Positions 1 to 64,000 of a stretch of 64,000 bases of DNA are shown here, one piece after another. The notes beneath the pieces are model-generated. The model saw only the letters and a program-made list of their open reading frames with translations. It was not told the DNA's origin and searched no databases. How positions within the stretch are numbered: position 1 is the stretch's first letter; each line of letters begins with the position of its first letter. The stretch lies in the sequence record NC_054912.1; one strand, written 5' to 3'. This stretch comes from Escherichia phage vB_EcoM_F1. A program made the position numbers and the translations under genes.

Positions 1-185
1 CCGAGAAAACCGTTCAAATCGTAAATTGCTACATCAAAATCAATAACGTCAGAAATATTTGCTTCCGCATAAGTTGTACCATTAACTGCGCGAGTCATAA
101 TAAATTGACCTGATTTAAGCATAATACCGGAGTTAATGGTAGCGAAATTTTTCAAAATATTCAGTGTATCTTTAGACAGTTTCAT
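1..185 (-). CDS. 45: DNA polymerase sliding clamp gp45, N-terminal part (truncated by window edge)
   Basis: Reverse-strand translation from ATG at 185 gives MKLSKDTLNILKNFATINSGIMLKSGQFIMTRAVNGTTYAEANISDVIDFDVAIYDLNGFL, recognised as the T4 gp45 N-terminus. Confidence 0.9.
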   Translation of the reverse strand, partial: MKLSKDTLNILKNFATINSGIMLKSGQFIMTRAVNGTTYAEANISDVIDFDVAIYDLNGFL

Positions 186-240
186 GTAATTTCCTTCAAT
201 TCAAATGAGATTTAATTTTATAACTAATTTAATAAAGCAA

Positions 241-630
241 TTAACGATTAAAATCAGCCGCAATTGTTTCCGCAATAATTTGAGCAGCAACAATTAGACG
301 TTCATCTGCATTACCACAATAATCATCTTCAAGGCGTTCACCACATGAAGTCATAATAAATTTAGCACCGGCGTTTAGGGATTCTGCAGTATGTTTGCGC
401 ATTAGTTCAATCCATTTATTACTTACTTCACGATCGATAGCTTCATAATACGCATGACGAGCAGGTGCAGATTTAATTTTGTTCTGAATAACTTCCATTG
501 CGTTATCAGAAAGAGACAAAACCCATGCTCGGCGAATTTTATTTTGGTTTTGCGGATTTGAGTCAGAACGCACGTGTTTTGGCTGAATATCTTTTACATC
601 AACAGTATAATTCACAGTAATTTTAGTCAT
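241..630 (-). CDS. rpbA: RNA polymerase-binding protein RpbA
   Basis: 129 aa; sequence and position between 45 and 46 match T4 RpbA. Confidence 0.8.
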
Positions 631-639
631 AATACACCT

Positions 640-828
640 TTAGTCATAATAATCAGTAACAGTCCAAGCTTCATTTCTGTTGGACATTATTTTTGTATAT
701 TCTGATTTAAATGCATTCTTAAGCATAGATTCAGTAACTATATGCTCTTCATTAGAAAAATTATTTCTCAGAATATATCGTTTTATTTCAGGAAAAGTTA
801 ATAAATGCTGTCCAGTTGAATATTCCAT
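640..828 (-). CDS. small hypothetical protein (T4 45.2 position)
   Basis: 62-aa ORF between rpbA and gene 46 on the early strand. Confidence 0.5.
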   Translation of the reverse strand: MEYSTGQHLLTFPEIKRYILRNNFSNEEHIVTESMLKNAFKSEYTKIMSNRNEAWTVTDYYD

Positions 829-883
829 GTTTTTCCTCCATAGAGATTATACTCTAATAAATTAAAGCATAATCTCTTATAAA

Positions 884-2566
884 TTAAACCATTACAGTAA
901 ATCGACCGACTTTCTTCATTTGAAGATGCTGACCATATTCTTGCGGGTCATGGTCTTTATGTGAAATTATAAAAACATTAGTGTTTTTCATTGAATTTAT
1001 AATATTAGCTACACCTTTAATACCTTCGGCATCAAATGACCCGTCAAACACTTCATCGAGTATTAATGTACTAATACTAACACCAGATACAATAGAAGCA
1101 ATATCACGCCAAGTAAATAAAAGAGCAATATCAATTCTTGCTTTTTCGCCTTCACTAAATGAAGCATAACTAAAATCTTCACGACCACGGGATTTAATTG
1201 TCTCATTAAATTCTTCATCTAATGTAAACACATAATCCGCTTCCATTATTTTAAGATAATGGTTAATCTGCTTATTAAATAATGGAATGTACTTTTTAAT
1301 AATAGCACCTTTAATACCAGAATCTTTGAGCATATCAGTCAAAATTCCTCGGTGATATTTTTCCATTACTAAATTAGTTTTTGTCTTAACAATTTTATCA
1401 AGTTCTTCTTGAAGCAGTGCTATTTCGTCAGCATGGTCAATAAACTCAGAAGATGCTTTTTCTATAGCCGCTTTAACCTTTTTAGCTTTATCTACCGTCG
1501 TGATTAGAGATTGCTTTTTATTGCGAATATCATTTGCCAACGACTGTTGGGTTTTAATATTATCTCGGTATTCATCAACAAGAACTTTTAAATTATCACG
1601 GTGTGTTGAAAGCTGTTCAAACGAATGCGTACATTCAGAAACTTTATCTTTAATTTTAGAAACAACTTTATCACCGGAACTCAATTGTGACAAACAGGTT
1701 GGACATAATCCACCTTCGTGATACATATTAATGACTTTATTATACGAGTCAATTTTTGATTTAATTAAAAATGCTTCTTGACCGATTTTATTAAATGCAT
1801 CAGTTGGGTCTTCGTCTAAAACAATATTAACTAATCTTTCATTAGCTTCTTCTATTTCCGATTTTAGCGTTCTAGCTTCTTTTGCCAAATCATCATACAT
1901 ATTTTGTAGACGAGTAAGGTTGTCACCAGTTAATTTTTTCTGGCGTTCAACGTTATCATTATATATTTTAATTTGTTGGATAATACTATCTTTTTTAACA
2001 TCAAGCACTTGGTTCTGCGAATTTAATTCACGTATTAGTGCTTTATTAAGCTTATCCATTTCAGCTAATGTTCCTACCTCAAGCAGGTCTTCCACAAGCT
2101 TTCTTCGTGCAGGGGTCGACAAACCCATGAAAGGGGTATACCCTGCTGTACCAAGGACAACAATCTGCTTGAAACTGGCATATGACATTCCGATAAGCTG
2201 TTCAAATTCTGCTTGGAAATCTTTACTGCTGGCAGATTCATTAAGACGTGTACCGTTAACGGTGATTTCGAAAACGTTTGGTTTTTGTCCTCTTTTGATA
2301 TAATACTTTTTCTCATCATATTCCATCCACAGTTCAACTAAAAGTTCTTTCTTATTTGTGCTGTTTATTAATTGACCTTTCTTTACATCACGAAATGGCT
2401 TGCCAAAAAGCCCAAACGTGATGGCTTCTAGCATAGTAGACTTACCACCGCCATTTCGTCCAGTAATAAGAGTTTTTTGAACCTTATCTAGTTGAATGTC
2501 AATAGGATTTCCACCTACTGACATTATATTTTGATACCTAACTCGGTTTAGTTTAAAATTCTTCAC
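884..2566 (-). CDS. 46: recombination endonuclease subunit gp46 (Rad50/SbcC-like ATPase)
   Basis: 560 aa; N-terminal Walker A GRNGGGKST, long coiled-coil middle, C-terminal signature/Walker B (LILDEVFD). Confidence 0.95.
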   Translation of the reverse strand: MKNFKLNRVRYQNIMSVGGNPIDIQLDKVQKTLITGRNGGGKSTMLEAITFGLFGKPFRDVKKGQLINSTNKKELLVELWMEYDEKKYYIKRGQKPNVFEITVNGTRLNESASSKDFQAEFEQLIGMSYASFKQIVVLGTAGYTPFMGLSTPARRKLVEDLLEVGTLAEMDKLNKALIRELNSQNQVLDVKKDSIIQQIKIYNDNVERQKKLTGDNLTRLQNMYDDLAKEARTLKSEIEEANERLVNIVLDEDPTDAFNKIGQEAFLIKSKIDSYNKVINMYHEGGLCPTCLSQLSSGDKVVSKIKDKVSECTHSFEQLSTHRDNLKVLVDEYRDNIKTQQSLANDIRNKKQSLITTVDKAKKVKAAIEKASSEFIDHADEIALLQEELDKIVKTKTNLVMEKYHRGILTDMLKDSGIKGAIIKKYIPLFNKQINHYLKIMEADYVFTLDEEFNETIKSRGREDFSYASFSEGEKARIDIALLFTWRDIASIVSGVSISTLILDEVFDGSFDAEGIKGVANIINSMKNTNVFIISHKDHDPQEYGQHLQMKKVGRFTVMV

Positions 2567-2826
2567 AAAAGATTCCTTTTAATGTATCTTTTAGACCATT
2601 CTATCATATCATCATAATCTAAAAAGTATTCATCAAATTCAGCCATGCAAACAACACCTTGTGCTGCTTTTGATGTGATATAAATTATTCCAACATATCT
2701 AGAATCTTCTTCGGTATAATCAATATTTGCTATGAATTCATCATTAATGTCAAATGTCGAAAACTTCACAATACGCATCCTTAATACAAGATACAGCCAT
2801 ATCTCGTAATGATTTAGGTGTGTCAT
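2563..2826 (-). CDS. hypothetical protein (46.1-like)
   Basis: 87-aa ORF; stop overlaps gene 46 start. Confidence 0.45.
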   Translation of the reverse strand: MTHLNHYEIWLYLVLRMRIVKFSTFDINDEFIANIDYTEEDSRYVGIIYITSKAAQGVVCMAEFDEYFLDYDDMIEWSKRYIKRNLL

Positions 2827-3013
2827 TATCTAAAATGTTGAAGTTAAAAGATACAGCCCAGTCAGTGCAGACAGTAACCTTTTTAATACAATTATCTTCA
2901 ACCTCTAACGGTTCAAACCAATATTCAATAATTTCTTTATGCCCAATATCATCTTTTACTTCGCATTCAAAATGCTGACTCATCATAACATTTTTAAATT
3001 CATCAAAAGTCAT
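2750..3013 (-). CDS. hypothetical protein (46.2-like)
   Basis: 87-aa ORF between 47 and 46; overlaps neighbour, start uncertain. Confidence 0.45.
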   Translation of the reverse strand: MTFDEFKNVMMSQHFECEVKDDIGHKEIIEYWFEPLEVEDNCIKKVTVCTDWAVSFNFNILDNDTPKSLRDMAVSCIKDAYCEVFDI

Positions 3014-4029
3014 TGTGTTGCCTCTACATATAGCTGATTTGCATATTGAATAAGTGCTTCACGGTCAGAATCAGTGATGTCTGGAATTGCATTAATATAC
3101 TCTTCCATCAACGTCTGAAGCGATTGAACTTCAACTTCTTCACTGTCATCTGACTCGACAGAGTTATCAATTTTTGACACAACTCGTAATGAATGCACAA
3201 CTTTTTCTAGTTCAGATTCGAACTTCGTTAGATTTTTGTCTACTTCAGTTACTATAACACGTACTGATAGATTTGTAAAATCTTTATAGTCAATTTTTCC
3301 TTTAAATGGATAATGAATTCTACGATGCCAGGTAGTATTGTTTGGAATAAATTCCATTCGTTCTGTTTCTGTATCAAACATCCAGAACCCACGAGGGTCA
3401 TTCTCGTCACCTGCAGTTAGTGTCCATGGTGTCCCAATATATCTGACGTTTGCAGCCTCAGAGATAGTATGGAAGTGACCAGACCACACTTCTTTATAAG
3501 TCTTAAGGAAATCAGGTTCAAGACCGTGAGATTTCATTCCTTTATAAAAATAAAATCCATTCAGTTCCCAGTGACCAACACAAAAAGAAGCAGATGAAGT
3601 TTTGATATGCTCAAGAATTTCACCAGTATTTTCTTCACACATCCAAGGAATTAAATCAATCAAACATCCGTCAAAATCTACTGTAGTAGGCTTATCATAT
3701 ACTTTAACATTAGGATATTTAGCCAAAAGCTCAGTAGAGGCATTTGGATGCATTACATTTTTATAGTGGAGATCGTGATTTCCTACAATAGTGTGTAATG
3801 TAATTCCAGCATCATCAAGCGTTTGAACTATTTCACGAGCGAACTCCATAGTTTTATGTGTGATTGCTTTTCGCACATCAAAAATATCACCGTATTGAAT
3901 CCAGGTAGTAATTCCATTTTTCTTAGAATATTCTATTGCTTGTTTAATTCCATCAATTTGAATACCGCGAATCCACTCATCATCGGCTTTAACGCCTAAA
4001 TGCCAATCACCTAAATTTAAAATTTTCAT
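3010..4029 (-). CDS. 47: recombination nuclease subunit gp47 (Mre11/SbcD-like phosphoesterase)
   Basis: 339 aa; calcineurin-like phosphoesterase motifs (LGDWHLG, GDIFD, GNHD). Confidence 0.95.
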   Translation of the reverse strand: MKILNLGDWHLGVKADDEWIRGIQIDGIKQAIEYSKKNGITTWIQYGDIFDVRKAITHKTMEFAREIVQTLDDAGITLHTIVGNHDLHYKNVMHPNASTELLAKYPNVKVYDKPTTVDFDGCLIDLIPWMCEENTGEILEHIKTSSASFCVGHWELNGFYFYKGMKSHGLEPDFLKTYKEVWSGHFHTISEAANVRYIGTPWTLTAGDENDPRGFWMFDTETERMEFIPNNTTWHRRIHYPFKGKIDYKDFTNLSVRVIVTEVDKNLTKFESELEKVVHSLRVVSKIDNSVESDDSEEVEVQSLQTLMEEYINAIPDITDSDREALIQYANQLYVEATQ

Positions 4030-4189
4030 ATATCAAGAACCGTCATTGAAATGCAAAATAAAATTATTGAAATAAATCCATCTGGAGTGCTAAAGAACCC
4101 AATCCAACATGCTCTAGTGAATAGATAAAATGCAAGAAAAAGTATCACATATCCAAGAAATATCATTATATCAAACTCCGTATAAAGCT

Positions 4190-4207
4190 AAAGGGCCGAA
4201 GCCCTTT
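4190..4207 (-). terminator. stem-loop with UUCG tetraloop after a-gt
   Basis: Plus aaagggc-cgaa-gcccttt; weak U tract downstream on minus strand. Confidence 0.45.
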
Positions 4208-5408
4208 ATTTTGTAATAATGTCAAACTGTTCTTTAAAGCAGAAGCTTGAATCTTGATGCTGATACAAAAATTCATATGCTTTTTCACGTTCACGGTCAT
4301 AAAGAGCTCGGTCAGATGACAGTTCTTTAATACGCTCGAATGTTGATTCCATGTCATTTTCATCAAACCAAATGATACCGCTATCATGTGAGGTCAAAGG
4401 AGTATTATCAACACGGAATTTTAAATTTTCGCCAGTAGATTTCCAGAAAACAGGAATTGTTCCACATGCACCAAGCTCGAGATGAGTATATTCGAGTGAG
4501 CGTTGTAAGTATTTCTGGTTAAGTTTACTCAACTGATATCCAAAGCCAGATTTACTCATTCGTTCAAGCATTTCACTATTAATATAACAATCTAGGATTT
4601 GTGCCGGTTGATTCGGCGCGAGATTCATTTTATCAATCTCACGATTACCGTAATATTCATACGGAATACCTTTTTCCTTAATTGCAATAAAAGCAGGGGA
4701 ACGTTCAAGACCTTCCATTACAGTGGATTTACCAGCAGGTTTTAAGAATTTTTCATGAAAATCAAACATCTGATAAAAACCTTTCCATGTAGTCGTACGA
4801 CCAATCCAACGGTTGATGTTCATGTTAATTTCAGAAACATCTTTCCAATAAGTTGACCGAACCTTCGCAATATCCATAGGAGGCTGAAAATTATATACTG
4901 TTGGTGCTTCTTCAATATCATCAAACAGAGAAACAGTTTCTGGATACCATTCTTTCATCAGAACTTTATTAAAATCGCCATTATCAGAATGACTAAAAAT
5001 AACATCAGCTCGACGAACAGTTTCTTCTAATCCCAAATTTCGACGCAAAGAAAGAACAGAATGATCATGCTGATAAACTACAACACGAATAGAAGGTTTA
5101 ATATTATCTAAAAGTTTTTTATAGTTATTAATCGTGGCTTCTTGAACGGAAGTAGCAGGAACAGAATTAATAATTAGAATATCACAATCATTTACCAGCT
5201 TAAGTGTTTTATCGTATTCTTTAGCTAAAATAACTGGAATTGAAAATGATTTGTGGTCATGAGAACTTGTACGAGTAAATGATTTATCTTTAGCATAAAC
5301 CAAAGTTACTTCATGACCATTTTTAATAAACCAATCACGCTGCTCAAGAGAAAATTTAGTTACACCGCAACCTTCAAGACCCCGAGCCAGAAAAATGCAT
5401 ACTTTCAT
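4206..5408 (-). CDS. a-gt: DNA alpha-glucosyltransferase
   Basis: 400 aa; near-identical to T4 alpha-glucosyltransferase as I recall it. Confidence 0.95.
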   Translation of the reverse strand: MKVCIFLARGLEGCGVTKFSLEQRDWFIKNGHEVTLVYAKDKSFTRTSSHDHKSFSIPVILAKEYDKTLKLVNDCDILIINSVPATSVQEATINNYKKLLDNIKPSIRVVVYQHDHSVLSLRRNLGLEETVRRADVIFSHSDNGDFNKVLMKEWYPETVSLFDDIEEAPTVYNFQPPMDIAKVRSTYWKDVSEINMNINRWIGRTTTWKGFYQMFDFHEKFLKPAGKSTVMEGLERSPAFIAIKEKGIPYEYYGNREIDKMNLAPNQPAQILDCYINSEMLERMSKSGFGYQLSKLNQKYLQRSLEYTHLELGACGTIPVFWKSTGENLKFRVDNTPLTSHDSGIIWFDENDMESTFERIKELSSDRALYDREREKAYEFLYQHQDSSFCFKEQFDIITK

Positions 5409-5459
5409 TTAATATCCTCTTTGTTTTGGTTTATTTTATCAAAAAATTTATAAAGCAAT

Positions 5460-5479
5460 ATAGGAGCCGAAGCTCCTAT
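5460..5479 (-). terminator. rho-independent terminator (UUCG-loop hairpin) upstream of a-gt
   Basis: Plus ataggagc-cgaa-gctcctat; U-rich tract follows on minus strand. Confidence 0.55.
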
Positions 5480-5652
5480 CCACATAATACGCCATACAGA
5501 GGCTCATTAGAACTTTTAAATTTTTATGCGCCTATATGTTATAGTTCCTTCTGCTTTAGCGTTATCATGAGACTCTTTAAAGCGTCTCATCATTTCCTCT
5601 TTAGAGGAACGAATTTTATTATAATCTATTTCAGAAGTCTGGTGTTCATCTT

Positions 5653-5859
5653 TCATAACTGCCACCATTTTTTGACTTGATAAGAATCAACCCACACTTT
5701 CATATTAGGGTCTGCTCTTACAATAGGAGGATTAACTTCTTTAATTGAACTATCATGGTATTCTTTTTCAGAAATTTTCACACAAAGATGACCATTCAAA
5801 GATTCAGTAAATCCTGCATTAATTTTAAGACGCTTGAATTTTACGTGTGTAAGCATCAA
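5653..5859 (-). CDS. hypothetical small protein
   Basis: 68-aa ORF on early strand. Confidence 0.4.
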   Translation of the reverse strand: MMLTHVKFKRLKINAGFTESLNGHLCVKISEKEYHDSSIKEVNPPIVRADPNMKVWVDSYQVKKWWQL

Positions 5860-6142
5860 TCATATCCTCAATCTGCGATCTAGTAGTCTTCCAAAGAATA
5901 CTAATGAGTTCATCGTTATATGGCTGTTTTAGAATATCCCGACTTTTCTTGATAGCATATTCGTATTGAGCAAAATTATTATTTTCAGCCGCAATCTGAG
6001 CATGCTTATAAAGACGATTCAGTTCGCGTTTGTTTTTAGACAATAACTTATTTGCTTTTCTTTCTGCTTCAAGACGGTTCTTTTCTTCAATAGAAGAAAT
6101 AAGCTTTTCCACTTCATCATTAATTTCGGGTTTATCAGTCAT
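5825..6142 (-). CDS. hypothetical protein, predicted coiled coil
   Basis: 105-aa ORF, charged helical sequence. Confidence 0.5.
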   Translation of the reverse strand: MTDKPEINDEVEKLISSIEEKNRLEAERKANKLLSKNKRELNRLYKHAQIAAENNNFAQYEYAIKKSRDILKQPYNDELISILWKTTRSQIEDMIDAYTRKIQAS

Positions 6143-6143
6143 A

Positions 6144-6362
6144 TTATTTCTCTAATATAAAATAAAAATCATCATCTGTTAAATGATACCGATAGTTTAA
6201 TTCTACACCATTAGATTTAAAAGCGGTATCATACGGATTTTCTGGGTCAATATCAATGTCAAGAGCTAAAACTTCCCTGAGATACATTTTAAGTAAATAG
6301 GGAATAGCTTCAACTTCAGGTATTTCTTCCAAGAATCCGGAGAGGTTAATCGTTAGCCTCAT
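6144..6362 (-). CDS. hypothetical small protein
   Basis: 72-aa ORF immediately downstream of gene 55. Confidence 0.5.
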
Positions 6363-6903
6363 ATAAAAAATCCAAACTAGGAGAATCGTCTACAACACTT
6401 TTCTTTTCAGCCCCCGGTGTTCTATAGGTTGATTCTTCGTAATGCGTCATTTTATCGTAGATGTCTTGAATAAAAGTTTCATCTACTAACGCAACCATAT
6501 CGTCGTCACGACTGTCATAGACATTGTGAACGAAGTAACTATATTTCTTTGCAACTTCCTTACGTTCTTTTTTAATACGTTGGACGAATGCATTAAAACA
6601 AGCTTGAGTTATATATGCATGTGGGTTTTTATATTTCGTTTCATCAAAATTATGAAGCCCCTTAATAGAAGCTTCTATACCATCTGCAATCATTTCTTGT
6701 TTCCAAGACTGGGTGTATCCTGAAAAGTTGAAACGTTTAGATAAGCCTTCTGCAATAAGCATAATGGCTAATCCGATAGTATCATTCTGACGAACTACTT
6801 TATTTGGGTCTTTATTATTTTCTAATTCTGTTTTCCAATCAATAATAGCTTGTAAAAGCTCTTTATTGTTTACGTAATTATATTTAGGCTTAGTTTCTGA
6901 CAT
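6346..6903 (-). CDS. 55: late-transcription sigma factor gp55
   Basis: Start taken at [20 protein letters not shown] (185 aa), matching T4 gp55. Confidence 0.93.
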
Positions 6904-6981
6904 TTTCACCTCTTAGCTCAATTCATAGATCTATTATATCATAATATTTGAAGATCTATCTTAAAGCATAGAGGATATCAG

Positions 6982-7251
6982 TTATCTAAGTAAACAGTAT
7001 GCTTGGAATACTTTCTCCATCATCTTTTTAAATTCATGAATATCTATGTAATGACTAGTTAAATCAGCATGATATAAAAAGTCTAAAAACTTTTCATGTG
7101 TACTAACATATTCACTTTCATTTAATTCAGAAACATGACTTTCCCAATATCCAACACCAGTCTTATTTGGGAAAAATGAAATTTTCATGTATTGGTCAAC
7201 ATAGAAAATGCCATAATTTTCAATAGTAATAGAAATATTAATAAATTTCAT
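6982..7251 (-). CDS. hypothetical protein
   Basis: 89-aa ORF. Confidence 0.45.
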   Translation of the reverse strand: MKFINISITIENYGIFYVDQYMKISFFPNKTGVGYWESHVSELNESEYVSTHEKFLDFLYHADLTSHYIDIHEFKKMMEKVFQAYCLLR

Positions 7252-7463
7252 ACATTCATCAACTTAGCCGCTTCAAGAGCTGCATCTAGTGAATCAAATT
7301 GGTCAACATATTCAATCAATTCGCCGTAATTGGCATATAACCACCATTGGCTAAATTCATACTCAAGGATGAATCCATTTCCTTCAATTTGAGTTAAACC
7401 AATGCCATTTGTATTTACTTCATACCCAGCAAGACGTAAATCGTTAATAAGAGCTTCGTTCAT
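7248..7463 (-). CDS. hypothetical protein
   Basis: 71-aa ORF, 4-nt overlap with neighbour. Confidence 0.45.
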   Translation of the reverse strand: MNEALINDLRLAGYEVNTNGIGLTQIEGNGFILEYEFSQWWLYANYGELIEYVDQFDSLDAALEAAKLMNV

Positions 7464-7465
7464 AA

Positions 7466-7792
7466 TTATACCTTAGTAATTTTCAGGTCTGCAAATTTTT
7501 TCTTGCGTTGATTTTTCATGCGACGAATAGTTTTATCGGAAATTTCATGCTTTTGATAAGCTTTAGATTCTACACCAAAAGCTTTAACATCAAATTCTGA
7601 CAAGATATATTGAACCAACAATTCACGGACAGTATTGCGTCCAATCTTCTGATCATTCTGTTTCATCATCTGATGAAGCTCTTTTTCCCATTTATCCAAA
7701 ATTTGAGGAGTTACAATATCGCCTTTTTCTAGCAAAGAAACTACTTTATCATATGCGTAAGAATTAATGACGTTTTTAATCTGAATAGTCAT
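7466..7792 (-). CDS. hypothetical protein
   Basis: 108-aa ORF. Confidence 0.5.
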   Translation of the reverse strand: MTIQIKNVINSYAYDKVVSLLEKGDIVTPQILDKWEKELHQMMKQNDQKIGRNTVRELLVQYILSEFDVKAFGVESKAYQKHEISDKTIRRMKNQRKKKFADLKITKV

Positions 7793-7825
7793 ACATTATC
7801 CTCAATTACGTTAAAATTTTATTAT

Positions 7826-7847
7826 CCAAAAAAGGGCCGAAGCCCTT
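7826..7847 (-). terminator. rho-independent terminator
   Basis: Plus aagggc-cgaa-gccctt preceded by a6 (U6 after the hairpin on minus strand). Confidence 0.65.
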
Positions 7848-8046
7848 AGCTAAACTTTTTGGCACCCTTCCAGCCTTCGTACATCATTGCTACTGACAAT
7901 GACAAAGCTCCTTCACATGCTGCATACTTATTATTCCAGAACCAATTTAGAAAAACTTCATCCTCAATACCATTGTGTTTCATGTTCTGGAAAAATTTGG
8001 CGCGTTCTTCAGCAATTCGCTGCGATAATTTAGATTCAGGATTCAT
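7846..8046 (-). CDS. hypothetical small protein
   Basis: 66-aa ORF. Confidence 0.45.
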   Translation of the reverse strand: MNPESKLSQRIAEERAKFFQNMKHNGIEDEVFLNWFWNNKYAACEGALSLSVAMMYEGWKGAKKFS

Positions 8047-8055
8047 TTAAATTTT

Positions 8056-8262
8056 TCAGTTACCGTTTTCATCAATAAATTTAATCCAGTCATTTACTGA
8101 CCACTTAGTTGTATCGCCTTTTGGAGTAACATTTAAAGTGTATAACCCTTGTTTAAAAAGCATTCGTTTGATATTCATATTTTCCTCAGCTGTAACGATA
8201 GCACTCGTTTGATTTACGCTTAGCAACTCGTTGAGAAGTATTATAATCAAAATCATCGTCAA
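8056..8262 (-). CDS. hypothetical small protein
   Basis: 68-aa ORF. Confidence 0.4.
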   Translation of the reverse strand: MTMILIIILLNELLSVNQTSAIVTAEENMNIKRMLFKQGLYTLNVTPKGDTTKWSVNDWIKFIDENGN

Positions 8263-8524
8263 TGTAAACTGATTTTTTCAACTTTCTTACTTCACCGCGT
8301 AATTGACGATTTAACTCATCTTTAACTTCTGAATCAATACCTTTCATTCTACGCCATTTATCTGAGCGAAAAATGTTTTCAACCATATCTTTATGATTTA
8401 CACCATCAGGAGCTTTACGCTTTCCGAAATAGTCATAATCACGCACTTTTAAGTCTTTACGACGATACGTTTTACCCATGGAGTTTAATTTCCTTAGCAA
8501 CTGAACTAAATACAGCACGGTCAC
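8186..8524 (-). CDS. hypothetical basic protein
   Basis: 112-aa ORF; true start may be the internal MGKTYRR. Confidence 0.45.
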   Translation of the reverse strand: MTVLYLVQLLRKLNSMGKTYRRKDLKVRDYDYFGKRKAPDGVNHKDMVENIFRSDKWRRMKGIDSEVKDELNRQLRGEVRKLKKSVYIDDDFDYNTSQRVAKRKSNECYRYS

Positions 8525-8654
8525 AAATCATCTGTTTATGTAACTTGAGTATAAGATAATAAACTTCAAAACCGTTTACATAAGTAACACGAACAACATT
8601 ACCATTAATAAAATAATACTGTCCCTTTTTAATTTCTTTATCAACCACAACCAT
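8472..8654 (-). CDS. hypothetical small protein
   Basis: 60-aa ORF downstream of an early promoter. Confidence 0.4.
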   Translation of the reverse strand: MVVVDKEIKKGQYYFINGNVVRVTYVNGFEVYYLILKLHKQMICDRAVFSSVAKEIKLHG

Positions 8655-8684
8655 ATCAATTCCTCAAAGGCAATTCATATGTTA

Positions 8685-8713
8685 ATAATACCACAGTTTG
8701 AACTTCTTGTAAA
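8685..8713 (-). promoter_or_regulatory. T4-type early promoter
   Basis: Minus strand reads GTTTACA-like -35 and TGTGGTATTAT extended -10 with an A/T-rich upstream element. Confidence 0.55.
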
Positions 8714-8795
8714 CAACTTTGTGAAAAATATTTTAGGGAATGACAAGAAGGGAACGATAGCTTAGAATGGTAATATACAGAATGTGAGAAAGAAA

Positions 8796-8809
8796 GGCCC
8801 AGAGGGCCC
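8796..8809 (-). terminator. GC hairpin followed by U-rich tract
   Basis: Plus ggccc-agag-ggccc; minus strand continues UUUCUUUCUC. Confidence 0.5.
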
Positions 8810-8812
8810 GCC

Positions 8813-9136
8813 TTAGTCTTCTATGATATCTCTATCATATCCAAGTGAAATGAGAGTTTCTTTGAAGTGTTTAATGTTCTTTTGTCTAGAATCATTGATG
8901 AAAATGACTGGATAACGAATGTTAAGAGATGTGAATCCAGCGCGTTTAGCAAGAGATACAATCAGTGGACGATCATACTCAATCTTACCATTATTTGTAA
9001 GAACTTTATAGAAAGTAAAAGGAGCATTAAGCTCCTTTAGAAGTTTTGTAACTGATTGACATCCAGGACAACGACCTACTTCATCTGGAATTCCATAGAC
9101 TTCAATCTTATTCTTTAAGTTCGAGTTTTGTTCCAC
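8813..9136 (-). CDS. nrdH: glutaredoxin-like protein (NrdH-like)
   Basis: C-terminal 100 aa carries a CPGC redox motif in a thioredoxin-fold context; the listed ORF extends to 9265 but I place the start at a GTG near 9136; start uncertain. Confidence 0.6.
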   Translation of the reverse strand: MEQNSNLKNKIEVYGIPDEVGRCPGCQSVTKLLKELNAPFTFYKVLTNNGKIEYDRPLIVSLAKRAGFTSLNIRYPVIFINDSRQKNIKHFKETLISLGYDRDIIED

Positions 9137-9419
9137 GAGAAATAATTCCTTGGTAAGCCCAATAAGGAGGATTAACAGAATCCTCACCAGAGTTTTCTTC
9201 AGGAAAATAAACCTGGATAACGAAACCGGATTCATCAAAGGTAAAATAAACCGTAGGCAGTTCACCTAACAAATCGGCACGAGCGTTGATTTCTTCGAGG
9301 TCTTGTTCACGTCCAGCCCAGAAGCTTGGGTTCAGACTACATTCATAGAAATAATAGTCATTACCGAACATATCAAAACCATTCCAACTCTCTACTACAT
9401 ATCGCTCAAAACTAATCAT
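9108..9419 (-). CDS. hypothetical protein
   Basis: 103-aa ORF. Confidence 0.45.
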   Translation of the reverse strand: MISFERYVVESWNGFDMFGNDYYFYECSLNPSFWAGREQDLEEINARADLLGELPTVYFTFDESGFVIQVYFPEENSGEDSVNPPYWAYQGIISRGTKLELKE

Positions 9420-9421
9420 AA

Positions 9422-9637
9422 TTATTCCTTTTTATCAAGAACCGCATTCAGCTTGTTAGTAATTTTATCCAGACGCTCACTGAACTCACTTGAAGATAAG
9501 CCCTTTTCTGGAGAAATTAAACTAATCACGAAAAATATAGCAATAAAAGGAATAAGGAAAATAGCTCCAACTGCCATAAACAGAAAGAATGTTACAGTTG
9601 TAAGAAAATCAGCTAAACCTTTACGAAATTTATACAT
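9422..9637 (-). CDS. small membrane protein
   Basis: 71 aa with one long hydrophobic segment. Confidence 0.5.
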   Translation of the reverse strand: MYKFRKGLADFLTTVTFFLFMAVGAIFLIPFIAIFFVISLISPEKGLSSSEFSERLDKITNKLNAVLDKKE

Positions 9638-9752
9638 ATTTTACCCTTAATTGATTAACCAAGCATTGATAAGCACTAAACTATATTGCGAATAAAATTC
9701 TGGACCAAAATGAAAAATCATATCATTTATAGTATCCATAATATAATTCAAT

Positions 9753-10223
9753 TTAATCATGTTTCCACACCCCATCGGTATTTGACCAAAGTCGCTGATT
9801 ATCTGATCCTCGCCACAGCTTTTTAGTCGGAAGATTTTTCTCATACTTCCCATCAATAATAACATCAACATATTTAAGCATTTCTAGTTGTTTAATATCT
9901 TCAAACTTATATCCTGTCCACAACCAAATGCTTTTATTGGGATAAAGATTTTTTACTGTTTGAACGATGCAATGAATCACGTCTCTGTTATCAGGATAAA
10001 GAGGGTCACCTCCGGTTATAGTTAATCCTTCTATATAATCATTATTCAAACATTCAATTAATTGTTCTAGTGTTTCACCAGTGAATGGAATACCATTTCT
10101 AGCATTCCATGTTGATTTATTATAACACCCTTCGCATTTATGCAAACAACCTGTAACGAAAAGAACGGTCCTGCATCCAGGGCCATTCACAAAATCGCAA
10201 GGATAAAATCTATCATAATTCAT
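9753..10223 (-). CDS. nrdG: anaerobic ribonucleotide reductase activating protein (radical SAM)
   Basis: 156 aa; CxxxCxxC-type cluster motif GCLHKCEGC. Confidence 0.9.
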   Translation of the reverse strand: MNYDRFYPCDFVNGPGCRTVLFVTGCLHKCEGCYNKSTWNARNGIPFTGETLEQLIECLNNDYIEGLTITGGDPLYPDNRDVIHCIVQTVKNLYPNKSIWLWTGYKFEDIKQLEMLKYVDVIIDGKYEKNLPTKKLWRGSDNQRLWSNTDGVWKHD

Positions 10224-11520
10224 TGGTGTTTAACCCTATGCATGATTTCTTTATTTTTACCGAGATTAAATCCGCGTTCGTTCGGATTTCCCAAATAACC
10301 ACATGTTCTTCTTATGGTATTCATCTTTTTAGGATCAGTTTCTCCACAAATAGAACAAACAAATCCGTTTTCAGTAGGAGTCATTTCATGGGTACTTCCA
10401 CATGTAAAACATTTATCTACTGGCATATTAACACCAAAATAATCTAAATGTTGTGCAGCATAATCCCACACGGCCTCAAGACCCTTTAAGTTATTTTTCA
10501 TATCAGGAAGTTCAACATAAGAAATGTGACCACCTGTCGCAATGAAATGATATGGCGCTTCACGAGAAATCTTTTCAAACGGAGTAATATTTTCTTCTAC
10601 TGAAACATGGAAACTGTTAGTGTACCAACCTTTATCAGTAACATCCTTTACACTTCCATATTTTTCTGTATCGAGTTTACAGAAGCGATAACAAAGGTTT
10701 TCAGCAGGAGTAGAATATAAACTAAAAGCAAAACCGGTTCTTTCAGTCCACTGTTTAAGATGAGCATTCATTTTAGTTAAAATTTCTCGTCCAATATCAC
10801 GACCGACAAGAATATTCAATTCGTGAATACCAATGTATCCTAGGGACACTGAACTTCTACCGTTTTTAAATAACTCAATTATGTCGTCATCAGGTTTAAG
10901 ACGAACCCCGAATGCACCTTCTTGGTAAAGAATAGGAGCAACAGTAGCTTTAACTCCTTTTAAGGAACTAATTCTACACATCAAGGCTTCAAAACATAAA
11001 TCCATTCGCTCATTGAATAATTCAGTAAATTTCTGTTCATTGAGCTGTGTTCCAATATAAGAATCTAACGCGATACGAGGAAGATTCAGTGTTACAACAC
11101 CAAGATTATTACGTCCATCAAGAATTTCATTACCAGTCGAATCTTTCCATACGCTCAAGAAACTACGGCAACCCATTGGAGAAACAGGAATAGATGAACC
11201 AGTGATAGCTTTATTGTTCTTAGCTGAAATAATATCAGGATACATTCTTTTGCTTGCACACTCTAGAGCAAGCTGCTTAATATCATAGTTCGGATCGTCT
11301 TTATAAAGATTAACACCTTCTTCAACAAACATAACAAGCTTAGGGAAAATAGGAGTTATCCCATCACGACCAAGACCTTTAATACGATTTTTCAGAATTG
11401 CTTTCTGAATCATTCGTTCAGTCCAGTCAGTTCCCGTACCAAATGTAATTGTTACAAAAGGCGTTTGCCCATTAGAGCTGAAAAGTGTATTTACTTCATC
11501 ATTATATTCAGCATGAGTCG
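10220..11520 (-). CDS. nrdD: anaerobic ribonucleotide reductase NrdD, exon 2
   Basis: Class III RNR sequence including the C-terminal glycyl-radical region (RRTCGYLG); 5' boundary is the 3' splice site, placed only to about 20 nt. Confidence 0.85.
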
Positions 11521-11727
11521 CAAATTCATGCCCGTTTATATGAAACAACAAAATTTGGATAGTCCATAGATATGCAACGTTCTTTTATAGTGCTAGGATG
11601 AAAATTTAGCGCTTTAGCTGCTTCTATATAAGACGTATACTTAATACCGTCAACAACCACATATTCAGGAACTTTATGAATAGTAGTCTTAATACTCAAA
11701 ACAAGAGGATGAGTTTCGACTTCACTT

Positions 11728-12297
11728 TCAGTGCAATTTAAATATTCCGCTGCTTTTTTTAAAACTTCTAAAAGTTTTATTTTTAAGCTTTATCGATACT
11801 TGTTTTTTACTTTTTCGACTATTGATATTATTTTGCACATGTTCCTTAGATCTTCCGTTTTTAGCATAATATTCAGCTATAGAAGATTTTATATTGTTTT
11901 TATGAGATTCGGATAACACTTTACCCTTATGAGCATCTCTTAATTTTTGAATATGTTCTTCAGTATCCGGATGCTTATAAAACTTTTTACCGCCTATGGA
12001 TTTATTTAAACATTTTTTGCTATAAAAATGTTTACGTATGACCTCTTCTTCATGTTTTAATGCATCTTTATAACTATCAAATGTTTTTAAAATTATCCAT
12101 TTAGTAGGTGTATCAGTTTTTAAGCGTTCATTTATATACTTAGATGACGTTGTGTAAGTTTTCCAGTTTGTGGGCTTGTTTTTAATTGTTCTAAATTTTT
12201 TATAACCGATATAAATGTCGCCGTTAGAAAACTTAACTAAGTATGTAAATGCGTCTTTATCTTTTATTTTAGTACAACGTCTTTTTATCCATTTCAT
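11728..12297 (-). CDS. intron-encoded GIY-YIG homing endonuclease (I-TevII-like), N-terminal catalytic part; gene appears frameshifted
   Basis: 189-aa ORF with GIY-YIG-type motif (FSNGDIYIGY); a C-terminal HTH-like segment continues in the +1 frame at 11528-11790. Confidence 0.7.
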   Translation of the reverse strand: MKWIKRRCTKIKDKDAFTYLVKFSNGDIYIGYKKFRTIKNKPTNWKTYTTSSKYINERLKTDTPTKWIILKTFDSYKDALKHEEEVIRKHFYSKKCLNKSIGGKKFYKHPDTEEHIQKLRDAHKGKVLSESHKNNIKSSIAEYYAKNGRSKEHVQNNINSRKSKKQVSIKLKNKTFRSFKKSSGIFKLH

Positions 12298-12336
12298 TGT
12301 TTCACCTCGTATTCATAAGATAATCTTATTTATACA

Positions 12337-12344
12337 AGATGACT
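12337..12344 (-). promoter_or_regulatory. late promoter (TATAAATA) inside the intron, upstream of the endonuclease ORF
   Basis: Plus tatttata = TATAAATA on minus strand, about 40 nt upstream of the ORF start. Confidence 0.55.
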
Positions 12345-12537
12345 GCTGCATGTCGCCATGCAGATTAGACTATATCTTCATCTTTCGATGCCGGCCGTTT
12401 CGAATAGCATTAGCTTCTATTCTACACCGCTACATTCATCACGGTTAGTCGTTAGGCATTTAGTTCAAAAGAACATTTAGCACGGGATTGTCTACTAGAG
12501 AGGTTCCCCGTTTAGACCGGTTTTACATGAGCCTGAA

Positions 12538-13083
12538 TTAAATTAACTCATACGCCTGGAACGCGTCATAGACATCTTTTTCTGTTTTAGATTGAGCATA
12601 ATTCAATGCATCAGCGATTTGCCATTTTTCTGCATCCTCAATATGTTTTGCATAGGTGCGTTTAACATAAGGAGAAAGTACTTTATCTACATTCGCAAAA
12701 GTCGTTCCGCCATATTGATGGGAAGCAACCTGTGCAGTAATTTGTGCCATAATTGCAGTAGCAACACCGATTGATTTAGGAGTTTCAATCTGTGCATTAC
12801 CAAGCTTAAATCCATTCTCAAGCATTCCTTTTAAATCTACTAAACAGCAATTAGTAAATGGAAGAGCAGGGGAATAATCAATATCGTGGAAATGAATAAT
12901 TCCGCTTTCATGCGCTTTCATAATAAAAGACGGGACCATATTTTTGGCAATGTGTTTAGACACAATACCAGCCATAAGGTCCCGTTGAGTTGGAAAAACA
13001 CGAGAATCTTTATTAGCATTCTCGTTTAAAAGGTCTTTATTAGTTTTATGAATCAATCCTTCAATTTCTTTTTCAATTGTCAT
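12538..13083 (-). CDS. nrdD: anaerobic ribonucleotide reductase NrdD, exon 1
   Basis: N-terminal NrdD sequence; the ORF reads through the 5' splice site, so the 3' boundary is approximate. Confidence 0.85.
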   Translation of the reverse strand: MTIEKEIEGLIHKTNKDLLNENANKDSRVFPTQRDLMAGIVSKHIAKNMVPSFIMKAHESGIIHFHDIDYSPALPFTNCCLVDLKGMLENGFKLGNAQIETPKSIGVATAIMAQITAQVASHQYGGTTFANVDKVLSPYVKRTYAKHIEDAEKWQIADALNYAQSKTEKDVYDAFQAYELI

Positions 13084-13553
13084 TTTAAACTCTTTCTAAG
13101 CTGCTTCTTAAATGAAGCTATTAACTGTGTTTTGGTGTCAGATTCATTATATTCAAATCCTCTTTGAAGCATCTCAGCCATCATTTCCTCTTTTCCTAAA
13201 CGAGAAAATTCCTTTGATTTATCTCCAACAAAGTTAGGGTGAATATTATTTTGGGTGTAATCGGATTTTAAATAAGTAAGTAAATTTTCTAACCATTCAA
13301 GATAATCAACACCTTGTCCCTTTAAGCCAGAACGATTAAATTTATGCTTCATTTGACCTTCTGCAGCATTGCAGAGATTACAAAGCAATCCACGTACCTT
13401 TCCTGCTTTTGGTCCATTTAATTCATGGTCATGGTCGAGGTGATTAGCTTGAACATCAGGATTTAGTTCTCGTTGGCAAATTAAGCATTTACCGTTTTGT
13501 GCATCATAAAATTTCTGTTTTTCTTCTTTGTATAATTTGCCAGTCAATAACAT
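13080..13553 (-). CDS. 49: endonuclease VII (Holliday-junction resolvase)
   Basis: 157 aa with Cys-rich zinc-binding N-terminus; matches T4 gp49. Confidence 0.9.
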   Translation of the reverse strand: MLLTGKLYKEEKQKFYDAQNGKCLICQRELNPDVQANHLDHDHELNGPKAGKVRGLLCNLCNAAEGQMKHKFNRSGLKGQGVDYLEWLENLLTYLKSDYTQNNIHPNFVGDKSKEFSRLGKEEMMAEMLQRGFEYNESDTKTQLIASFKKQLRKSLK

Positions 13554-13595
13554 AATAAAACCCTTACCTTAAATAGATAAGGGTATTTATTATTT

Positions 13596-13772
13596 TTAAG
13601 TATTGTAAAACATTCGATGCAATCGTTTATACTGTCGAATCATCTTTTTAGTAGGACGAGAATAGGTTCCTACGCAAGTGGTCATATGAGGGTCCGTAGA
13701 ATGTCCTTTAATAAAAAGTTTCCAAACCTTACCGCCATTTAACTTTTCAGTATAAACCAATTCGGTTTTCAT
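13596..13772 (-). CDS. small ORF (58 aa) sharing its C-terminal tail with Pin
   Basis: Not in the ORF track (below size cut-off); MKTELVYTEK...MIRQYKRLHRMFYNT; preceded by a purine-rich RBS. Confidence 0.5.
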   Translation of the reverse strand: MKTELVYTEKLNGGKVWKLFIKGHSTDPHMTTCVGTYSRPTKKMIRQYKRLHRMFYNT

Positions 13773-13807
13773 TAAAATGCCCTGTCAGAAAAAGAATTTT
13801 GAGTTTT

Positions 13808-14293
13808 TCAAGTATTATAAAACATTTGATTCAATCGCTTATATTGCCGAATCTTTTGGTCAGAAAAAGAAATTTGGGTTTCAAGCCATTCAATATATTC
13901 TGCCGCAGCTTGCATCAAATTTCCTTCATAGCCATCGTTATTTTCTTGTGCAGCTAATTTAGCTAATGCGTATGAAATACGTTCACCTTGAAAACCGGCT
14001 TTAGGTTTATGAATAGCTTGATCAACTCGTTCTACAACTTCTTCAATTTCGCCGTTTTCGACTGATTCAGTATTCCACAAACACCAATACGTAATTGGCT
14101 TATCATAGATGTTAATAATCTTTCCGTCGGAAAGTTCAATTTCAATAATTCCAGTATCAGGTTCTATATCATCTTCACATTCTTTTGCAAGTTCACGAAC
14201 TTTAAAGACAGTACCTGCACTAAGTTCCGGCCAGTAATTACATAGCCCTGTATCAGCACGATTAATTCTAAACCACTTATCTACTGTAATCAT
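13808..14293 (-). CDS. pin: Pin, inhibitor of host Lon protease
   Basis: 161 aa from the internal Met; position beside gene 49 and sequence as recalled for T4 pin. Confidence 0.7.
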   Translation of the reverse strand: MITVDKWFRINRADTGLCNYWPELSAGTVFKVRELAKECEDDIEPDTGIIEIELSDGKIINIYDKPITYWCLWNTESVENGEIEEVVERVDQAIHKPKAGFQGERISYALAKLAAQENNDGYEGNLMQAAAEYIEWLETQISFSDQKIRQYKRLNQMFYNT

Positions 14294-14415
14294 GTCCCAT
14301 CTCCATATCAATTAAGTCATTTATCGTTGGTTCATTATATACTGTTTCTTCATCAGTGTAAACCGGTTCTTCCGGCTCTGGCTCTACAGTTTCCCATCTA
14401 GCCGCCCACCAAGGT

Positions 14416-14625
14416 TTAACCCCGAAGCTTATTAAGTTCTTCATAACCAATCCAGGATTCTAATCCTGATGGCAGGTCACATTCAATTTCCCAAAGAAGT
14501 TCTTCAATTTTATGAAGACGATCTAATTCTTCAGCTGGAATAGTAACCATTGATGGAGTTATTGATACACTAATATCGTAAATCATATTTACCCCAGTTT
14601 GACCATGCAATCGCCGTATTTCCAC
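14416..14625 (-). CDS. hypothetical small protein
   Basis: 69-aa ORF. Confidence 0.45.
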   Translation of the reverse strand: MEIRRLHGQTGVNMIYDISVSITPSMVTIPAEELDRLHKIEELLWEIECDLPSGLESWIGYEELNKLRG

Positions 14626-14804
14626 TTAGAAATAGACTTTTCGCCATTAGAATAATAAACTTCGAGTTTAGCACGATTATTTTTAATTTGAATAACCTTT
14701 GCTGTCATCAAAGTTCCATACCCATAATAAACTGCAACTTCATCACCTACATATACCGCGCTTCCGCGGTAATCGTGAATATAGTCAGTTCCTTCGATCA
14801 TCAT
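14589..14804 (-). CDS. hypothetical small protein
   Basis: 71-aa ORF. Confidence 0.45.
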   Translation of the reverse strand: MMIEGTDYIHDYRGSAVYVGDEVAVYYGYGTLMTAKVIQIKNNRAKLEVYYSNGEKSISKWKYGDCMVKLG

Positions 14805-15064
14805 TTAAAATATTCTCGCAGTTGGTCAAATCCACCAATATGACTTCCATCAGGAGCAAATACCTGGGGCATTGTCAAGCCAATTTGAGTATCACGACCT
14901 AGTTTAGTCAGAATCTCAGCGATTTTCTCATCATCAAAAACACCTTTTTCCGGCATAATGTTGATAAATTCAAACGGCTGTTTCTTCACGGTCAAAAGAC
15001 GTTTTGCATTATCGCAATACACACATTTATGAATGTTGCTATCATAACCATATACTTTAAACAT
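14801..15064 (-). CDS. nrdC: phage thioredoxin/glutaredoxin
   Basis: 87 aa with CVYC active-site motif. Confidence 0.9.
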   Translation of the reverse strand: MFKVYGYDSNIHKCVYCDNAKRLLTVKKQPFEFINIMPEKGVFDDEKIAEILTKLGRDTQIGLTMPQVFAPDGSHIGGFDQLREYFK

Positions 15065-15065
15065 A

Positions 15066-15308
15066 TTATTCCTTAATTCCTAGTACTTGTTTAAAAGTCT
15101 CGTCGTAATCAAGACTTTGGCCCGTTTGTTCTTTATGTTTGTATATAATATCACTTACTTCTGATAGCATATTTTTATATGAACGAGTTAAAGCAGATTT
15201 AAGCACGCTGTATCTATCAGGAAATTTACCATGTTCATTATAATAAGCTATTGCTAATTCACGGACTGCCTTTTCAGCAGCCTCCATATATTCTTTACGC
15301 TTGGTCAT
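15066..15308 (-). CDS. hypothetical protein (nrdC.1 position)
   Basis: About 80 aa from the internal Met MTKRKEY; the listed ORF extends to 15449. Confidence 0.45.
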
Positions 15309-15609
15309 TTTCTTCTCGGTCAAATCGGTGTTTACAATGGCGACATTTATAACGAAGATTACTAGTCTGCCAATGGACCAATTGCACCTGTTCAGTTCCA
15401 CATTCAGGGCAATTAGGAACGTTTTTAGAAGCCCTTTCACGACGTTCAACCATGACCATTACAGAATCCCAATTAATAGGAGGGCTATAATCATCACAAC
15501 CATGAATCTTTCCACGCATTTCCAAATCGTCTTCTTCACCAGCCATAATAATTTTAATTAGACTAGAATTACTTGAAGCTGCAATGTCTTCTAATAAACG
15601 CTTTTTCAT
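15295..15609 (-). CDS. zinc-ribbon small protein
   Basis: 104 aa with CPEC...CRHC. Confidence 0.5.
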
Positions 15610-16532
15610 TTCAATACCTCAATAGCATTACGTAAACCATTTGCTTTGGAGGTTAAAGCCTTAAGAACTTTAGTATGCTCTTCAATTTGTTTTTCAACTT
15701 CAGCCAAACGGGCATTGAGATATTCGCGTTCTTCTTTCATAGTATCATTCCCATGATTGGGTTTTGGTGCAGATTTAAATTCACTAGGGTCCTTTAACTT
15801 AATAACAAATTTAGTTTCAAACAGTGAAAGACCATAATTCGTATTATCATCAAAGGATTTAACTACATCCATATTAGATAATAACTCATGCAAATTATAA
15901 GACAAAGAACTAATAGTTTCATTGTGTTTATTAGCTTCGCGTGGTTTCATATACGGAAGATTTTTATATATCTCATGCGGAGCGCAAACGATAATTGACA
16001 ATTCAAATTGTCCATTCTGGGACGATGGAATGAATTTAGCCGTAACCCAGTCTTTTACATTCACATTAATAGTACGGTTATCACCATGACAAAACAGTCT
16101 ACGAGAATGCTTAAAAAGCATATTCACGTTATTATTGAATTCGTGTGAAAATTCACTAGCAAATTTTTCTTTACTATCTTTAGAAAACCATTCTTCTAAA
16201 TAAGTTCTTTTCACGTCGTTAATAATATTAAATGTAACAACACTAGCATTTGATACATTAGTCTCAATGTAGCTTGGATACATAAATTTTTTAACATTAT
16301 TAACAGCTATCACAGAAGATAGTAATCGGGAACGTTTGAACCACTCGAGCAAAGAACCAAGAGAATGTGAATACGCATTTTGTGTATCTTTACAAATATG
16401 GTTTTCCCATCCAATATAGTCTAAAAAATCACGAAGAATATTATTGATTACTGCTCTGTGTCCGATCTGATAATTACGGTGTTTAGTAATAAGACTGTCA
16501 AAATAATCAATATAATGTTTACGAGTTTTCAT
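15606..16532 (-). CDS. paralogue A of a four-gene family with C-terminal coiled coil
   Basis: 308 aa; shares (L/F)xxMDVVxS and the C-terminal heptad helix with the next three genes. Confidence 0.6.
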   Translation of the reverse strand: MKTRKHYIDYFDSLITKHRNYQIGHRAVINNILRDFLDYIGWENHICKDTQNAYSHSLGSLLEWFKRSRLLSSVIAVNNVKKFMYPSYIETNVSNASVVTFNIINDVKRTYLEEWFSKDSKEKFASEFSHEFNNNVNMLFKHSRRLFCHGDNRTINVNVKDWVTAKFIPSSQNGQFELSIIVCAPHEIYKNLPYMKPREANKHNETISSLSYNLHELLSNMDVVKSFDDNTNYGLSLFETKFVIKLKDPSEFKSAPKPNHGNDTMKEEREYLNARLAEVEKQIEEHTKVLKALTSKANGLRNAIEVLK

Positions 16533-16586
16533 GTTCTTCTCACTTGGTTAATGATTTATGCTCCGAGCCATCCTTGGCTTTAAATT

Positions 16587-17588
16587 TTACTTAATTAACT
16601 GTAAAGCTTGTTCAAGACGATCAAGGCGATTAACAGATTCTTCCCAAATCCTTTTAGCCTGCTCATATTCTTTGTGCGCTTTATTAGAAATTTCTAGAAC
16701 TTCTTTATAAGCTTTTTCTAATGCAATAACTTCTGGACGAATTTCTACCGGTTCAGGTGAATCATCAAGATTATCCATTAGTTCCTCAAGAGTAGTTTCT
16801 TCTTTAGGAGTATTCACAATTTCATCACATTTTTGTTGATAAATTTCTTTACTAGTAGGTGAATAAGTACATTTCACTTCACGAAGACTAACTACAATTT
16901 TATATCCTTCCCAACCACACAGATTTTTGAAAGGATATGTATGAATACTTTTTACAGTTTTCATACAGCCCAAAGCCGCCTCTAATTGATGAGTTGTGGT
17001 TCTAGCAATTGAGAAAAATTTATTAATATTCTTTTGGTTAGTTTCTGGTGTAAAAAATCTGTAATTAATAAAAATAGCTACTTTGTTTTTATCAAGCTCA
17101 TATTCTTCTGCTATAATCATATCATCAGCTAAGGGATGAATTTGACGATAATCGCCATAACATAATTTAGAAGCTGATTTTAGAATTTGCTTCGTAAAAC
17201 TCCTAAATTCACTAACCCAACGACGAGTAAAAATATTCTCAGGGTCTTCTTTATTATTAAGATGATAAGAATTAACATCACCGAACCAATTATATCCTAC
17301 TACATCTTTGGTTCGTTTAATTTCTTTCCCAAAATTACCAAGAATATCCCGATTAACCAAATATGAAAGAAGACGAGACTCTTTAAAAGTTTTCTTGATA
17401 ACATCTTTATCTACACGGCTAGAAATTTTACGAATTTCATGAATAAATTTAGTAGAAGAAACAATACTTGCATCAACACTATTGAGCCATTGATTGATAA
17501 TAGAAAGAACGATATTTTGACCAAACATCGGTATAGCTTTATCATCAATAACTCTATTGAATGATTTGATATATTCGTTACGAGTCAT
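16587..17588 (-). CDS. paralogue B of the four-gene family
   Basis: 333 aa from MTRNEY with a GAGGAG RBS; FRSFTKQILKSASKL motif shared with paralogue C. Confidence 0.6.
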   Translation of the reverse strand: MTRNEYIKSFNRVIDDKAIPMFGQNIVLSIINQWLNSVDASIVSSTKFIHEIRKISSRVDKDVIKKTFKESRLLSYLVNRDILGNFGKEIKRTKDVVGYNWFGDVNSYHLNNKEDPENIFTRRWVSEFRSFTKQILKSASKLCYGDYRQIHPLADDMIIAEEYELDKNKVAIFINYRFFTPETNQKNINKFFSIARTTTHQLEAALGCMKTVKSIHTYPFKNLCGWEGYKIVVSLREVKCTYSPTSKEIYQQKCDEIVNTPKEETTLEELMDNLDDSPEPVEIRPEVIALEKAYKEVLEISNKAHKEYEQAKRIWEESVNRLDRLEQALQLIK

Positions 17589-17613
17589 AATAATCTCCTC
17601 AGTAGAAAGTAAG

Positions 17614-17648
17614 AACATTATACCACATCCTTGTGGCAAAGTAAACTA
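17614..17648 (-). promoter_or_regulatory. T4-type early promoter
   Basis: Minus strand GTTTAC -35 and TGGTATAAT extended -10. Confidence 0.55.
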
Positions 17649-18671
17649 GTTCAGTGCATTTAGTGCATTGTTCAGTTTAGAACGTTGCTTTGTCAGATTT
17701 TGAACCCTTGACTGAGCTTGTTCTAACGCCTTTTCAGCTTCTAGCACTTCATTGGTCGCTTTAACGAGTTCATCATCTACTGCCTTAAGAGACTTCTCAA
17801 TCGCGTCAGCGTGCCATTTTTCTACAGGTTTAAAATTTGAATTTTCAGTAGGAAGAAAACTCACTTTATTAAGTTTACATGCATCTATATTGCTTGAGCT
17901 ATACATCCAAAATTTAGGATCGTTTGATAAGTAATTGGATAAATTTAAATTTAAGTTATCTTGTACTTCCTGCTTTTTCTCTTGCGTGACTTCGTCCTTT
18001 CTCAAAAAATCGTATTTAAATGAAACGATCATATCAAGTTCATACGTTGTTGTGTCTAACTTAAATCGTTCAAAACGAGGTAAAATCTTAGATTGAACAG
18101 CAGCAACAACATCCATATACTTAAATGCTTCTGTCAACTGTGATTTAAGGCATTCACAAATTGAAAGAGAATTTTTTGTATTAGGTTTAAAGCTAATTCG
18201 CGCAGTTCTATTATTTTCTTTTAATGGTCTTACTTCCATTTGAAGAGTATAACCATCAAATTTCAGATTCTTTAAGTTAATATCAGAACCTTTTAATCGA
18301 CTAGCAGTAGACAAAATTTGCTTTAATTGTCTACGGAACAGAGCAATAAATCTCCATTCAATACGATAATGATTTGGATTGAAAAATCCAGATGATAAAT
18401 CGACCTTACTCTGACCAACGCCTTGAACAAATAGAGGATTTTTATAATCAATAGTTTTACAGAAATCGGTGAGCTGTTCACGAGCAGTCATTTGTGTAAT
18501 ATATCCAGCTTTATCAAAATGACGTAACCATTCACTGCTATTCATATACTTAAAGTGAATATCACGATTAACTTTATCAGGGTCTAAATTATTTTGGCAC
18601 AAAAATGTCATAACATCACGAGTATAGCTGGCATTACGAACCATATCTTCAATTTGAGAACGAGTTTTCAT
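17646..18671 (-). CDS. paralogue C of the four-gene family
   Basis: 341 aa; FRRQLKQILSTASRL and MDVVAAV motifs; C-terminal coiled coil. Confidence 0.6.
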   Translation of the reverse strand: MKTRSQIEDMVRNASYTRDVMTFLCQNNLDPDKVNRDIHFKYMNSSEWLRHFDKAGYITQMTAREQLTDFCKTIDYKNPLFVQGVGQSKVDLSSGFFNPNHYRIEWRFIALFRRQLKQILSTASRLKGSDINLKNLKFDGYTLQMEVRPLKENNRTARISFKPNTKNSLSICECLKSQLTEAFKYMDVVAAVQSKILPRFERFKLDTTTYELDMIVSFKYDFLRKDEVTQEKKQEVQDNLNLNLSNYLSNDPKFWMYSSSNIDACKLNKVSFLPTENSNFKPVEKWHADAIEKSLKAVDDELVKATNEVLEAEKALEQAQSRVQNLTKQRSKLNNALNALN

Positions 18672-18679
18672 AGTGTTCC

Positions 18680-19567
18680 TTAAGATTTAAGTAAATCAAC
18701 AATTTTAATTAATTTTTCACGCTCAGATTTAGCTTTACTACTCAATCCAGATAGTCTGAAAATTTCATCGTCATACTGTTGAATAGAAATATTCAGCTCT
18801 TCAATTTGCTTATTAAAATAATCAATTTGTTCAGAATGTTTTTCGTTACTACGAACTGGTACAGGTTTTGTAGGTAATTTAGATGAACTGGATTCATCCG
18901 GGCGATAAATTAAAATACAACTTGAACCAATAGGGCATTTTGCACCAGATGAATATTCTAATGTTCCGGCTTCTTTTAAAACTTCAAAAGCTAAACAGAG
19001 ATGATGCCCCATATTAACATAATCAGTAGAGCGAGCTCTGATATAATAATCATCGCCGCGAATACTAAATTTAAAGCATTTAAGGTCTTCTGTATTATTG
19101 GTCTTAAAAATCATTTGTTTATCTAGACCTTTAGCTAATCGAGCGCCTAATGCTAATAATCGTCGTTGATTTTCCCACAAATCCGCAATCATTTGATCAA
19201 ATGATAATTTCGGCATTAGTCGACCATAAAGGTCGTATCCTTTATTATAATTGCGAAGGATTTCACTCGCATTAATACGAGACAATGCTCCAATTTTATT
19301 AAGGGCTTTCATGATGCGATTAGATAAACCCATTCCAGACCCATTTGTTCGTTGTAAATGTTTATCTAATCCAAACCCAATATCAACTTTAAATTTATCT
19401 AAAATTTCAGCATGAACATCTCTGTCAATAACATTCAAATCCAAAGTTGGGTTAAATCTATGAAAAAATTTATCTGGCTCTCCACGACGAAGTACAGTCC
19501 ATTCATTCAATTTTTTATTAACTAAAGATTTAATTACTGCATTGACATTATTAATTACGACTGACAT
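18680..19567 (-). CDS. paralogue D of the four-gene family
   Basis: About 295 aa from MSVV with a GAGGAA RBS; the listed ORF extends to 19588. Confidence 0.55.
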   Translation of the reverse strand: MSVVINNVNAVIKSLVNKKLNEWTVLRRGEPDKFFHRFNPTLDLNVIDRDVHAEILDKFKVDIGFGLDKHLQRTNGSGMGLSNRIMKALNKIGALSRINASEILRNYNKGYDLYGRLMPKLSFDQMIADLWENQRRLLALGARLAKGLDKQMIFKTNNTEDLKCFKFSIRGDDYYIRARSTDYVNMGHHLCLAFEVLKEAGTLEYSSGAKCPIGSSCILIYRPDESSSSKLPTKPVPVRSNEKHSEQIDYFNKQIEELNISIQQYDDEIFRLSGLSSKAKSEREKLIKIVDLLKS

Positions 19568-19574
19568 ATTTTCC

Positions 19575-19982
19575 TCACTCAATTTCAATTTTACTAAATA
19601 CGCAGAATATGATGGAAAAGACTATATAAGCACCACACACAGATTGAACTAATACCATTCCAAAGAACCAAACAATATTATCAAACAATGTCTGTTTTAC
19701 GTCGAAAGGACGTAAACTTACAGTAATATTATCGCCTTTTTCTATTGATGAATACATCTCTGGGGAAATATATTCGCTAAATCTATAACCGTCATTGAGT
19801 TCATATACAGCAATAAACGATAAACTAGATCCCTTTCCTTGAGTTCCTGTAAGGGTATTAACTACAGTAACATCATAATCTTTATAATGCATATAATCAT
19901 TAATTGCGTAATAACCATATGCAATTACTATACATAAACAACATATCAATAAATTCAATCTTTTAATTATCAACTGTTTCAT
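19575..19982 (-). CDS. membrane protein
   Basis: 135 aa with N- and C-terminal hydrophobic helices. Confidence 0.5.
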   Translation of the reverse strand: MKQLIIKRLNLLICCLCIVIAYGYYAINDYMHYKDYDVTVVNTLTGTQGKGSSLSFIAVYELNDGYRFSEYISPEMYSSIEKGDNITVSLRPFDVKQTLFDNIVWFFGMVLVQSVCGAYIVFSIIFCVFSKIEIE

Positions 19983-20037
19983 AATAATCTCAGTTAAAAG
20001 GGCTTAGAACCATTATACCATCCTTGGTATAAAGCGG

Positions 20038-20565
20038 TTATGCGAGTACCGTCTTTAACCGTTCTTCAAACTTCCGAAGAGTATTCTGGCGTTCAGCTCT
20101 TTGCTTTTTGTAAGTTTCAATACGCTCTGAAATGAGAGTGTATCGTTCATTTACTGATTCTTTCATAAAATCAGGAATTTCACGAGAAGATTTAATCTCG
20201 TCAAATTTATCAATAACAGCTTGCTCTTCAGCAATTAAGTTATCATACATCAAAATATCTTTCTTGATGAACTCAATATCTTCTTGAGTTACACGAGATA
20301 ATTTAGATGCTTTATCCTTTTTGTACTGTTCATTAGTATCACGAGACCAGTGTAATGTACGATTTTTATTCGTATTTTTGTAAATTTCTACAATACCGAT
20401 CTCATCAATAATAACGATCCAATTCCAACGAGATTTGTAAATTTGCCCTCCATCAACCGTGATTTCACCTCCGATTGAGATGTCATTAAAGAACTTGCTT
20501 TGTGCTTCAGATTTAAATTTACCATCATTGTAGTTTACCAAGTTGAAAATATCTTTAGCATTCAT
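20038..20565 (-). CDS. hypothetical protein with C-terminal coiled coil
   Basis: About 175 aa from MNAKDIF with a GGAGGA RBS; the listed ORF extends to 20625. Confidence 0.5.
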   Translation of the reverse strand: MNAKDIFNLVNYNDGKFKSEAQSKFFNDISIGGEITVDGGQIYKSRWNWIVIIDEIGIVEIYKNTNKNRTLHWSRDTNEQYKKDKASKLSRVTQEDIEFIKKDILMYDNLIAEEQAVIDKFDEIKSSREIPDFMKESVNERYTLISERIETYKKQRAERQNTLRKFEERLKTVLA

Positions 20566-20591
20566 TTTCTGTTCCTCCGTAGTTGATAGTT

Positions 20592-20624
20592 GTATAGTAC
20601 CACAGAGGAACGGTCTTGTAAACA
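20592..20624 (-). promoter_or_regulatory. T4-type early promoter
   Basis: Same module as other early promoters (ttgtatagtacca ... tgtaaacaa on plus). Confidence 0.5.
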
Positions 20625-20625
20625 A

Positions 20626-20940
20626 CTAAAAGAAACTTCTTTCACAATTTTTTCCACTGAACCACGCGCTCACTGCTTTCTTAGTCTCAGGAGCAGTGTT
20701 ATCCATAAACCATTCAAAGGCAGCCTTTTTATGATTCTGGAGAGCTTCTCGGGCTTTAATCTGCTCACGGTCTATTAACACTAACATATGAGCCTTTCTT
20801 GTCACCAAGGGCTTCTTATGATTCTTGGAGTATTCCCAGTCATTTGTCCAACGCATTGTCGTTGCGAACTGAAATACTGCTTCTTTAATTTTAGTTTCGT
20901 AAATTTCACGAGCCTTTGAGTATAACATCATTACCTCCAT
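20626..20940 (-). CDS. hypothetical protein
   Basis: 104-aa ORF. Confidence 0.5.
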   Translation of the reverse strand: MEVMMLYSKAREIYETKIKEAVFQFATTMRWTNDWEYSKNHKKPLVTRKAHMLVLIDREQIKAREALQNHKKAAFEWFMDNTAPETKKAVSAWFSGKNCERSFF

Positions 20941-21029
20941 TTACCAGTTTAATTCTAGTCATCTTTTTGATGGCAGTCCATATAATCTATTTCTGAACTG
21001 CCTTTTTGTCATAGAAGGCCTCTTATGAA

Positions 21030-21998
21030 TTATTTCAGAAGAGTAACCTCAGCAATTTCTTCCCAACCATTTTTGTCGGTCATAATAAAGTCAGCAAGAT
21101 AAAGAGCAGTACGCAGTGAAACATTGCGTAAACGATTAACATTGACTTTCATCCATGATAATGCTTTATAAGTTTCTTCATCAGAAAGACCGCGCTTTTG
21201 CATCATGTCAGTTGAAAGAATAACATCTTCAACCCTGACCATAATTTCTTCATTAGTGTGAACACCCAAATCCAAATAAACCGAGCGGGACACTAATGCT
21301 TGTAAATGTGGAGCAAGTTTAGTACCACGGTCTAATTCGCGGTCAATGTCAACGTTTGTGATAAAAACAATCGTTCCTTTAAATTCAAACTCACGCTCAA
21401 TGCCTTTTTCTTCTAAGTAAGAAGATGCAGTGCTCCAGCAGACTTTACGGGTCTCTCCAGTGTCCAGAGCAGCTTTCAGAAGATTAAGAATGTCCATATC
21501 AGAGAAAACATCCACATCATCAATCAAAAGGACAGAATTCTCTTCACGATTATTCCAAAGCTGTTCATAAAGACCGATACCAGAGATTTTACCATTAATG
21601 CTTTTATACTCAATGTATCCAATGTCATTTGCTTTATTTAAAGCTTTATCTAAAGAATACGTTTTACCAATACCCGCCGCACCAGAGATAATTAATGAAC
21701 GAATGTTTCCGTTAATAATACCATTCGTCATCATTCCCATAACATTAAATCTTTTATTAATGCGGGTTTTCATATCTTCATATGATTCTTTAACTTCTTC
21801 AACTTTTACACCATCATATGAAATGTCTGATTTGTAAACCCAAACACCGCGACGCTTACCGTCAATTTCAACAAAAACTTTACCATCTCCTTGTGCATCT
21901 ACCGGAGCATTATCTGGGAACCATTCACCTAAGAGCTCAAAAGTTCCAGAGATTTCTTTACCGAAGTAGATACCCTTATTGATAGTTACAGTTTTCAT
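21030..21998 (-). CDS. AAA+/P-loop ATPase
   Basis: Walker A GAAGIGKTY, Walker B LLIDDVD; start taken at MKTVTINKG with a GGAG RBS. Confidence 0.7.
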   Translation of the reverse strand: MKTVTINKGIYFGKEISGTFELLGEWFPDNAPVDAQGDGKVFVEIDGKRRGVWVYKSDISYDGVKVEEVKESYEDMKTRINKRFNVMGMMTNGIINGNIRSLIISGAAGIGKTYSLDKALNKANDIGYIEYKSINGKISGIGLYEQLWNNREENSVLLIDDVDVFSDMDILNLLKAALDTGETRKVCWSTASSYLEEKGIEREFEFKGTIVFITNVDIDRELDRGTKLAPHLQALVSRSVYLDLGVHTNEEIMVRVEDVILSTDMMQKRGLSDEETYKALSWMKVNVNRLRNVSLRTALYLADFIMTDKNGWEEIAEVTLLK

Positions 21999-22030
21999 TT
22001 TATTCTCCAATCTCACATTTGTTTTGATAG

Positions 22031-22067
22031 GGTAATAGTATCACACTACTACCCTTCTGTAAACAAT
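22031..22067 (-). promoter_or_regulatory. T4-type early promoter
   Basis: ggtaatagtatcac ... tgtaaacaa module. Confidence 0.5.
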
Positions 22068-22331
22068 TTATTTTAACGTTCGCCAAATTTTTACTGCTTC
22101 ACGGCGAGATACTTCTACAGCTCCAAGTTCTACAGCTTTTTGGCGTCGCCGAGCGTGTAAGTCATAATGTTTAATGCGTTTATCTTGAAACCAAGAACGT
22201 TTCATTCCTATTGCTTCTGCCATTTCGTGAAGCTCTTCAATATCTCCATCAGTGAACATATGACAATTTTTAGTTGGATGACCGCGAAGTTTCCATCCAT
22301 GATTCATTAAAACATCTACGTAAACTGTCAT
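22068..22331 (-). CDS. DUF4031-like small protein
   Basis: 87 aa; MTVYVDV...CHMFTD...HYDL pattern as I recall for DUF4031; family assignment from memory. Confidence 0.5.
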   Translation of the reverse strand: MTVYVDVLMNHGWKLRGHPTKNCHMFTDGDIEELHEMAEAIGMKRSWFQDKRIKHYDLHARRRQKAVELGAVEVSRREAVKIWRTLK

Positions 22332-22477
22332 TGATTCTTCTCCAAATAAGTTTCGATAATTTTCTGGGCGAGATAAACCGCGTTATCTTCAGTTGCGTCT
22401 TCTAAGAAACTTTCAAAACACTCTGAAATTTCTTCTGTATCAATCAACTTTTTTACTTCAATTGGTGTAATTTTCAT
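22328..22477 (-). CDS. small ORF (49 aa) translationally coupled to the DUF4031-like gene
   Basis: Not in track; ATGA stop/start overlap with the downstream gene. Confidence 0.35.
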   Translation of the reverse strand: MKITPIEVKKLIDTEEISECFESFLEDATEDNAVYLAQKIIETYLEKNQ

Positions 22478-22512
22478 TTTGTTTTCCGTTTAAGTGTTTG
22501 TTTTGATAGTTG

Positions 22513-22544
22513 TATAGTACCATAAAGCTTTATGCTTGTAAACA
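22513..22544 (-). promoter_or_regulatory. T4-type early promoter
   Basis: Minus TTTACA -35, 18-nt spacer, TACTAT -10, A/T-rich upstream. Confidence 0.55.
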
Positions 22545-22565
22545 ACTTTGTGAAAAATTTTTGAA

Positions 22566-22591
22566 ATAAAAAAGGGAGCCCGAAGGCTCCC
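22566..22591 (-). terminator. rho-independent terminator
   Basis: Minus GGGAGCC-UUCG-GGCUCCC followed by U6. Confidence 0.7.
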
Positions 22592-22593
22592 TA

Positions 22594-23607
22594 TCATTTA
22601 TAATAACTTCGGTGGTTTTCAAGATAGACCTTCTCAAGGAAGTCATCCCAGAAACCCATGTCTACTTTTTGCTGCATACCGTTCTTAGAAGCTTCAGTAG
22701 ATGCTGCTTCTACTTGATCGACCACATCTTCCAAAAACTCTTGAACTGTTTTAAATGGATGCTTACCCAACTTCACGTCGAGAATAAATGGAGCATCTTG
22801 GAGTGGATAAACCAAGTCACCAGTTTTGTAAATTTCCAATAGTTGGAGTCCACCACGGCAAGCATGACTCAGAGCTTTCCAGTCAATACCTTCATTGGCT
22901 TCGGCCTTACGAGCGCGTTCACCATATTCAGCATCTAATTTGTTCAGTGACTGCTTAAGCTCAATAAGAGAAAGAGTTGTCTGATATTTACGACCCAACA
23001 CTGTGTAAAACGTCTGTGGGCCTGTTTTCTCATGATTATGGAACACCCATTCACAGAATTCGTTTTCTGGAAGACGATGCTTAATATCTTCAACTTTAGT
23101 ACGACGCTGCTTAATGGAACCGTCTTCTTGGTAATCAACCCATTGCTCAGGGATTTGATTAACTACTTTCAATACATCGCGTAATGCAGCCAAACGAGAA
23201 CCCTTAACGCCGTATTTAGAAGCTTGCTTACGGACATATCCTAAATATGATTTCATGTTAGTCGTATAAAAACGAGAACGGTTGTCTTGAATAAACTTCC
23301 ATACATCAGGCAAATCAGATTTAACCACTAGTTCAGGCGGAGTGTGAAGCATATCCAATGCTACAGTTTCACCATCTGCCGCTAATTTAAAGAAATACTT
23401 AAGACTGTATAGTTCATGGTCAATATCATCTTTAGTGTTTTTAGATGATGTGTTGTTAGTGTTTTTGCTCATATGCTCTTTAACATTTCCGATAAGAATA
23501 TCGCGAGCAGGAGGAACAAAAATTTCTTTAAAATCTACATCAGATTCTGGAGTAGAAGTTCCATAAAGATGACTACCAAAATAGCTTTTCATTACTGTTT
23601 TCATCAT
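22594..23607 (-). CDS. nucleotidyltransferase-fold protein (Pol-beta-like GS...DxD motif)
   Basis: 337 aa; N-terminal GSHLYGTSTPESDVD with a candidate third Asp about 60 aa downstream. Confidence 0.6.
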   Translation of the reverse strand: MMKTVMKSYFGSHLYGTSTPESDVDFKEIFVPPARDILIGNVKEHMSKNTNNTSSKNTKDDIDHELYSLKYFFKLAADGETVALDMLHTPPELVVKSDLPDVWKFIQDNRSRFYTTNMKSYLGYVRKQASKYGVKGSRLAALRDVLKVVNQIPEQWVDYQEDGSIKQRRTKVEDIKHRLPENEFCEWVFHNHEKTGPQTFYTVLGRKYQTTLSLIELKQSLNKLDAEYGERARKAEANEGIDWKALSHACRGGLQLLEIYKTGDLVYPLQDAPFILDVKLGKHPFKTVQEFLEDVVDQVEAASTEASKNGMQQKVDMGFWDDFLEKVYLENHRSYYK

Positions 23608-24065
23608 TCAGCCTTATATTCAATAACAGGACATACTTTAGCTTTACGAGCTTTTAAAAATTCAACGATAATCGATTTCTTGGGTTGAATAGGAGGTAAA
23701 CCTTTATTTTTCCTATCAATGTTTTCTACGTGTAAAGCATAATCCTTTTTCCATTTATAATCTTTATATTTTTCACGCAAATGTACAGGAATAACAAATG
23801 AACCAATAATAAGTAAAACAAGCAAAATGGCAAGTATAAATGCTGATGGAAGCAAAGTCCATAAACTACCGAAAATAAGCCATCGTTGTAAGCTTTCTGC
23901 ACAAATAATTGTTAGCCCTACGAGTATAGCACACCCAAAAATAGAAACGAAAAATGTAGGGATAACAATAGACCAAAAATATGCGCATAGTGTCTTAGGT
24001 CGTTGCCATTCATCGTTAAACAATTTGAATAATTTATAGTGCCAAGAGTTTTCATTAATAATCAT
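23604..24065 (-). CDS. membrane protein
   Basis: 153 aa with 2-3 predicted TM helices. Confidence 0.5.
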   Translation of the reverse strand: MIINENSWHYKLFKLFNDEWQRPKTLCAYFWSIVIPTFFVSIFGCAILVGLTIICAESLQRWLIFGSLWTLLPSAFILAILLVLLIIGSFVIPVHLREKYKDYKWKKDYALHVENIDRKNKGLPPIQPKKSIIVEFLKARKAKVCPVIEYKAE

Positions 24066-24067
24066 AA

Positions 24068-24589
24068 CTATCCTTTCATTGAAGGCGTAACAGTTGTTAA
24101 ATACTTAATCATAGCTTCAGCTTCTGATTTTGATAGTGAAATTTCTCCATTGTTTTGACGAATAGAAATAAAATCCGGATGACGGTCACCACCAGCTTTT
24201 AAAACACACATATAAGTATCAGTTTCATCTTCAATATCTGAAATGATTGAAGCAGTTCCACATGAATGTGGTTTTTGATAAATCAATACAGCTTTTCTTC
24301 CACCGTTTGACTGTTCATAAACTTTTAACACATCAAACAAATCGCTTCTTTTATCAATAGCTAAGATGTTGTTTTCATCTTCAATATTAAATCCTTCGGA
24401 TACTTCATAAAGTGTCACCCATAAATCACCAATATCAATAACAGCGTTCACTTTTCCATGACTTTCAAGAGCATTACAAATTTTCTTAATTTCATCATAA
24501 CTCATTTTAATAATATCATCTCCTTGAATAAGGAAGATGTCATTTTTAAATTCAACACGAATTAAACCACTTCCACTTGAAATAAACAT
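24068..24589 (-). CDS. hypothetical protein, paralogue of the next gene
   Basis: 173 aa; C-terminal ...SEAEAMIKYLTTVTPSMKG resembles the neighbour. Confidence 0.5.
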   Translation of the reverse strand: MFISSGSGLIRVEFKNDIFLIQGDDIIKMSYDEIKKICNALESHGKVNAVIDIGDLWVTLYEVSEGFNIEDENNILAIDKRSDLFDVLKVYEQSNGGRKAVLIYQKPHSCGTASIISDIEDETDTYMCVLKAGGDRHPDFISIRQNNGEISLSKSEAEAMIKYLTTVTPSMKG

Positions 24590-24595
24590 ATTTCC

Positions 24596-25150
24596 TCACT
24601 TTGAAATCATAGTTGGAATGACAGAATCGAGATAAGTCTTTAGCGCAATAGCTTCGTCTTTGGTAAATGTGACAATATACGATCGAAAATCATCAATTTG
24701 ACGAATAGTTAAGACATCACCATCTTCATAGCATTTTGATACGTTTAAAACAGTTTCATCATTCTGATTGCAAGCGTTAGTAATAATAGCATTGCAATTT
24801 TTGAGCCATTTTAAACTATGTTTTCTTTCATTAGAATAATAAAAATATTTAATCTTATCTATAAAACTATCCCAATGGATAACTGATAAACACATTGACT
24901 CACTTTTAATATTAAATCCTGGGCATGAAGAATAAAAATGAATTTTGTGCTCATCATTGATGCTTACTATTTTATCAGTATAAGGATATTCAATTTGGGT
25001 TAAATGAATGATTTCACTAGGCGTAAAATATAGCATATCGTCTTCTTGTGTCAAACGATACATATTATTTACTTTTTCTATAGCTAATTCACCAAAAAGC
25101 GGACTAACTTCTAATACTAATCGTTTCATATTAATCCTTTTTATTGGCAC
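24596..25150 (-). CDS. hypothetical protein, paralogue of the previous gene
   Basis: 184 aa; C-terminal ...DEAIALKTYLDSVIPTMISK. Confidence 0.5.
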   Translation of the reverse strand: MPIKRINMKRLVLEVSPLFGELAIEKVNNMYRLTQEDDMLYFTPSEIIHLTQIEYPYTDKIVSINDEHKIHFYSSCPGFNIKSESMCLSVIHWDSFIDKIKYFYYSNERKHSLKWLKNCNAIITNACNQNDETVLNVSKCYEDGDVLTIRQIDDFRSYIVTFTKDEAIALKTYLDSVIPTMISK

Positions 25151-25409
25151 GAATTTGTTCTAAAATTTTAGAATATTCCTTTGTATCAGATTTACGTACA
25201 ATTGATACACTATAAGGCATACTATCGGTGTCTTTTATAAAGCGTTCCAAATGACACTCTAACAAAATTTCTGGATTATAAATCGTGTACATCAAATTAC
25301 CTGTTGCTCCACGATATTGGCAGATTTCTACTGATTGAACACCATTCCATAATTTTGTTAAAACTAAATCACCTACTTCTAATTTAGGAAAGCCCATGTT
25401 ATTCACCAA
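25131..25409 (-). CDS. hypothetical small protein
   Basis: 92-aa ORF. Confidence 0.45.
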   Translation of the reverse strand: MVNNMGFPKLEVGDLVLTKLWNGVQSVEICQYRGATGNLMYTIYNPEILLECHLERFIKDTDSMPYSVSIVRKSDTKEYSKILEQIRANKKD

Positions 25410-25584
25410 TTAAAGTTTCAATATAAGAATCAAGATTTACTTTAGCTTCTTCCATAAGAGTTTTGTATTTAATCTTGTTAGCATGTCCGGAGAAAGCTGA
25501 TTCATCAATAACTGTTGCTGTATGAACAGCTTTGCTATATGTTTCAATTAATTCTTTTAATTTAAAAGCCTGCTCACTTGTCAT
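25399..25584 (-). CDS. small helical protein, member of tandem paralogue set
   Basis: 61 aa, MTSEQAFKLKELIETY... Confidence 0.45.
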   Translation of the reverse strand: MTSEQAFKLKELIETYSKAVHTATVIDESAFSGHANKIKYKTLMEEAKVNLDSYIETLIGE

Positions 25585-25748
25585 TACATACTCCTTTGAA
25601 TAATATCAATAATGTTGTTCACCAGATTATAAGTAAACATTGGGTAATTATATTGAATCATCACATACACAACAAACAAAACTTTCATTCTCTTCTCCTT
25701 GGCAGTTGACAAGATTACTATACCATAACCTTGCCAACTTGTAAACCA

Positions 25749-25922
25749 TTAAATGACGTTTTCAATAAAATTCTGAAGCTTTGTATGAGCATCAACCATG
25801 ATTTTCAATTCTTCTTTAGCGAAAGCTGTACCTCTTTCACGAGAAGAACATTCATAGTCAGAAACTGCATTAGCATATTCTTCAATTAGCTTCATTAAAA
25901 ACATCTGCTTTTCAGTTTTCAT
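25749..25922 (-). CDS. small helical protein, member of tandem paralogue set (unlisted)
   Basis: 57 aa MKTEKQMFLMKLIEEYANAV...; found by manual translation. Confidence 0.4.
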   Translation of the reverse strand: MKTEKQMFLMKLIEEYANAVSDYECSSRERGTAFAKEELKIMVDAHTKLQNFIENVI

Positions 25923-26106
25923 TATTCCACCTAATCATTTCAAGATATTGAACTAACTTAGCTTTGGATTTATCCAAATCCTTTTTAGCTGCTTCTATAC
26001 CGTCGTATGAATATCCTTCACAATGCTCAACTGCTAATTGGTATGAATCTATTTCAATATCACGTGCTAATTTAATGATTTTTTCAAACTGTTCACGTGT
26101 TAGCAT
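25912..26106 (-). CDS. small helical protein, member of tandem paralogue set
   Basis: 64 aa, MLTREQFEKIIKLARD... Confidence 0.45.
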   Translation of the reverse strand: MLTREQFEKIIKLARDIEIDSYQLAVEHCEGYSYDGIEAAKKDLDKSKAKLVQYLEMIRWNNEN

Positions 26107-26108
26107 AC

Positions 26109-26300
26109 TTACACTCTCGTATTATGATCGATAATTTCATCAAGAAACATATCTAACGCTTCTACAGCATTATTAAATTTAGCTTCAAATTCTTCAATAC
26201 CTGATAAACCTGATAAGGCAAAGTTAATGCGTTCCTCATCTGCTTTACGAATTGAAGCCACTAATTCCTTGATTTTATCCGCTTGCTCTACACTAATCAT
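26109..26300 (-). CDS. small helical protein, member of tandem paralogue set
   Basis: About 63 aa from [16 protein letters not shown]; the listed ORF extends to 26336. Confidence 0.45.
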   Translation of the reverse strand: MISVEQADKIKELVASIRKADEERINFALSGLSGIEEFEAKFNNAVEALDMFLDEIIDHNTRV

Positions 26301-26533
26301 TATTCCACCACATATGAAAGAGAGAATATTGCACACGCCATGTGAGTTGCAACTTCATCACACATATCATAACGTTTCTTAAGAAGTTCTACAAGTTCTT
26401 CACTAGTGACTTCATCCATGTCGACGAAAAAATCACCATTAATGATGACATAGATATTTCCTTCTTGATTAAGTGCTTCAATTTTCATGATGTTCTCCTC
26501 TTTATCCGATGGTTGTATAGTATCACAGCTCAA
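26300..26533 (-). CDS. hypothetical small protein
   Basis: 77-aa ORF. Confidence 0.45.
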
Positions 26534-26547
26534 ATGGAAAGTAAACC
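26513..26547 (-). promoter_or_regulatory. T4-type early promoter
   Basis: ggttgtatagtatcac ... agtaaacc module. Confidence 0.5.
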
Positions 26548-26556
26548 GGTAAAATG

Positions 26557-26578
26557 AAAAAAGTCTCCCGAAGGAGAC
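26557..26578 (-). terminator. rho-independent terminator
   Basis: Minus GUCUCC-UUCG-GGAGAC followed by U6. Confidence 0.65.
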
Positions 26579-26583
26579 TAATG

Positions 26584-26859
26584 TTATTCGAGGGAAAGAA
26601 GATACTTACTCTGGTAAAACATTCCAGTAATATCATCTATCGTGCTTTGGATGGCTGGAGGCATTTCTTTATAAATGCTGTTAGATTGGTCTAGTATGCG
26701 ATCAATCATTTTAATTGTGTCGGTAGGAAGTTTACTAGCATCTGGAATTGAAGGTGTGTATTTTCTACCAGAATACCCCAAATATTGCTCACCAAATTTA
26801 TCAATCAAATCTGGCAACTCGGAGAAAATAAAATCGTCTAGCATAACTTTTAGTTTCAA
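26584..26859 (-). CDS. hypothetical protein (rI.-1 position)
   Basis: 91-aa ORF just downstream of rI. Confidence 0.5.
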
Positions 26860-26955
26860 AATGCGCAGAATGAAAATAAGCTTGTGCAGCCATTAATAAA
26901 CCTAAGTATTCATCTGCCTTTGAAGGTTTTCCACTTTGTGAAAAGTCGCTGAATT

Positions 26956-27249
26956 TCATTCAGTCTCCAATTTAATGTTCATAATTCTAGCGTATGATTG
27001 TGCCATCTCCGCGCCTCGCTCTATACATTCAAAATCGGAAGAGCACGGGTCATTTTTATAAGTCGTTCGCATAAAACTATAGAACTGTTCAGATGATTCT
27101 ACGCTTTTATTTTCAAAAAGCATATAAACGTGTCTAATACCAGATTCCATAAATTTATCAAAATGAGGATCGACATTCGCTTCAATTGGTGGAGATAAAG
27201 CAAACGCTAATCCTAGCATGGCAAATAGTGCCGTTGCTTTTAAGGCCAT
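26956..27249 (-). CDS. rI: lysis-inhibition regulator rI
   Basis: 97 aa with N-terminal signal-anchor; matches T4 RI. Confidence 0.9.
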   Translation of the reverse strand: MALKATALFAMLGLAFALSPPIEANVDPHFDKFMESGIRHVYMLFENKSVESSEQFYSFMRTTYKNDPCSSDFECIERGAEMAQSYARIMNIKLETE

Positions 27250-27261
27250 AAAGGCCTCCTA

Positions 27262-27474
27262 TCATTTTTGTCCTGTATTTACTTTATGCCGATGCACGGC
27301 CTTAACTTTATCAAGGTATTTTTCAAAATTTCGCAATCTAGTATAGTCTGCCGGAGATTGGTTGAGTGATACTTCTCGACGCAAAGCTGAAATGATATTT
27401 CCAACTTCCCTACGAATTTCATCTAATTGAAGAACAGTAAGATTGCAAAGTTGCTTTTCAGTTAATTGTAGCAT
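27262..27474 (-). CDS. hypothetical protein (rI.1 position)
   Basis: 70-aa ORF. Confidence 0.5.
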
Positions 27475-27516
27475 ATATACCCCTTTAGTTAGATAAACCT
27501 ATTTATAACTTTTGCA

Positions 27517-28098
27517 CTAACCGAGCTTTTTAGTTAATTCGTTCCAATGTTTTCTACACAAAGAAACATAAATTTCATCACCAATACAGATTTGATTACC
27601 TTCTTTAACTGGTGTTCCATCTTCCATTAATCGAGCTGTCATAATAGCTTTTTTACCACAATGACAAACTGCCTTTAGTTCAATAAGTTTATCTGCAATC
27701 GCCAAAAGTTCTTTAGAACCTTCAAATAATTTTCCAGCGAAATCAGTCCTTAATCCATAAGCCATAACAGGAACATTATATGTATCAACAATTCGGCTTA
27801 ATTGATGCACTTGTTCAGTTTTTAAAAACTGAGCTTCATCTACAAATACGCAATGAATATCTTTTTGTGCTTCAGCCCATTTATAGAACTCGAAAATATC
27901 CATATCATCTGTAATAATATTCGCTTCCTGCTTAATTCCAATGCGAGAAACGACTTCACAGACAGAATCGCGAGTATCAATAGCGGGTTTAAGAACTAAT
28001 ACACTCATTCCACGTTCTTTATAATTATGTGCGGCAGTCAAAAGAGAAGCAGATTTTCCAGCATTCATTGCTGCATAAGTAAAAATTAAACTCGCCAT
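27517..28098 (-). CDS. tk: thymidine kinase
   Basis: 193 aa; P-loop AMNAGKS and C-terminal zinc-binding Cys pairs. Confidence 0.95.
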   Translation of the reverse strand: MASLIFTYAAMNAGKSASLLTAAHNYKERGMSVLVLKPAIDTRDSVCEVVSRIGIKQEANIITDDMDIFEFYKWAEAQKDIHCVFVDEAQFLKTEQVHQLSRIVDTYNVPVMAYGLRTDFAGKLFEGSKELLAIADKLIELKAVCHCGKKAIMTARLMEDGTPVKEGNQICIGDEIYVSLCRKHWNELTKKLG

Positions 28099-28107
28099 AT
28101 CACCTTC

Positions 28108-28293
28108 TTAAAGCGTATTCACATAAGCTATTAATTCATTTTCTTTCTTATCAAACCGATCAGCAAATTCTTCCTGCTGTTCGGGAGATAACGGGCCGTA
28201 TTCATCATAAAAGGTGTTTGCTTCTGTATGCTCATCTAGAAGTTCATGGATAAGCTCAAATAATTTATCTTTTTGTTCTTTACTCAGACTCAT
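28108..28293 (-). CDS. small helical protein (tk.1 position), related to the tandem small-protein family
   Basis: 61 aa, MSLSKEQKDKLFELIHELL... Confidence 0.5.
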   Translation of the reverse strand: MSLSKEQKDKLFELIHELLDEHTEANTFYDEYGPLSPEQQEEFADRFDKKENELIAYVNTL

Positions 28294-28459
28294 ATATTAA
28301 TTTCCAGGAGTTTTAAAATAATTCGCTTTTGCTTAAATATTTCCATAGTTAAATGACCAGTATCTTTTTGACCGATTCCAATGGCAAAACCTTTATTAAC
28401 AGCGAGTTCAATTAAATTATCAAGCTCACGTAACACTTCGTATTGTAACTCAAAACTAT

Positions 28460-28666
28460 TCATTTTGGTTTACCTTCTTTAACGAAATCTGGATAAGGAT
28501 AAAATCCCGAATAAAATCCTTCACCTTTATGATTGATACATCCTTTATTAGAACAATAGCACCAATAATCGAAATCACAAGCCATTTCATCGTTGCATAA
28601 AGCAAAAACAACCGGCCACTTACACTTTTCACAATGGGCATTTTTAAGAATACTAGTTTGGCTCAT
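28460..28666 (-). CDS. Cys-rich small protein
   Basis: About 68 aa with several Cys pairs; start set at the internal Met giving an ATGA overlap. Confidence 0.45.
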   Translation of the reverse strand: MSQTSILKNAHCEKCKWPVVFALCNDEMACDFDYWCYCSNKGCINHKGEGFYSGFYPYPDFVKEGKPK

Positions 28667-28875
28667 AACCATGTCACCTTCAAGCAATATTCTTCTACGT
28701 GCTGTTTGCGACCTTTCTTATCAATAAAGGTATATTCAACGAATGTTCCAATGTAGTCTTTATCTACATCATGTAGACTATTAATTGGGCATTTAGTACG
28801 GCAAATGCGTTCCCATTGACGAATAATTTCTGCTTTGTTTTTAGGATCAAACGGATGCGGGTAATGCACTTTCAT
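28663..28875 (-). CDS. hypothetical small protein
   Basis: 70-aa ORF. Confidence 0.45.
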   Translation of the reverse strand: MKVHYPHPFDPKNKAEIIRQWERICRTKCPINSLHDVDKDYIGTFVEYTFIDKKGRKQHVEEYCLKVTWL

Positions 28876-29326
28876 AATCCACCACTATTAAATCAATATC
28901 AGGAGTAAACATGTCGATTAATTTAGAAACCTTATCCCAATCACCGCCAGCAATACCACAACCTATGCGTGGAATGTAAATTACTGGTTTAAACAAAAGG
29001 GTTTCTGCCTGTAGATTTAATTCTATCATGCAGTTTACTAAAGCACCATAATCAAGATTAGGACCTGGTTCGTATTGCGTATACAAGTTATAACATATGC
29101 CAAAACCATTAGGTTTATGTTTAAAAACAATAGACATATCACCGAGTTTTTCACGCGAACCATATTCAGTAGTAGTTTTATCTATTTCTAAAATTTTAGG
29201 ATAGGCCCTTGCTAATTGACCAGCTACACCACTGCCCATTGTATGAAAACAATTGCATCCATGCGCAATATTTTTACCTTCAGCGAAAAGGGCGACAATA
29301 TCGCCCTTGATATATTTTACAATCAT
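28847..29326 (-). CDS. macro-domain protein (putative ADP-ribose-binding or -processing)
   Basis: 159 aa; GDIVALFAEGKNIAHGCNCFHTMGSGVAGQLARA resembles the macro-domain ADP-ribose-binding motif. Confidence 0.6.
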   Translation of the reverse strand: MIVKYIKGDIVALFAEGKNIAHGCNCFHTMGSGVAGQLARAYPKILEIDKTTTEYGSREKLGDMSIVFKHKPNGFGICYNLYTQYEPGPNLDYGALVNCMIELNLQAETLLFKPVIYIPRIGCGIAGGDWDKVSKLIDMFTPDIDLIVVDYESALPASV

Positions 29327-29670
29327 CTAGTACTCAATCCTCGATTATAAGAATCTACCAAACGGTCAACCATTGAATGACAAGCGGCTTTATCTTTCTC
29401 CTCCGCAACTGAACATTCTAAGGTATTCCACTTTTTAGCATATCGTTTTAATAATGTATCGTTTTTGTATCTGCTTGATTTATCTCTTTCTCCGTCTTTA
29501 TATGCATATATTAATTTCTGTGCAAATTCAGCTTGGCATGCTTTATTTTTCCCACAATAATCTGCCGCAGTGCGGTTTACATATTCTCTAATTTCAGTAT
29601 ATGATGTATCTGCTGACGCAGAAGCAGAAAATGAAATTAATCCTATACATAAAACCAAAATTTTAGTCAT
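29323..29670 (-). CDS. vs: secreted small protein at the T4 vs position
   Basis: 115 aa with N-terminal signal peptide (ILVLCIGLISFSASASA); assignment by position. Confidence 0.55.
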   Translation of the reverse strand: MTKILVLCIGLISFSASASADTSYTEIREYVNRTAADYCGKNKACQAEFAQKLIYAYKDGERDKSSRYKNDTLLKRYAKKWNTLECSVAEEKDKAACHSMVDRLVDSYNRGLSTR

Positions 29671-30208
29671 TTACTATTTCCAAAAGTTTATTATTTTTAA
29701 GGTAATTAGCCTTTTCTAGGACTTCAGAAGCATATTTAGAACCTGCTTTAACATTCCATCCCGAATTATAAGAGGATATTGCTTTTCTTATATCGCCCTT
29801 ATGTATATTTAACCAATAAGAAAGTTCAATGTACGCCCAGGAAGCTGAATTGGATCGTTTATTCAACATTCTTTTTATTTCAGCATCGGTCATATTATAA
29901 CCAAGTTCCTTAACTCTTGCTCGCATAGTAGGCAAATAATTTTGGAACATTCCATAAGCGTGATGCTTTGGTTTAGATTTTAAATTAACTCCGCCAGAGC
30001 TTTCTTGCCATAAAATAGCAGCCATTATATGACCTAATCCGCTCTTGTGGATATTTTTATGTGTTTTATATTTTCCATCCTTAGAAAATTGTTCCCCGAA
30101 TTGATACGCGTAACGCATGTTATCGAGTTGGACATTACTGAAAGTATGCTCGGAGCTATGTGCCATCATTGAAATGGCCAATAGACCAGCGAGTAGTGCT
30201 TTTCTCAT
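29663..30208 (-). CDS. periplasmic lytic-transglycosylase-like protein (vs.1 position)
   Basis: 181 aa; signal peptide and QESSG motif typical of SLT-domain catalytic Glu. Confidence 0.6.
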   Translation of the reverse strand: MRKALLAGLLAISMMAHSSEHTFSNVQLDNMRYAYQFGEQFSKDGKYKTHKNIHKSGLGHIMAAILWQESSGGVNLKSKPKHHAYGMFQNYLPTMRARVKELGYNMTDAEIKRMLNKRSNSASWAYIELSYWLNIHKGDIRKAISSYNSGWNVKAGSKYASEVLEKANYLKNNKLLEIVND

Positions 30209-30215
30209 GCTTACC

Positions 30216-30677
30216 TCATTGAGTTTTAATTACTGCTTTAGAAGCCTTTCCTGGTAAACGACGACTGTTAATAATTGCCATCCTACATTGAAGTGACGGG
30301 TCTTTGAACTTCGCATTAGGTTTACAAACTGTAAATCCAAGCCAAAGATTTCCATCTGTGATTTCTAAACGTCCAGGACGATATTCAACCCCATCAATAA
30401 AATCCTCGTCAATGTCAGGACGCGGAGGCATACTCAGGAATTCATTAACTTCTAAAACATGGTCTTTTATTTTATGGAATAATTCAAAAACGTATGTCTC
30501 ATCAATCTCCCGTTGAATTGCGCGATCAAGAAGATGTTGAGAATATTTTAGATGAAACGATGAGACCCCTGCTGCTTTTGATGCCTCACGAATCTCATTG
30601 TTAATTTGACGAAACTCCGACTCAAAGTGACGACGAAGCTTATTTCGACGGATAAAAACTTCTGTATTGATAGTCAT
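30216..30677 (-). CDS. regB: endoribonuclease RegB
   Basis: 153 aa; matches T4 RegB as recalled. Confidence 0.9.
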   Translation of the reverse strand: MTINTEVFIRRNKLRRHFESEFRQINNEIREASKAAGVSSFHLKYSQHLLDRAIQREIDETYVFELFHKIKDHVLEVNEFLSMPPRPDIDEDFIDGVEYRPGRLEITDGNLWLGFTVCKPNAKFKDPSLQCRMAIINSRRLPGKASKAVIKTQ

Positions 30678-30702
30678 GTTATTCTCCTCTTAACTGATAG
30701 AA

Positions 30703-30737
30703 AAATTATACCACAGTCAAGAGGAAAAGTAAACAGT
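30703..30737 (-). promoter_or_regulatory. T4-type early promoter upstream of regB
   Basis: Minus GTTTAC -35 and TGGTATAAT extended -10. Confidence 0.55.
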
Positions 30738-31057
30738 TATTCTTTAAATCTAATCAATTTATTCATAGACTTTGAAACTTCTGCACGAACCTCATGTAGA
30801 TTTTTGAGCTGTTCAAGACGCTGCTCATAGTAAGCAATTTCATCTTCTTCGAGACAGTCCTGTGAATCTTCTTTAAGATAACGTGCATAGTCCTGAAAAG
30901 CGTTACGAACTACTTCCTGGAAATCATCAAGACTTTGAATTTTCTTAGGAGCAGCAGATACACGACGAGGGGCAGTATAATACTCATAACCAAACCCTGC
31001 GCTTAATTGAGCCATTAGTATTTTTCCTCTGGTTGGAACACAGCACGGCAAGCCCAC
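30737..31057 (-). CDS. hypothetical protein (vs.3 position)
   Basis: 106-aa ORF. Confidence 0.5.
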
Positions 31058-31281
31058 ATACTGGCTTCTTTGAGTTTCGTTTTAGCAATAGTTAACTGAT
31101 CGAGGCTTTCGGCGTAATTCTTCGCGAGTTCATCATCTTCACAGCTATCAAATGCTTCCCAAAATTCATCGTATAAAGCATCAAAGATAAGTCCTAAACG
31201 AACTTCAGCGTCTTTGATAGCATTCACTTTACCGATTTTCTCTTCAGTATGTGGTTTATAACCTTTAATATCTTCAATCAT
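31015..31281 (-). CDS. small protein at the vs.4 position; candidate Acb2-type cyclic-nucleotide sponge
   Basis: About 88 aa from the internal Met with a GAGGAAG RBS; assignment by gene order only. Confidence 0.45.
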
Positions 31282-31495
31282 ATTTGACTTCCTCACCAGT
31301 ACATAAATCATATTCAACTAAACGAATAGGTTCATGAATGCCATATCCTTGAACAGAAATTTCTGTAGTAGGATAAATTCCATTAATATCACCCATGTTC
31401 CATGCTTCGTTAAATTGCTGTTCGCCTGAATTACTAAACCATTCGGCGAAAGCATTTAACACATCTTCAGAACCTTCAATAATTATCTTTGCCAT
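31274..31495 (-). CDS. hypothetical small protein (vs.5 position)
   Basis: 73-aa ORF. Confidence 0.5.
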   Translation of the reverse strand: MAKIIIEGSEDVLNAFAEWFSNSGEQQFNEAWNMGDINGIYPTTEISVQGYGIHEPIRLVEYDLCTGEEVKYD

Positions 31496-31857
31496 TACAA
31501 ACTCTCGGTAAAGGTACGAGCGATAACGTCGCGCTGCTGTTCCGGAGTCAGAGAGTTAAAGCGAACTGCATAACCGGATACACGGATGGTCAGCTGTGGA
31601 TATTTTTCCGGATGCTTAACTGCATCTTCCAGAGTTTCACGACGCAGAACGTTAACGTTCAGGTGTTGACCACCTTCAATTTTAACTGTAGGCTGTTGCT
31701 CAATTTCAATTTCACGGGCATGCAAACCATAGAAAATTTCTGGGTCTACAAAAGAGTCCTCTTTAAAGGTTTTAGAGACAATAATTCGCGCTTGAATACC
31801 ATCTTCAAAATAAATAGTACCTTTATGTGTGCCTTCAAGAATTTGATATGCTTTCAT
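31495..31857 (-). CDS. autonomous glycyl-radical cofactor (GrcA/YfiD-like)
   Basis: 120 aa ending with the glycyl-radical motif [17 protein letters not shown]. Confidence 0.85.
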
Positions 31858-31864
31858 ATAAACC

Positions 31865-32194
31865 TCAATTAGAAAATAAATTTATCCAAGATTGTTCTTT
31901 AATTAAAAATGGCTCAGAATCATATGCCATTAAACTCTGTGTGATTAGTCCTTTAAAAGGCCCATCAATAAATTCCATGGTAAAATATGGAATTTTATTC
32001 ATTAGCCGTGCATTAGGAGCAGTGCACAAAACTTTGCATCCTTTGAATACGCCTTTTTGCAATTTGTATTGCTTGGGATAAAATTCGCTCAAAATGTTAT
32101 TATTTGCTAAAATTTCAAAATGATTCACCAATTTATTTTTAATAGTTTTTGGTGAAAAATAAAGATATTCGAAAAGCTGTGTGTCTGTCATCAT
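31865..32194 (-). CDS. hypothetical protein (vs.7 position)
   Basis: About 109 aa from the internal Met; ATGA overlap with the upstream gene. Confidence 0.5.
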
Positions 32195-32730
32195 TGCATT
32201 CCGATTACGAAAAACTGTGGACGAGTAATACCACCAATACAACATTTAATATTACAGCAGCAGTGTACAGTGTCAATATGGACACTATAAATCTTATCCA
32301 TATCAGGAGATTTGACAGGCTCATCAATTATATACAAAATTCGCGAAAGCGATAAACCTCTGAACTTGCTTCCTTTATTACCGATAAAACTGCGCACAGA
32401 ATCAGTAAATAAACGAAAACGTATATCATCATTAGAATAACGCGAAAATTCCTTTTTGATGCTATTTGCAGAAATTTTAGCGTAAGCTGAAGTATTAGAA
32501 AGAACAATAACTGTTCCACCGTCATACAACCAATTAGCGGCAAAATTAGTTACTGCAGTTGATTTACCGGATTGACGTCCACCATCTAGTCGAAGTGTGC
32601 AATACTGCTTAAGTAAGTCTTCAAATGGTGGGATATAATCGTTTTTACAAATTTCTTCTACTCTAGCATCAGAATGGTGTGTAAAAGCATTCATCAGGGA
32701 TAGATAAGGACCAGTTAAAAATGTTCTCAT
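32191..32730 (-). CDS. P-loop NTPase-like protein (vs.8 position)
   Basis: 179 aa; Walker A GGRQSGKST and Walker-B-like ILYIIDEP; Cys-rich C-terminus. Confidence 0.55.
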   Translation of the reverse strand: MRTFLTGPYLSLMNAFTHHSDARVEEICKNDYIPPFEDLLKQYCTLRLDGGRQSGKSTAVTNFAANWLYDGGTVIVLSNTSAYAKISANSIKKEFSRYSNDDIRFRLFTDSVRSFIGNKGSKFRGLSLSRILYIIDEPVKSPDMDKIYSVHIDTVHCCCNIKCCIGGITRPQFFVIGMQ

Positions 32731-32882
32731 TTCTTCTCTCTAAGTTTGGGCCATTCCGTGGCGCATGAATTGTCCATTTCTGTATTTACCCATTACCGCA
32801 CTTGGGCTCGACCTTATTACAGGTTGGCGGGAATCCCTCACAAAATCATGAGGTCCAGGTTGTTCCCATATTTCTTATTTGC

Positions 32883-33356
32883 TTATTTGAATGATTTAAC
32901 GTACTGAATAGAACCTTTACTATTCACGAAAGCGATTTTACCATTTTTATTATACATGGTAGCAGTACGCTGATATCCATAAGTTTGCTTACCAGATTGA
33001 TAACCAACTAATGCGAAATTATCTTCACCCATTTTATTCTGTTTAGCGCGAATGCGTTCATGACCATGTGCCATAAGAACCTTAGCATCACCCGTTGCAA
33101 TGGATCTACGAGTTTTTTCATCTTCAACTGTATTAACAAAGTCGTCAAATGAATCAAATTTAGCATGAGATTTATTATACAGTTTTCCATCTACTGCATA
33201 ATTATATCCTTGTACATCCATCTCAACTTCTGTACCATCATCCAATACAGCAGTGATTTTCTGTCCTTTTTTAAATTTCAAAAGATCAGTAAAAGATTCA
33301 GCAATAATTTGAGAATTAATAGCTGCTTCAGTAATAAATTCTTGATATGTTTTCAT
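32883..33356 (-). CDS. head internal protein (IP-type) with capsid-targeting N-terminus
   Basis: 157 aa; N-terminal MKTYQEFITE|A matches the internal-protein targeting sequence and an LxE/IxE prohead-protease site. Confidence 0.7.
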   Translation of the reverse strand: MKTYQEFITEAAINSQIIAESFTDLLKFKKGQKITAVLDDGTEVEMDVQGYNYAVDGKLYNKSHAKFDSFDDFVNTVEDEKTRRSIATGDAKVLMAHGHERIRAKQNKMGEDNFALVGYQSGKQTYGYQRTATMYNKNGKIAFVNSKGSIQYVKSFK

Positions 33357-33392
33357 GTGTTTCCTTTAAATATTTTAATTAGTAACTGTGAA

Positions 33393-33427
33393 TATACTAT
33401 CACAGTTTTAGGAGAAAGTAAACAACT
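33393..33427 (-). promoter_or_regulatory. T4-type early promoter upstream of the IP gene
   Basis: atatactatcacag ... agtaaacaac module. Confidence 0.5.
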
Positions 33428-33958
<531 letters not shown>

Positions 33959-34414
33959 TTAAAAGAGGTTGTTCATTATTCGGTAAAGTGAAGGACCCAT
34001 CACATATTGCCACTGAGTACGAGGAATAAGAGCAAAAGCATCCATCTCTGGAATCATAACGCCATCTTTATTTTCAAAATAAGACTCGCAATGGCAATTT
34101 CTAAACATCTCATGCTCTACTGGAATCGTATAATAAAATAACTGTAAGTCTTTATTACTAGAATATTTAAATACACCTAGGTCTTCTAGAAGGTCTGGAT
34201 TATAATTGCTAAAACCGGTCTCTTCTAAGCATTCTCTTCGTGCTGCATCTAGTGCACTTAAATCAGAGTTTTCTACACGGCCCTTTGGAATATCCCAACG
34301 ATGTGCCATCATTCCAGGCTTACGAGAACCAGTAACCCGACCCATAAATAAATCTTTATCTTCTGTCATAAAGATAATACCAGCTGATAGTGTTTTCATT
34401 TTAATTTCCTGCAT
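33959..34414 (-). CDS. nudE: Nudix hydrolase NudE
   Basis: 151 aa; Nudix box GRVENSDLSALDAARRECLEETG. Confidence 0.85.
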   Translation of the reverse strand: MQEIKMKTLSAGIIFMTEDKDLFMGRVTGSRKPGMMAHRWDIPKGRVENSDLSALDAARRECLEETGFSNYNPDLLEDLGVFKYSSNKDLQLFYYTIPVEHEMFRNCHCESYFENKDGVMIPEMDAFALIPRTQWQYVMGPSLYRIMNNLF

Positions 34415-34587
34415 TCAGTGATAAAGTTATTTAAATTTTGAGTATATTTCTTTTCATCAAAAATCTTTTGCTGTCTGCGTAACCGCCATGGCATTTCAAT
34501 GAACATACGCCATATTCCTGATAATACTGCTGCTGTAAAAATATTAACAAGTATGGTTAAAAGAACCCAATCTCCTATTCTGTCCAT
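34396..34587 (-). CDS. small membrane protein
   Basis: 63 aa, hydrophobic N-terminus. Confidence 0.45.
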   Translation of the reverse strand: MDRIGDWVLLTILVNIFTAAVLSGIWRMFIEMPWRLRRQQKIFDEKKYTQNLNNFITECRKLK

Positions 34588-34883
34588 TGGATTTTTATAA
34601 AAAAGTAAAATACGAACGATGATATAGGAAGACTAATGATATACCACAGAAGAACCTTCTTATCTGTGAACCATTCAGCATTCGTTAACTTAGCGCGACC
34701 GTTTTGAATACATACGAACTTATCATCTGTTACAGTAAATGGCTTAGCTGCTTGATACCCCATTCTAAACTCCCTAATTAATCGTTTCTTTGTATCTTCA
34801 GAACAGCCGCTCCAGTCAACTCTATCAACTGAAATGCCATCGTCCCCATCATCTAAATCATACCAGCGAGTTTTTAAAATCAT
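34575..34883 (-). CDS. hypothetical protein with C-terminal TM segment
   Basis: 102-aa ORF. Confidence 0.45.
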   Translation of the reverse strand: MILKTRWYDLDDGDDGISVDRVDWSGCSEDTKKRLIREFRMGYQAAKPFTVTDDKFVCIQNGRAKLTNAEWFTDKKVLLWYIISLPISSFVFYFFIKIQWTE

Positions 34884-35242
34884 TTAATTTTCCTACAATC
34901 ACTCACAAACTCTTCCATTGATTCTTTTTCAATATAAGACATATAGCTATTATATTCCTTTAATTGTATTTTGTAATCCTTTTTTCTTTGCCAATTTATT
35001 TTAAAATTATCATAATGAAAATATAACATGGTACCAAAGAATGAAAATAATGAAATTGCTATAGTATAATGAAGTTCACTCCAAACTTCTATTATATTTA
35101 CTGTGCCGTCAATGTTTAAAATAAGACAGTCAATTAACAATCCAAAAAGACTACCCGCAAGAGCTGCAGCCAACGCCACAGCAAAAATTAAAAATGACTC
35201 AGGAAACGAATATTTGACTTTATTTAGTTTTGGCTTTTGCAT
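34880..35242 (-). CDS. membrane protein
   Basis: 120 aa, two hydrophobic helices. Confidence 0.5.
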   Translation of the reverse strand: MQKPKLNKVKYSFPESFLIFAVALAAALAGSLFGLLIDCLILNIDGTVNIIEVWSELHYTIAISLFSFFGTMLYFHYDNFKINWQRKKDYKIQLKEYNSYMSYIEKESMEEFVSDCRKIK

Positions 35243-35637
35243 CGTGATTCCTTAACAAATTTCATAATTTCATCAAATTCATACGCAGCAAGTTTAAGCT
35301 GATGTTCCTTTTTAATCTTTTTACACTGTGCTTTCCAATCACGTACGCGTTTACGATAATGCCTTCCTTGATACCAGTATCCTACCCAATTTACAGGTAC
35401 TAATAAAAGTGGAACTATTAATGGAAGAATTAGCGTTGCTCCAAATATTACACCAGATTCAATATCAGTCATAACATCTATAACTATTCCGGCAATCAGC
35501 AGAATCACAAATGATACAGCTACCACAGGACCTATTAACACATCAGTAGAAATTATCTGACGCTTTAATTCATACTTCAACGGTTTACTTGGAAGGTATA
35601 GTGATGGTTTTGACATATTCTCTACATTCCTTAACAA
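35224..35637 (-). CDS. membrane protein
   Basis: 137 aa, hydrophobic helices. Confidence 0.5.
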   Translation of the reverse strand: MLRNVENMSKPSLYLPSKPLKYELKRQIISTDVLIGPVVAVSFVILLIAGIVIDVMTDIESGVIFGATLILPLIVPLLLVPVNWVGYWYQGRHYRKRVRDWKAQCKKIKKEHQLKLAAYEFDEIMKFVKESRCKSQN

Positions 35638-36193
35638 ATTTTTCTAGTAATAAATCGCTTTCAAAATTGGGATTTTCTACGAATTTATCAAAAAGATCAT
35701 CAACAATAGTTAAGATATTCTTTTTGCTAAGAATACGTTTATTTTCATGCTTCGTTTCAGAGTCAACTATAAGAGTAAAGAAATATTTCTTTCCCTGAAA
35801 TTTTACCGTAGTATCAATATAAAATAAATTTGACTTTTGTAAATTACGTTTAAACCATGCGTCACTTAAACTATAAACACCGAGATAATCAAAATCGTCA
35901 TTTAAATAACAAACTGTCCATTCAGGAGAAATGAAATCAGTAAATTCAACATCAAAATCACATGTTAATGAATGAATTGATTCAATACTGTTAATAAGTA
36001 TTCCAGGACGTATTAAAGACTTTTTACCTCTGGAAAATCTTCCAGAAAGACTTTCATTAGTTTCATATGAAGAACCCCAATAATAATTACGCCCTTCTGC
36101 CATACGTTTAAGAGCATTTAATAATTGGTCTGGAACATCAACTTGTCTTTGGAACTCTTCAAACATTGAATTGAAATCATTTTGCATTCTCAT
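35585..36193 (-). CDS. hypothetical protein
   Basis: 202-aa ORF. Confidence 0.5.
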   Translation of the reverse strand: MRMQNDFNSMFEEFQRQVDVPDQLLNALKRMAEGRNYYWGSSYETNESLSGRFSRGKKSLIRPGILINSIESIHSLTCDFDVEFTDFISPEWTVCYLNDDFDYLGVYSLSDAWFKRNLQKSNLFYIDTTVKFQGKKYFFTLIVDSETKHENKRILSKKNILTIVDDLFDKFVENPNFESDLLLEKFVKECREYVKTITIPSK

Positions 36194-36213
36194 TTCTATT
36201 TACTCCAAGTAAT

Positions 36214-36229
36214 AGGGGCCGAAGCCCCT
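36214..36229 (-). other. intergenic GC hairpin (UUCG loop), function unclear
   Basis: Plus aggggc-cgaa-gcccct; no U tract on the minus strand. Confidence 0.35.
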
Positions 36230-36234
36230 TATCA

Positions 36235-36828
36235 TTATTTCAGAGAATTAATGTATTCCTGAACATCGGCAGAGGTAGTTTCAACCCCAGAAATATTACC
36301 ATTAAAGGTTTCAACTCGAGCAAGGGTATCTTCAATATCAACCTTAGTCAGTGCTGCAATTTCAACTACATCATCGGCAGTACTAATTCCAAGGGCATTT
36401 GCCGCACGAGTTTCACGGATATATTCCAATTTAACTGCAAGCTCTTGACGAGCATCATCTAACTCAACTACTTTCTTGGCGATTTCAATTCGCATTTCAG
36501 CATAACCGTCAGCCTTAGTAGTCAACTGCTCAGCTGTTCGACGATATAGTAAACCGAGTTTAGCATGCATTGTTACATCTTGACCTTCGGAAAGAAGTTT
36601 ACGAATTTCACGCTCTTTTGATTCAGCCTGTCGATTCTTTTCGACAATAAGTTCACGAATACGTTTTTCTTCGTTAATAGATTTAACAGAAGCAGTTTTT
36701 AGATCTTTAATTTTATCAAGTAGTTTTGCTGCTGCAGCAGTATACTGTTCTTCAACAGATAGATTTTTAGCCATAGCAGAACCAAGTTTAGTGCGAATAA
36801 ACTCAACAATTTTCTTCAGTGTGTTCAT
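36235..36828 (-). CDS. PspA/IM30-like coiled-coil protein (tentative)
   Basis: 197 aa; amphipathic N-terminal helix then long heptad-rich helices; resemblance judged by eye. Confidence 0.4.
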
Positions 36829-36871
36829 AGTATTTCCTTAGGTTGATTAAAAATTAAAATCTGTGGAAGAA

Positions 36872-37417
36872 TTATATCATGCTATTTAAGAGATGTAAAC
36901 TATTTTTAATTTTACAAATTCGTTCAGCTTCTTCAACAGCGGCGGCGATAATGCTTTTAGCTATAGGAGTACTAATACTAGTAGCTTTTACACTTAACAC
37001 GATTTCTTTATCTTTACCAGGCCAACCCCACGATTTTTCACCATGAGTGCCTTTAATTACAGCAGACACCTCAAGTGAGCATCCATTATCACATGTTTTT
37101 ACATTAACAACCCAAGGATCACTTTTCTCAACCGGTTTATCAAACGGTTTATCCCAGTAAATATTAAGAGTACGTGGGACATCAAATTTAGCAGGGCAAA
37201 TCTTAACCGTAAGACCTTCGCTTTCTAGCCAATTAATAAGAGGGCGTTCATACATGCGGCGATGTGGGCTTTGAACTCGACAAGCTTTGTACCCATTGCT
37301 TGCGGCTTCACTAAGCTCTTCTAATACCTGCTTTTGCATTATTGATAAGATACCATCAAAAGATTTTTCGGAAGTTTCATTCAGTTCGGTATAAAGAGAC
37401 ATAACAGTTTTCCTCAA
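36872..37417 (-). CDS. hypothetical protein
   Basis: 181-aa ORF. Confidence 0.5.
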   Translation of the reverse strand: MRKTVMSLYTELNETSEKSFDGILSIMQKQVLEELSEAASNGYKACRVQSPHRRMYERPLINWLESEGLTVKICPAKFDVPRTLNIYWDKPFDKPVEKSDPWVVNVKTCDNGCSLEVSAVIKGTHGEKSWGWPGKDKEIVLSVKATSISTPIAKSIIAAAVEEAERICKIKNSLHLLNSMI

Positions 37418-37458
37418 ATTATAGGCTCATAATATCTCAATCATGAGCCTATGTAAAC

Positions 37459-37776
37459 TTATTTCATATTATTGAAATATTCTTCTGCGATTTCATCGTT
37501 ATCATGGTAAACTTTAGAAGACAGTTTAACATAACCTTCAGCAGTGAACATATTAATCACAACCTTTACAGTATACCACTGTCCGTCTTCATTACCCATT
37601 ACTGCGTAAGTTTCAAACATCGGATGGTCAGGACCGATAACTTTAATATCATTCACTGTACGACCAAAATCTTCTGAAACGCATTTCATAAAGAAGTTGA
37701 ACAGTTCGCCGTAATTATCCATTTCATTCTCCAAGTTGTTTTTCTGTATCAGTAGTTGATAGTTGTATAGTACCAT
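37459..37776 (-). CDS. hypothetical protein
   Basis: 105-aa ORF. Confidence 0.5.
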   Translation of the reverse strand: MVLYNYQLLIQKNNLENEMDNYGELFNFFMKCVSEDFGRTVNDIKVIGPDHPMFETYAVMGNEDGQWYTVKVVINMFTAEGYVKLSSKVYHDNDEIAEEYFNNMK

Positions 37777-37797
37777 GGAAGAACAGGGATGTAAACC
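37763..37797 (-). promoter_or_regulatory. T4-type early promoter
   Basis: gttgtatagtaccatgg ... gtaaacc module. Confidence 0.5.
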
Positions 37798-37923
37798 ATT
37801 TTGTGAAAAAAATTTTTAAAAGTTTTAGGGAATTCTAGGGAGGGATGGGCAATTAAAGGATAGGATAATATATTATAAAGGGTATAAACTAAATGATGCC
37901 TAGAGAGGTCCAGAAAGGCCTAG

Positions 37924-37958
37924 ATACCAAAAAGCCCCAACCTTTCGGCTAGGGCTAA
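37924..37958 (-). terminator. terminator hairpin, copy 1 of a 35-bp direct repeat
   Basis: Minus-strand RNA forms a 9-bp stem with GAAA loop and U5; the plus-strand version has two mismatches that are G-U pairs only on the minus transcript. Confidence 0.6.
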
Positions 37959-37963
37959 GAATG

Positions 37964-38437
37964 TTATTTGATTTGTTTAGCAGACCAAATGCGGTCTTTA
38001 ATAATTTTTTGGATGTCTTCAACATACTCAAGAGAGTGAGCATGTGGGTTATCTTTGAAACTATAAGCACGAGCTAGTTTTTGGCCTTCAGTTTTGATTA
38101 CTAAAAGCTCTTTAAGGATAGCTTCATATTTGGAGATAATTCCTTTAACAATATTTTTCTCTTGTGCGACTTTAGGATCTGCTTTAGGAGCAGGTTTACC
38201 CGAAGCCTTTGCAAAAGCAGCGCCAGTAGCAACTAAACTTTTCCAGGCCATACTAACTGCATTTCCCGTAAATCCTTCCGCTTTCATGTCGCGTGCGAAC
38301 TGGAATCGTGATTCATCAGAAGCATCTTTGTAAGAATATTTACCCGCTGCAATGGCTGCTTTTGCGACAGCTTGAATTTCGGTGCTAGATGCTTCATTTA
38401 ACACCGCTTCATTTAAAAATTGAGTATATGATTTCAT
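37964..38437 (-). CDS. head internal protein (IP-type), second copy class
   Basis: 157 aa; N-terminal MKSYTQFLNE|A targeting sequence. Confidence 0.65.
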   Translation of the reverse strand: MKSYTQFLNEAVLNEASSTEIQAVAKAAIAAGKYSYKDASDESRFQFARDMKAEGFTGNAVSMAWKSLVATGAAFAKASGKPAPKADPKVAQEKNIVKGIISKYEAILKELLVIKTEGQKLARAYSFKDNPHAHSLEYVEDIQKIIKDRIWSAKQIK

Positions 38438-38478
38438 CTTATTTCCTGTTTTAATTCGTGGATTTAATATACTACTAT

Positions 38479-38486
38479 ATTTATAC
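38479..38486 (-). promoter_or_regulatory. late promoter (TATAAATA) for the IP gene
   Basis: Plus tatttata about 40 nt upstream of the IP start. Confidence 0.6.
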
Positions 38487-38518
38487 CAAAAAGCCCCAAC
38501 CTTTCGGTCGGGGCTAAG
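38484..38518 (-). terminator. terminator hairpin, copy 2 of the 35-bp direct repeat
   Basis: ataccaaaaagccccaacctttcgg... near-identical to copy 1. Confidence 0.6.
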
Positions 38519-38566
38519 CCTTGCGGCAACCTTGTCGGGGTTCCACCTGCTAAGGCAAGTGTTTGT

Positions 38567-38658
38567 ACGAAACGCCGGGATTCGAACCCGGTTATTAAGC
38601 AGTTGACGCTACTCAATATTTTTAAAAGGCCATATCTCGACCATATCCGAACGTTCCG
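38567..38658 (-). ncRNA. tRNA-like structured RNA candidate (possible stable RNA species)
   Basis: Canonical T-arm CCGGG-UUCGAAU-CCCGG with flanking 7-bp acceptor-like pairing (CGGAACG / CGUUUCG), but a 60-nt insert; no ORF in 38520-38824. Confidence 0.35.
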
Positions 38659-38824
38659 TCAAAAACGCTACTCGGCTTATGGCAAAGATATTTCCTCGAA
38701 TCGATAATTCGGTGCGCCGTTTCTGCTGTGATGTAAGAGGGCATCAATAAACGCAAAGATTATTAACGCAATTCCTTACTCAGGGAACATCAGTCCGACG
38801 ACTTACCGGTAGCGACCCGGTTTC

Positions 38825-39175
38825 TTAATATTCTTTTAAAGAATCAATATATTCACGGCGTTTACGCCACAAATCAATTGCTTCATACGCGGATTCAGCA
38901 TTTCGAATTGGTCGGCATTTATGTAAAGACTTATGATTTTGATATTTTGTAGATAATGGAATTTTATCTAAAAGGTCTTTACGTTCAAAGTATTCGTAAC
39001 CATCTAAGCCAAATGAACGATTTTTGAGAAATTGCCAATGACCAAATTCGTTTTGAATATAAATATAATCCGCATGTTGATAAAGTAAATTAATTTCACG
39101 AAATGAGATATGTTTTTCATATTCATTGAAGTAAAATGTTAAATCATGAACTACTAAATAAACATTACCTTTCAT
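38825..39175 (-). CDS. hypothetical protein
   Basis: About 116 aa from MKGNVYLVV with a GAGGAA RBS; the listed ORF start at 39223 would overlap tRNA-Arg. Confidence 0.5.
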   Translation of the reverse strand: MKGNVYLVVHDLTFYFNEYEKHISFREINLLYQHADYIYIQNEFGHWQFLKNRSFGLDGYEYFERKDLLDKIPLSTKYQNHKSLHKCRPIRNAESAYEAIDLWRKRREYIDSLKEY

Positions 39176-39193
39176 ATTTTCCTCACTTATAAT

Positions 39194-39270
<77 letters not shown>

Positions 39271-39273
39271 TAA

Positions 39274-39939
39274 TTAAAATTTCATTTTTCGACCTTTAAA
39301 CCATCCTTCTGGAATTGGGTCAGTTTTCTTAATACGTTTAGAAACTTTTTCATCTAATGAATGAATCCACATCATACCAAATTGGGAATTCTTTTCACCT
39401 TTCTGGTGATTATTTTTAGCGTGAATTTCTTTCATTTTATTAATAGTTTCAAGAGTATGATGCTTATTTAAAAATCTGCTATTATTTAAAAATTTTTCCC
39501 TGTATTCAGGAGTTGACCACAAGCGTTTAAATACATTTGAACCATGTTTACGATATTTTTCTTGAAGTAAAATATCATTTTTAAAACGTGACTTAAACGA
39601 TTTAGCTCCTTTTAAACTAGCGTCTTTCTTCTGGTTTAGCATCTCAGGAATATTTATATGATCCCATCCGCCTTCACCGCCAAGTTTTAAATTATACACA
39701 TCTGGTCTATTTAAAAACTCTTCTGTGACAATATTTTTCTCGGCTTCAAGCATAGATTCTTTATCATCAAAATATTCTAATATTTCTTTAGAAAAATTTT
39801 CTATACCATACCTGTCTTGGGCTCTTTTTAATAATTTACCAGAACCCATATATCCATCATCTAAATTTTCGGTAGAATGCACACCAATATAAATTTTATT
39901 ATTAATTTTATTTGTTATTTTATAAGTGTAATGGAACAT
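39274..39939 (-). CDS. segB: GIY-YIG homing endonuclease SegB
   Basis: 221 aa; YTYKITNKINNKIYIGVH GIY-YIG motif; sits inside the tRNA cluster as in T4. Confidence 0.85.
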   Translation of the reverse strand: MFHYTYKITNKINNKIYIGVHSTENLDDGYMGSGKLLKRAQDRYGIENFSKEILEYFDDKESMLEAEKNIVTEEFLNRPDVYNLKLGGEGGWDHINIPEMLNQKKDASLKGAKSFKSRFKNDILLQEKYRKHGSNVFKRLWSTPEYREKFLNNSRFLNKHHTLETINKMKEIHAKNNHQKGEKNSQFGMMWIHSLDEKVSKRIKKTDPIPEGWFKGRKMKF

Positions 39940-39980
39940 AAATATCTCCTATTTCTAAGAGTATTTATGTTCCCAAAATA

Positions 39981-40052
39981 TGGCCCTGGGTGGAATTGAA
40001 CCACCATCTGGCGATTATGAGTCGCTTGCTTGAACCTTCCAGCTACAGGGCC
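39981..40052 (-). tRNA. tRNA-Ile/Met type (anticodon CAU), no encoded CCA
   Basis: Manual cloverleaf; anticodon loop CUCAUAA; acceptor GGCCCUG/CAGGGCC. Confidence 0.8.
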
Positions 40053-40053
40053 T

Positions 40054-40129
40054 TGGTGCTGATTGACGGAATCGAACCGCCGACATCCTCATTACAAGTG
40101 AGGTGCTCTACCTACTGAGCTAAATCAGC
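40054..40129 (-). tRNA. tRNA-Thr (UGU), CCA encoded
   Basis: Anticodon loop CUUGUAA; 1 nt from the Ile-type tRNA (dimeric precursor arrangement). Confidence 0.85.
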
Positions 40130-40136
40130 GAAATTA

Positions 40137-40223
40137 CGGAGGCGATAGGATTTGAACCTATGAGTCGCCGGAGCGACTGCCGGTTTTCAAGACCGGTGCA
40201 TTAAACCACTCTGCCACGCCTCC
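40137..40223 (-). tRNA. tRNA-Ser (UGA), class II, no encoded CCA
   Basis: Long variable arm; anticodon loop CUUGAAA. Confidence 0.85.
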
Positions 40224-40225
40224 AG

Positions 40226-40299
40226 TCTCCGCGGCAGGATTTGAACCTACGACATTCTGCTCCCAAAGCAGACGCTCTACCAAACTGAGCTACACGGAG
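40226..40299 (-). tRNA. tRNA-Pro (UGG), no encoded CCA
   Basis: Anticodon loop UUUGGGA; 2 nt from tRNA-Ser. Confidence 0.85.
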
Positions 40300-40309
40300 T
40301 AAATTAAAT

Positions 40310-40383
<74 letters not shown>

Positions 40384-40388
40384 AAATT

Positions 40389-40475
40389 TGGTGCGAGAAG
40401 TGGGACTCGAACCCACAAGGAAATCATTCCGCAGCATTTTAAGTGCTGTGCCTTTACCAATTTGACCATTCTCGC
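40389..40475 (-). tRNA. tRNA-Leu (UAA), class II, CCA encoded
   Basis: Anticodon loop CUUAAAA; long variable arm. Confidence 0.85.
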
Positions 40476-40476
40476 G

Positions 40477-40549
40477 CTGGGAATAAAGGACTCGAACCTT
40501 TGCATCCTGGAATCAAAATCCAGTGCCTTACCAACTTGGCTAATTCCCA
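40477..40549 (-). tRNA. tRNA-Gln (UUG), no encoded CCA
   Basis: Anticodon loop UUUUGAU; 1 nt from tRNA-Leu. Confidence 0.85.
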
Positions 40550-40646
40550 ATTATTAACAAAGGCTCTTAAGCAAGAACCCTTGATGATAGAGGGTATTAA
40601 TCAGTGCGATATAAGTTAATAATAACAAATAATTCTTAAAGCATAT

Positions 40647-40934
40647 TTACCATTTATGATGATACATACTTACGATGCATTCAAGACCCAAAGGATTCTT
40701 GAAAATATCATATTCAAGAGGACCTTTTTCTGTTTCAATAAAGAAATCAAAATTTACTGTATTAAATTTACGGTCTTCCTTTACTAATTTAACCTGAGAA
40801 GATGAACGGTCAATGTAAACCTTTTCAACTTCAAAACACGTTAAAATGCCATAATCATCAATCAAGGCTTTGGCTGCTTCTTGATCATATTTATATCCAT
40901 TTTCAACGGATGATACTTTCGCATAAAGAATCAT
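40647..40934 (-). CDS. hypothetical protein
   Basis: 95-aa ORF. Confidence 0.5.
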   Translation of the reverse strand: MILYAKVSSVENGYKYDQEAAKALIDDYGILTCFEVEKVYIDRSSSQVKLVKEDRKFNTVNFDFFIETEKGPLEYDIFKNPLGLECIVSMYHHKW

Positions 40935-40936
40935 TA

Positions 40937-41326
40937 TCAGCCTTCATCAACAATAGTATGAGTGTGGGCATTTACAATTTGCCACCAATCAAAGCGATTA
41001 GAACCATACATCGGTTTGTTTTCATTTTCTTTGATAATATCACGGAGTTCATCTTCGGTAGCGGCTTTCGCGATTAAATCAGCATATCCACCACGAGGAT
41101 AATAATTATCACCTGCAAAAAGTAAAAAGTTTGGTTTAATATTATTAAACTCTTCAAGAGTAATAACTGTTCCACCAGGTTGAACAATATCTACATAACT
41201 ATATCCTAATTTTTGAGCAGCATCTACTGCTTCAAGCAGGGTATCATGAGCCCATCCAATTTGGCAATCTGGCTTTTCAGATGGATTAGCCTGATAATCC
41301 GCGTACACTTTATACATTCTATTCAC
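40937..41326 (-). CDS. hypothetical protein
   Basis: 129-aa ORF. Confidence 0.5.
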   Translation of the reverse strand: MNRMYKVYADYQANPSEKPDCQIGWAHDTLLEAVDAAQKLGYSYVDIVQPGGTVITLEEFNNIKPNFLLFAGDNYYPRGGYADLIAKAATEDELRDIIKENENKPMYGSNRFDWWQIVNAHTHTIVDEG

Positions 41327-41504
41327 CTTTAGAAATTTTATCCATAACGATAGCGATTAAACCAACTAAAAATGCTACTACAAGTGAAAAAACATTTTCT
41401 GCTGTAGTTAATAATCCGCATATAAATCCAACAAACATTGAAAAACTAAAAGCGGAAGCAGAAATTGCAATAGCAACATTTCGAATTAATTCACAACGTT
41501 TCAT
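41319..41504 (-). CDS. small membrane protein
   Basis: 61 aa, largely hydrophobic. Confidence 0.45.
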   Translation of the reverse strand: MKRCELIRNVAIAISASAFSFSMFVGFICGLLTTAENVFSLVVAFLVGLIAIVMDKISKGE

Positions 41505-41528
41505 TTTATTCTCCTCAGTAGTTGATAG

Positions 41529-41565
41529 GGTAATAGTATCACAACTAAAACCCTATGTAAACAAC
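41529..41565 (-). promoter_or_regulatory. T4-type early promoter
   Basis: ggtaatagtatcac ... tgtaaacaac module. Confidence 0.5.
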
Positions 41566-41579
41566 TTTGTGAAAATTTA

Positions 41580-41870
41580 TTACAAAAGATTTTTTGCAAT
41601 AATTTTAAGCTGAGCTACTGAAATATGCTTGGCTTTAAACAAAGCAGTTTCTTCAGCAGGGGAGATAACGATTGTAGCACCATCTTTCTTAGCGGACCAT
41701 CCATCACCCAGGTAAACAGTACCTTTGACTTCTTCGCCATCAACCAGACTAATCATTGGTTTACCTTCTCGTCCTTTATTTGCTTTAATAACTTCAGAAG
41801 TAAGAGTAGCTTCGGTAATAGTAGAAACCGGGGTAGTTGTAGTAGAAGTAAATTCTTTAAATGTTTTCAT
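41580..41870 (-). CDS. ipI: internal protein I (IPI), injected inhibitor of GmrSD-type restriction
   Basis: 96 aa; targeting sequence ends ...TITE|A, leaving a 76-aa mature part ATLTSEVIKANKGREGKPMISL... that matches IPI* as I recall it. Confidence 0.8.
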   Translation of the reverse strand: MKTFKEFTSTTTTPVSTITEATLTSEVIKANKGREGKPMISLVDGEEVKGTVYLGDGWSAKKDGATIVISPAEETALFKAKHISVAQLKIIAKNLL

Positions 41871-41896
41871 TTTATTTTCCTAATTAATTTTGATGA

Positions 41897-41930
41897 GGTA
41901 ATAGTATCACTACCTCATCAGCATGTAAAC
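41897..41930 (-). promoter_or_regulatory. T4-type early promoter upstream of ipI
   Basis: ggtaatagtatcac ... tgtaaac module. Confidence 0.5.
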
Positions 41931-41942
41931 AACTTTGTGAAA

Positions 41943-42639
<697 letters not shown>

Positions 42640-42640
<1 letters not shown>

Positions 42641-43365
42641 TATAGTACCTTTAGTGTATTTTTAATTTTAGAAAAAAGTTCTTCAAGAGAACCATCGTTT
42701 GTAATTACTAAATCGCCATCACGAATTGGCAATCCAGCTTCTGTAATATGTGTATCATTGGATTTTTGACCAGGACGAACTACATGAATTACTGTAGCAC
42801 CCATCGCCCTAGCCGCATCCATTTCATGATCTTGACGAGTATCAGGAACGATATAATAATCATAACCTGAGTTAAATTTATCAAGATAATCTAAAGCAAA
42901 TAATTTTACCCAGTACATGCGATCGAAGTTATTAACAATCAAATCCGTACCTAGGGCTTGCATCAGACGACGGACTGACCATTGATCTTCAATATTATTT
43001 ATAACGTCAATAATCTTGTTAAATGCTACGGAATTAACTGATTCTTGTCCTTCGTCATCAAAAACAAACACACCTTTAATTGGGCTTTTACCATTAAGAT
43101 AGCAAAATGCTTGTTCCATAATCGTGATTACTTCTGATTTAGTCAGATTTAAATTAGTCTCACGATCATAGTCAATTCCTTCAAACTCTTTACGAGTTAA
43201 GCAAGGATAGTAAGTGTTTTCTGCAAATACGCCCCATGCATAAGCCAATGCATCCTTAATAGGACCAGCAAGTTGGTATTTAACTGCAGAATAATTGCTC
43301 ATGATAAAATCAGCAGTAGTATCTTTTCCACTACGCTTTACACCGCTTAAAAAGACTAGTTTCAT
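42640..43365 (-). CDS. 1: deoxynucleoside monophosphate kinase gp1
   Basis: 241 aa; P-loop GVKRSGKDT. Confidence 0.93.
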
Positions 43366-43414
43366 GTGTTTCTCCTCAAATTTAATTAAGATTATAACAC
43401 ATAAAACTGAAGCA

Positions 43415-43945
43415 TTAAACTTCTGCTATAATTTTACCATCTTTTTCTACTTGAAAATACGTATAAGGAATCGTTGCTGTACATACTAAAGCCGGGTCTG
43501 AATCTTCTGTGTAGCTAAATTCTACTTCAGACAGGTCAGAAACCCAAGGCTTATAAAAATTTATTGACATCACGATTTCAGTTTTGCTATTATCTAAGAT
43601 GTAAAGCGTAATGTACTCAGGACCTGTTTTTTGGGCAGTATTTTCACCTGTAAGATAGTTGCTAGTTCCTAGCATCCATTCATACATTCCTATCCACGAC
43701 TTAAGTTCTTCATCAACTATAAATCTCACAATGAGTGGATCGTACTCAAATGTAACTCCTGGACGCTGTGCTCGGCCTAGTCCAAACGGCCCAGTCACGG
43801 TATCAGTAACAGGTATTCTAATTCCTGGAATAGGAACTGACTGAGCATTTAAAGTAAAAGCAGATGTAGTATTACTATGTGGTATTGATACTACAAAGTT
43901 AGTTGTATTTGCTTGGTTAAAAATTTGTTGCAGAGCTTGCGACAT
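43415..43945 (-). CDS. 3: tail completion / sheath stabiliser gp3
   Basis: 176 aa from MSQALQQIF; the listed ORF extends to 44026. Confidence 0.85.
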   Translation of the reverse strand: MSQALQQIFNQANTTNFVVSIPHSNTTSAFTLNAQSVPIPGIRIPVTDTVTGPFGLGRAQRPGVTFEYDPLIVRFIVDEELKSWIGMYEWMLGTSNYLTGENTAQKTGPEYITLYILDNSKTEIVMSINFYKPWVSDLSEVEFSYTEDSDPALVCTATIPYTYFQVEKDGKIIAEV

Positions 43946-44051
43946 ATATTCCTCATAATGCTTTATAACTGTTGGTGGTATAATGGGTCTAAGTCCCTTC
44001 CATTCAATTCCATTTAGAACAAACAACAGAAAAGAATGGAAGATAATAGAA

Positions 44052-44876
44052 TTAGATATTTGACCAGACTTTGTTTGCAGAGAAACGTTTTCCTTTTGAA
44101 ACGAACTGCTGAAGTGGCATCAACACAACGTTCGCCCAGTCTTTCGGGGCGATTTCAACAAGGCTACCCATAATATTACCAGGTATATATGCCTTAATCA
44201 TTTGGTCTGCACCCCTAAATCCTTTCACTTGACTCCAATCAATTTTTAATTTCGTTTTATTAGTAATAGTAGGTGTATTTGCATATTGCTTTAAAAGCTC
44301 TTCTAGGAATTGCTGACGAGCTTTAGGTGGAATATAGTGCAAGTTTAATCCGTACATTAAATTATGCTTACCTAAACCAAGGTAAATTATCAAAGGAAAT
44401 TTATCCCAGTAAGGAAGAGTTTCCTTGTGTTTAGCATCATAAGCAAAAGCATATATTCGTCCCGGCTGCGGGCGAACAACTTTATGTCCTTTTACTTGCT
44501 TAATAGTTTCAGCAAACCACTTTCTGGTTTTATTATTAATTGCTGCGCCTTCATTACGAATTTTATCACGCAATGTTTGTCTGAATGAATTTATCATAAG
44601 CAATTGTCTTTCTTGCTTATTGAGTTTATTCATCGGTTTTGATTCAAGCTTTTGAATCTTTTCAGCCGTTTTAATTCCTGAAGCATATTTTGACATTGCT
44701 GAAGTAAACGTAGAGTATTTGATTCCTCTTTCTTCAGCAAATTGCTTTCCTGTCATTCCTTTTGCTTTGGCCTTTTTATATTCAAGACCTATCTGAATCC
44801 ATTTCTTTTCGTTTAATGATTGCTTAACCTTTGGAACTTGGGGAGTGCTTTCATTAATTATTTGAAAAATAGCCAT
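44052..44876 (-). CDS. 2: DNA end protector gp2
   Basis: 274 aa; matches T4 gp2. Confidence 0.88.
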
Positions 44877-45328
44877 TATGCCCCCTTAAAGCCAAGAGCT
44901 CGTAATCCATCTTCTGTTAAAATTCTAAATTTTATTCCACGCTTTTCAGCTAAAGATTGTGCTGCTTTCCATTTGTCGGTGTTAACAGACCAGGTATAAA
45001 TTTCATTCATAAATCTTTTCTTCGCTGCGGTTGTTAGATGCGCCGGTTTAACTGGTGGTTGTGTTTCTTTTTTAGGTTTTATTTCAATAAAAAATTCTTG
45101 TCCAGAAGAATCTTTCATCCAAATATCCATGAAGTATCTACGTTTTTTCCCTTCTGCATTACAAAAATAAGGAATTACTGCTGTTTCACTACCCCATGCA
45201 ATAATTTCTGGATTTTTATCTAACCATTCAAAAAAGAATTTTTCCCAATTTGATCTATACGTAATTTTTTTAGGGTCACCTCTATACTTTGATATATTTT
45301 TAGGAACCCATTTTCCAGAATATGCCAT
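44876..45328 (-). CDS. 4: head completion protein gp4
   Basis: 150 aa; matches T4 gp4. Confidence 0.88.
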
Positions 45329-45339
45329 TGGATTCTCCT

Positions 45340-45347
45340 TATAAATA
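45340..45347 (+). promoter_or_regulatory. late promoter (TATAAATA) for gene 53
   Basis: Exact TATAAATA 29 nt upstream of the gene 53 ATG. Confidence 0.7.
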
Positions 45348-45353
45348 GATAAT

Positions 45354-45361
45354 ATATTTAT
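45354..45361 (-). promoter_or_regulatory. late promoter (TATAAATA) for gene 4, divergent from the gene 53 promoter
   Basis: Plus tatttata 26 nt upstream of the gene 4 start. Confidence 0.65.
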
Positions 45362-45375
45362 AAACAGGAGGGCCC

Positions 45376-45966
45376 ATGCTCTTTACATTTTTTGATCCGA
45401 TTGAATATGCGGCCAAAACGGTGAATAAAAACGCGCCGACTATTCCTATGACAGATATTTTTAGAAACTATAAAGACTATTTTAAACGCGCTCTTGCGGG
45501 ATACCGCTTACGTACTTATTATATCAAAGGTTCACCACGCCCGGAAGAATTAGCAAATACTATATATGGAAATCCACAGTTGTATTGGGTTTTATTGATG
45601 TGTAATGATAATTATGACCCGTATTATGGATGGATTACTTCACAAGAAGCAGCTTATCAAGCATCTATACAAAAATACAAAAATGTAGGTGGAGACCAAA
45701 TAGTATATCATGTGAATGAGAACGGTGAAAAATTTTATAATTTAATATCATACGATGATAATCCATATGTTTGGTATGATAAAGGTGATAAAGCTAGAAA
45801 ATATCCTCAATATGAAGGAGCACTTGCTGCTGTTAATACGTATGAAGATGCTGTTCTTGAAAATGAAAAACTTCGTCAAATAAAAATAATAGCAAAATCA
45901 GACATTAATTCATTTATGAACGACCTTATACGTATAATGGAGAAATCTTATGGAAATGATAAGTAA
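45376..45966 (+). CDS. 53: baseplate wedge protein gp53
   Basis: 196 aa; matches T4 gp53. Confidence 0.9.
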   Translation: MLFTFFDPIEYAAKTVNKNAPTIPMTDIFRNYKDYFKRALAGYRLRTYYIKGSPRPEELANTIYGNPQLYWVLLMCNDNYDPYYGWITSQEAAYQASIQKYKNVGGDQIVYHVNENGEKFYNLISYDDNPYVWYDKGDKARKYPQYEGALAAVNTYEDAVLENEKLRQIKIIAKSDINSFMNDLIRIMEKSYGNDK

Positions 45967-47677
45967 TAACCTTAATTGGTTTGTTGGTGTTGTTGAAGAT
46001 AGAATGGACCCATTAAAATTAGGTCGTGTTCGTGTTCGTGTGGTTGGTCTGCATCCACCTCAAAGAGCACAAGGCGATGTAATGGGTATTCCAACTGAAA
46101 AATTACCATGGATGTCAGTTATTCAACCTATAACTTCTGCAGCAATGTCTGGAATTGGAGGTTCTGTTACTGGACCGGTAGAAGGAACTAGAGTTTATGG
46201 TCATTTTTTAGACAAATGGAAAACTAACGGAATTGTCCTTGGCACGTATGGTGGAATAGTTCGCGAAAAACCGAATAGACTTGAAGGATTTTCTGACCCA
46301 ACTGGGCAATATCCTAGACGTTTAGGAAATGATACTAATGTATTAAACCAAGGCGGAGAAGTAGGATATGATTCGTCTTCTAATATTATCCAAGATAGTA
46401 ACTTAGACACTGCAATAAATCCCGATGATAGACCACTATCAGAGATTCCAACCGATGATAATCCAAATATGTCAATGGCTGAAATGCTTCGCCGTGATGA
46501 AGGATTAAGATTAAAAGTTTATTGGGATACCGAAGGATATCCGACAATTGGTATTGGTCATCTTATCATGAAGCAGCCAGTTCGTGATATGGCTCAAATT
46601 AATAAAGTTTTATCAAAACAAGTTGGTCGTGAAATTACTGGAAACCCAGGTTCTATTACGATGGAAGAGGCGACGACTTTATTTGAACGTGATTTGGCTG
46701 ATATGCAACGGGACATTAAATCACATTCTAAAGTAGGACCAGTCTGGCAAGCTGTCAACCGTTCTCGTCAAATGGCGTTAGAAAATATGGCATTTCAGAT
46801 GGGTGTTGGTGGTGTAGCTAAATTTAACACAATGTTAACTGCTATGTTAGCAGGAGATTGGGAAAAAGCGTATAAAGCCGGTCGTGATTCATTATGGTAT
46901 CAACAAACAAAAGGCCGTGCATCCCGTGTTACCATGATTATTCTTACGGGAAATTTAGAATCATATGGCGTTGAAGTGAAAACCCCAGCTAGGTCTCTAT
47001 CAGCAATGGCTGCTACTGTAGCTAAATCTTCTGACCCTGCTGACCCTCCTATTCCAAATGACTCGAGAATTTTATTCAAAGAACCAGTTTCTTCATATAA
47101 AGGTGAATATCCTTATGTGCATACAATGGAAACTGAAAGTGGACATATTCAGGAATTTGATGATACCCCTGGGCAAGAACGATACAGATTAGTTCATCCA
47201 ACTGGAACTTATGAAGAAGTATCACCGTCAGGAAGAAGAACAAGAAAAACTGTTGATAATTTGTATGATATAACCAACGCTGATGGTAATTTTTTGGTAG
47301 CCGGTGATAAAAAGACTAACGTCGGTGGATCAGAAATTTATTACAACATGGATAATCGTCTTCACCAGATAGATGGAAGCAATACAATATTTGTACGTGG
47401 CGACGAAACGAAAACTGTTGAAGGCAATGGAACTATCCTAGTTAAAGGTAATGTTACTATTGTAGTTGAAGGTAATGCTGACATTACAGTTAAAGGAGAT
47501 GCTACCACTTTAGTTGAAGGAAATCAAACTAACACAGTAAATGGAAATCTTTCTTGGAAAGTTGCTGGGACAGTTGATTGGGACGTTGGTGGTGATTGGA
47601 CAGAAAAAATGGCATCTATGAGTTCTATTTCATCTGGTCAATACACAATTGATGGATCGAGGATTGACATTGGCTAA
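45950..47677 (+). CDS. 5: baseplate hub and tail lysozyme gp5
   Basis: 575 aa; internal T4-lysozyme-like domain (MAEMLRRDEGLRLKVYWDTEGYPTIGIGHL) and C-terminal VxGxxxxx beta-helix repeats. Confidence 0.95.
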   Translation: MEMISNNLNWFVGVVEDRMDPLKLGRVRVRVVGLHPPQRAQGDVMGIPTEKLPWMSVIQPITSAAMSGIGGSVTGPVEGTRVYGHFLDKWKTNGIVLGTYGGIVREKPNRLEGFSDPTGQYPRRLGNDTNVLNQGGEVGYDSSSNIIQDSNLDTAINPDDRPLSEIPTDDNPNMSMAEMLRRDEGLRLKVYWDTEGYPTIGIGHLIMKQPVRDMAQINKVLSKQVGREITGNPGSITMEEATTLFERDLADMQRDIKSHSKVGPVWQAVNRSRQMALENMAFQMGVGGVAKFNTMLTAMLAGDWEKAYKAGRDSLWYQQTKGRASRVTMIILTGNLESYGVEVKTPARSLSAMAATVAKSSDPADPPIPNDSRILFKEPVSSYKGEYPYVHTMETESGHIQEFDDTPGQERYRLVHPTGTYEEVSPSGRRTRKTVDNLYDITNADGNFLVAGDKKTNVGGSEIYYNMDNRLHQIDGSNTIFVRGDETKTVEGNGTILVKGNVTIVVEGNADITVKGDATTLVEGNQTNTVNGNLSWKVAGTVDWDVGGDWTEKMASMSSISSGQYTIDGSRIDIG

Positions 47678-47711
47678 TATACTTCCAATGAGCGCTGATT
47701 TAGGAGAATCC

Positions 47712-48206
47712 ATGGAAGGTTCTTCTATCGACGTCACCTTTACCGCTCAATTAGAAACAGGTGAAACGTTAGTATCTATAAATATAACTAGTTACGAAGA
47801 AACTCCTGGGGTTTTAGTAGAAGAAAATCGCTTATACGGAACATATGAATCTGTGTTTGGATTTGGAAATGACGCGTTGAAATATCGTTTAGGCGATGAA
47901 TTTAAAACTGCTGCTTCATGGGAAGAACTTCCTACTGATTCTGATACTCAGTTGTATTTATGGAAAGCTCCTCAAAACCTCCAGAAGACATTCACTTACG
48001 AAGTAACATTAATATATGACTACCAAGAACAAAGTGAATCTGGAGGTTCTGGCAGTAATTCTAGGTCATCTTCTGATACTACTGAACCGACAGATCCTCC
48101 TGCTCCAGTAAGAAAAACTCTCGTTAAAAATTATACTAAAACTATAGTTGGAAATTGGAGTCGTTGGGCTAATAAATTAAGAAGCTATGTGTATGAGAGG
48201 TCATAG
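47712..48206 (+). CDS. 5.1: gp5.1-like protein
   Basis: About 164 aa from [10 protein letters not shown] with an AGGAGAA RBS; the listed ORF starts inside gene 5. Confidence 0.7.
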
Positions 48207-48500
48207 ATGTCAGGATTAAGTTATGATAAGTGTGTTACTGCCGGCCATGAAGCATGGCCTCCAACAGTTGTGAATGCTACACAAAGTAAAGTATTCACTG
48301 GAGGAATTGCTGTTCTCGTAGCAGGTGATCCAATTACAGAACATACAGAAATTAAAAAGCCATATGAAACACATGGCGGAGTGACACAACCTAGAACTTC
48401 TAAGGTATATGTCACTGGAAAGAAAGCGGTTCAAATGGCTGATCCAATATCATGCGGTGATACTGTGGCTCAGGCATCATCTAAAGTATTCATTAAATAG
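48207..48500 (+). CDS. 5.4: PAAR-repeat spike-tip protein gp5.4
   Basis: 97 aa; matches T4 gp5.4. Confidence 0.85.
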
Positions 48501-48508
48501 GATTTAAA

Positions 48509-50491
48509 ATGGCAAATACCCCTGTAAATTATCAATTAACAAGAACAGCAAATGCTATTCCCGAGATATTCGTCGGGGGTACGTTTGCTGAAATAAAACA
48601 AAACCTCATTGAATGGCTTAATGGCCAAAATGAATTTTTGGATTATGATTTTGAAGGCTCAAGATTAAACGTTCTGTGTGACCTTTTGGCTTATAATACG
48701 CTGTACATTCAACAGTTTGGTAATGCTGCTGTGTATGAAAGCTTTATGCGTACTGCTAACTTACGAAGTTCAGTTGTTCAAGCTGCACAAGATAACGGAT
48801 ATTTACCTACTTCAAAATCCGCTGCGCAGACCGAAATTATGTTAACATGCACCGACGCATTGAATAGGAATTACATTACTATTCCTCGCGGAACTCGCTT
48901 TTTAGCATATGCAAAAGATACTTCTGTTAATCCATATAACTTCGTTTCTACCGAAGACGTTATTGCTATTCGTGATAAAAATAACCAATATTTTCCGCGT
49001 TTAAAATTGGCCCAGGGACGTATAGTAAGAACTGAAATCATTTATGATAAATTAACACCTATTATCATTTATGATAAAAATATTGATAGAAACCAGGTTA
49101 AATTATACGTTGATGGAGCAGAATGGATTAACTGGACAAGAAAGTCAATGGTTCATGCTGGTTCTACATCGACAATTTACTACATGCGTGAAACTATTGA
49201 TGGAAATACTGAATTCTATTTTGGTGAAGGTGAAATTTCTGTTAATGCTTCTGAAGGAGCTTTGACCGCTAATTATATCGGAGGTCTTAAACCTACTCAG
49301 AACTCTACGATTGTTATTGAGTACATCAGTACTAATGGTGCTGACGCGAACGGAGCAGTCGGATTTTCATACGCAGATACATTAACAAATATAACTGTCA
49401 TCAATATTAATGAAAATCCAAACGATGACCCAGATTTTGTTGGGGCAGATGGCGGCGGTGATCCAGAAGATATTGAGCGTATCCGCGAATTGGGTACTAT
49501 TAAACGCGAAACCCAGCAACGCTGCGTAACTGCAACTGACTATGATACATTCGTTTCAGAAAGATTTGGTTCTATTATTCAAGCAGTTCAGACTTTCACT
49601 GATTCTACTAAACCTGGTTATGCATTTATTGCTGCTAAACCTAAATCAGGTCTGTATTTAACTACTGTACAGCGCGAAGATATTAAAAATTATCTCAAAG
49701 ACTATAATTTAGCTCCTATTACGCCATCAATTATTTCTCCTAATTATCTTTTTATTAAGACTAATTTAAAAGTCACATATGCTTTAAATAAACTGCAAGA
49801 ATCCGAACAGTGGCTCGAAGGTCAAATAATTGATAAAATTGATCGTTATTATACCGAAGATGTAGAAATTTTTAACTCGTCTTTCGCTAAATCTAAGATG
49901 TTAACTTATGTAGATGATGCAGATCATTCTATCATTGGTTCATCAGCGACAATTCAAATTGTTCGTGAAGTACAAAACTTCTATAAAACGCCTGAAGCAG
50001 GTATTAAATACAATAATCAAATAAAAGATCGTTCTATGGAATCTAATACGTTTTCATTTAATTCTGGACGAAAGGTTGTAAATCCTGATACTGGTTTAGA
50101 AGAAGATGTATTATATGACGTTCGTATAGTATCAACAGACCGAGATTCTAAAGGAATTGGTAAAGTTATTATTGGTCCATTTGCTTCCGGCGATGTTACA
50201 GAAAATGAAAACATTCAGCCGTATACAGGCAACGATTTTAACAAATTAGCAAATTCTGATGGACGCGACAAATACTATGTTATCGGTGAAATAAATTATC
50301 CGGCTGACATGATTTATTGGAATATCGCTAAAATTAATTTAACATCTGAAAAATTTGAAGTTCAAACTATTGAATTATATTCTGACCCAACCGATGATGT
50401 TATCTTTACTCGCGATGGTTCACTGATTGTATTTGAAAATGACTTACGTCCACAATACTTAACTATCGATTTGGAGCCTATATCACAATGA
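48509..50491 (+). CDS. 6: baseplate wedge protein gp6
   Basis: 660 aa. Confidence 0.93.
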   Translation: MANTPVNYQLTRTANAIPEIFVGGTFAEIKQNLIEWLNGQNEFLDYDFEGSRLNVLCDLLAYNTLYIQQFGNAAVYESFMRTANLRSSVVQAAQDNGYLPTSKSAAQTEIMLTCTDALNRNYITIPRGTRFLAYAKDTSVNPYNFVSTEDVIAIRDKNNQYFPRLKLAQGRIVRTEIIYDKLTPIIIYDKNIDRNQVKLYVDGAEWINWTRKSMVHAGSTSTIYYMRETIDGNTEFYFGEGEISVNASEGALTANYIGGLKPTQNSTIVIEYISTNGADANGAVGFSYADTLTNITVININENPNDDPDFVGADGGGDPEDIERIRELGTIKRETQQRCVTATDYDTFVSERFGSIIQAVQTFTDSTKPGYAFIAAKPKSGLYLTTVQREDIKNYLKDYNLAPITPSIISPNYLFIKTNLKVTYALNKLQESEQWLEGQIIDKIDRYYTEDVEIFNSSFAKSKMLTYVDDADHSIIGSSATIQIVREVQNFYKTPEAGIKYNNQIKDRSMESNTFSFNSGRKVVNPDTGLEEDVLYDVRIVSTDRDSKGIGKVIIGPFASGDVTENENIQPYTGNDFNKLANSDGRDKYYVIGEINYPADMIYWNIAKINLTSEKFEVQTIELYSDPTDDVIFTRDGSLIVFENDLRPQYLTIDLEPISQ

Positions 50492-53400
50492 CAGTAAAAG
50501 CACCTTCAGTCACTAGTCTCAGAATTTCCAAGTTATCCGCAAATCAGGTGCAAGTACGCTGGGATGACGTTGGTGCTAATTTCTACTATTTTGTAGAAAT
50601 CGCTGAGACCAAAACAGACTCGGGGGAAAATCTCCCGAGTGATCAATATCGTTGGATTAATTTAGGGTATACAGCAAATAATAGTTTCTTTTTTGATGAT
50701 GCTGATCCACTGACATCATATGTTATTAGAGTAGCTACGGCGGCTCAAGATTTTGAGCAGTCTGACTGGATTTATACCGAAGAGTTTGAAACTTTTGCTA
50801 CGAATGCTTACACATTTCAAAACATGATTGAAATGCAATTAGCCAATAAATTCATTCAGGAAAAATTTACTCTTAACAATTCTAATTATGTCAATTTTAA
50901 TAATGACACTATAATGGCTGCATTGATGAATGAATCGTTTCAATTCAGCCCATCATATGCTGATGTCTCATCAATCAGTAATTTTATTATTGGCGAAAAT
51001 GAGTATCATGAAATACAAGGTTCTATTCAGCAAGTGTGTAAGGATATTAACCGAGTTTATTTGATGGAATCAGAAGGAATTTTGTACCTCTTTGAGCGCT
51101 ATCAACCTGTGGTTAAAGTATCTAATGATAAAGGACAAACCTGGAAAGCTGTAAAGCTCTTCAATGACCGCGTAGGATATCCTTTATCTAAGACAGTATA
51201 TTACCAATCTGCAAACACAACATACGTTCTAGGATACGACAAGATTTTCTATGGCCGTAAATCGACTGACGTTAGATGGTCAGCTGATGATGTCAGATTT
51301 AGTTCACAGGATATAACATTCGCTAAACTTGGTGACCAATTGCATCTAGGATTTGATGTAGAAATTTTTGCCACTTATGCGACTTTACCAGCGAATGTAT
51401 ACCGCATTGCAGAAGCTATTACTTGCACCGATGATTACATTTACGTTGTCGCCAGAGACAAAGTTAGATACATAAAAACGAGTAATGCACCTATAGATTC
51501 TGATCCATTATCTCCAACATATTCGGAAAGACTTTTTGAACCTGATACAATGACTATAACTGGAAATCCTAAAGCAGTATGCTATAAAATGGATTCTATT
51601 GGTGATAAAGTTTTTGCTCTTATTATTGGAGAAGTTGAAACATTAAATGCTAATCCTAGAACATCAAAAATAATTGATTCTGCTGATAAAGGAATATATG
51701 TTTTAAATCATGACACGAAAACATGGAAAAGAGTTTTTGGCAACACTGAAGAAGAAAGAAGACGTATTCAACCTGGATATGCGAATATGTCAACTGATGG
51801 TAAATTAGTTTCTCTGTCTTCGAGTAATTTTAAATTTTTAAGTGATAACGTTGTTAATGACCCTGAAACTGCAGCGAAATATCAGTTAATCGGTGCTGTT
51901 AAATATGAATTTCCTCGTGAATGGCTAGCCGATAAGCATTATCATATGATGGCATTTATAGCAGATGAAAAATCTGATTGGGAAACTTTTACGCCTCAAC
52001 CGATGAAATATTATGCAGAACCATTCTTTAACTGGTCTAAAAAATCTAACACACGTTGTTGGATAAACAACTCTGACAGAGCTGTAGTAGTTTATGCTGA
52101 TTTAAAATACACTAAAGTTATAGAAAATATTCCGGAAACATCGCCAGATAGATTAGTTCATGAATACTGGGATGATGGTGATTGTACTATAGTAATGCCA
52201 AATGTTAAATTCACTGGATTTAAAAAATACGCATCAGGAATGCTTTTCTATAAAGCCTCTGGTGAAATAATTTCTTACTATGATTTTAACTATCGTGTGA
52301 GAGATACAGTAGAAATTATTTGGAAGCCAACTGAAGTATTTTTAAAAGCATTTTTACAAAACCAAGAGCATGAGACTCCTTGGTCACCAGAAGAAGAGCG
52401 TGGACTAGCTGACCCTGATTTAAGACCATTGATTGGCACAATGATGCCTGATTCTTATTTGTTGCAGGATTCGAATTTTGAGGCATTTTGCGAAGCATAT
52501 ATTCAGTATCTTTCTGATGGATATGGAACTCAGTATAACAATTTACGAAATTTAATTCGTAATCAGTATCCACGAGAAGAGCATGCATGGGAATATTTGT
52601 GGTCAGAGATATATAAAAGAAACATTTATTTAAATGCTGACAAACGTGATGCTGTTGCAAGATTTTTTGAATCACGTAGCTACGATTTTTATTCTACTAA
52701 AGGAATTGAAGCATCATACAAATTTCTTTTTAAAGTTCTTTATAATGAAGAAGTTGAAATTGAAATTGAATCTGGGGCTGGTACTGAATATGACATAATC
52801 GTTCAATCTGATTCTTTGACTGAAGACTTAGTAGGACAAACGATTTATACGGCAACAGGAAGATGTAATGTTACTTATATAGAAAGAAGTTATTCTAATG
52901 GTAAATTGCAATGGACCGTAACTATTCATAATCTTTTGGGACGATTAATTGCTGGCCAAGAAGTTAAAGCAGAAAGACTTCCTAGTTTTGAAGGCGAAAT
53001 TATTCGTGGGGTTAAAGGAAAGGATTTGCTTCAAAACAATATAGACTATATTAATAGAAGTAGATCATACTATGTAATGAAAATTAAATCCAATTTACCT
53101 TCTTCCCGCTGGAAATCTGACGTTATTCGTTTTGTTCATCCAGTAGGATTTGGATTTATAGCAATTACCCTTTTAACAATGTTTATTAATGTTGGTTTAA
53201 CTCTTAAACATACAGAGACTATAATTAATAAATACAAAAACTATAAATGGGATTCTGGATTGCCTACTGAATATGCCGATAGAATAGCTAAATTGACTCC
53301 AACTGGTGAAATTGAGCATGATTCAGTAACAGGCGAAGCAATTTATGAGCCTGGCCCAATGGCTGGTGTAGAATATCCTCTTCCTGATGACTATAATGCT

Positions 53401-53586
53401 GAAAATAATAATTCAATATTTCAAGGTCAATTGCCGTCTGAACGACGTAAATTAATGAGTCCTTTATTTGATGCATCTGGAACAACATTTGCGCAATTTA
53501 GAGATTTAGTTAATAAACGTCTAAAAGATAATATAGGAAATCCAAGAGACCCTGAAAATCCAACACAGGTTAAAATAGATGAATGA
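50488..53586 (+). CDS. 7: baseplate wedge initiator gp7
   Basis: 1032 aa. Confidence 0.93.
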   Translation: MTVKAPSVTSLRISKLSANQVQVRWDDVGANFYYFVEIAETKTDSGENLPSDQYRWINLGYTANNSFFFDDADPLTSYVIRVATAAQDFEQSDWIYTEEFETFATNAYTFQNMIEMQLANKFIQEKFTLNNSNYVNFNNDTIMAALMNESFQFSPSYADVSSISNFIIGENEYHEIQGSIQQVCKDINRVYLMESEGILYLFERYQPVVKVSNDKGQTWKAVKLFNDRVGYPLSKTVYYQSANTTYVLGYDKIFYGRKSTDVRWSADDVRFSSQDITFAKLGDQLHLGFDVEIFATYATLPANVYRIAEAITCTDDYIYVVARDKVRYIKTSNAPIDSDPLSPTYSERLFEPDTMTITGNPKAVCYKMDSIGDKVFALIIGEVETLNANPRTSKIIDSADKGIYVLNHDTKTWKRVFGNTEEERRRIQPGYANMSTDGKLVSLSSSNFKFLSDNVVNDPETAAKYQLIGAVKYEFPREWLADKHYHMMAFIADEKSDWETFTPQPMKYYAEPFFNWSKKSNTRCWINNSDRAVVVYADLKYTKVIENIPETSPDRLVHEYWDDGDCTIVMPNVKFTGFKKYASGMLFYKASGEIISYYDFNYRVRDTVEIIWKPTEVFLKAFLQNQEHETPWSPEEERGLADPDLRPLIGTMMPDSYLLQDSNFEAFCEAYIQYLSDGYGTQYNNLRNLIRNQYPREEHAWEYLWSEIYKRNIYLNADKRDAVARFFESRSYDFYSTKGIEASYKFLFKVLYNEEVEIEIESGAGTEYDIIVQSDSLTEDLVGQTIYTATGRCNVTYIERSYSNGKLQWTVTIHNLLGRLIAGQEVKAERLPSFEGEIIRGVKGKDLLQNNIDYINRSRSYYVMKIKSNLPSSRWKSDVIRFVHPVGFGFIAITLLTMFINVGLTLKHTETIINKYKNYKWDSGLPTEYADRIAKLTPTGEIEHDSVTGEAIYEPGPMAGVEYPLPDDYNAENNNSIFQGQLPSERRKLMSPLFDASGTTFAQFRDLVNKRLKDNIGNPRDPENPTQVKIDE

Positions 53587-54583
53587 TTCAAGTGTTATCT
53601 ATCGTGCGATAGTTACTTCAAAATTTAGAACAGAAAAAATGTTGAATTTTTATAATTCAATTGGAAGTGGTCCGGATAAAAACACTATCTTTATCACATT
53701 TGGAAGATCAGAACCGTGGTCATCAAATGAAAATGAGGTGGGCTTTGCCCCACCTTATCCAACCGATTCTGTATTAGGCGTAACTGACATGTGGACGCAT
53801 ATGATGGGAACAGTAAAGGTTCTTCCATCAATGCTTGACGCAGTTATTCCTCGTCGAGATTGGGGAGATACTAGATATCCGGATCCATACACATTTAGAA
53901 TTAACGATATTGTAGTGTGTAACTCAGCTCCTTACAACGCTACTGAATCAGGCGCTGGCTGGTTAGTATATCGTTGTTTAGATGTTCCTGATACTGGAAT
54001 GTGCTCAATTGAGTCTTTAACTAATAAGGATGAATGCCTTAAGCTAGGTGGAAAATGGACTCCTTCTGTTAGGTCAATGACTCCTCCTGAAGGTCGAGGA
54101 GATGCTGAAGGAACAATTGAACCTGGGGACGGGTATGTATGGGAATATCTTTTTGAGATTCCACCCGATGTATCTATAAATAGATGCACGAATGAATATA
54201 TTGTGGTTCCTTGGCCTGAGGAATTAAAAGAAGACCCGACTAGATGGGGATATGAAGATAATCTCACTTGGCAGCAAGATGATTTTGGATTAATTTACCG
54301 GGTTAAGGCAAATACTATCCGTTTTAAAGCATATTTAGATTCAGTTTATTTTCCTGATGCTGCATTGCCAGGAAATAAAGGATTTAGACAAATATCAATA
54401 ATCACGAATCCTCTTGAAGCTAAAGCTCATCCAAATGACCCAAACGTTAAAGCTGAAAAGGATTATTATGACCCAGAAGATTTAATGAGGCATTCGGGCG
54501 AAATGATTTATATGGAAAATAGGCCACCTATTATCATGGCAATGGATCAGACAGAAGAAATCAATATTCTGTTTACATTTTAA
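53579..54583 (+). CDS. 8: baseplate wedge protein gp8
   Basis: 334 aa. Confidence 0.93.
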   Translation: MNDSSVIYRAIVTSKFRTEKMLNFYNSIGSGPDKNTIFITFGRSEPWSSNENEVGFAPPYPTDSVLGVTDMWTHMMGTVKVLPSMLDAVIPRRDWGDTRYPDPYTFRINDIVVCNSAPYNATESGAGWLVYRCLDVPDTGMCSIESLTNKDECLKLGGKWTPSVRSMTPPEGRGDAEGTIEPGDGYVWEYLFEIPPDVSINRCTNEYIVVPWPEELKEDPTRWGYEDNLTWQQDDFGLIYRVKANTIRFKAYLDSVYFPDAALPGNKGFRQISIITNPLEAKAHPNDPNVKAEKDYYDPEDLMRHSGEMIYMENRPPIIMAMDQTEEINILFTF

Positions 54584-54588
54584 ATTAA

Positions 54589-54611
54589 GGGAGCCCATGG
54601 GCTCCCTTTTT
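54589..54611 (+). terminator. rho-independent terminator after gene 8
   Basis: GGGAGCC-CAUG-GGCUCCC followed by T5. Confidence 0.75.
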
Positions 54612-54614
54612 CTT

Positions 54615-54622
54615 TATAAATA
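54615..54622 (+). promoter_or_regulatory. late promoter (TATAAATA) for gene 9
   Basis: Exact TATAAATA 25 nt upstream of the gene 9 ATG. Confidence 0.7.
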
Positions 54623-54646
54623 CTATAAACTCATAAGGAAACCGCT

Positions 54647-55513
54647 ATGTTCATTCAAGAACCAAAGAAATTGATTGATACCGGCGAAATTGGTAACGCT
54701 TCTACTGGTGATATCTTATTCGACGGTGGTAATAAAATTAATAGTGATTTTAACGCAATTTATAATGCGTTTGGCGATCAGCGTAAAATGGCAGTAGCAA
54801 ATGGCACTGGAGCAGATGGTCAAATTATCCATGCTACTGGATATTATCAAAAGCACTCTATCGCGGAGTACGCAACTCCAGTGAAAGTTGGCACTAGACA
54901 TGATATTGATACCTCTACTGTAGGTGTTAAAGTTATTATTGAAAGAGGAGAACTTGGCGATTGTGTTGAATTCATTAACTCTAATGGATCAATATCAGTT
55001 ACTAATCCTTTAACGATTCAGGCTATTGATTCAATTAAAGGCGTTTCAGGTAATTTAGTAGTAACTAGTCCATATAGTAAAGTTACTTTACGTTGTATTT
55101 CATCTGATAATTCTACGTCGGTTTGGAATTATTCTATTGAAAGTATGTTTGGTCAAAAGGAATCACCGGCCGAAGGTACATGGAATATTTCTACATCTGG
55201 GTCAGTTGACATTCCATTGTTTCATCGTACTGAATATAACATGGCTAAATTGTTAGTTACATGCCAATCAGTAGATGGAAGAAAAATTAAAACGGCAGAA
55301 ATAAATATTCTTGTAGATACTGTTAATTCAGCGGTCATTTCTTCTGAATATGCTGTCATGCGGGTTGGAAATGAAACAGAAGAAGACGAAATCGCTAATA
55401 TTGCATTTAGTATTAAAGAAAATTATGTAACGGCAACTATAAGTTCTTCAACTGTCGGTATGAGAGCAGCAGTTAAAGTTATCGCTACGCAGAAAATCGG
55501 GGTGGCTCAATAA
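54647..55513 (+). CDS. 9: baseplate protein gp9 (long-tail-fibre socket)
   Basis: 288 aa. Confidence 0.93.
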   Translation: MFIQEPKKLIDTGEIGNASTGDILFDGGNKINSDFNAIYNAFGDQRKMAVANGTGADGQIIHATGYYQKHSIAEYATPVKVGTRHDIDTSTVGVKVIIERGELGDCVEFINSNGSISVTNPLTIQAIDSIKGVSGNLVVTSPYSKVTLRCISSDNSTSVWNYSIESMFGQKESPAEGTWNISTSGSVDIPLFHRTEYNMAKLLVTCQSVDGRKIKTAEINILVDTVNSAVISSEYAVMRVGNETEEDEIANIAFSIKENYVTATISSSTVGMRAAVKVIATQKIGVAQ

Positions 55514-57318
55514 TGAAACAAAATATTAATATCGGTAATGTTGTTGATGATGGTACCGGTGACTACCTGCGTAAAGGTGGTATAAAAATAAATGAAAACT
55601 TTGATGAACTTTATTATGAACTTGGCGATGGAGATGTTCCATATTCAGCCGGTGCCTGGAAAACTTATAATGCTTCATCCGGTCAAACATTAAAAGCTAA
55701 GTGGGGAAAATCATACGCTATTAATACCTCTTCTGGAAGAGTAACTTTACAACTTCCTAAAGGAACTGTTAATGATTATAATAAAGTAATTAGAGCTAGG
55801 GATGTATTTGCAACATGGAACATTAATCCAGTTACTTTAGTAGCTGCTTCTGGGGATACAATTAAAGGGTCGTCATCGTCAGTTGAAATTAATATTCAAT
55901 TTAGTGATTTAGAGCTCGTTTATTGTGCTCCAGGACGTTGGGAATATGTCAAAAACAAACAAATTGACAAAATTATTAGTTCAGATATTAGTAATGTAGC
56001 ACGTAAAGAATTTTTAGTCGAAGTTCAAGGACAAACAGACTTTTTAGATGTTTTCCGTGGAACTAGCTATAATGTTAATAACATCCGAGTAAAACACCGC
56101 GGTAATGAATTATATTATGGCGATGTATTTAGTGAAAACAGTGACTTTGGCTCTCCTGGGGAAAATGAAGGAGAATTGATTCCTCTTGATGGATTTAACA
56201 TTCGATTAAGACAGCCTTGTAATATTGGTGACACCGTTCAAATTGAAACATTTATGGATGGTGTATCACAATGGAGAAGTTCATATACAAGACGCCAAAT
56301 AAAAGTATTAGATTCAAAATTAACGTCAAAAACTTCTTTAGAAGGAAGTATTTACGTTACTGATTTATCGGCGATGAAATCAATTCCATTCTCTGCATTT
56401 GGATTAATTCCTGGAGAACCTATTAATCCTAATTCTCTTGAAGTTCGTTTTAATGGAATTTTACAACAACAAGCTGGAACAGCCGGATATCCTCTGTTTT
56501 TGTGTGAAGGTGCTAATTCAGATACGCAAGCAGGATGTATATCTCTTGGCGGTGAATGGAAAGAATCGAATACAGATTATTCTATAGAATATGAAGATGG
56601 AAAACCTACCAGTCTTTTATTTGATAGAAAATTTGAATCCGGTGACATTATCGTTATAACATGGTTCAATAATGATTTAGGAACTCTTTTAGAAAAAGAT
56701 GACATCATTGAATTGACTGATGACCGTTATGTTAGCAAAGGATCATCTACCGAAGTTACTGGTGATGTAGCCTTAACAGATTTTGATAAAATCGGTTGGC
56801 CAAATGTTGAAAAAGTTGATTCTTATACTAGAACGTATAATTCAATATCATCTATTTTCGATAGCATTTATCCTGTAGGTTCAATTTATGAAAATGCTAT
56901 AAATCCAAATAATCCGGTGACTTATATGGGATTTGGTTCATGGAAATTATTTGGTAAAGGACAAGTTTTAGTAGGATGGAATGATGATGTTACGGATCCA
57001 AACTTTGCTTTAAACAATAATGATTTAGATTCTAGCGGAAATCCTTCACATACTGCAGGTGGAACAGTTGGAACAACATCAGTAACGCTTGAAAACGCAA
57101 ATCTTCCTGCAACTAAAACCGACGAAAGAGTTTTAATTGAAGACGAAAATGGATCGGTTATTATTGGAGGTTGCCAATATGACCCAGATGAAACTGGTCC
57201 TATATATACAAAATATCGTGAAGACTACGCAACAACAAACTCTTCACATACTCCTCCTGCTAATATTAGTAATATTCAACCGTCTATTACTGTATACCGT
57301 TGGATAAGGATTGCATAA
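55513..57318 (+). CDS. 10: baseplate protein gp10
   Basis: 601 aa. Confidence 0.93.
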
Positions 57319-57977
57319 TGAGTTTACTTAATAATAAAGCGGGAGTTATTTCCCGCTTAGCAGATTTTCTTGGTTTTAGAACTAAGAAAAATGATATTTC
57401 GGTTATGAATAATCAGCCAGTAGGCGCTGTAACAATTTCACAAATAGCAAAAGGTTTTTATGACCCAAATGTAGAATCTGCTATCAATGATGTTAGAAAT
57501 ATGGCAGAGCAACAGGTTGGAGCTGTATTAGTTAATATAAGCGGCGTATCTCCTACTGGCGTGCAACAAACAGACTATTGGTCATTTGAAGGAACTGTTA
57601 CTGATACTTCAGCCAAACCAGGTGACCCAGTTATTGTTAATATGTTTGGCATTCCTGTTAAAGCTACTAATGGAATGACTTCAATCGAATTTACCAGTGC
57701 CGTTAGAACAGCTCTGCAGGAAATGGTTGCAAAATTTATTGCAATTGATTCATTTGAAGACCATCCTACCATAGGAAATAAAATACAAGTTAAGTATTTA
57801 GATAACCAAGAACATATCTTAGAACAATACTCTGATAAAGGAATTACTTTCAAACAAGAAATAATTTCTCCTTCTAAACCTGGATACGGAACTTGGCAAT
57901 TATTAGGTGCGCAAACTGTCACGCTAGATAGTCACACACAACCTACGGTATTTTATTATTTTGAGAGAATAGCATGA
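57318..57977 (+). CDS. 11: baseplate protein gp11 (short-tail-fibre attachment)
   Basis: 219 aa from [20 protein letters not shown]. Confidence 0.92.
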
Positions 57978-59524
57978 GTAACAATACATATCAGCACGTA
58001 TCAAATGAATCAAAATATGTTAAATTCGATCCTACTGGATCGAATTTTCCTGACACTGTCACGACAGTGCAGTCTGCATTATCAAAAATAAGTAATATCG
58101 GCGTAAATGGTATTCCTGATGCAACTATGGAAGTTAAAGGAATAGCAATGATTGCGTCAGAGCAAGAGGTTTTAGATGGAACTAATAATTCTAAAATCGT
58201 TACACCCGCTACATTAGCAACAAGATTATTGTATCCAAATGCTACTGAAACTAAGTATGGTTTAACGCGCTATTCAACAAATGAAGAAACATTAGAAGGC
58301 TCAGATAATAATTCATCAATAACGCCGCAAAAACTGAAATACCATACTGACGATGTGTTCCAAAATAGATATTCGTCTGAGTCATCAAACGGGGTTATTA
58401 AAATATCATCTACACCTGCAGCTTTAGCTGGAGTTGATGATACTACGGCAATGACTCCACTGAAAACACAAAAACTTGCAATAAAATTAATTTCACAAAT
58501 AGCTCCTTCCGAAGATACTGCATCAGAATCTGTGAGAGGTGTAGTTCAATTATCTACTGTTGCGCAAACACGTCAAGGAACTCTCCGCGAAGGATATGCA
58601 ATTTCTCCGTATACATTTATGAATTCTGTTGCAACACAAGAATATAAGGGCGTTATACGTTTAGGAACACAATCGGAAATTAACAGTAATTTAGGAGATG
58701 TTGCAGTAACAGGTGAAACACTAAATGGTCGAGGAGCTACCGGTTCTATGCGTGGGGTAGTAAAATTAACGACGCAAGCCGGTATTGCCCCTGAAGGTGA
58801 TAGCTCTGGAGCATTAGCATGGAACGCAGATGTAATTAATACTCGTGGTGGACAAACTATTAATGGTTCTTTAAATTTAGACCATCTTACAGCAAACGGA
58901 ATTTGGTCGCGCGGCGGAATGTGGAAAAATGGCGATCAACCTGTTGCCACTGAAAGATATGCGTCCGAAAGAGTTCCAGTTGGAACTATTATGATGTTTG
59001 CGGGTGATTCAGCACCTCCAGGTTGGATTATGTGTCATGGTGGAACTGTGTCAGGAGACCAATATCCTGATTATAGAAACACTGTTGGAACAAGATTTGG
59101 TGGGGATTGGAATAATCCAGGGATTCCTGATATGCGAGGTCTTTTTGTTAGAGGAGCGGGCACAGGTGGTCATATTTTAAATCAGCGAGGACAAGATGGT
59201 TATGGGAAGGATAGACTTGGTGTAGGATGTGATGGAATGCATGTTGGTGGTGTTCAAGCACAACAAATGTCATACCATAAACATGCTGGTGGTTGGGGAG
59301 AATATAACAGAAGTGAAGGTCCATTTGGCGCGTCTGTTTATCAAGGATATCTTGGAACTAGAAAATATTCCGACTGGGATAACGCTTCATACTTCACCAA
59401 TGATGGATTTGAATTAGGTGGACCGAGAGATGCCCTTGGTACACTTAATCGTGAAGGATTAATTGGTTATGAAACTAGACCATGGAATATATCATTAAAC
59501 TATATTATTAAAATTCATTACTAA
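57974..59524 (+). CDS. 12: short tail fibre gp12
   Basis: 516 aa, [13 protein letters not shown]...; I recall T4 gp12 as slightly longer. Confidence 0.92.
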
Positions 59525-59533
59525 GGATTACAA

Positions 59534-60991
59534 ATGATTGAATTAAAAGATTTACCTTTTGTTGATAGCGTTCCTGGCGAAGGTCAGGAACGTATTTCAT
59601 GGATTAAAAATGGTGAAGAAATATTAGGAGCTAGTACTAAGTATGGAAACGATGGATCAATGAATAGACCAACTGTTTCCGTGTTTAAAAATGTCGAGGT
59701 TCTCGACGAAAATGTAGGAATTCTTAAAACAGCATTAGAAACATCCCAGGAAGATATTAAAACCATTCAGGGTATCTTAGATGTATCTGGTGATATAGAA
59801 GCTTTATCGCAAATAAGTATCAATAAAAAGGATATCACTGATCTTAAAACGCTTACGAGTGAACATACCGAAATATTAAATGGAACTAATAATACTGTCG
59901 ATAGCATTCTTGCTGACATTGGTCCATTTAATTCGCAAGCAAATTCAGTTTATAGAACGATTAGAAATGATTTGTTATGGATTAAAAGGGAATTAGGACA
60001 ATATGCTGGGCAAGACATTAATGGTCTTCCTGTTGTAGGAAATAGCAGCACGGGTATGAAGCACCGCATCATTAATAATACAGATGCTATAACTTCCCAA
60101 GGAATACGTCTAAGTGATTTGGAAGAAAAATTTATTGAATCTGATGTAGGTTCACTGACAATTGAAGTCGGAAATCTTAGACAAGAACTTGGACAAAGAC
60201 CATCTTCATTCAGTGAAAGCATATATTCACGTGTGCATAATTTAGATCAATCTCAGATTAATCTTAGTTCCGAAATTAAATCTATCAAAACTTCTATTGG
60301 ATATCCAGGAAATACTTCAATAATCACAGATGTTAACACTAATACCCAAGAAATTTCAGCTTTAAATGATGAACTAAATAAAAGCGGAGGTATTAAACAA
60401 CGATTGACTGTCATTGAAACATCAATTGGCTCAGATGATATTCCTTCTAGTATTAAAGGTCAAATTAAAGATAATACTACCTCTATTGAGTCTTTAAATG
60501 GAATTGTAGGTGAAAACACCTCGTCTGGTTTAAGAGCTAATGTTTCGTGGTTAAACCAAATTGTTGGAACTGATTCTAGCGGTGGACAACCTTCTCCTCC
60601 TGGGTCTCTTTTAAATAGAATTTCAACAGTTGAAACTTCCGTTAATAGATTGAACAATGATGTTCAAAACTTACAAGTTGAAATTGGTAATAACAATTCC
60701 GGAATTAAAGGACAAGTTGTAGCATTAAATAAATTAGTAAATGGAACAAATCCAAATGGCTCAACTGTCGAAGAACGCGGATTGACTAATTCAATAAAAG
60801 CTAATGAGACTAACATTGCTTCAATTAATCAAGAGATTCGTAGCATTAAAAGCGATGTATCTTCATTACAAAGGGATGTTCAGACTTTACAGGAAGCAGG
60901 TTATATCCCTGAAGCTCCAAAAGATGGCCAAGCTTACGTTCGTAAAGACGGCGAATGGGTACTACTTTCTACCTTTTTATCACCAGCATAA
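59534..60991 (+). CDS. wac: fibritin (whisker) Wac
   Basis: 485 aa coiled coil with C-terminal foldon [27 protein letters not shown]. Confidence 0.95.
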
Positions 60992-60994
60992 CAT

Positions 60995-61010
60995 GGGGCC
61001 GCAAGGCCCC
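60995..61010 (+). other. GC hairpin with GNRA-type loop between wac and 13
   Basis: ggggcc-gcaa-ggcccc; no immediate T tract. Confidence 0.4.
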
Positions 61011-61022
61011 AAAGGATTTTAA

Positions 61023-63532
<2,510 letters not shown>

Positions 63533-63573
63533 TAAATATTATAAACTAATTAAAGCCCAGATTAGGAGAAATC

Positions 63574-64000
63574 ATGTTTGGTTATTTTTATAATTCGTCT
63601 TTTAGACGATATGCTACCTTGATGGGCGATTTGTTTTCAAATATCCAAATCAAACGTCAGTTAGAATCTGGTGATAAGTTTATACGTGTTCCTATTACGT
63701 ATGCATCAAAGGAACACTTTATGATGAAATTGAATAAATGGACATCAATAAATTCACAAGAAGATGTAGCTAAAGTTGAAACCATTCTACCTCGTATAAA
63801 TTTACATTTAGTTGATTTTAGCTATAATGCTCCATTTAAAACAAACATTTTAAATCAGAATTTACTACAAAAAGGTGCAACTTCTGTAGTATCGCAGTAT
63901 AATCCATCTCCTATTAAAATGATTTATGAATTGAGTATCTTTACTCGCTACGAAGATGATATGTTTCAAATAGTTGAACAGATTCTTCCATATTTTCAGC
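63574..64000 (+). CDS. 15: tail sheath stabiliser/terminator gp15, N-terminal part (truncated by window edge)
   Basis: MFGYFYNSSFRRYATLMGDLFSNIQIKRQ... read directly from the sequence. Confidence 0.85.
   Translation, partial: MFGYFYNSSFRRYATLMGDLFSNIQIKRQLESGDKFIRVPITYASKEHFMMKLNKWTSINSQEDVAKVETILPRINLHLVDFSYNAPFKTNILNQNLLQKGATSVVSQYNPSPIKMIYELSIFTRYEDDMFQIVEQILPYFQ

Follow-up and report, generated by a model that had tools for sequence, protein, structure and literature searches.

A divergent tk.4 (adfM) allele in a Tequatrovirus encodes a TARG1-like macrodomain with a putative glutamine-type active site

Which protein does a T4-like phage encode in the short interval between tk.3 and vs, and what could it do during infection? 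We addressed this question in Escherichia phage vB_EcoM_F1 (NC_054912.1), of which a stretch of 64,000 nt (hereafter the window) was analysed. An open reading frame (ORF) listing returned a 159-aa minus-strand ORF at exactly the interval that an initial annotation, made from the letters alone, had ascribed to a macro-domain protein, and the peptide quoted there corresponds to residues 8–41 of this ORF. The window is from a Tequatrovirus; over positions 27500–30700, it shares 100% of its nucleotides with Escherichia phage vB_EcoM_FN and 98.6% with RB3. In RB3, the same gene, placed between tk.3 and vs, carries the annotation tk.4 ('phosphatase'). The gene order also matches that of T4 (tk, tk.1–tk.4, vs, vs.1, regB), where tk.4 is found at NC_000866 60922..61389. 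Judged by the shared tk.3–vs slot and a full-length BLASTP match to T4 Tk.4 (E 6e-73, 60% identity), the gene is assigned as the positional orthologue of T4 tk.4. The two proteins have their genomic slot, family, invariant residues and first 38 amino acids in common, but they differ in length (155 aa in T4, 159 aa here) and in the overlap with tk.3, which is 4 nt in T4, whereas here the last 29 nt of tk.4 overlap the start of this downstream ORF. The features discussed below are collected in Table 1.

Table 1. Positions of tk.4, its motifs and neighbouring features in the window
Feature	Position	Strand	Remarks
tk.4 / adfM coding sequence	28847..29326	-	159 aa + stop; single macro domain
ATGA overlap of vs stop codon and tk.4 start codon	29323..29326	-	sequence read directly
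9-bp G+C-rich hairpin, AAGGGCGAT ATT GTCGCCCTT	29288-29308	-	minus-strand mRNA, +19 to +39 of tk.4
Codons 22-26, H-G-C-N-C, first ADP-ribose-site motif	29249..29263	-	H22, G23, N25, C26 invariant
Codons 30-33, M-G-S-G, macro-domain glycine loop	29228..29239	-	alignments
Divergent patch, codons 39-155	28862..29212	-	55% nt, 47% aa identity to T4 tk.4
Codons 80-84, N-L-Y-T-Q	29075..29089	-	invariant Gln84; hhalign, profile-to-PDB, MAFFT
Codons 119-130, P-R-I-G-C-G-I-A-G-G-D-W, second glycine-rich (diphosphate) loop	28937..28972	-	alignments
Sigma-70-like promoter candidate, TTTACT-17-TATAAT with TG	30705..30733	-	upstream of regB; best of scan
DUF7438 ORF	28108..28293		in replaced tk.1/tk.2 segment
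57-aa ORF without family	28290..28463		in replaced tk.1/tk.2 segment
75-aa Cys-rich 'Phage zinc binding domain' ORF	28460..28687		in replaced tk.1/tk.2 segment

Pfam matches on the neighbouring genes were TK (27517..28098), DUF7438, Phage_zn_bind, DUF7202 (tk.3), an SLT domain (vs.1) and REGB_T4, and no other ADP-ribosylating gene was found by Pfam in the immediate neighbourhood of tk.4. Between 28100 and 28683, other ORFs stand in place of the T4 tk.1/tk.2 segment, as is also the case in RB3. The vs.1 gene (29663–30208) encodes 181 aa with a hydrophobic, signal-peptide-like N-terminus; its match to the SLT lytic-transglycosylase family is weak (25 bits), and the T4 and RB3 annotations list it only as hypothetical.

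The product of tk.4 is a macrodomain. Pfam Macro (PF01661) scored 34.4 bits, above its gathering threshold of 22, and was covered from profile positions 2 to 117 of 118, and PHROG 335 matched at 1.4e-70. AlphaFold2, run with an alignment of 87 homologues, predicted a three-layer alpha/beta/alpha macro fold (pLDDT 94.1, pTM 0.89); this run superseded one on the single sequence, which was discarded (pLDDT 37.9). Both profile and predicted fold thus bear out the domain that the initial annotation had read from the N-terminus. Its suggestion of a match to Macro or YmdB families held for the former only: the NCBIfam O-acetyl-ADP-ribose deacetylase model reached 14.5 bits with a cut-off of 291 and the fold neighbours differ, and membership of the YmdB/MacroD deacetylases was rejected. 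Indeed, the top Foldseek match of the predicted structure was human TARG1/OARD1 (4J5R, E 4e-10), and the family profile scored 73 and 61 bits with BT1257/SCO6735, 66 with TARG1 and 58 with Poa1p. The nearest neighbours in structure and sequence are TARG1, DarG, SCO6735/BT1257 and Poa1p, not the MacroD, viral or PARG types, and Tk.4 therefore belongs to the TARG1-like (ALC1-like) macrodomain class rather than to MacroD/YmdB.

Members of this class differ in their catalytic residues, and the alignments place Tk.4 with one of the two types. Invariant in the 87-sequence family alignment are G8, H22, G23, N25, C26, G33, A35, D49, N80, Y82, Q84, P119, G122, G124 and W130. By MAFFT, H22 and N25 correspond to H24 and N27 of Streptomyces SCO6735, and G31 and G33 are conserved in 10 of 10 aligned macrodomains. 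Alignment by hhalign of the family with DarG, PhiKZ gp104 and TARG1 (probability 99.3%, E 1.6e-20; the TARG1 sequence used is identical to that of the PDB chains) paired NLYTQ84 with NFPTK80 of DarG and LITK84 of TARG1. In agreement with this, HMM-to-PDB and MAFFT alignments also put Q84 in the column of DarG Lys80, TARG1 Lys84 and SCO6735 Gln85. Since an invariant Gln84 occupies the lysine column, the family is without the lysine that DarG and TARG1 use for catalysis. Furthermore, A126 of Tk.4 takes the position of TARG1 Asp125, so that the TARG1 catalytic dyad K84/D125 reads Q84/A126. The same Lys-to-Gln and Asp-to-Ala substitutions are present in BT1257 (2FG1/2AFC) and SCO6735 (PDB 5E3B), which are cellular rather than phage proteins and 24–27% identical to Tk.4. 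With H24, N27 and Q85 of SCO6735 matched by H22, N25 and Q84, the active site is, by alignment, of the SCO6735 type (Gln) and not of the DarG type (Lys). The likeness to SCO6735 has its limits: the DNA-positioning lysines K34 and K89 are replaced by S32 and G88, and the extended mobile loop is absent from Tk.4, whose loop is six residues shorter.

The comparison with DarG macrodomains (M. tuberculosis 5M3I, T. aquaticus 5M31 and Thermosipho 7OMU) gave further differences. DarG, a protein of ∼330–340 aa, carries a C-terminal DarT-binding domain that is missing from the 159-aa Tk.4, and it is encoded next to darT, whereas the neighbours of tk.4 are vs, vs.1, regB and the DUF7202, Phage_zn_bind, DUF7438 and TK genes. 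The NCBIfam DarG model scored 27.8 bits on Tk.4 with a cut-off of 250 (model positions 2–138 of 338), and the PADLOC DarG model scored 29 bits (positions 2–144 of 329). A phage-captured DarG macrodomain was thus rejected, there being no K80, no C-terminal domain, no darT neighbour and only scores far below the cut-offs. PhiKZ gp104 resembles Tk.4 in being a macrodomain that stands alone, is encoded by a phage and counters DarTG2; a 2026 Cell Reports study, in which it was also named AdfM, reported the removal of DarT2 marks from DNA in vitro (PMC13309987). Unlike Tk.4, however, gp104 is a close relative of DarG in a separate lineage and has kept the lysine (FPTKDNW). It scored 133 bits with the PADLOC DarG model compared to 29 for Tk.4, and matched 5M3I at E 9e-25 compared to 6e-6. 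By these comparisons, the Tk.4 family and gp104 are independent recruitments. The name AdfM consequently covers two unrelated macrodomain lineages, the Tk.4 family (Gln-type, 29–36 bits with PADLOC DarG) and the Lys-type gp104.

A phenotype is available for the T4 gene. In a preprint of November 2025, HIDEN-SEQ was applied to a T4 transposon library on DarTG2-expressing E. coli (bioRxiv 10.1101/2025.11.20.689424). On this host, tk.4 was the single hit of the screen in T4, and a clean tk.4 knockout was sensitised to DarTG2. The preprint introduces the name adfM, for anti-DarT factor Macrodomain, and proposes, in the wording 'seems likely', that the gene product removes ADP-ribose from DNA. T4 thus needs tk.4 on a DarTG2 host, and the idea of the initial annotation that the protein is a counter-defence enzyme acting on ADP-ribose, with DarT among the systems named, is therefore supported; Thoeris, its alternative, found no support here. 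This interpretation is essentially the published one, the function being already known from the 2025 work on T4. DarT2 ADP-ribosylates thymidines in single-stranded DNA and thereby stops replication, and the macrodomain of DarG2 reverses the modification (PMC11825919). T-even phages also encode AdfN (T4 30.3), which resembles Tk.4 in being an orphan antitoxin-like ADP-ribosylglycohydrolase that counters DarTG, but which has a NADAR fold, acts on guanine-ADPr from DarT1 instead of thymine-ADPr from DarT2, and lies outside this locus (PMC11825919).

What a glutamine-type macrodomain can do is known from SCO6735, which efficiently hydrolyses DarT-made thymidine-ADPr on DNA and rescues cells from DarT toxicity (Hlousek-Kasun et al., PMC9411070). 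All activity is lost in the Q85A and Q85E variants, and a water-mediated mechanism was proposed in which the glutamine positions the distal ribose (PMC9411070). Human TARG1, the closest fold, likewise reverses T- and U-linked ADPr; the TARG1-like macrodomains are the only class found active on these linkages, and among hydrolases, activity on uracil-ADPr RNA was found only in TARG1-like enzymes, SCO6735 included (PMC13036486).

The best explanation overall, and one that we consider probable, is that this tk.4/adfM orthologue encodes a TARG1-like hydrolase that undoes DarT2-made thymidine-ADPr on phage DNA. In our best model, which draws on analogy with SCO6735, Tk.4 would be a Gln-type thymidine-ADPr DNA glycohydrolase, DarG-like in its working but outside the DarG family. 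The protein would be made from the prereplicative regB–vs–tk transcription unit. In a DarTG2 host, DarT2 would ADP-ribosylate thymidines of the single-stranded phage DNA and replication would be blocked; the glycine-loop cleft of Tk.4 would then bind the ADP-ribose, and hydrolysis of the thymine–ribose bond would release free ADP-ribose and restore the DNA. Catalysis would most likely follow the SCO6735 route rather than the lysine route of DarG and TARG1, with Gln84 positioning the distal ribose and the transition state, His22 and Asn25 contributing to the site, and a backbone-held water serving as the proton donor. Counting against this explanation are the lysines K34 and K89 of SCO6735, which are not conserved, and the distant similarity to DarG (29 bits, as opposed to 133 for gp104). 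The genetics were done in T4 by others and the DarTG2 phenotype belongs to the T4 allele only; we infer that it extends to the present allele, which is 60% identical overall and 47% identical over residues 39–155.

Tk.4 might instead act mainly without catalysis, by inhibiting bound DarT2 or by capping or shielding the ADP-ribosylated DNA, which we regard as unlikely. Catalytically dead SCO6735 Q85A, DarG K80A and TARG1 K84A all still inhibit DarT in vitro, SCO6735 most strongly (PMC9411070), and the behaviour of Q85A makes a non-catalytic contribution possible for Tk.4 as well. The missing DarG lysine would be in line with such a role, as would our literature search, in which no biochemical work on T4 Tk.4 was found. 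However, none of the 87 homologues, distant ones included, departs from H22, N25, Q84 or the two glycine loops, and this deep conservation of the active site argues for catalysis over a toxin-specific interface. The single-domain Tk.4 also lacks a DarT-binding domain of the DarG type, and a toxin-specific binder would be hard to reconcile with the spread of homologues over at least 2835 records of phages that infect many host genera.

We consider it very unlikely that Tk.4 is a small-molecule enzyme, either a Poa1p-like ADP-ribose-1''-phosphate phosphatase or one that breaks down ADPr-derived signals or toxic metabolites, with the DarTG2 protection being indirect. The RefSeq label 'phosphatase' derives from an old domain name and not from an assay, and the sole known phenotype of tk.4 is specific to DarTG2, a system that modifies DNA. 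By sequence alignment together with the mutant names in PDB titles, Poa1p H23 is kept in Tk.4 (H22) and S30 is conservatively replaced (T29), but F152 is lost (A126). Nor is Poa1p, at 58 bits, any closer to the family than BT1257/SCO6735 or TARG1.

TARG1-like macrodomains are not known to cleave the arginine-ADPr linkage. Least probable of all is a main substrate in another macromolecule (Alt/ModA/ModB marks, uracil-ADPr RNA or Asp/Glu-ADPr protein), with DarT2 reversal as a side activity: SCO6735 and TARG1 do also act on protein-ADPr and uracil-ADPr RNA, and T-even phages encode the three ADP-ribosyltransferases Alt, ModA and ModB (PMC8120803), but erasure of their marks is unlikely because these enzymes modify arginine. 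Against any such main substrate, tk.4 is conditionally essential only when DarTG2 is present, and no further ADP-ribosylating gene was detected nearby.

The enzyme that we propose comes in several alleles. While the flanking genes (tk, tk.3, vs, vs.1 and regB) are 97–100% identical to T4 at the nucleotide level, tk.4 contains a divergent patch with sharp borders (Table 1). Upstream of it, residues 1–38 show no amino acid changes and seven synonymous codon differences to T4, compared to 62 non-synonymous and 23 synonymous differences in residues 39–155. Such a pattern indicates replacement by recombination, not gradual divergence, as the probable origin of the patch. All family-invariant residues are kept in the window's allele, and its second loop (GCGIAGGDW) is nearer to the family consensus than that of T4 (GAGIGKGNW). 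Compared to RB3, which carries the same allele type, we counted 10 synonymous and three non-synonymous codon changes, suggesting purifying selection on tk.4. At least three allele groups exist among otherwise near-identical T-even phages: the type described here (≥90% identity, 307 phage records), the T4 type (≥90%, 224 records) and a third group that is 80–90% identical to T4 (159 records). The Tk.4 protein of T2 is identical to that of T4. It is conceivable, if rather doubtful, that the ∼350-nt patch marks an arms-race polymorphism in a family that as a whole works by a lysine-free, Gln-based mechanism. If so, the range of substrates might vary from allele to allele (DarT2 variants, uracil-ADPr RNA or protein-ADPr), or the alleles might be unequally vulnerable to a host counter-measure, and the mechanism would be one so far undemonstrated in any viral macrodomain.

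As for its expression, tk.4 is part of a run of co-directional minus-strand genes that are tightly packed or overlapping. The stop codon of vs shares an ATGA with the start codon of tk.4, and translational coupling is possible. Upstream of the tk.4 ATG, a GAG is located at 7–9 nt and a GAGG at 13–16 nt. The best promoter candidate, upstream of regB, could tentatively drive regB–vs.1–vs–tk.4–tk.3. This evidence is weak because the scan of 27400–31600 for sigma-70 promoters and terminators did not return sites above the number in shuffled sequences (15 vs 16.4 for promoters). In T2-infected cells, Tk.4 protein has been detected, and T2 tk.4 mRNA was found together with the host sRNA ArcZ in RIL-seq (bioRxiv 10.64898/2026.06.19.733364). 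A hairpin within the first codons of the mRNA (Table 1) is identical in T4 and retains 8 of its 9 pairs in RB3; on the opposite strand, it is among the sites picked up by the terminator scan. This hairpin may relate to the ArcZ contacts of the T2 mRNA.

The phages with Tk.4 homologues comprise T4-like, Felixounavirus and rV5-like phages as well as phages of Pseudomonas, Vibrio, Acinetobacter and others. Homologues were also present at no fewer than 496 bacterial genome loci, with identities of at most 43%. We inspected the nearest ORF on each side of 61 bacterial homologues (120 ORFs), showing only families that occurred in at least two neighbours. The neighbourhoods were heterogeneous, any one family being limited to at most 6 of the 120 ORFs, and DarT was absent from the 25 most frequent neighbour families, a negative result that is weak because gene calling was crude and only the nearest ORFs were covered. 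Conserved DarT operons, which would have favoured an origin from a toxin–antitoxin pair, were thus not seen among the recurrent neighbours of these 61 homologues, although isolated cases may exist. The heterogeneity is more in keeping with an enzyme that stands alone, as SCO6735 does, than with the remnant of a toxin–antitoxin pair. A minority of the neighbours were NAPRTase (4), NAMPT_N (3) and NADAR (3) genes, which points to possible links with cellular NAD/ADP-ribose metabolism. RNA polymerase Rpb1 domains were matched in 5 of the 120 ORFs.

Existing labels of tk.4 orthologues are inconsistent or wrong, ranging over 'phosphatase', 'Poa1p-like', 'Appr-1-p processing protein', 'putative O-acetyl-ADP-ribose deacetylase' and 'hypothetical protein'. 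One 2026 preprint labels tk.4 'putative thymidine kinase', and the features under the tk.4 match in ECP52 include a 'putative ABC transporter ATP-binding protein'. What our analysis adds to the known function is the Gln-type site that the alignments assign to the family, the double naming of AdfM and the divergent allele. The putative Gln-type site and the name collision matter for annotation and for the design of catalytic-dead controls, for which Q84A would be the choice because Tk.4 has no K80-like residue. Tk.4/AdfM would count among the 'orphan antitoxin' enzymes with which phages remove ADP-ribosylation from DNA. The presence of tk.4 and its allele may help to predict the host range of T4-like phages on DarTG2-bearing E. 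coli, a prediction that is relevant to the choice of therapeutic phages.

Follow-up and report, generated by a model that had tools for sequence, protein, structure and literature searches.

The window analysed here, 64,000 nucleotides of Escherichia phage vB_EcoM_F1 (NC_054912.1), comes from a Tequatrovirus, and its DNA over 28800-30700 is 100% identical to that of phage vB_EcoM_FN. Two adjacent ORFs on its minus strand, of 181 aa (29663-30208) and 115 aa (29323-29670), are the known T4 genes vs.1 and vs. The encoded proteins are 100% identical to T4 Vs.1 (NP_049725, UniProt P13311) and T4 Vs (NP_049724, UniProt P13310 VS_BPT4), and the gene order regB-vs.1-vs-tk.4-...-tk is that of T4; there is zero protein-level difference between T4 and this window from another Tequatrovirus. 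An earlier note, made from the letters alone, had placed the smaller ORF at the vs position, and this identification was correct. The main features of the locus are as follows.

30705..30733, minus strand: sigma-70-type early-promoter-like site (TTTACT, 17 nt, TG-TATAAT), upstream of regB
30216..30677, minus strand: regB, endoribonuclease (Pfam REGB_T4, E = 1.4e-68), directly upstream of vs.1
29663..30208, minus strand: vs.1 CDS, encoding the 181-aa precursor of an SLT/GH23 lytic transglycosylase-like enzyme that is predicted to be exported
29663..29670, minus strand: 8-nt overlap of vs.1 and vs, AATGACTAA, with the vs start codon inside the vs.1 stop region
29323..29670, minus strand: vs CDS, 115-aa precursor annotated as 'valyl-tRNA synthetase modifier', 100% identical to T4 Vs
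28847..29326, minus strand: tk.4, macro-domain protein (Pfam Macro, E = 2.4e-8), the next gene after vs

The promoter-like site, found by a consensus scan, has 10 of 12 consensus matches and an extended -10 TG, and it probably drives a unit composed of regB, vs.1, vs and tk.4. The genes downstream of it overlap or are tightly packed: the regB stop codon overlaps the ribosome-binding site of vs.1 (GAGG, 30214-30217), the vs ATG lies within the last codons of vs.1, and the tk.4 ATG shares 4 nt with the vs stop (ATGA). The 8-nt overlap suggests that translation of vs is coupled to that of vs.1. Both Vs and Vs.1 are classed as early-RNA/middle-protein in the supplement of an omics study of T4-infected cells (PMC9697503), and this class, together with the early unit, agrees with the view that the two are early proteins distinct from the lysis endolysin. 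Searches for other elements gave little: no RNA family was detected with Rfam at the gathering threshold on either strand of 26000-33000, PADLOC returned zero matches, NCBIfam contained nothing useful for Vs or Vs.1, and on the plus strand the region has only short ORFs, none with any support.

Both proteins appear to begin with a tripartite, Sec-type N-terminus that ends in a signal peptidase I-type site. In Vs.1, MRK is followed by ALLAGLLAISMMA and by AHS, the predicted cut falling before SEH; in Vs, MTK is followed by ILVLCIGLISFSASASA, with the cut before DTS.

30155..30208, minus strand: predicted Sec signal peptide of Vs.1, residues 1-18, MRKALLAGLLAISMMAHS, cleavage after AHS
29611..29670, minus strand: predicted Sec signal peptide of Vs, residues 1-20, MTKILVLCIGLISFSASASA, cleavage after ASA

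In each N-terminus, a positively charged n-region precedes an uncharged hydrophobic stretch (13 residues in Vs.1 and 17 in Vs), and positions -3 and -1 are occupied by small residues; the Vs N-terminus, with A-S-A as its cleavage motif, is strongly hydrophobic, its 9-residue Kyte-Doolittle mean reaching 3.47. Acidic residues lie just past both predicted sites, and the N-terminal peptides left by cleavage would be DTSYTEIR (Vs) and SEHTFSNVQLDNMR (Vs.1). The signal-peptide call was made by a rule-based scan of our own and by conservation among homologues. Only three of the 174 window ORFs of at least 60 aa were flagged, namely Vs, Vs.1 and the T4 antiholin RI (26956-27249), which is known to be periplasmic and served as the positive control. 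The architecture is kept in 13 of 13 Vs and 24 of 24 Vs.1 homologues, where the sequence of this part is poorly conserved, in 27 of 27 further IMG/VR loci and, for Vs.1, also in Felixounavirus, Ackermannviridae and Aeromonas relatives. In the Vs homologues, the retention of this architecture while the sequence drifts argues for selection for export. The cleavable-looking signal peptides that the earlier note had read in both ORFs are thus a conserved property of the two families.

Other observations concern the same region. In the AF2 models, residues 1-20 have a mean pLDDT of about 50 in Vs.1 and a pLDDT below 50 in Vs. One distant Vs homologue (P0096) has a lipobox, LSGC, in place of the ASA cleavage site, and an 85-aa Vs variant with an internal deletion retains the signal peptide. 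The first internal ATG of vs encodes M100, so that a leaderless form has no start before that point. Full-length T4 Vs with an N-terminal His tag was insoluble in the E. coli cytoplasm (PMC8076793). Two candidate assignments were rejected: T4 Vs as a lipoprotein, through Cys8 in LVLC, since Leu at -1 is unfit for a lipobox and Cys8 is unconserved, and Vs.1 as a SAR endolysin, since its hydrophobic core is short and is followed by a cleavage motif. Judged from these N-termini, a mainly periplasmic location of both Vs and Vs.1 is likely.

Downstream of its signal peptide, Vs.1 (PHROG 600) has the features of a lysozyme-like enzyme.

29747..30028, minus strand: SLT domain of Vs.1, residues 61-154 (Pfam alignment span)
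30002..30004, minus strand: codon of Glu69, predicted single catalytic acid, read from the sequence

Vs.1 matches Pfam SLT (PF01464) over residues 61-154 with 25.1 bits (E = 1.4e-5), above the gathering cut-off of 21.3, and a precomputed PF01464 match is also present on several Vs.1 homologues. Motif I is WQE69SS, motif II is G86-M-F88-Q89-N90 and motif III is S146-Y147-N148-S-G150, with a conserved Y159 just downstream of the domain span. Vs.1 therewith possesses the E-S, the G-L-M-Q-like and A-Y-N-x-G-like motifs and the downstream Tyr of family 1 lytic transglycosylases in the Blackburn and Clarke classification. E69 is invariant in 24 of 24 Vs.1 homologues and in 4 distant ones, and E69, G86/F88/Q89/N90, S146/Y147/N148/G150 and Y159 are all invariant among T4-like, Aeromonas, Felixounavirus and Ackermannviridae homologues. 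The AF2 model (pLDDT 87.9) places E69 at the end of helix 59-70, and its top Foldseek matches in the PDB are MltD (8rhi), a GH23 chitinase (3w6e), Slt (5ohu, 6fcq and 1sly), LtgA (5mpq) and phi6 P5 (4dq5). The probabilities reach 1.00, at TM of 0.44-0.54 and modest E-values (8e-3 to 0.35), and the matches point to a lysozyme-like GH23 fold in the model. The proposal that the string QESSG (residues 68-72) contains the catalytic Glu of an SLT enzyme is backed by the Pfam match, the invariance of E69 and the lytic transglycosylases among these structural matches.

Comparison with the family 1/GH23 lytic transglycosylases (E. coli Slt70, P. aeruginosa MltD and Slt, Neisseria LtgA) shows both likeness and distance. 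Vs.1 shares with them the Pfam SLT domain, the helix-end E-S, G-x-x-Q, Y-N-x-G and the downstream Tyr, and they are its best Foldseek matches; however, it is very divergent (13-18% identity, Foldseek E of at least 8e-3) and is reduced to a signal peptide and one domain, plus a family-specific N-terminal extension of 40 residues. The sequence profile of Vs.1 gave no significant relative in the PDB, the best match being a goose-type lysozyme (E = 0.34). As the GH23 fold also occurs in hydrolytic goose-type lysozymes and in a chitinase, the transglycosylase class of Vs.1, with non-hydrolytic cleavage that leaves 1,6-anhydroMurNAc ends, is a prediction only; in the alignment no further acidic position is conserved from E69 to G86, and in this respect Vs.1 would resemble a transglycosylase more than a lysozyme of the goose type. 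It is reasonably likely, from the sequence, that Vs.1 is an active enzyme that cleaves glycan strands. In one Felixounavirus, the Vs.1-like gene neighbours rIIA/rIIB and a 154-aa lysin is encoded separately, elsewhere in the genome, which argues for Vs.1 being distinct from the endolysin. The minimal architecture of Vs.1 resembles that of the specialised small lytic transglycosylases VirB1, P19 of plasmid R1, IpgF and EtgA, which have a cleavable signal peptide and a single SLT domain within about 150-200 aa and open the wall locally without cell lysis, tied to a trans-envelope machine for secretion or conjugation. We know of no trans-envelope machine in early T4 infection.

The mature product of vs is of a different kind.

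29326..29610, minus strand: mature Vs, residues 21-115, 11.0 kDa, pI 8.9, predicted four-helix bundle
29554-29556, 29536-29538, 29413-29415 and 29380-29382, minus strand: codons of the conserved C39, C45, C86 and C97 of Vs

Vs belongs to PHROG 1256 (E = 1.7e-39) and is the same protein as UniProt VS_BPT4; its homologues, which carry Pfam PF26829 ValRS_modifier, occur in at least 794 phage records of the collection searched. Its AF2 model consists of helices 22-39, 43-63, 70-86 and 91-112, with pLDDT above 90 over the bundle. The four Cys are near-invariant, being kept in homologues down to 22-30% identity, and they could bind metal instead of forming disulfides. A search with the Vs profile of 1.84 billion representative proteins yielded no cellular relatives, only 8 representatives, all from phages, and the sequence profile had no significant relative in the PDB. 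The relatives of Vs are confined to T4-like phages. Foldseek with the Vs model gave only insignificant helical-bundle matches in the PDB (E of at least 2.5) and only Vs homologues in BFVD, where the best non-Vs match was a phage 'Lipoprotein' (E = 0.13).

The gene is closely associated with vs.1. It abuts vs.1 in all 27 IMG/VR loci that carry vs, with a vs.1-vs gap of -8 to +3 nt, and in all other vs loci inspected, including those of Acinetobacter and Klebsiella phages. The whole block from regB to tk is syntenic in T4-like phages, so that adjacency alone is weak evidence for a functional link. Moreover, the Vs.1 family is found in more than 2000 phage records, of Straboviridae, Felixounavirus and Ackermannviridae, and homologues without a neighbouring vs exist in Felixounavirus, Ackermannviridae and Aeromonas phage 31, so that Vs is not required for Vs.1 function. 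In Aeromonas phage 31, the slot after vs.1 is occupied by a different envelope protein, a 'putative membrane lipoprotein'. Two apparent further exceptions were discarded, namely Edwardsiella phage PEi20, in which vs seemed decayed because the annotated start site is too late, and a locus without vs (L005), where the scaffold has a gap of Ns. The mature proteins are both basic (pI 8.9 for Vs and 9.65 for Vs.1), which speaks against a tight mutual complex. That Vs acts together with Vs.1 is accordingly put forward as a tentative idea, at somewhat below even probability.

The periplasmic location predicted from the sequences is expected for Vs.1, but clashes with the textbook role of Vs on a cytoplasmic tRNA synthetase. 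The earlier note had called a periplasmic Vs unexpected, and the conflict is sharpened by the four conserved Cys, the lipobox variant and the obligatory adjacency to vs.1. By sequence, Vs is a member of the family named after the T4 valyl-tRNA synthetase modifier (tau factor). According to the work of Neidhardt, Marchin and co-workers, the vs product reportedly binds and stabilises the host valyl-tRNA synthetase (ValRS), and in classical T4 work effects on temperature-sensitive ValRS are said to have been seen in vivo too; to bind the host enzyme, the protein needs to be cytoplasmic. Vs does not seem to reside there, by prediction only, because its conserved cleavable signal peptide, the four conserved Cys and the lipobox variant point to the periplasm. 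The 1986 sequence record entered the ORF only as 'ORF 60.9', with no vs name, and a search of the literature found no account of the basis on which ORF 60.9 came to be called vs. Given the predicted export, the label 'valyl-tRNA synthetase modifier' looks doubtful or incomplete on this ORF: either it sits on the wrong ORF, or it reflects a side activity of a fraction of Vs retained in the cytoplasm.

A possible solution, doubtful enough to fall short of even chances, is that Vs is a Sec-exported, disulfide-bonded periplasmic four-helix protein whose job is tied to the co-translated Vs.1, which it might, for instance, regulate or inhibit. In that case, the decades-old assignment of tau to this ORF would be wrong and the true vs would lie elsewhere between rI and e; alternatively, the ValRS effect would be a secondary activity of a mainly envelope protein.

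It is unlikely, in our estimate, that the annotation is simply correct, in which case Vs would be the cytoplasmic tau factor, its hydrophobic N-terminus would serve for export inefficiently or not at all, and its adjacency to vs.1 would be a matter of gene order only, as the regB-to-tk synteny in T4-like phages would allow. Mature Vs (11.0 kDa) is close in size to tau, reportedly about 10 kDa, but this match needs cleavage, and signal peptidase acts on the periplasmic side. The label is universal in the databases (PHROG 1256, Pfam PF26829, UniProt VS_BPT4) and has classical biochemistry and genetics behind it (Muller & Marchin 1975 and 1977, as cited in PMC8076793). However, a cytoplasmic Vs is hard to reconcile with a strongly hydrophobic N-terminus bearing an A-S-A motif, with a signal architecture present in all homologues despite sequence drift and retained even in the 85-aa deletion variant, with a lipobox substitute in one lineage, and with four conserved Cys suited to an oxidising compartment; a leaderless form would also have to do without an internal ATG before M100.

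Improbable, too, is a role of Vs.1 as an auxiliary endolysin, secreted or of the SAR type, that takes a direct part in host lysis at the end of infection and is held in check by Vs as a periplasmic inhibitor until then. T4 phages with a mutated lysozyme gene e fail to lyse their host, which means that Vs.1 cannot replace the endolysin. The SLT fold and the intact predicted active site of Vs.1 would suit such a role, as would the Felixounavirus homologues annotated as 'putative lysin', about 1.2 kb from spanin genes, and an early exported muralytic enzyme plausibly needs a co-expressed brake. A precedent is the Kayvirus Tgl, a phage-encoded enzyme with lytic transglycosylase motifs that is Sec-secreted through the transport system of the host and is present in addition to the regular endolysin (PMC7150955); unlike Vs.1, it acts in a Gram-positive (Staphylococcus) host and belongs to an unrelated sequence family. 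Yet expression of vs.1 is early and not late, as indicated by the promoter context and by the supplement of PMC9697503. Furthermore, the 13-residue core with a cleavage motif is of the cleaved signal peptide type and not of the signal-anchor-release type, Felixounavirus has its own separate lysin, and many phages that bear Vs.1 have no vs.

The weakest proposal, that Vs.1, Vs or both act in superinfection exclusion or in resistance to lysis from without, by binding or altering peptidoglycan or the incoming tail lysozyme in the manner of Spackle and not by productive wall degradation, is highly improbable: both proteins are small, early and, by prediction, exported, and the lipoprotein in the slot after vs.1 in Aeromonas phage 31 hints at a fast-evolving envelope function, but Vs has a fold unlike any solved structure or any viral model beyond Vs homologues in Foldseek, and the fully conserved catalytic motifs of Vs.1 argue for catalysis over mere binding. 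We know of no experimental link of either protein to these processes. Spackle (gp61.3) itself is an early periplasmic inhibitor of the T4 gp5 tail lysozyme, and its gene does not lie beside that of its target. Like Vs as predicted, it is a small, helical, signal-peptide-bearing early protein of a T-even phage and offers a functional model for a possible role of Vs; however, no sequence or fold similarity of the two was detected, and Spackle is absent from the Foldseek PDB matches of Vs.

The reading preferred here, that Vs and Vs.1 are both exported and that Vs.1 is an SLT-type accessory enzyme, is held with modest confidence as the better-than-even choice. The two genes would be expressed in the early unit regB-vs.1-vs-tk.4, with vs translationally coupled to vs.1 through the 8-nt overlap. 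The Vs.1 precursor would be exported by the Sec route, and signal peptidase I would remove about the first 18 residues to give a soluble periplasmic enzyme of 18.8 kDa with a GH23/SLT fold. The target of this enzyme would be the MurNAc-GlcNAc bond of peptidoglycan, cleaved with Glu69 as the single catalytic acid. Such an enzyme would be sub-lytic and accessory, devoted to early wall remodelling or space-making, and would not be the endolysin. Vs would be exported likewise and cut after ASA20, and its mature form would be an 11-kDa four-helix bundle with two disulfides from the four conserved Cys, which would work in the periplasm, most likely in conjunction with Vs.1, by modulating, inhibiting or stabilising it.

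Both genes were known before, as was the resemblance of vs.1 to SLT enzymes, published by Nolan et al. 2006 (PMC1524935), and the sole point of interest is the conflict over the localisation of Vs. If Vs is periplasmic, its label is misleading and the long-unexplained modification of ValRS needs a new gene or a new explanation. Hundreds of phage annotations have been copied from T4 as the reference genome, and many records of Vs homologues are named 'valyl-tRNA synthetase modifier' or, wrongly, 'valyl-tRNA synthetase'. Vs.1, for its part, is apparently an exported early wall-cleaving enzyme apart from the endolysin, and as such it would represent an unstudied step in the handling of the envelope by large virulent phages.

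Three minus-strand genes are considered, the third as the positive control of a signal-peptide scan:

29663-30208, minus strand: vs.1, 181 aa
29323-29670, minus strand: vs, 115 aa
26956-27249, minus strand: RI, 97 aa, beginning MALKATALFAMLGLAFALSPPIEANVDP...

The 181-aa and 115-aa products share 100% identity with T4 Vs.1 (NP_049725) and T4 Vs (NP_049724), respectively, and the DNA of the region (28800-30700) is 100% identical to that of Escherichia phage vB_EcoM_FN and 97-99% identical to that of hundreds of Tequatrovirus genomes. The gene upstream of vs.1 is regB (Pfam REGB_T4, E = 1.4e-68), and the one downstream of vs is tk.4, with a macro-domain. After a promoter-like site of early type, predicted upstream of regB, the frames follow in the order regB, vs.1, vs and tk.4: the regB stop codon overlaps the Shine-Dalgarno of vs.1, the vs ATG lies within the final codons of vs.1 (overlap of 8 nt), and vs and tk.4 meet in an ATGA overlap. 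The entries for vs.1 and vs in the supplement of a time-resolved T4 study (PMC9697503) place both in the early-RNA/middle-protein class, so both products are made. Rfam returned zero families around the two genes (26000-33000, both strands), and none of the ORFs checked on the plus strand opposite them is credible.

The tk-tk.4 interval (28108-28875, minus strand) carries four small ORFs of 61, 57, 75 and 70 aa, against the three of T4 (tk.1-tk.3). Of these, the one of 75 aa is rich in Cys (CEKCKW...CNDEMACDFDYWCYCSNKGCINH) and looks like a 'Phage_zn_bind' ORF at the same place in phage JS10 (locus L007), and tk.4 itself is 159 aa long in the window versus 155 aa in T4. On the other side, the window ORFs upstream of regB (~31015-31317) are syntenic to vs.4-position ORFs of three related loci (L002 2349-2627, L003 2456-2719 and L007 2189-2467), in which the Pfam domain Acb2_Tad1_hairpin of an anti-CBASS/Thoeris sponge family was seen; the early block thus appears as a mixture of counter-defence, RNA-processing and envelope genes.

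The earlier note had read the QESSG of the 181-aa ORF as the catalytic Glu of an SLT-domain enzyme, a reading that holds. Vs.1 scores 25.1 bits against Pfam SLT, above the gathering threshold of 21.3, and in alignments with 24 homologues (lowest identity 41%) and four remoter ones (about 31-42%), the invariant positions are E69 (in WQESS), G86/F88/Q89/N90, S146/Y147/N148/G150 and Y159, which we take to be the catalytic E-S motif and the other motifs typical of family 1 lytic transglycosylases. The top PDB matches of the Vs.1 model (pLDDT 87.9) are MltD, Slt, LtgA, a GH23 chitinase and the phi6 P5 lysin, with probabilities up to 1.00, TM-scores of 0.44-0.54 and modest E-values; with the sequence profile, a significant match in the PDB was not found. 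The SLT score, the invariant motifs and the matches to lytic transglycosylase structures assign Vs.1 to the GH23/SLT fold, as a divergent but convincing member with its active site intact.

This similarity is known already: Nolan et al. 2006, citing earlier PSI-BLAST results for T4, gave the SLT match of vs.1 (PMC1524935), and some GenBank records name the product 'transglycosylase SLT domain-containing protein'. With both the genes and the similarity on record, novelty is low. In other phage records the annotation drifts, and Vs.1 appears as 'endoribonuclease', 'site-specific RNA endonuclease', 'putative RegB protein', 'C-type lysozyme/alpha-lactalbumin family protein' or 'rI antiholin', and its protein cluster holds 113-aa members labelled 'valyl--tRNA ligase modifier'.

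The Vs.1 family comprises 2044 phage records, including those of Klebsiella, Aeromonas and Acinetobacter T4-like phages, Felixounavirus and Ackermannviridae. The homologue of Felixounavirus garuso adjoins rIIA/rIIB, and the genome has a separate lysin of 154 aa at another place, so that there too the homologue is an extra enzyme and not the endolysin. It is established T4 genetics that lysozyme (e) mutants do not lyse; Vs.1 therefore cannot stand in as endolysin. These observations and the early-RNA/middle-protein class bear out the view that the proteins are early and distinct from the endolysin.

The signal-peptide call was made with our own rules and three indirect controls, namely selectivity, conservation and structure. 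The N-termini, MRK-ALLAGLLAISMMA-HS with predicted cleavage before SEH in Vs.1, and MTK-ILVLCIGLISFSASASA with predicted cleavage before DTS in Vs, both combine a positive n-region with a hydrophobic core that lacks charged residues, and have small -3/-1 residues in this rule-based scan. Run on the 174 window ORFs of at least 60 aa, the rules flagged three: Vs.1, Vs and RI. The last is the T4 rI antiholin, judging from its location immediately beyond tk and from syntenic loci, where the ORF bears the Pfam label Antiholin; this antiholin is known to function in the periplasm. The architecture is kept in 13/13 Vs and 24/24 Vs.1 homologues of the protein database, in 27/27 independent IMG/VR loci, and in the Vs.1 relatives of Aeromonas, Felixounavirus and Ackermannviridae phages. 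Signal-peptide residues are poorly conserved, in contrast to the mature parts of the Vs and Vs.1 homologues, and AlphaFold confidence is low over residues 1-20 and high over the remainder of both proteins. Furthermore, in one distant Vs relative the lipobox LSGC replaces the signal peptidase I site, again implying an envelope location. Coordinates, conserved architecture and selectivity thus confirm two adjacent signal-peptide ORFs at 29323-30208, as the earlier note had proposed; its periplasmic location and enzyme class, both predicted, are largely supported by this architecture and by the SLT motifs and fold.

In 27/27 IMG/VR vs loci, vs and vs.1 share a strand and vs.1 is the gene directly upstream, with -8 to +3 nt between the two, and the adjacency recurs in all other vs-bearing loci inspected; the ORF downstream of vs.1 in Acinetobacter phage Mokit and Klebsiella phage Roth51 is a divergent Vs. 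Two seeming exceptions are artefacts. For Edwardsiella phage PEi20, a vs reduced to a 54-aa fragment (RefSeq, locus L012 2236-2400), with nothing annotated in the gap behind vs.1, was ruled out by ORF analysis: the same contig has an intact 115-aa vs abutting vs.1 (L012 2053-2400 / L024 1501-1848), and from the sequence the annotated start appears too late. Homologues of vs.1 occur without vs in Aeromonas phage 31, Felixounavirus and Ackermannviridae. The vs.1-tk.4 interval of Aeromonas phage 31 (locus L008 3105-3796) holds no vs, and has a 75-aa ORF and a 146-aa ORF (MKKSIATLIAIGMYGCSAV...), the latter a 'putative membrane lipoprotein' by annotation; here too, then, an envelope-targeted protein occupies the position behind vs.1.

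Mature Vs (residues 21-115; computed 11.0 kDa, pI 8.9) is predicted as a four-helix bundle with pLDDT >90. A significant structural neighbour of the model was not found in the PDB, Vs homologues were its sole matches in BFVD, and the profile search of 1.84 billion proteins yielded just 8 representative relatives, each the size of a phage protein. C39, C45, C86 and C97 are invariant or nearly so; a mature part with four Cys is present in 26/27 IMG/VR loci, and relatives of 22-30% identity in Acinetobacter and Klebsiella phages keep all four, the third slightly shifted. By the helix limits of the model, they lie at or near helix ends beside two turns, at one end of the bundle, which is compatible with two disulfides; an alternative would be a metal site. 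Full-length T4 Vs with a His tag, expressed recombinantly in the cytoplasm of E. coli, came out insoluble (PMC8076793), which is expected for the uncleaved precursor of a disulfide-bonded protein but proves nothing. An internally deleted Vs of 85 aa, found in an IMG/VR contig of 155101 bp (L040 1402-1659) and in Escherichia phage vB_EcoM_005 (search hit H125), retains its signal peptide together with the C-terminal half (2 Cys) and lacks residues ~21-63; this short form is apparently what PHROG 38498 represents.

A periplasmic Vs was rightly called unexpected, as it conflicts with the label 'valyl-tRNA synthetase modifier' given to vs: host valyl-tRNA synthetase (ValRS) is cytoplasmic. The label reportedly originates with Muller and Marchin (1975, 1977), who are said to have described a phage peptide of ~10 kDa that binds and stabilises ValRS; the original sequence record lists vs only as ORF 60.9, and phage records frequently name Vs 'valyl-tRNA synthetase', that is, the enzyme itself. 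Mature Vs, at 11.0 kDa, is nearer to the reported size than the 13.1-kDa precursor; this sharpens the paradox, since the cleavage that yields the mature form takes place on the periplasmic side, where signal peptidase works. Possibly the label sits on the wrong ORF, Vs has a dual location, or the ValRS effect arose in extracts, at least in part. That the vs ORF works mainly in the periplasm and in connection with Vs.1, not with ValRS, is a tentative proposal, which we would not yet call probable.

In the best-supported reading, Vs.1 and Vs would be exported early in infection. Vs.1, whose layout is like that of the small transglycosylases with which secretion systems are equipped as specialised enzymes, would be a sub-lytic accessory enzyme cleaving peptidoglycan, and Vs, predicted to be disulfide-stabilised in the same periplasmic compartment, would probably act together with it. 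The pair may serve wall remodelling, assist later lysis or defend against superinfection, and the localisation conflict of Vs is the sole point worth an experiment.

Follow-up and report, generated by a model that had tools for sequence, protein, structure and literature searches.

Gene vs.6 of a T4-type Escherichia phage encodes a GrcA-type autonomous glycyl radical cofactor whose 3' half resembles a gene conversion tract from E. coli grcA

An open reading frame on the minus strand of a T4-type phage (31495..31857, ATG to TAA, 120 aa) was identified as vs.6, the gene for Y06I, which encodes a phage autonomous glycyl radical cofactor homologous to GrcA. The product probably restores pyruvate formate-lyase (PFL) of the host by the mechanism proposed below, and the 3' half of the gene appears to have been overwritten by E. 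coli grcA; we put the probability of this combined reading at roughly 85%. All positions refer to the window, i.e. the whole 64-kb stretch of DNA that was analysed, which corresponds to nt 32001-96000 of MZ170041.1. The gene, its family and the in vitro activity of the T4 protein have been known since 2001, and the RefSeq product name of T4 vs.6 (NP_049730.1) is "autonomous glycyl radical cofactor GrcA". No description of the conversion tract or of the formate coupling discussed below was found in the searchable literature, whose reach does not extend to Wagner et al. 2001 and the T4 genome review. The same literature yielded neither a vs.6 mutant with an in vivo phenotype nor an account of phage GrcA physiology.

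Family membership and genomic context of vs.6

The family was defined as stand-alone proteins of about 14 kDa in which an N-terminal segment of about 60 aa is followed by a C-terminal PFL-type glycyl radical domain. Vs.6 has this architecture, being small, free of a catalytic barrel and ending in a radical domain of the PFL type. The initial annotation had placed a protein with a C-terminal glycyl radical signature here, without giving its strand, and had taken it for a spare part of the GrcA/YfiD type; both points were borne out by profile searches. The match to Pfam Gly_radical (E=2.5e-18) was limited to aa 60-101 and to the C-terminal end of the profile. The NCBIfam GrcA model TIGR04365 was matched at E=1.2e-45 (154.9 bits) and the solved structure of E. 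coli GrcA (PDB 6OWR) at E=9e-42, with residues 22-120 aligned to GrcA 28-127. The protein is furthermore a full-length member of PHROG 1209 (phrog_1209, E=5.7e-63, residues 1-120 of a 121-position profile). Alignment to E. coli GrcA, which had been suggested as a check, showed the radical motif to be conserved. The loop RVSG[YF]AV, aligned with GrcA G102 and PflB G734 (numbering from PMC12338860), was located by motif scan and alignments and reads RVSGYAV in Vs.6 (aa 92-98, 31564..31584, minus strand); the codon of the radical glycine, Gly95, lies at 31573-31575 on the same strand. The longer C-terminal motif quoted in the initial annotation spans aa 92-108. The RRxCGY loop and Zn ribbon that mark an NrdD C-terminal domain were not found in Vs.6.

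The TIGR04365 score of Vs.6 falls short of the equivalog cutoff of 170 bits. This is also the case for the experimentally validated Y06I of T4 (151.1 bits) and for nine other phage homologues (106-157 bits), although GrcA was the top-scoring family for every phage homologue tested. The cutoff thus shuts out the whole phage branch on account of its divergent N-terminal half and does not decide function.

Genomic context points to the same gene. The ORF is 100% identical to MZ170041.1 63495-63857. Over the surrounding 1.4 kb the identity to Escherichia phage vB_EcoM_FN (MZ170041.1, Tequatrovirus) is likewise 100%, and hundreds of other T4-type phages reach 97-98%. T4 Vs.3, Vs.4, Vs.5, Vs.7, Vs.8, RegB and lysozyme (e) all map around vs.6 with the T4 order kept, and the ORF itself, which matches the phage profile at full length, has vs.5 and vs.7 as its neighbours within the tk-regB-e region. 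These neighbours, together with 98% aa identity, make it the ortholog of T4 Y06I, which is the T4 homologue mentioned in the initial annotation. The gene is closely packed against both neighbours. As read from the sequence, a Shine-Dalgarno element GAGG (31863..31866, minus strand) is located 5 nt 5' of the ATG and overlaps the vs.7 stop codon, and the vs.6 TAA overlaps the vs.5 ATG in the string TAATG (31493-31497, minus strand). The overlap of the stop codon with the start of the next gene indicates a tightly packed, translationally coupled minus-strand cluster. Scans of 30600-33500 for promoters (13 hits versus 11.4 in shuffles) and terminators (3 versus 1.6) did not rise above shuffle level.

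All 219 residues of T4 Vs.8 can be aligned with 32194-32841 on the minus strand, at 94.5% identity; the open frame here is only 179 aa long (32191-32730) and is accompanied by a separate upstream ORF of 33 aa (32740-32841). An in-frame stop codon, either genuine or a sequencing error, thus seems to split vs.8. T4 carries denV, ipII and ipIII between vs.8 and the lysozyme gene e. The corresponding interval of the window (32731-33427) is the region of internal-protein genes known to be hypervariable in T-even phages. It holds one gene resembling those for internal proteins (32883-33356), whose product begins MKTYQEFITEA and is just 33% identical to IPII; denV and ipIII gave no tblastn match anywhere in the 64 kb. 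A second lysozyme-like region lies on the plus strand (46469-46966); it shows 43% identity to T4 gene e across 166 aa and probably encodes the lysozyme domain of gp5, the baseplate hub protein.

Homologues of vs.6 were found in 1587 phage records that cover many genera of Straboviridae, T5-like Demerecviridae and jumbo phages of Yersinia and Erwinia; in a T5-like phage the gene showed no linkage to nrd genes. Public annotation of the gene is inconsistent across these records. It is labelled "pyruvate formate-lyase" in MZ170041.1, hypothetical in many other records and "unknown function" in PHROG 1209, and the T5-like Salmonella phage Stitch has its homologue annotated as 'ribonucleotide reductase subunit'. 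Other labels in MZ170041.1 likewise call for attention: the two exons of nrdD are annotated as separate 'large subunit' genes, and about a dozen consecutive CDSs of 240-1030 nt (window 14801-23604, MZ170041.1 46801-55604) are all labelled 'thioredoxin', which looks like an annotation propagation error.

Mosaic structure of the gene

Comparison with host DNA divided vs.6 into two parts of different character. The 5' half (codons 1-59, 31680..31857, minus strand) is phage-specific; it has a GC content of 0.34, is 43% identical to E. coli grcA at the nucleotide level and is kept among T4-like phages. The 3' half (codons 60-120 and the stop codon, 31495..31679, minus strand) encodes the structured glycyl radical domain, has a GC content of 0.49 and is 97.3% identical to nt 200-384 of E. 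coli grcA. When the ORF was searched by blastn, grcA was matched in all 5426 complete E. coli genomes, exclusively over nt 179-363 and at 97.3%. The transition is sharp. A three-way alignment showed phage and E. coli DNA to be unrelated until the codon before EGGQHLN and virtually identical from there to the last few codons, and a maximum chi-square analysis placed the breakpoint at nt 178, with 43% identity to its left and 97% to its right, a contrast reached in none of 5000 permutations. Compared with E. coli grcA, the final 61 codons of the phage gene show 2-5 synonymous substitutions and a change in the Ile60/Val67 codon at the 5' edge, to which the T4 tail adds R73H.

The degree of identity is best judged against the divergence of grcA among enterobacteria. 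E. coli grcA differs from that of Citrobacter at 14 synonymous codons (92% nt identity) and from that of Salmonella at about 16% of nucleotides (about 84% identity). The phage 3' segment, with 97-100% identity to E. coli grcA in the Tequatrovirus and Mosigvirus island, is thus closer to the E. coli gene than either of these bacterial genes is. The segment was found at an identity of at least 95% in about 504 phage records. Mosigvirus RPN187 carries the same island: its identity to phage FN is 97.3% over nt 179-363 but drops to 88.8% in the 5' half and to 74-86% in the flanks. The two phages differ at 11 of 59 codons synonymously in the 5' half as compared to 4 of 61 in the 3' half, a contrast that is no more than suggestive as to a single or an independent acquisition of the tail by Tequatrovirus and Mosigvirus. 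Nearly the same domain is encoded by RB49 and by T5-like phages of E. coli and Salmonella at 63-87% nucleotide identity, meaning that function does not force this DNA sequence.

These observations look like the record of a long-established phage copy of grcA that recently received its present 3' half from E. coli grcA by conversion. Transfer would have run from host to phage, since E. coli grcA is a normal vertical ortholog along its whole length. The edges of the tract fall at GrcA residue 67/68 on the left, near the start of both the structured domain and the phage-host homology, and at the stop codon on the right, which is the expected product of homologous gene conversion acting on an older, diverged phage copy. 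The sharply bounded, host-identical segment may serve as a natural example of conversion confined to one functional domain, and could be of use in studying the exchange of sequence with the host that virulent phages keep up despite their modified DNA.

The type of tail does not simply follow the host of isolation, as Tequatroviruses listed with Salmonella, Yersinia or Citrobacter hosts retain the E. coli-type tail. Recent conversion from the respective host was also considered for other lineages. The Klebsiella phages KP179 (L085:301-663) and Matisse (L087) carry the variant ETLLDAVEHPEKY, which is typical of Klebsiella/Salmonella GrcA and differs from the E. coli sequence at this place. The tail of KP179, with the Klebsiella/Salmonella-type LLDAVEH and a GC content of 0.54, is just 83-87% identical at the nucleotide level to any grcA in a set of 80 species that did not include K. 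pneumoniae grcA.

Proposed role in infection and alternative readings

Biochemical work on the two best known family members provides the basis for a proposed function. Andorfer et al. 2021 (PMC8683613) credit Knappe and co-workers (Wagner et al. 2001, BBRC 285:456) with the finding that two proteins of about 14 kDa, YfiD of E. coli and Y06I of T4, act as spare parts that restore O2-cleaved PFL once PFL-AE has installed the glycyl radical and a complex with the cleaved enzyme has formed. The two were the sole validated spare parts at that date. In PMC8683613 the N-terminal segment of GrcA (1-60) is described as disordered and as favouring both association with cleaved PFL and activation, and the C-terminal part (61-127) as structured and a duplicate of PflB 693-759. 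In E. coli the radical is passed from GrcA G102 to PflB C419 (PMC12338860).

The following sequence of events is proposed for the infected cell. Under microaerobic conditions O2 would attack the Gly734 radical of PflB, leading to loss of the C-terminal 25 residues. Vs.6 would then bind the damaged PflB so that its aa 61-120 substitute for the radical domain of the enzyme, the host activase PflA would put a radical on Gly95 from where it would be passed to PflB Cys419, and PFL activity would return. These steps have been shown in vitro for the T4 ortholog and E. coli GrcA, as reported in PMC12338860 and PMC8683613; activation by PflA and rescue of cleaved PFL would be expected of Vs.6 from this phage by analogy with its 98% identical T4 ortholog. 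A six-frame motif scan of the 64 kb found only two glycyl radical loops, those of NrdD and Vs.6, and only one ORF with a radical-SAM CxxxCxxC motif, namely NrdG. The window thus holds no activase of the PFL type, which fits reliance on host PflA as reported for Y06I. Rescue of PFL would be useful to the phage because T4-type infection stops host gene expression, leaving the host unable to replace PflB or GrcA. Restored PFL would in turn supply acetyl-CoA, ATP through acetate formation, and formate, the last of which would serve the phage-encoded NrdD as reductant.

The genes for the class III ribonucleotide reductase (RNR) lie 18.4-21.7 kb from vs.6 by record annotation and Pfam, in agreement with the distance of about 20 kb given for nrdD and nrdG in the initial annotation. 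The activase gene nrdG (9753..10223, minus strand; Pfam Fer4_12 and Radical_SAM) is followed in coordinate order by nrdD (10220..13083, minus strand; Pfam NRDD and Gly_radical), which is split into two exons (12538-13083 and 10220-11551). The nrdD intron contains an ORF of 189 aa (11728-12297) for a GIY-YIG endonuclease (Pfam SegE_GIY-YIG, E=2.6e-6).

The initial annotation had left open whether Vs.6 patches the host enzyme or the phage RNR. The first option is supported by the rescue of PFL by the T4 ortholog, reported in PMC8683613, and by the identity of its domain to that of GrcA. The second, in which Vs.6 activated by NrdG replaces the C-terminus of O2-cleaved NrdD, was rejected on sequence grounds and is regarded as highly improbable. 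Several observations speak for it: nrdD, nrdG and vs.6 occur in one phage, whose only encoded activase is NrdG, and a role in nucleotide metabolism was suggested for vs.6 by Nolan et al. 2006 (PMC1524935), who listed it among 11 ORFs of unknown function conserved in T4 and five T4-like genomes and argued from the Pfam domain in common. Moreover, in Aeromonas phage Ah1 (MG250483.1; L093:1022-1884) the gene order is nrdD-nrdG-vs.6-nrdC-nrdH, with the start of the vs.6 homologue overlapping the nrdG stop codon. Against this, comparison of Vs.6 with the C-terminal exon of NrdD by BLASTP was not significant (E=1.6) and left the radical loops unpaired. In NrdD a Cys4 Zn ribbon (CxxC...CxxC) leads up to the loop RRTCGYLG; both are lacking in Vs.6, whose radical domain is instead 100% identical to that of GrcA and about 78% identical to that of PflB. 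The T4 protein works with PFL and PFL-AE according to PMC8683613, and vs.6 is not adjacent to nrd genes in T4-type and T5-like phages. The arrangement in Ah1 is in its own right a genomic link between a spare glycyl radical protein and class III RNR genes and raises the question of activation by NrdG.

Vs.6 might otherwise act on host glycyl radical metabolism without repairing cleaved PFL, by serving other PFL-type enzymes such as TdcE, by activating undamaged, radical-free PflB, or by titrating PflA and thereby redirecting fermentation. GrcA does restore the inactive full-length PflB variant G734A in vivo (PMC12338860; also a J Bacteriol 2022 paper), the phage-specific N-terminal half is unlike that of GrcA so that partner recognition could differ, and E. 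coli genomes contain a median of three matches each to vs.6 DNA, i.e. more than grcA alone. Nothing in the data, however, points to inhibition, a radical domain unchanged from GrcA suggests that docking and chemistry are also the same, and PMC8683613 reports that Y06I rescues cleaved PFL in vitro, which together make such a role unlikely. It is scarcely credible that the phage took up the host-like 3' half recently and without selection, in a gene that has no function for it. The 97% identity of the 3' 185 nt to E. coli grcA and their host-like GC content would suit this explanation, but the gene is kept at full length in the 1587 phage records from several families, its frame is intact and translationally coupled to its neighbours, and no amino acid changes separate FN and Mosigvirus RPN187 in codons 60-120 although identity falls to 74-89% in the DNA on either side. 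The protein is also retained in more distant lineages, among them RB49 and the T5-like phages, where nucleotide identity is only 63-87%.

A connection of Vs.6 to the phage RNR is more likely metabolic, through formate, than a matter of NrdD repair. In the class III RNRs that have been characterised, the T4 type included, both reducing equivalents come from formate (PMC4493059). As formate is at once a product of PFL and the reductant of class III RNR, live PFL would feed anaerobic dNTP synthesis of the phage. We tentatively suggest, at less than even odds, that homologous gene conversion keeps the phage radical domain matched to the host in Tequatrovirus and Mosigvirus, and that Vs.6 may also be wired to anaerobic dNTP supply via PFL formate, perhaps with activation by NrdG in some phages such as Ah1.

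Comparison with T4 Y06I, GrcA, PflB and NrdD

The closest known relative is Vs.6 of T4 (Y06I, NP_049730.1), which is alike in its length of 120 aa, its place in the early region tk-regB-e, flanked by vs.5 and vs.7, and its E. coli-like 3' half. Two of the 120 residues distinguish the proteins: Q54 of the present phage is P in T4, and R73 is H in T4. At the latter position the arginine found here is the residue of E. coli GrcA, unlike the histidine of T4.

E. coli GrcA (YfiD, P68066, PDB 6OWR) is a small stand-alone protein like Vs.6 but is 7 residues longer. GrcA 68-127 and Vs.6 61-120 are 100% identical and the radical glycine is kept, G102 of GrcA corresponding to G95. Homology is weak in the N-terminal half, where 18 of 50 aligned residues (about 36%) are identical to GrcA 1-66, following the common pattern AR.IV.K..F.ED...RE..E..P.V, and where Vs.6 is encoded by AT-rich phage DNA. 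Expression differs as well, vs.6 being expressed from an early/middle gene cluster of the phage whereas grcA is under anaerobic and acid-stress control of the host.

The C-terminal radical domain of PflB (693-759) has fold and motif in common with Vs.6; Vs.6 58-120 matched PflB 697-759 at E=5e-26 with about 78% identity, including an identical core of 22 residues. PflB is nevertheless an enzyme of 759 aa with a catalytic Cys418/Cys419 barrel, whereas Vs.6 is the radical domain alone and incapable of catalysis by itself. The NrdD of the same phage is likewise a glycyl radical protein, with a Pfam Gly_radical match in both proteins and inactivation of both by O2 cleavage at the radical glycine; unlike Vs.6 it has the RRTCGYLG loop, a Zn ribbon and an activase of its own, NrdG.

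Follow-up and report, generated by a model that had tools for sequence, protein, structure and literature searches.

The stretch of DNA analysed here, in the following referred to as the window, comprises 64,000 nucleotides of Escherichia phage vB_EcoM_F1 (NC_054912.1). In T4, the gene order at the corresponding locus is vs.8 - denV - ipII - ipIII - e according to the NC_000866 annotation. The original prediction, which had given this order correctly, described a single gene of the internal protein (IP) type at this locus, about 150 bp devoid of an open reading frame (ORF) and the absence of denV from the window. This raises the questions which type of locus is present between lysozyme gene e and vs.8, and what is contained in the gap between the IP gene and vs.8. 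The joint explanation, which is regarded as very likely, is a T2-type ip4 cassette without denV together with a gap that holds a conserved structured RNA, most likely a stand-alone one. The RNA matters more than the cassette, being single-copy, structured, present from T4 to Vequintavirus, linked to tRNA arrays and directly testable in T4 genetics.

The cassette between lysozyme e and vs.8

A single ORF of the IP type with a length of 157 aa was found between lysozyme gene e and vs.8, as had been predicted (Table 1; N-terminal residues: MKTYQEFITEAAINS). The adjoining interval 32731-32882, which had been described as free of ORFs, does not contain any ORF of at least 60 aa; only a GTG ORF of 33 aa and plus-strand ORFs of 30 and 53 aa are present. 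Whole-genome searches were performed with the reassembled 168,411-bp genome of vB_EcoM_FN (MZ170041), to which the window is 100% identical.

Table 1. Features of the locus in the window, with coordinates counted from the first nucleotide of the window.
Feature	Position	Strand	Description
Lysozyme e	33428..33922	-	164 aa; 97% identical to T4 e (tblastn); annotated in MZ170041; conserved left neighbour of the cassette
e-ip intergenic leader	33357..33427	-	carries the ribosome-binding site of the IP gene; with the CTS codons, common left flank for cassette exchange
ip4 (ipIV)	32883..33356	-	157-aa internal head protein precursor; Pfam DUF7412, PHROG 3155
CTS, codons 1-10	33327..33356	-	MKTYQEFITE (translation); ends in an I-x-E motif, target of the T4 prohead protease
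15-nt spacer, ip4 stop codon to RNA element	32868..32882	-	specific to the ip4 cassette (alignment with T4)
Conserved structured RNA element	32748..32867	-	~120 nt; non-coding, single-copy; fixed right boundary of the variable cassette
5′ hairpin	32829..32867	-	P1 GGGAA (32863-32867) / UUCCC (32829-32833), around P2
P2 within 5′ hairpin	32848-32853 / 32836-32841	-	CCUCAU / GUGAGG, inside P1
Core hairpin	32788..32828	-	GCCA-ACC-U-GU-AAUAA-GG-UCGAG-CC-CAAGU-GC-GGU-AA-U-G-GGU
3′ hairpin	32750..32762	-	GCCA-CGGAA-UGGC, then CC; 96% paired in 19 long-type sequences, without covariation
In-frame TAG	32740..32742	-	closes the frame annotated as vs.8 N-terminus in T4; T4 has TAT there
vs.8	32191..32730	-	179-aa P-loop protein; 94.5% identical to T4 vs.8; right neighbour of the cassette

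The 157-aa protein is the known Ip4 (IpIV), and the arrangement is common and already known. The locus is a T2-type allele of the hypervariable cassette of T-even phages between lysozyme e and vs.8, with the same arrangement as in T2. A block of ~450 bp, which encodes the mature part of Ip4, stands in place of a block of ~1.4 kb comprising ipIII, ipII and denV in T4, and the similarity to T4 breaks at window positions ~32871 and ~33325. The upstream region and 5′ end of T4 ipIII match window positions 33325-33428 (79% over 120 nt, blastn), and the 5′ end of T4 ipII matches positions 33325-33371 (93.6% over 47 nt, blastn). The alleles would be swapped via homologous recombination at two conserved flanks, one consisting of the leader and the codons of the capsid-targeting peptide (CTS) and the other of the conserved element downstream. 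The spacer between ip4 and this element is lost in records with denV or another gene upstream, in which the match to the gap is restricted to query positions 1-142.

The state described by the original prediction proved to be ordinary. Apart from the T2 arrangement itself, the gene is already annotated as Ip4 or ipIV in the records of AR1, T2 and PP01, and 308 of 528 related records show a collinear junction of ip4 and the element without denV, which makes T4 the minority type. Ip4 of T2, AR1, PP01 and RB18 is the same protein with the same CTS, encoded at the same position between e and vs.8; the loci of T2, AR1 and RB18 likewise lack denV, and nothing material differs. Among further relatives, both ip4 and denV are present in teqskov, JK38 and ECO4, and there are two IP genes in ECML-134. 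The cassette itself offers nothing new and is one more case of the long-known shuffling of internal proteins and of the difference between T2 and T4 in the UV repair gene.

The absence of denV from the window was borne out by tblastn with T4 DenV (best E 1.5) and extends to the whole 168,411-bp genome (tblastn, best E 3.9; no trace by blastn), while the same query matches 1119 other phage records. Due to the absence of denV from the whole genome, the UV sensitivity of the phage should be T2-like rather than T4-like.

A conserved structured element in the gap

Positions 32748-32867 on the minus strand are a conserved, non-coding, single-copy structured element and not a remnant of denV. Its structure is visible only by comparison, as folding of the single sequence gave no better result than shuffles (z of +0.99), and this applied to either strand. 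When 25 sequences representing all phage groups were aligned, the core hairpin was paired in 96.7% of its cells, and the covariation score of 0.288 stands against 0.068 ± 0.019 in shuffles, none of which reached it (0/500), and at most 0.074 in slid controls, i.e. about a quarter of that score at most. The outer helix of the core hairpin varies with compensating changes, and the pair types found in the core include CG20/GC5, CG18/UA3/GC2/AU1/GU1 and AU16/UA4/UG3/CG2. No variation was seen in the inner helix, in the bulges (U, AA and G) or in the apical GG-UCGAG-CC, with the exception of one apical pair in T2, which has undergone a G-to-U change. A first core model without the bulged G, obtained with RNAalifold, was rejected, since it contained only one covarying pair, whereas the model with the bulged G explains four. 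A likeness of the inner helix to helix 45 of the 16S rRNA concerns a 5-bp helix and was spotted post hoc, so it was not counted as evidence.

Compensatory variants were also found in the 5′ hairpin, namely GGGAG/CUCCC in locus L031 and CCUUAU/AUAAGG in locus L047. Among the long-type relatives, the P1 pair 8:55 is GC in 16 sequences, CG in two and AU in one, and the P2 pair 17:53 is CG in 15 and AU in four. Altogether, 25 double-change cells were counted in the 19 long-type sequences versus 5.6 ± 2.4 in shuffles (0/500), with a covariation score of 0.129 versus 0.050 in shuffles. At the place of the 3′ hairpin, a different hairpin (UCCAG-GACG-CUGGA) is present in Vequintavirus. The G-U pairs favour the transcribed strand, on which 96.5% of the cells are paired versus 92.7% on the antisense strand, with 39 and 11 G-U cells, respectively. 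Moreover, two covarying pairs in the long-type alignment point to a pseudoknot. Because the best complementary stretch across all groups was not significant against shuffles (median fraction of shuffles 0.46), the pseudoknot is claimed for the long type only, as probable; in the short-type element of this window and of T4 it would comprise only 3 bp.

The element was matched in 1031 phage records and is conserved in T4, T2, RB69-type phages, Klebsiella and Salmonella T4-like phages, Vequintavirus and phages of ~47 kb. One copy was detected in the whole genome with a covariance model. Within the window there is a single occurrence of the core pattern, which is separated from the tRNA cluster by 6 kb. 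Outside the T4-like phages, same-strand tRNA genes lie 50-730 nt from the element at 12 of 13 loci; at locus L043 the element is situated between two tRNAs, without an ORF. In Klebsiella phage KPV15 the element lies between two IP genes, and vs.8 is not adjacent. Apart from eight tRNAs, no gathering-score match to Rfam 15 was obtained in the window, and positions 32680-32930 gave no Rfam match even at E ≤10. ARAGORN did not find a tRNA at the element, and nothing similar to the element was found in E. coli DNA. Three MAG contigs of bacterial or archaeal origin (L014-L016) contain matches to an 18-mer, which were discarded as chance, since only the seed aligns. The core sequence was not found in any paper in the literature search; the element may be present, unnamed, among the 10,006 candidate viral RNAs of PMC10690425.

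Possible roles of the element

On the basis of these comparisons of sequences, the element is read as a stable structured RNA. It would be transcribed within the early leftward transcript and act as RNA, most likely as a stand-alone stable RNA binding a conserved protein or RNA partner. Such a role would explain the invariant inner helix and bulges as well as the place beside or inside same-strand tRNA arrays in other phages. A more specific form of this reading, to which about even chances are given, holds that the element represents, in T4 and T2, a widespread and hitherto undescribed family of non-coding phage RNAs. The members of this family would share a bulged core hairpin that does not vary, an outer helix with covariation, a probable pseudoknot and, in other phage families, a location in or beside tRNA arrays. 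The RNA would be released in stable form and act in trans, and its conserved partner, of host or phage origin, could for instance be a defence nuclease, a translation factor or a tRNA factor. If this is true, RNAC and RNAD would be joined by a first further RNA candidate of this kind in T4, hidden in the mis-annotated start of vs.8.

RNAC and RNAD of T4 (species 1 and 2) are stable RNAs of the tRNA region that are released from longer transcripts (PMC3014915; PMC9697503), and a review from 2010 stated that a riboswitch or trans-acting small RNA from T4 had never been functionally characterised (PMC3014915). In common with the element, RNAC and RNAD are small phage-encoded non-tRNA RNAs linked to tRNA genes. 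They differ from it in sequence, and they have been shown as RNA species, whereas the element is a candidate identified by sequence comparison. GOLLD and ROOL are large ornate structured non-coding RNAs which often occur in phages and tend to be linked to tRNA genes. In contrast to the element, which has no match in Rfam, they are included in Rfam and are 5-7 times larger.

Alternatively, the element could be a cis-acting 5′ leader, i.e. a riboswitch or a protein-binding translational operator, for the downstream gene, which is usually vs.8. In nearly all T4-like phages the 3′ end of the element is separated by 10-25 nt from the Shine-Dalgarno sequence of vs.8, and an invariant internal loop with bulges is typical of ligand or protein pockets. 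However, a constant class of downstream gene, as expected for a riboswitch or leader, was not found: apart from vs.8, KPV15 has an IP gene in this position and Vequintavirus an unrelated ORF, and no convincing sense-strand ORF was found near the element in the tRNA arrays of L043 and L055. An expression platform, a terminator or anti-Shine-Dalgarno pairing was not found in the element either, and a leader function is considered unlikely. A link between the RNA and vs.8 was rejected as well, as a vs.8 homologue was not found in Vequintavirus-type loci.

The place in tRNA arrays, where the adjacent tRNA genes must themselves be excised, would also fit a role in cutting the polycistronic transcript, either as a ribozyme that cleaves itself or as a signal dedicated to processing, and the compact fold, the probable pseudoknot and the invariant unpaired nucleotides point in the same direction. 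This reading is distinctly improbable, given that the known ribozyme classes of Rfam were not matched at E ≤10 and that no cleavage site could be inferred in the element.

Conservation at the DNA level, as a recombination module such as a promoter-early stem-loop (PeSL), an origin or a packaging signal marking the cassette boundary, is suggested by the exact match in position between the element and the breakpoint on the right-hand side of the variable cassette. According to a report on T4-like phages, such swaps are mediated by PeSLs, with similar observations at the IP locus, and PeSL cassettes likewise mark the edge of an exchangeable gene module within a hyperplastic region (PMC4122927). 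In contrast to PeSLs, which are dispersed repeats with an early promoter and a stem-loop terminator and occur many times per genome, the element is single-copy and much longer, and neither a promoter-like nor a terminator-like site or consensus was found in it. Its architecture of several covarying helices with compensatory changes, the strand bias of its G-U cells and the preservation of the core in unrelated phage families with entirely different flanks also speak against this explanation, which is regarded as highly improbable.

In the T4 annotation, vs.8 begins at an upstream ATG (NP_049732, 219 aa) and the element forms its first 40 codons, in a frame that T4 keeps open. Since window and T4 differ by a change from TAT to TAG, the gap could be taken for an N-terminal part of vs.8 that has been inactivated here. 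This can hardly be maintained: 27 of 28 relatives have a closed frame, the spacing between the element core and the ATG of vs.8 falls in each of the three phases, stops occur in all frames, and the indels in the element are not multiples of three. Its substitutions follow base pairs and not codons, and KPV15 and Vequintavirus possess the element without vs.8 downstream. In addition, the 179-aa ORF is covered end to end by the vs.8 profile PHROG 1488 (residues 3-179 on profile positions 2-177 of 177, E 1.1e-79). The true start of vs.8 is the ATG at 32728-32730, and the result corrects the reference annotation of T4 vs.8.

That the gap is a leftover of denV after deletion, a possibility for which 32731-32882 had been proposed for inspection and which is suggested by the position of T4 denV immediately upstream, can practically be dismissed, as the same element is intact in T4, where it directly follows the stop codon of a denV that is itself intact, T4 denV does not match the gap (tblastn, blastn), and other phage families also have the element, which can moreover follow unrelated genes.

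Ip4 and further proteins with a targeting peptide

Ip4 matches Pfam DUF7412 with an E value of 5.7e-96 (319 bits, with the cut-off at 27; residues 1-157 aligned with profile positions 1-158) and PHROG 3155 'internal virion protein' with an E value of 6e-102. It was found by tblastn in 469 phage records, 289 of them with at least 99% identity, and its relatives form only 14 clusters among 5.8 billion proteins, every one of which belongs to DUF7412. A PDB sequence search with Ip4 returned nothing meaningful and no solved relative, and the AlphaFold model was too poor to be used (pLDDT 50).

With respect to the CTS, nine of ten residues are identical to MKTYQEFIAE of T4 IPII and IPIII, and the CTS pattern MKTYQEFI-x-E with the protease motif is common to Ip4 and T4 IPI*, IPII and IPIII. 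The protease gp21 cuts the internal proteins of T4 after the I-x-E motif of the CTS. A predicted gp21 site, consisting of (L/I)-x-E followed by a small residue, is present in Ip4 at residues 8-11 (I-T-E/A), and E10 is invariant in 13 Ip4 homologues. Ip4 also has the same genomic neighbourhood, leader and CTS DNA as the internal proteins of T4, with which it presumably shares packaging in the head, injection with the DNA and action against host defence. By analogy with IPI-III, it would be made with the 10-residue CTS, enter the prohead core, be cut by the prohead protease after Glu10 and be injected with the DNA. It most likely blocks a host defence, as IPI* does with GmrSD (cited in PMC4122927); a further CTS protein acts against McrBC (bioRxiv 10.1101/2025.11.20.689424). 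The mature part of Ip4 appears to be without detectable sequence similarity to IPI*, IPII or IPIII; the alignment with T4 IPII is weak (33% over 79 residues, E 1.7e-4), and that with T4 IPIII is limited to 13 N-terminal residues.

A second CTS protein of 157 aa is encoded in the window at 37964-38437 and starts with MKSYTQFLNE/A. It had been described as unrelated to Ip4 beyond the targeting peptide, in agreement with a BLASTP E value of 3.4 between the two proteins. A third protein of the CTS type, an IPI homologue, is encoded at 41580-41870 (PF11634, E 1.3e-51). The predicted injected set of Ip4, the second 157-aa CTS protein and the IPI homologue should shape which restriction-type defences are overcome.

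Internal-protein locus and denV

All genes of the region lie on the minus strand, so that transcription runs from high to low coordinates (table). A 3.1-kb query around the locus showed 100% identity to Escherichia phage vB_EcoM_FN (MZ170041.1, Tequatrovirus), in whose record coordinates equal the window coordinates plus 32000. According to the original prediction, only one 157-aa ORF of internal-protein (IP) type and about 150 bp without an ORF separate vs.8 from e, where T4 carries denV, ipII and ipIII. The ORF table and the T4 RefSeq annotation (vs.8, denV, ipII, ipIII, e) agree with this account, T4 DenV was unmatched in the window by tblastn, and the two 157-aa IP proteins, described as unrelated beyond the targeting peptide, gave a BLASTP E value of 3.4. 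The facts and their factual interpretation were thus confirmed.

Features of the internal-protein locus and of other capsid-targeting sequence (CTS) proteins, in window coordinates
Feature	Position	Strand	Evidence
Lysozyme e	33428-33922	-	ORF table; 97% to T4 e (tblastn)
ip4, 157-aa ORF starting MKTYQEFITEAAINS	32883-33356	-	ORF table and sequence
Gap, 152 bp, without substantial ORF	32731-32882		ORF table and sequence
RNA element, about 120 nt	32748-32867	-	
5' hairpin of the element	32829-32867	-	
Core hairpin of the element	32788-32828	-	
vs.8, 179-aa ORF	32191-32730	-	94.5% to T4 vs.8 (tblastn)
Second CTS protein, 157 aa, MKSYTQFLNE/A	37964-38437	-	PHROG 2280, function unknown
Third CTS protein, IPI homologue, 96 aa, MKTFKEF...	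41580-41870	-	PF11634 'nuclease inhibitor'

The whole genome of 168,411 bp was rebuilt from the window and four database pieces, the overlaps being checked by script. The best tblastn match to DenV in the whole genome had an E value of 3.9, and the coding part of denV left no blastn trace there. The same DenV query recovered 1119 other phage records, and the search was therefore sensitive enough. The gap had been suggested as a place for remnant denV sequence; this was ruled out, since in T4 the gap sequence directly follows the stop codon of an intact denV.

The gene order e, ipIV, gap, vs.8 is identical in T2, where denV is absent from the locus. In the classical comparison of T2 with T4, T2 is the UV-sensitive phage, and it was through this difference that the v gene (denV) came to be defined. 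Among the best matches to the 3.1-kb query, NBG2, HY03, AR1, RB18 and ASO78A were collinear in a single piece with no insertion, and other matches (teqskov, JK38, ECO4 and ECML-134) contained 320-740 extra bases holding denV or a second IP gene. As a 201-bp query across the junction of the ip4 3' end and the gap was collinear in 308 of 528 matching records, ip4 without denV is the commonest state among sequenced relatives. The finding is correct and already known, this being a common T2-type allele; polymorphism of the IP locus in T-even phages was reported in 1994 (Repoila et al., as cited in PMC4122927). Similarity to T4 ends at about 32871, just upstream of GGGAAC (right breakpoint), and sets in again within the CTS codons, at about 33325 (left breakpoint). 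The exchanged block, about 450 bp in the window versus about 1.4 kb in T4, is flanked by the shared leader and CTS on one side and by the conserved RNA element on the other, and homologous recombination between these flanks would exchange cassette blocks.

Ip4 matched Pfam DUF7412 (E 5.7e-96) and PHROG 3155 "internal virion protein" (E 6e-102) over the full length, and the names Ip4 or ipIV are used for the 157-aa protein in the AR1, T2 and PP01 records. By tblastn it was detected in 469 phage records, in 289 of them with at least 99% identity; T4-like phages of Klebsiella and Salmonella have it at 60-80% identity. Only 14 clusters, all DUF7412, were found in 5.8 billion proteins, which marks the family as narrow and phage-specific. 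No relative was found in the PDB, and the AlphaFold model built with 13 sequences (pLDDT 50) was too poor for use. Residues 1-10 differ at one position from the T4 IPII/IPIII targeting sequence and end in I-T-E/A, Glu10 being invariant in 13 homologues. In T4 the targeting peptide brings about entry into the prohead core and is removed by gp21, and DNA and mature protein are injected together. By analogy, the CTS would bring Ip4 to the prohead core, gp21 would cut it off, and mature Ip4 would be injected with the DNA and would probably act against host defence. Host defensive mechanisms are negated by IPs "in at least some cases" (PMC4122927), and McrBC is reportedly inhibited by another Tequatrovirus CTS protein, which a related phage encodes at its ipI locus (2025 preprint, bioRxiv 10.1101/2025.11.20.689424). 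Outside the window, an annotated 54-aa ORF (18927-19091 of locus L007, from MZ170041) opens with a CTS-like peptide whose DNA shares 96% identity with the ipII/ipIII CTS codons along 26 nt. This ORF may encode a fourth capsid-targeted protein of very small size, or may be what is left of a CTS.

Coding status of the gap

Within the gap lies a structured, conserved RNA whose annotation in the T4 reference genome is wrong. The gap matched 1031 phage records, more than the 893 matched by the enclosing 3.1-kb stretch. The T4 annotation reads the gap sequence as codons 1-40 of vs.8, which is given a length of 219 aa (NP_049732). A TAG at 32740-32742 closes this upstream frame in the window; T4 has TAT and most relatives a stop. 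The start of vs.8 was recognisable in 28 relatives; in 27 of these the frame is shut before the conserved core, and all three phases occur in the distance from core to ATG. Stop codons are present in all three frames, and the PHROG vs.8 profile (177 positions) matches the 179-aa ORF end to end. Taken together, these observations indicate that the gap is non-coding. Klebsiella phage KPV15 has an IP gene on either side of the element, and in Vequintavirus SophiaRose the 43-nt core, 95% identical, is located in an intergenic gap adjoining a tRNA cluster, upstream of an ORF unrelated to vs.8. Coding tests and both contexts identify the T4 vs.8 annotation as an over-extension.

T4 NP_049732 is apparently 40 codons too long (5794-5913 of the T4 locus, NC_000866 64793-64912, corresponding to window 32731-32841), and the over-extended stretch contains an in-frame 9-bp tandem duplication (CTTATAGAG twice). 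In many other phage records the stretch is unannotated or oddly named ('RegB domain', 'large terminase'). In T2 isolate NC_054931 (locus L011, 1965-2640) vs.8 is annotated with 110 aa only, leaving about 340 nt unannotated, and the gene may be disrupted. The vs.8 protein of the window carries a Walker A motif (GGRQSGKS). Weak, sub-threshold matches link it with the N-terminal ATPase of large terminases of the T4 type and with AAA domains (Pfam E 0.005-0.03; PHROG 2 E 1.9e-6).

Structure of the RNA element

Element loci were collected by pattern scans (22 viral, 17 metagenomic and 14 further viral); three bacterial or archaeal MAG matches were rejected as chance 18-mers. In alignments A2, A4 and A8 the sequences fall into several types, which differ in their flanks and share a near-invariant core. 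For 19 sequences of the long type, a T4-like form other than that of the window and T4, alignment A5 was modelled with a 5' hairpin (helix P1 around P2), the core hairpin, two 3' helices and a pseudoknot between the internal loop of the 5' hairpin and the segment immediately 3' of the core. In this model 96.5% of cells are paired, double-side changes occur in 25 cells versus 5.6 +/- 2.4 after shuffling (0/500 shuffles), and the covariation score is 0.129 versus 0.050 shuffled (0/500) and at most 0.035 with partners slid. Covarying pairs were found in P1 (GC/CG/AU), P2 (CG/AU and GC/AU/GU), the core (UA/CG/UG/AU) and the pseudoknot (CG/AU/GC and GC/CG). The pseudoknot is probable, being supported by these two pairs in a single alignment; the short type of the window and T4 has a weak form of 3 bp, and a naive complementarity test over all phage groups was not significant. 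The single-sequence fold of the element was unremarkable.

The core alone was aligned across all phage groups (A9, 25 sequences) and modelled with an invariant bulged G. Here 96.7% of cells are paired, the score is 0.288 versus 0.068 +/- 0.019 (0/500; slid controls at most 0.074), and three successive pairs occur in two to five types each. Constant features are the inner helix ACC-U-GU / GC-GGU, the bulged AA and G and the apical GG-UCGAG-CC; in T2 (NC_054931) an apical pair that is invariant elsewhere has changed from G to T on one side (AATAATGTCGAGCC). Constant bulges and inner helix, as opposed to a freely covarying outer helix, suggest that a conserved protein or RNA recognises the element by its sequence. 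The numbers of G-U cells (39 sense versus 11 antisense) and the share of paired cells (96.5% versus 92.7%) both speak for the transcribed strand. Compensatory variants occur in the short type (GGGAA/UUCCC versus GGGAG/CUCCC and CCUCAU/AUGAGG versus CCUUAU/AUAAGG), and phages of about 47 kb have an extra closing stem, GUUGUGAC/GUCACAAC, which in locus L043 is GUUGUGAA/UUCACAAC. Two IMG/VR T4-like contigs (L024 and L033) carry a 33-nt insertion (A5 columns 115-147), placed after the segment 3' of the core and before the AUGGAC motif, which is conserved, so that this part of the RNA tolerates an extra domain.

The core inner helix (ACC-GU / GC-GGU, flanked by A and U-G; window 32795-32824) equals the stem of 16S rRNA helix 45 (GUAACCGUAG...CUGCGGUUGG), a likeness of about 5-7 bp that was noticed post hoc and is not distinguishable from chance; the 16S 3' end sequence is 100% conserved in all 5426 E. 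coli genomes.

Genomic context and kind of RNA

Rfam gave no match to the element at the gathering score or at E up to 10, ARAGORN found no tRNA in it, and no promoter-like or terminator-like site was found within it. The core covariance model detected exactly one copy in the whole genome, and nothing similar was present in E. coli genomes.

The tRNA-linked genomic context is the most telling result on the kind of RNA. At 12 of 13 non-T4-like loci, same-strand tRNA genes lie 50-730 nt from the element; it is flanked by tRNA-Thr and tRNA-Gly with no credible ORF in L043, and directly follows a tRNA array in another locus (L055). Homologues of vs.8 are absent from these loci, Vequintavirus loci with the RNA included. 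Such a context speaks for a stand-alone RNA that, like tRNAs and the RNAC and RNAD of T4, is released from a polycistronic transcript, a reading to which we give an even chance. A cis-acting leader is unlikely, as the same-strand tRNA linkage, the lack of an ORF in L043 and the absence of vs.8 outside T4-like phages argue against dedication to one gene. A processing signal or ribozyme is more doubtful still, and it is very improbable that the element acts at the DNA level only.

The RNA is probably undescribed so far, as its core sequence was not found in the literature collection searched. According to a 2010 review of post-transcriptional control in T4 (PMC3014915), no T4 riboswitch or trans-acting small RNA had been functionally characterised and the roles of RNAC and RNAD were unknown; a 2022 transcriptome study (PMC9697503) names these two alone. 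Uncertainty comes from a 2023 catalogue (PMC10690425), which lists 10,006 unnamed candidate viral RNAs from the same collection as the element loci and could contain the element.

Within the tRNA cluster of the window, 710 nt between tRNA-Arg and tRNA-Met (39271-39980) yielded neither a tRNA nor an Rfam match; the region is one where the remnant of a homing endonuclease or T4 RNAC/RNAD might be expected. The RNA region of MG065666 (Campylobacter phage A12a, 135 kb) is 96.6% identical to that of an E. coli Vequintavirus, and PV654520 (Pseudomonas phage vB_PSGBLB0006, 142 kb) carries a T4-type element at 97.4%; the host labels or assemblies of both records look doubtful.

Follow-up and report, generated by a model that had tools for sequence, protein, structure and literature searches.

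The PspA of Escherichia coli (PF04012; 4WHE) is both the effector and the regulator of the phage-shock response. Its residues 1-144 form the PspF-binding domain, and the 4WHE entry is the crystallised PspF-binding fragment. Vipp1/IM30 of cyanobacteria and chloroplasts (7O3W, 6ZVR and 8QFV) forms membrane-remodelling rings and tubes of the ESCRT-III type. In PspA and Vipp1, the polymer contacts between protomers are mediated by the helices α4/α5. The partners PspB, PspC and PspF are not a defining trait of IM30/Vipp1 proteins generally. Phages also encode members of this superfamily. For instance, gp163 of Klebsiella phage Metamorpho, a homolog of T4 e.6, gave an HHpred probability of 99.9% to E. 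coli PspA 4WHE in a 2021 genome announcement (PMC7862958). In addition, the phrog_1203 protein of a Kuttervirus was found by HHpred to be homologous to PspA in a 2022 phage-therapy genomics paper, where an anti-Abi function preserving the proton-motive force was hypothesised for it (PMC9409062). Accordingly, the homology of e.6 to PspA is already known and has been published in brief (PMC7862958, PMC9409062). No experimental study of the e.6 protein was found in the literature, and e.6 is still listed as "unknown function" in the CRISPRi-ART tables (PMC11879866 supplements).

The gene analyzed here lies in a window of 64,000 nucleotides (the whole stretch of DNA studied) from Escherichia phage vB_EcoM_F1 (NC_054912.1), a Tequatrovirus. 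The 4-kb stretch around the open reading frame was 100% identical to Escherichia phage vB_EcoM_FN and was matched by 553 T4-like records. The frame occupies positions 36235-36828 on the minus strand, starts with ATG and encodes a compact PspA/IM30-like protein of 197 aa (22.1 kDa, pI 6.1). Its position between e.5 and e.7 and its length mark it as orthologous to T4 e.6 (NP_049742, "conserved hypothetical protein"), both proteins having 197 aa; the gene order in T4 is e.8-e.7-e.6-e.5-e.4-e.3-e.2-nudE-e. The protein matched phrog_1203 ("unknown function") with an E-value of 1.1e-87, residues 1-197 being aligned to 1-199 of 200, and shared 98-100% identity with hundreds of Tequatrovirus proteins. 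Other members of this family are gp163 of Metamorpho, Gp_125 of the Kuttervirus Salmonella phage SeF3a and a Vi01-like 'PspA/IM30 family protein'.

A single full-length family member was encoded in each of 1,105 phage records out of 50,697, spanning the Straboviridae and the Ackermannviridae, and a query of the Kuttervirus type was matched in 370 phage records. The hosts of these phages included Escherichia, Klebsiella, Shigella, Aeromonas, Enterobacter, Yersinia, Serratia, Erwinia and others. Furthermore, T4 e.6 has been placed in the early class by its RNA and in the middle class by its protein, which was detected by proteomics (PMC9697503 supplements). The 197-aa frame proposed in the preliminary description is thus a real gene, as shown by the 1,105 phage records and the detection of its T4 ortholog (PMC9697503). 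The remark that a phage membrane-remodelling protein would be unusual was overstated, since over 1,100 sequenced phages encode a member of the family and PspA/IM30 annotations also exist for proteins of other phages. Several e.6 homologs bear the names 'host specificity protein', 'Tail completion protein' or 'putative ABC-type phosphate transport system' in GenBank/UniRef and in BFVD A0A5Q2F7S5. These names are mislabels, and no analysis supports any of them. In RB43 (NC_007023), e.6 was annotated as a 97-aa fragment, and its N-terminal part was readable in another frame (3300-3950 of the locus analyzed). This frameshift is either a pseudogene or a sequencing error.

The signals around the gene were read from the sequence. 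A Shine-Dalgarno motif, AAGGA, lies at 36835-36839 on the minus strand, 7 nt before the ATG of e.6. Upstream of it, the top-scoring sigma-70-type promoter-like site of the region 33300-38600 was found at 36871-36899, minus strand, with an extended -10 element (TTTACA-17-TG-TATAAT, 11/12); in its context, read from 36899 to 36871, it is GTTTACA-17-TG-TATAAT. This site is probably an early promoter for e.6, a predicted function in line with the classification of T4 e.6 RNA as early (PMC9697503). On the other side of the gene, the 41-nt spacer between the stop of e.6 and the start of e.5 contains a palindromic GGGGC-UUCG-GCCCC tetraloop hairpin (36214-36229, minus strand). Stable intercistronic hairpins are typical of T4, and this one looks like one of them. 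It was not read as a terminator because no T tract follows the stem; it is probably an RNA-stabilising or processing element, a terminator being less likely.

The homology to PspA/Vipp1 was examined at two levels. The window protein alone gave no match to PF04012 in Pfam even at E≤10, missing the gathering cutoff of 33.9 bits, and showed no PspA signal in NCBIfam or in a phmmer search of the PDB, where sub-threshold coiled-coil noise only was returned. Profile A1, built from 30 close orthologs with 47% identity or more, matched Vipp1 in the PDB weakly (E 1.4-3.4) yet colinearly, with query residues 4-143 aligned to chain residues 4-145. In hhalign, A1 reached 3.6% against the PspA profile, below its reversed controls (10-11%), and the hhalign comparison with the single E. 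coli PspA sequence gave no match. Since A1 was no better than reversed controls, the PspA assignment rests on transitivity through divergent relatives.

An exhaustive profile search over 1.84 billion representatives yielded no more than 45 family proteins, all of about 200 aa. Thirty-nine of the 45, down to 18% identity, were aligned as profile A2, and a divergent subset was taken as profile A3. Against 177,635 PDB sequences, A2 placed Vipp1 first with an E-value of 7.7e-5 (1-146 against 1-147), and Vipp1/PspA chains made up eight of the nine best matches, all in the same register; the HMMER bias correction on these A2-Vipp1 matches was large, about 16 bits. 4WHE was also present, with an E-value of 1.2. 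For hhalign, 78 Enterobacterales PspA sequences and the Synechocystis Vipp1 were combined into one profile. Homolog searches on the PspA side had given almost only Enterobacterales PspA with at least 78% identity, and with so shallow a profile (Neff about 2.1) the hhalign probability is probably an underestimate. Against this profile, the local mode gave 90.7% for A2 (P 1.2e-6) and 91.9% for A3 (P 6.8e-7), and the global mode gave 92% for A2 (P 8.3e-8) over 198 columns. The reversed-sequence controls, which preserve composition and heptad periodicity, gave 0.1-1.2% (P 0.04-0.5).

The divergent relatives supplied the link to the curated family. P0186 and P0185, two such members, scored 39.0 and 35.1 bits, above the PF04012 gathering cutoff of 33.9, with about residues 6-146 aligned to 2-143, and three more family members matched PF04012 below the threshold in the same register. 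Members of the P0186/P0185 type are the e.6 counterparts in the Vi01-like Ackermannviridae (Kuttervirus and relatives). Most members of the Kuttervirus branch carry a precomputed PF04012 assignment, and NCBI calls one of them "PspA/IM30 family protein". The T4 branch (A1) and the Kuttervirus branch (A4) were aligned by hhalign over their full length with a probability of 99.6% and an E-value of 1.6e-24. The structural searches, which use sequence-aware 3Di alphabets, were in agreement with these results. In Foldseek against the PDB, Vipp1 took the best eight places (E 3.7e-4 to 7e-3), ahead of archaeal CdvB and of PspA 7ABK. In the BFVD search, the protein's own family was followed by a phage "PspA/IM30 family protein" and then by a giant-virus "Snf7 family protein". 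On these profile comparisons, the homology of e.6 to PspA/Vipp1 is very probable and extends over nearly the full protein. Within the ESCRT-III superfamily, e.6 belongs to the PspA/IM30/Vipp1 branch as a divergent, shortened member, compact and without PspB, PspC and PspF partners. The resemblance to PspA, Vipp1 and ESCRT-III that the preliminary description had seen by eye therefore holds at the level of the whole family (Vipp1 at E 7.7e-5 with A2; 91-92% in hhalign), while the single protein is silent.

The structure was predicted with AF2. Two models from different alignments agreed (pLDDT 74.7 and 75.8) and showed helices at residues 3-22, 25-80 and 86-145, together with short C-terminal helices. 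Residues 3-22 (36763-36822, minus strand) correspond to α0, a predicted amphipathic, cationic and membrane-binding helix of low pLDDT in the models, in register with the α0 of Vipp1/PspA. The hydrophobic moment of residues 2-19 was 0.45 with a net charge of +4, compared with moments of 0.49 for the α0 of E. coli PspA and 0.61 for that of Vipp1. The first arm of the predicted hairpin, α1, comprises residues 25-80 (36589-36756, minus strand; pLDDT 80-95) and is colinear with α1 of Vipp1. The second arm, α2/α3, comprises residues 86-145 (36394-36573, minus strand). Both arms had a pLDDT of 80-96 in both models. The turn between them consists of residues 81-85 (EGQDV), which were aligned to the Vipp1 turn 'NGEEN'. 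Thus, the amphipathic N-terminal helix followed by long charged helices, as initially described, was borne out by the AF2 helices and the hydrophobic moment.

The remaining residues 146-197 (36238-36393, minus strand) probably form a shortened α4/α5 region, judging by the short AF2 helices and the global hhalign alignment. These helices (151-160, 166-172 and 186-196) had low to medium pLDDT (47-85). The region contains conserved motifs: an LG(I/L) hinge (G147), VD(I/V)(E/D)..L.RVETF and a terminal Y(L/I).SLK. The local hhalign alignments ended at about residue 137-149, before α4/α5. In the global alignment, the C-terminal helices fell on PspA α4 ('deAmarFE.FE') and on the end of α5 ('LaaLKAk'), with the e.6 α4 motif opposite PspA "DEAMARFESFE" and "Y(L/I).SLK" opposite PspA "LAQLKAK". 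Moreover, the invariant E26 of e.6 was aligned with the E/D-P-x-K junction. The global alignment to PspA was colinear throughout, from α0 through α1, the turn, α2/3, the hinge and the α4 motif to the C-terminal end. In this alignment, the putative α4-α5 has lost about 21 residues through two deletions, and the α6 of Vipp1 is absent.

The relations to the known systems can be compared as follows. With E. coli PspA, e.6 shares α0, the boundaries of the α1/α2-3 hairpin, an 'A.FE.FE'-like motif in the putative α4 and a C-terminal 'L..LK', all colinear, and a peripheral role at the inner membrane is predicted for it as well. It was different from E. coli PspA in its low identity (about 14%), in its length (197 aa compared with 222 aa, the α4-α5 region lacking about 21 residues) and in its α0, which is cationic (+4) in e.6 and neutral in PspA. 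Unlike the enterobacterial Psp system (pspF-pspABCDE), e.6 is phage-encoded, stands without PspF, PspB and PspC, and has a predicted early promoter of the sigma-70 type rather than a sigma-54 one. Vipp1/IM30 was the closest to e.6 both by sequence and by Foldseek and, like the putative effector e.6, acts without PspBC/F. However, Vipp1 has about 260-270 aa with a full α4-α5 and α6, whereas e.6 has truncated α4/α5 and no α6. Compared with ESCRT-III/Snf7/CdvB (PF03357), e.6 had no sequence-level match to PF03357 and no MIM, Vps4-interaction motif or Vps4-type partner; it is closer to the PspA/Vipp1 branch. The PspA/IM30 protein of Acinetobacter phage vB_AbaM_ME3 (229 aa) is also phage-encoded and of the same superfamily, and it was a match in the structure search (E 8e-3). 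It has an ordinary PspA length and is detected by standard annotation, while the e.6 family is more divergent and its T4 branch is unseen by Pfam. With respect to BAR, F-BAR and I-BAR proteins, e.6 had neither membership in their profiles nor a three-helix crescent dimer.

By analogy with these systems, e.6 may act in the infected cell as a membrane-binding, self-assembling protein that preserves the proton-motive force, a mechanism that we regard as reasonably probable. It would be made soon after infection from its own early promoter and would attach by its α0 to the inner membrane on the cytoplasmic side. Like PspA and Vipp1, it would then polymerise to give carpets, rings or rods. Such polymers would seal the stressed bilayer and limit proton leak, so that the proton-motive force and the ATP supply would be kept up until programmed lysis. 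T4 shuts off host transcription globally within minutes. Because of this shut-off the host psp operon, inducible through sigma-54/PspF, would be silenced and could not respond, and the phage would for this reason bring its own constitutive, effector-only copy. The stresses buffered may include the lesion left by genome injection, the many small membrane proteins of the phage and possibly membrane-depolarising Abi effectors of the host, the last being the idea of PMC9409062. Several results were counted against this mechanism: the low pLDDT of α0 and of the C-terminal region, the shortened α4/α5 and the lack of a knockdown phenotype. In particular, polymerisation is not assured, since α4/α5 is about 21 residues shorter. 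In CRISPRi-ART, knockdown of T4 e.6 and of e.2-e.8 was scored 'Not Fit', that is, without measurable fitness cost in the laboratory host (PMC11879866 supplements). This dispensability in the laboratory fits a conditional role, either in stress buffering or in countering membrane-depolarising defences.

A different use of the same fold would be regulatory. The e.6 hairpin could bind host PspF, PspB/C or PspA and thereby silence, titrate or redirect the envelope-stress response. The best-conserved and best-aligned part of e.6, α0-α3, does match the 4WHE fragment (E 1.2, among the matches), the effector-type C-terminus is shortened, and early expression would suit host takeover. Nevertheless, such mimicry by e.6 is unlikely. 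It shares only about 14% identity with E. coli PspA, and the hhalign comparison with the single E. coli sequence was empty; the family is also found in phages of Aeromonas, Serratia, Erwinia and other hosts. Furthermore, a repressor for one sigma-54 operon seems redundant because T4 shuts off host transcription globally, and the α0 of e.6 keeps a predicted amphipathic, cationic and membrane-binding character.

The neighborhood of e.6 was also analyzed. Directly 3' of e.6 lies the ortholog of e.5 (35585-36193, minus strand; 202 aa, soluble, phrog_2607). It is followed by four small ORFs with predicted TM segments in 34396-35637 on the minus strand, namely e.4 (137 aa), e.3 (120 aa), e.2 (102 aa) and orf63 (63 aa). 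Their 19-residue Kyte-Doolittle windows reached 1.96-2.86, they belong to phage-specific PHROGs, and the PHROG label was 'membrane protein'. The preliminary description had counted three small membrane proteins here and placed e.6 downstream of them. Hydropathy gave four (63, 102, 120 and 137 aa) and, the ORF being on the minus strand, e.6 is upstream of them on the coding strand, with the soluble e.5 in between. No PspB, PspC or PspF partner was found in the locus, and Pfam at E≤10 was empty for e.2-e.5 and for the 181-aa ORF upstream. In RB43 and phiAS4, e.6 stands beside nrdD/nrdG without TM neighbors, and no homolog of e.5 was found next to the PspA-like gene of Kuttervirus. A conserved e.6-e.5 pair, or an operon-like module with membrane partners, was considered and rejected, as the Kuttervirus neighbor is not e.5-like and the context in RB43 and phiAS4 differs. 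The gene context of the e.6 family is not conserved and gives no guilt-by-association support.

The location near the lysozyme gene bears on a further explanation, in which e.6 would be an accessory of lysis timing or lysis inhibition, buffering the membrane against holin/antiholin together with the neighboring small membrane proteins and lysozyme e. In the Tequatrovirus arrangement e.6 is about 2.3 kb from e, in a block with the four TM ORFs, and two TM ORFs also follow the Kuttervirus PspA-like gene. This role is nonetheless improbable, as T4 e.6 is early while holin function is late, and in RB43 and phiAS4 the gene is adjacent neither to e nor to TM ORFs. The Kuttervirus TM neighbors are not homologous to e.2-e.4 or e.5, the TM ORFs have no similarity to PspB/PspC, and knockdown of e.6 and of e.2-e.5 had no fitness effect. 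The link to lysis timing suggested in the preliminary description thus found no support, given the early class of T4 e.6 and its position by e not being conserved.

Other features of the surrounding DNA were recorded. In Kuttervirus vB_EcoM_3HA11 (5647-6383 of the locus analyzed), the two ORFs right after the PspA-like gene encode 190 aa (phrog_11433, 'membrane protein') and 55 aa, each with an N-terminal TM segment and without sequence kinship to T4 e.2-e.5. The pairing of the PspA-like gene with small membrane ORFs could be analogous or a coincidence. In the window, the 63-aa ORF (34396-34587, minus strand) is intact, has one TM segment and overlaps the stop of e.2 (102 aa; 34575-34883, minus strand) by 13 nt in another frame. 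Together, e.2 and the 63-aa ORF span phrog_2203 (a 166-aa 'membrane protein') at positions 1-103 and 106-166, so that, compared with the fused form that occurs elsewhere, e.2 seems to have been split or frameshifted. The T4 counterpart of the 63-aa ORF was only a 51-aa, TTG-initiated remnant in an unannotated gap (L001 3473-3628). At the positions of T4 e.7 (111 aa) and e.8 (87 aa), the window has a 181-aa ORF (36872-37417, minus strand) and a 105-aa ORF (37459-37776, minus strand). The former belongs to phrog_6869 and also matches phrog_8232, phrog_18312 and phrog_3012 in part. The e.7/e.8 position just upstream of e.6 is a site of mosaic replacement.

Farther upstream, a 157-aa ORF (37964-38437, minus strand) starts with MKSYTQFLNEA. 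Its N-terminal motif is shared by a second 157-aa ORF, which occupies the ipIII position (32883-33356, minus strand; MKTYQEFITEA). We take this motif to resemble the capsid-targeting leader of the T4 internal proteins. On either side of the ORF at 37964-38437 stands a terminator-like hairpin (38515-38492 and 37956-37933), the two being almost identical (AGCCC..GAAAGGTTGGGGCT-TTTTGG), and the ORF with its bracketing hairpins suggests an inserted internal-protein cassette. PADLOC gave no match on the window proteins.

The weakest alternative, that e.6 is a generic antiparallel coiled coil or BAR-like hairpin unrelated to PspA and to membranes, serving as a scaffold, an adaptor or a nucleic-acid or protein binder, is highly improbable: the profile comparison with PspA/Vipp1 proposed earlier did not return generic coiled coils only, since Vipp1/PspA chains were eight of the nine best matches among all PDB sequences, thousands of coiled coils included, in register from residue 1; reversal of the sequences cost four to six orders of magnitude in P-value; family members passed the curated PF04012 threshold; Foldseek and BFVD recovered PspA, Vipp1, CdvB and Snf7 specifically; and the non-coiled α0 and the C-terminal motifs aligned too.

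Returning to membrane protection by a phage-encoded PspA/Vipp1 relative, a bolder form of this reading is offered as a speculation whose truth we consider doubtful. In it, e.6 would be a minimal, self-sufficient polymer of the ESCRT-III type that serves large virulent phages of the Straboviridae and Ackermannviridae as an early counter-defence, patching the inner membrane against depolarising Abi effectors and replacing the silenced host Psp response. Candidate effectors are such as RexAB-like channels, the TM effectors of CBASS-, retron- and Thoeris-type systems, and Pif/Abi pores. If this were true, e.6 would be the first case of an anti-defence protein that mends what an immune effector has damaged instead of inhibiting a sensor or an enzyme, and structural work would gain its smallest tractable PspA.

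The e.6 family was already known, though badly under-annotated, and does not count as a discovery. Although no virulent phage has been studied more thoroughly than T4, the e.6 of this phage is still "hypothetical" in RefSeq, in PHROGs and in recent functional-genomics tables. The gene gives a handle on how virulent phages keep the host membrane energised after the host stress response has been shut off, on membrane repair as a phage counter to membrane-targeting Abi, and on the minimal sequence for polymerisation of the PspA/ESCRT-III type.
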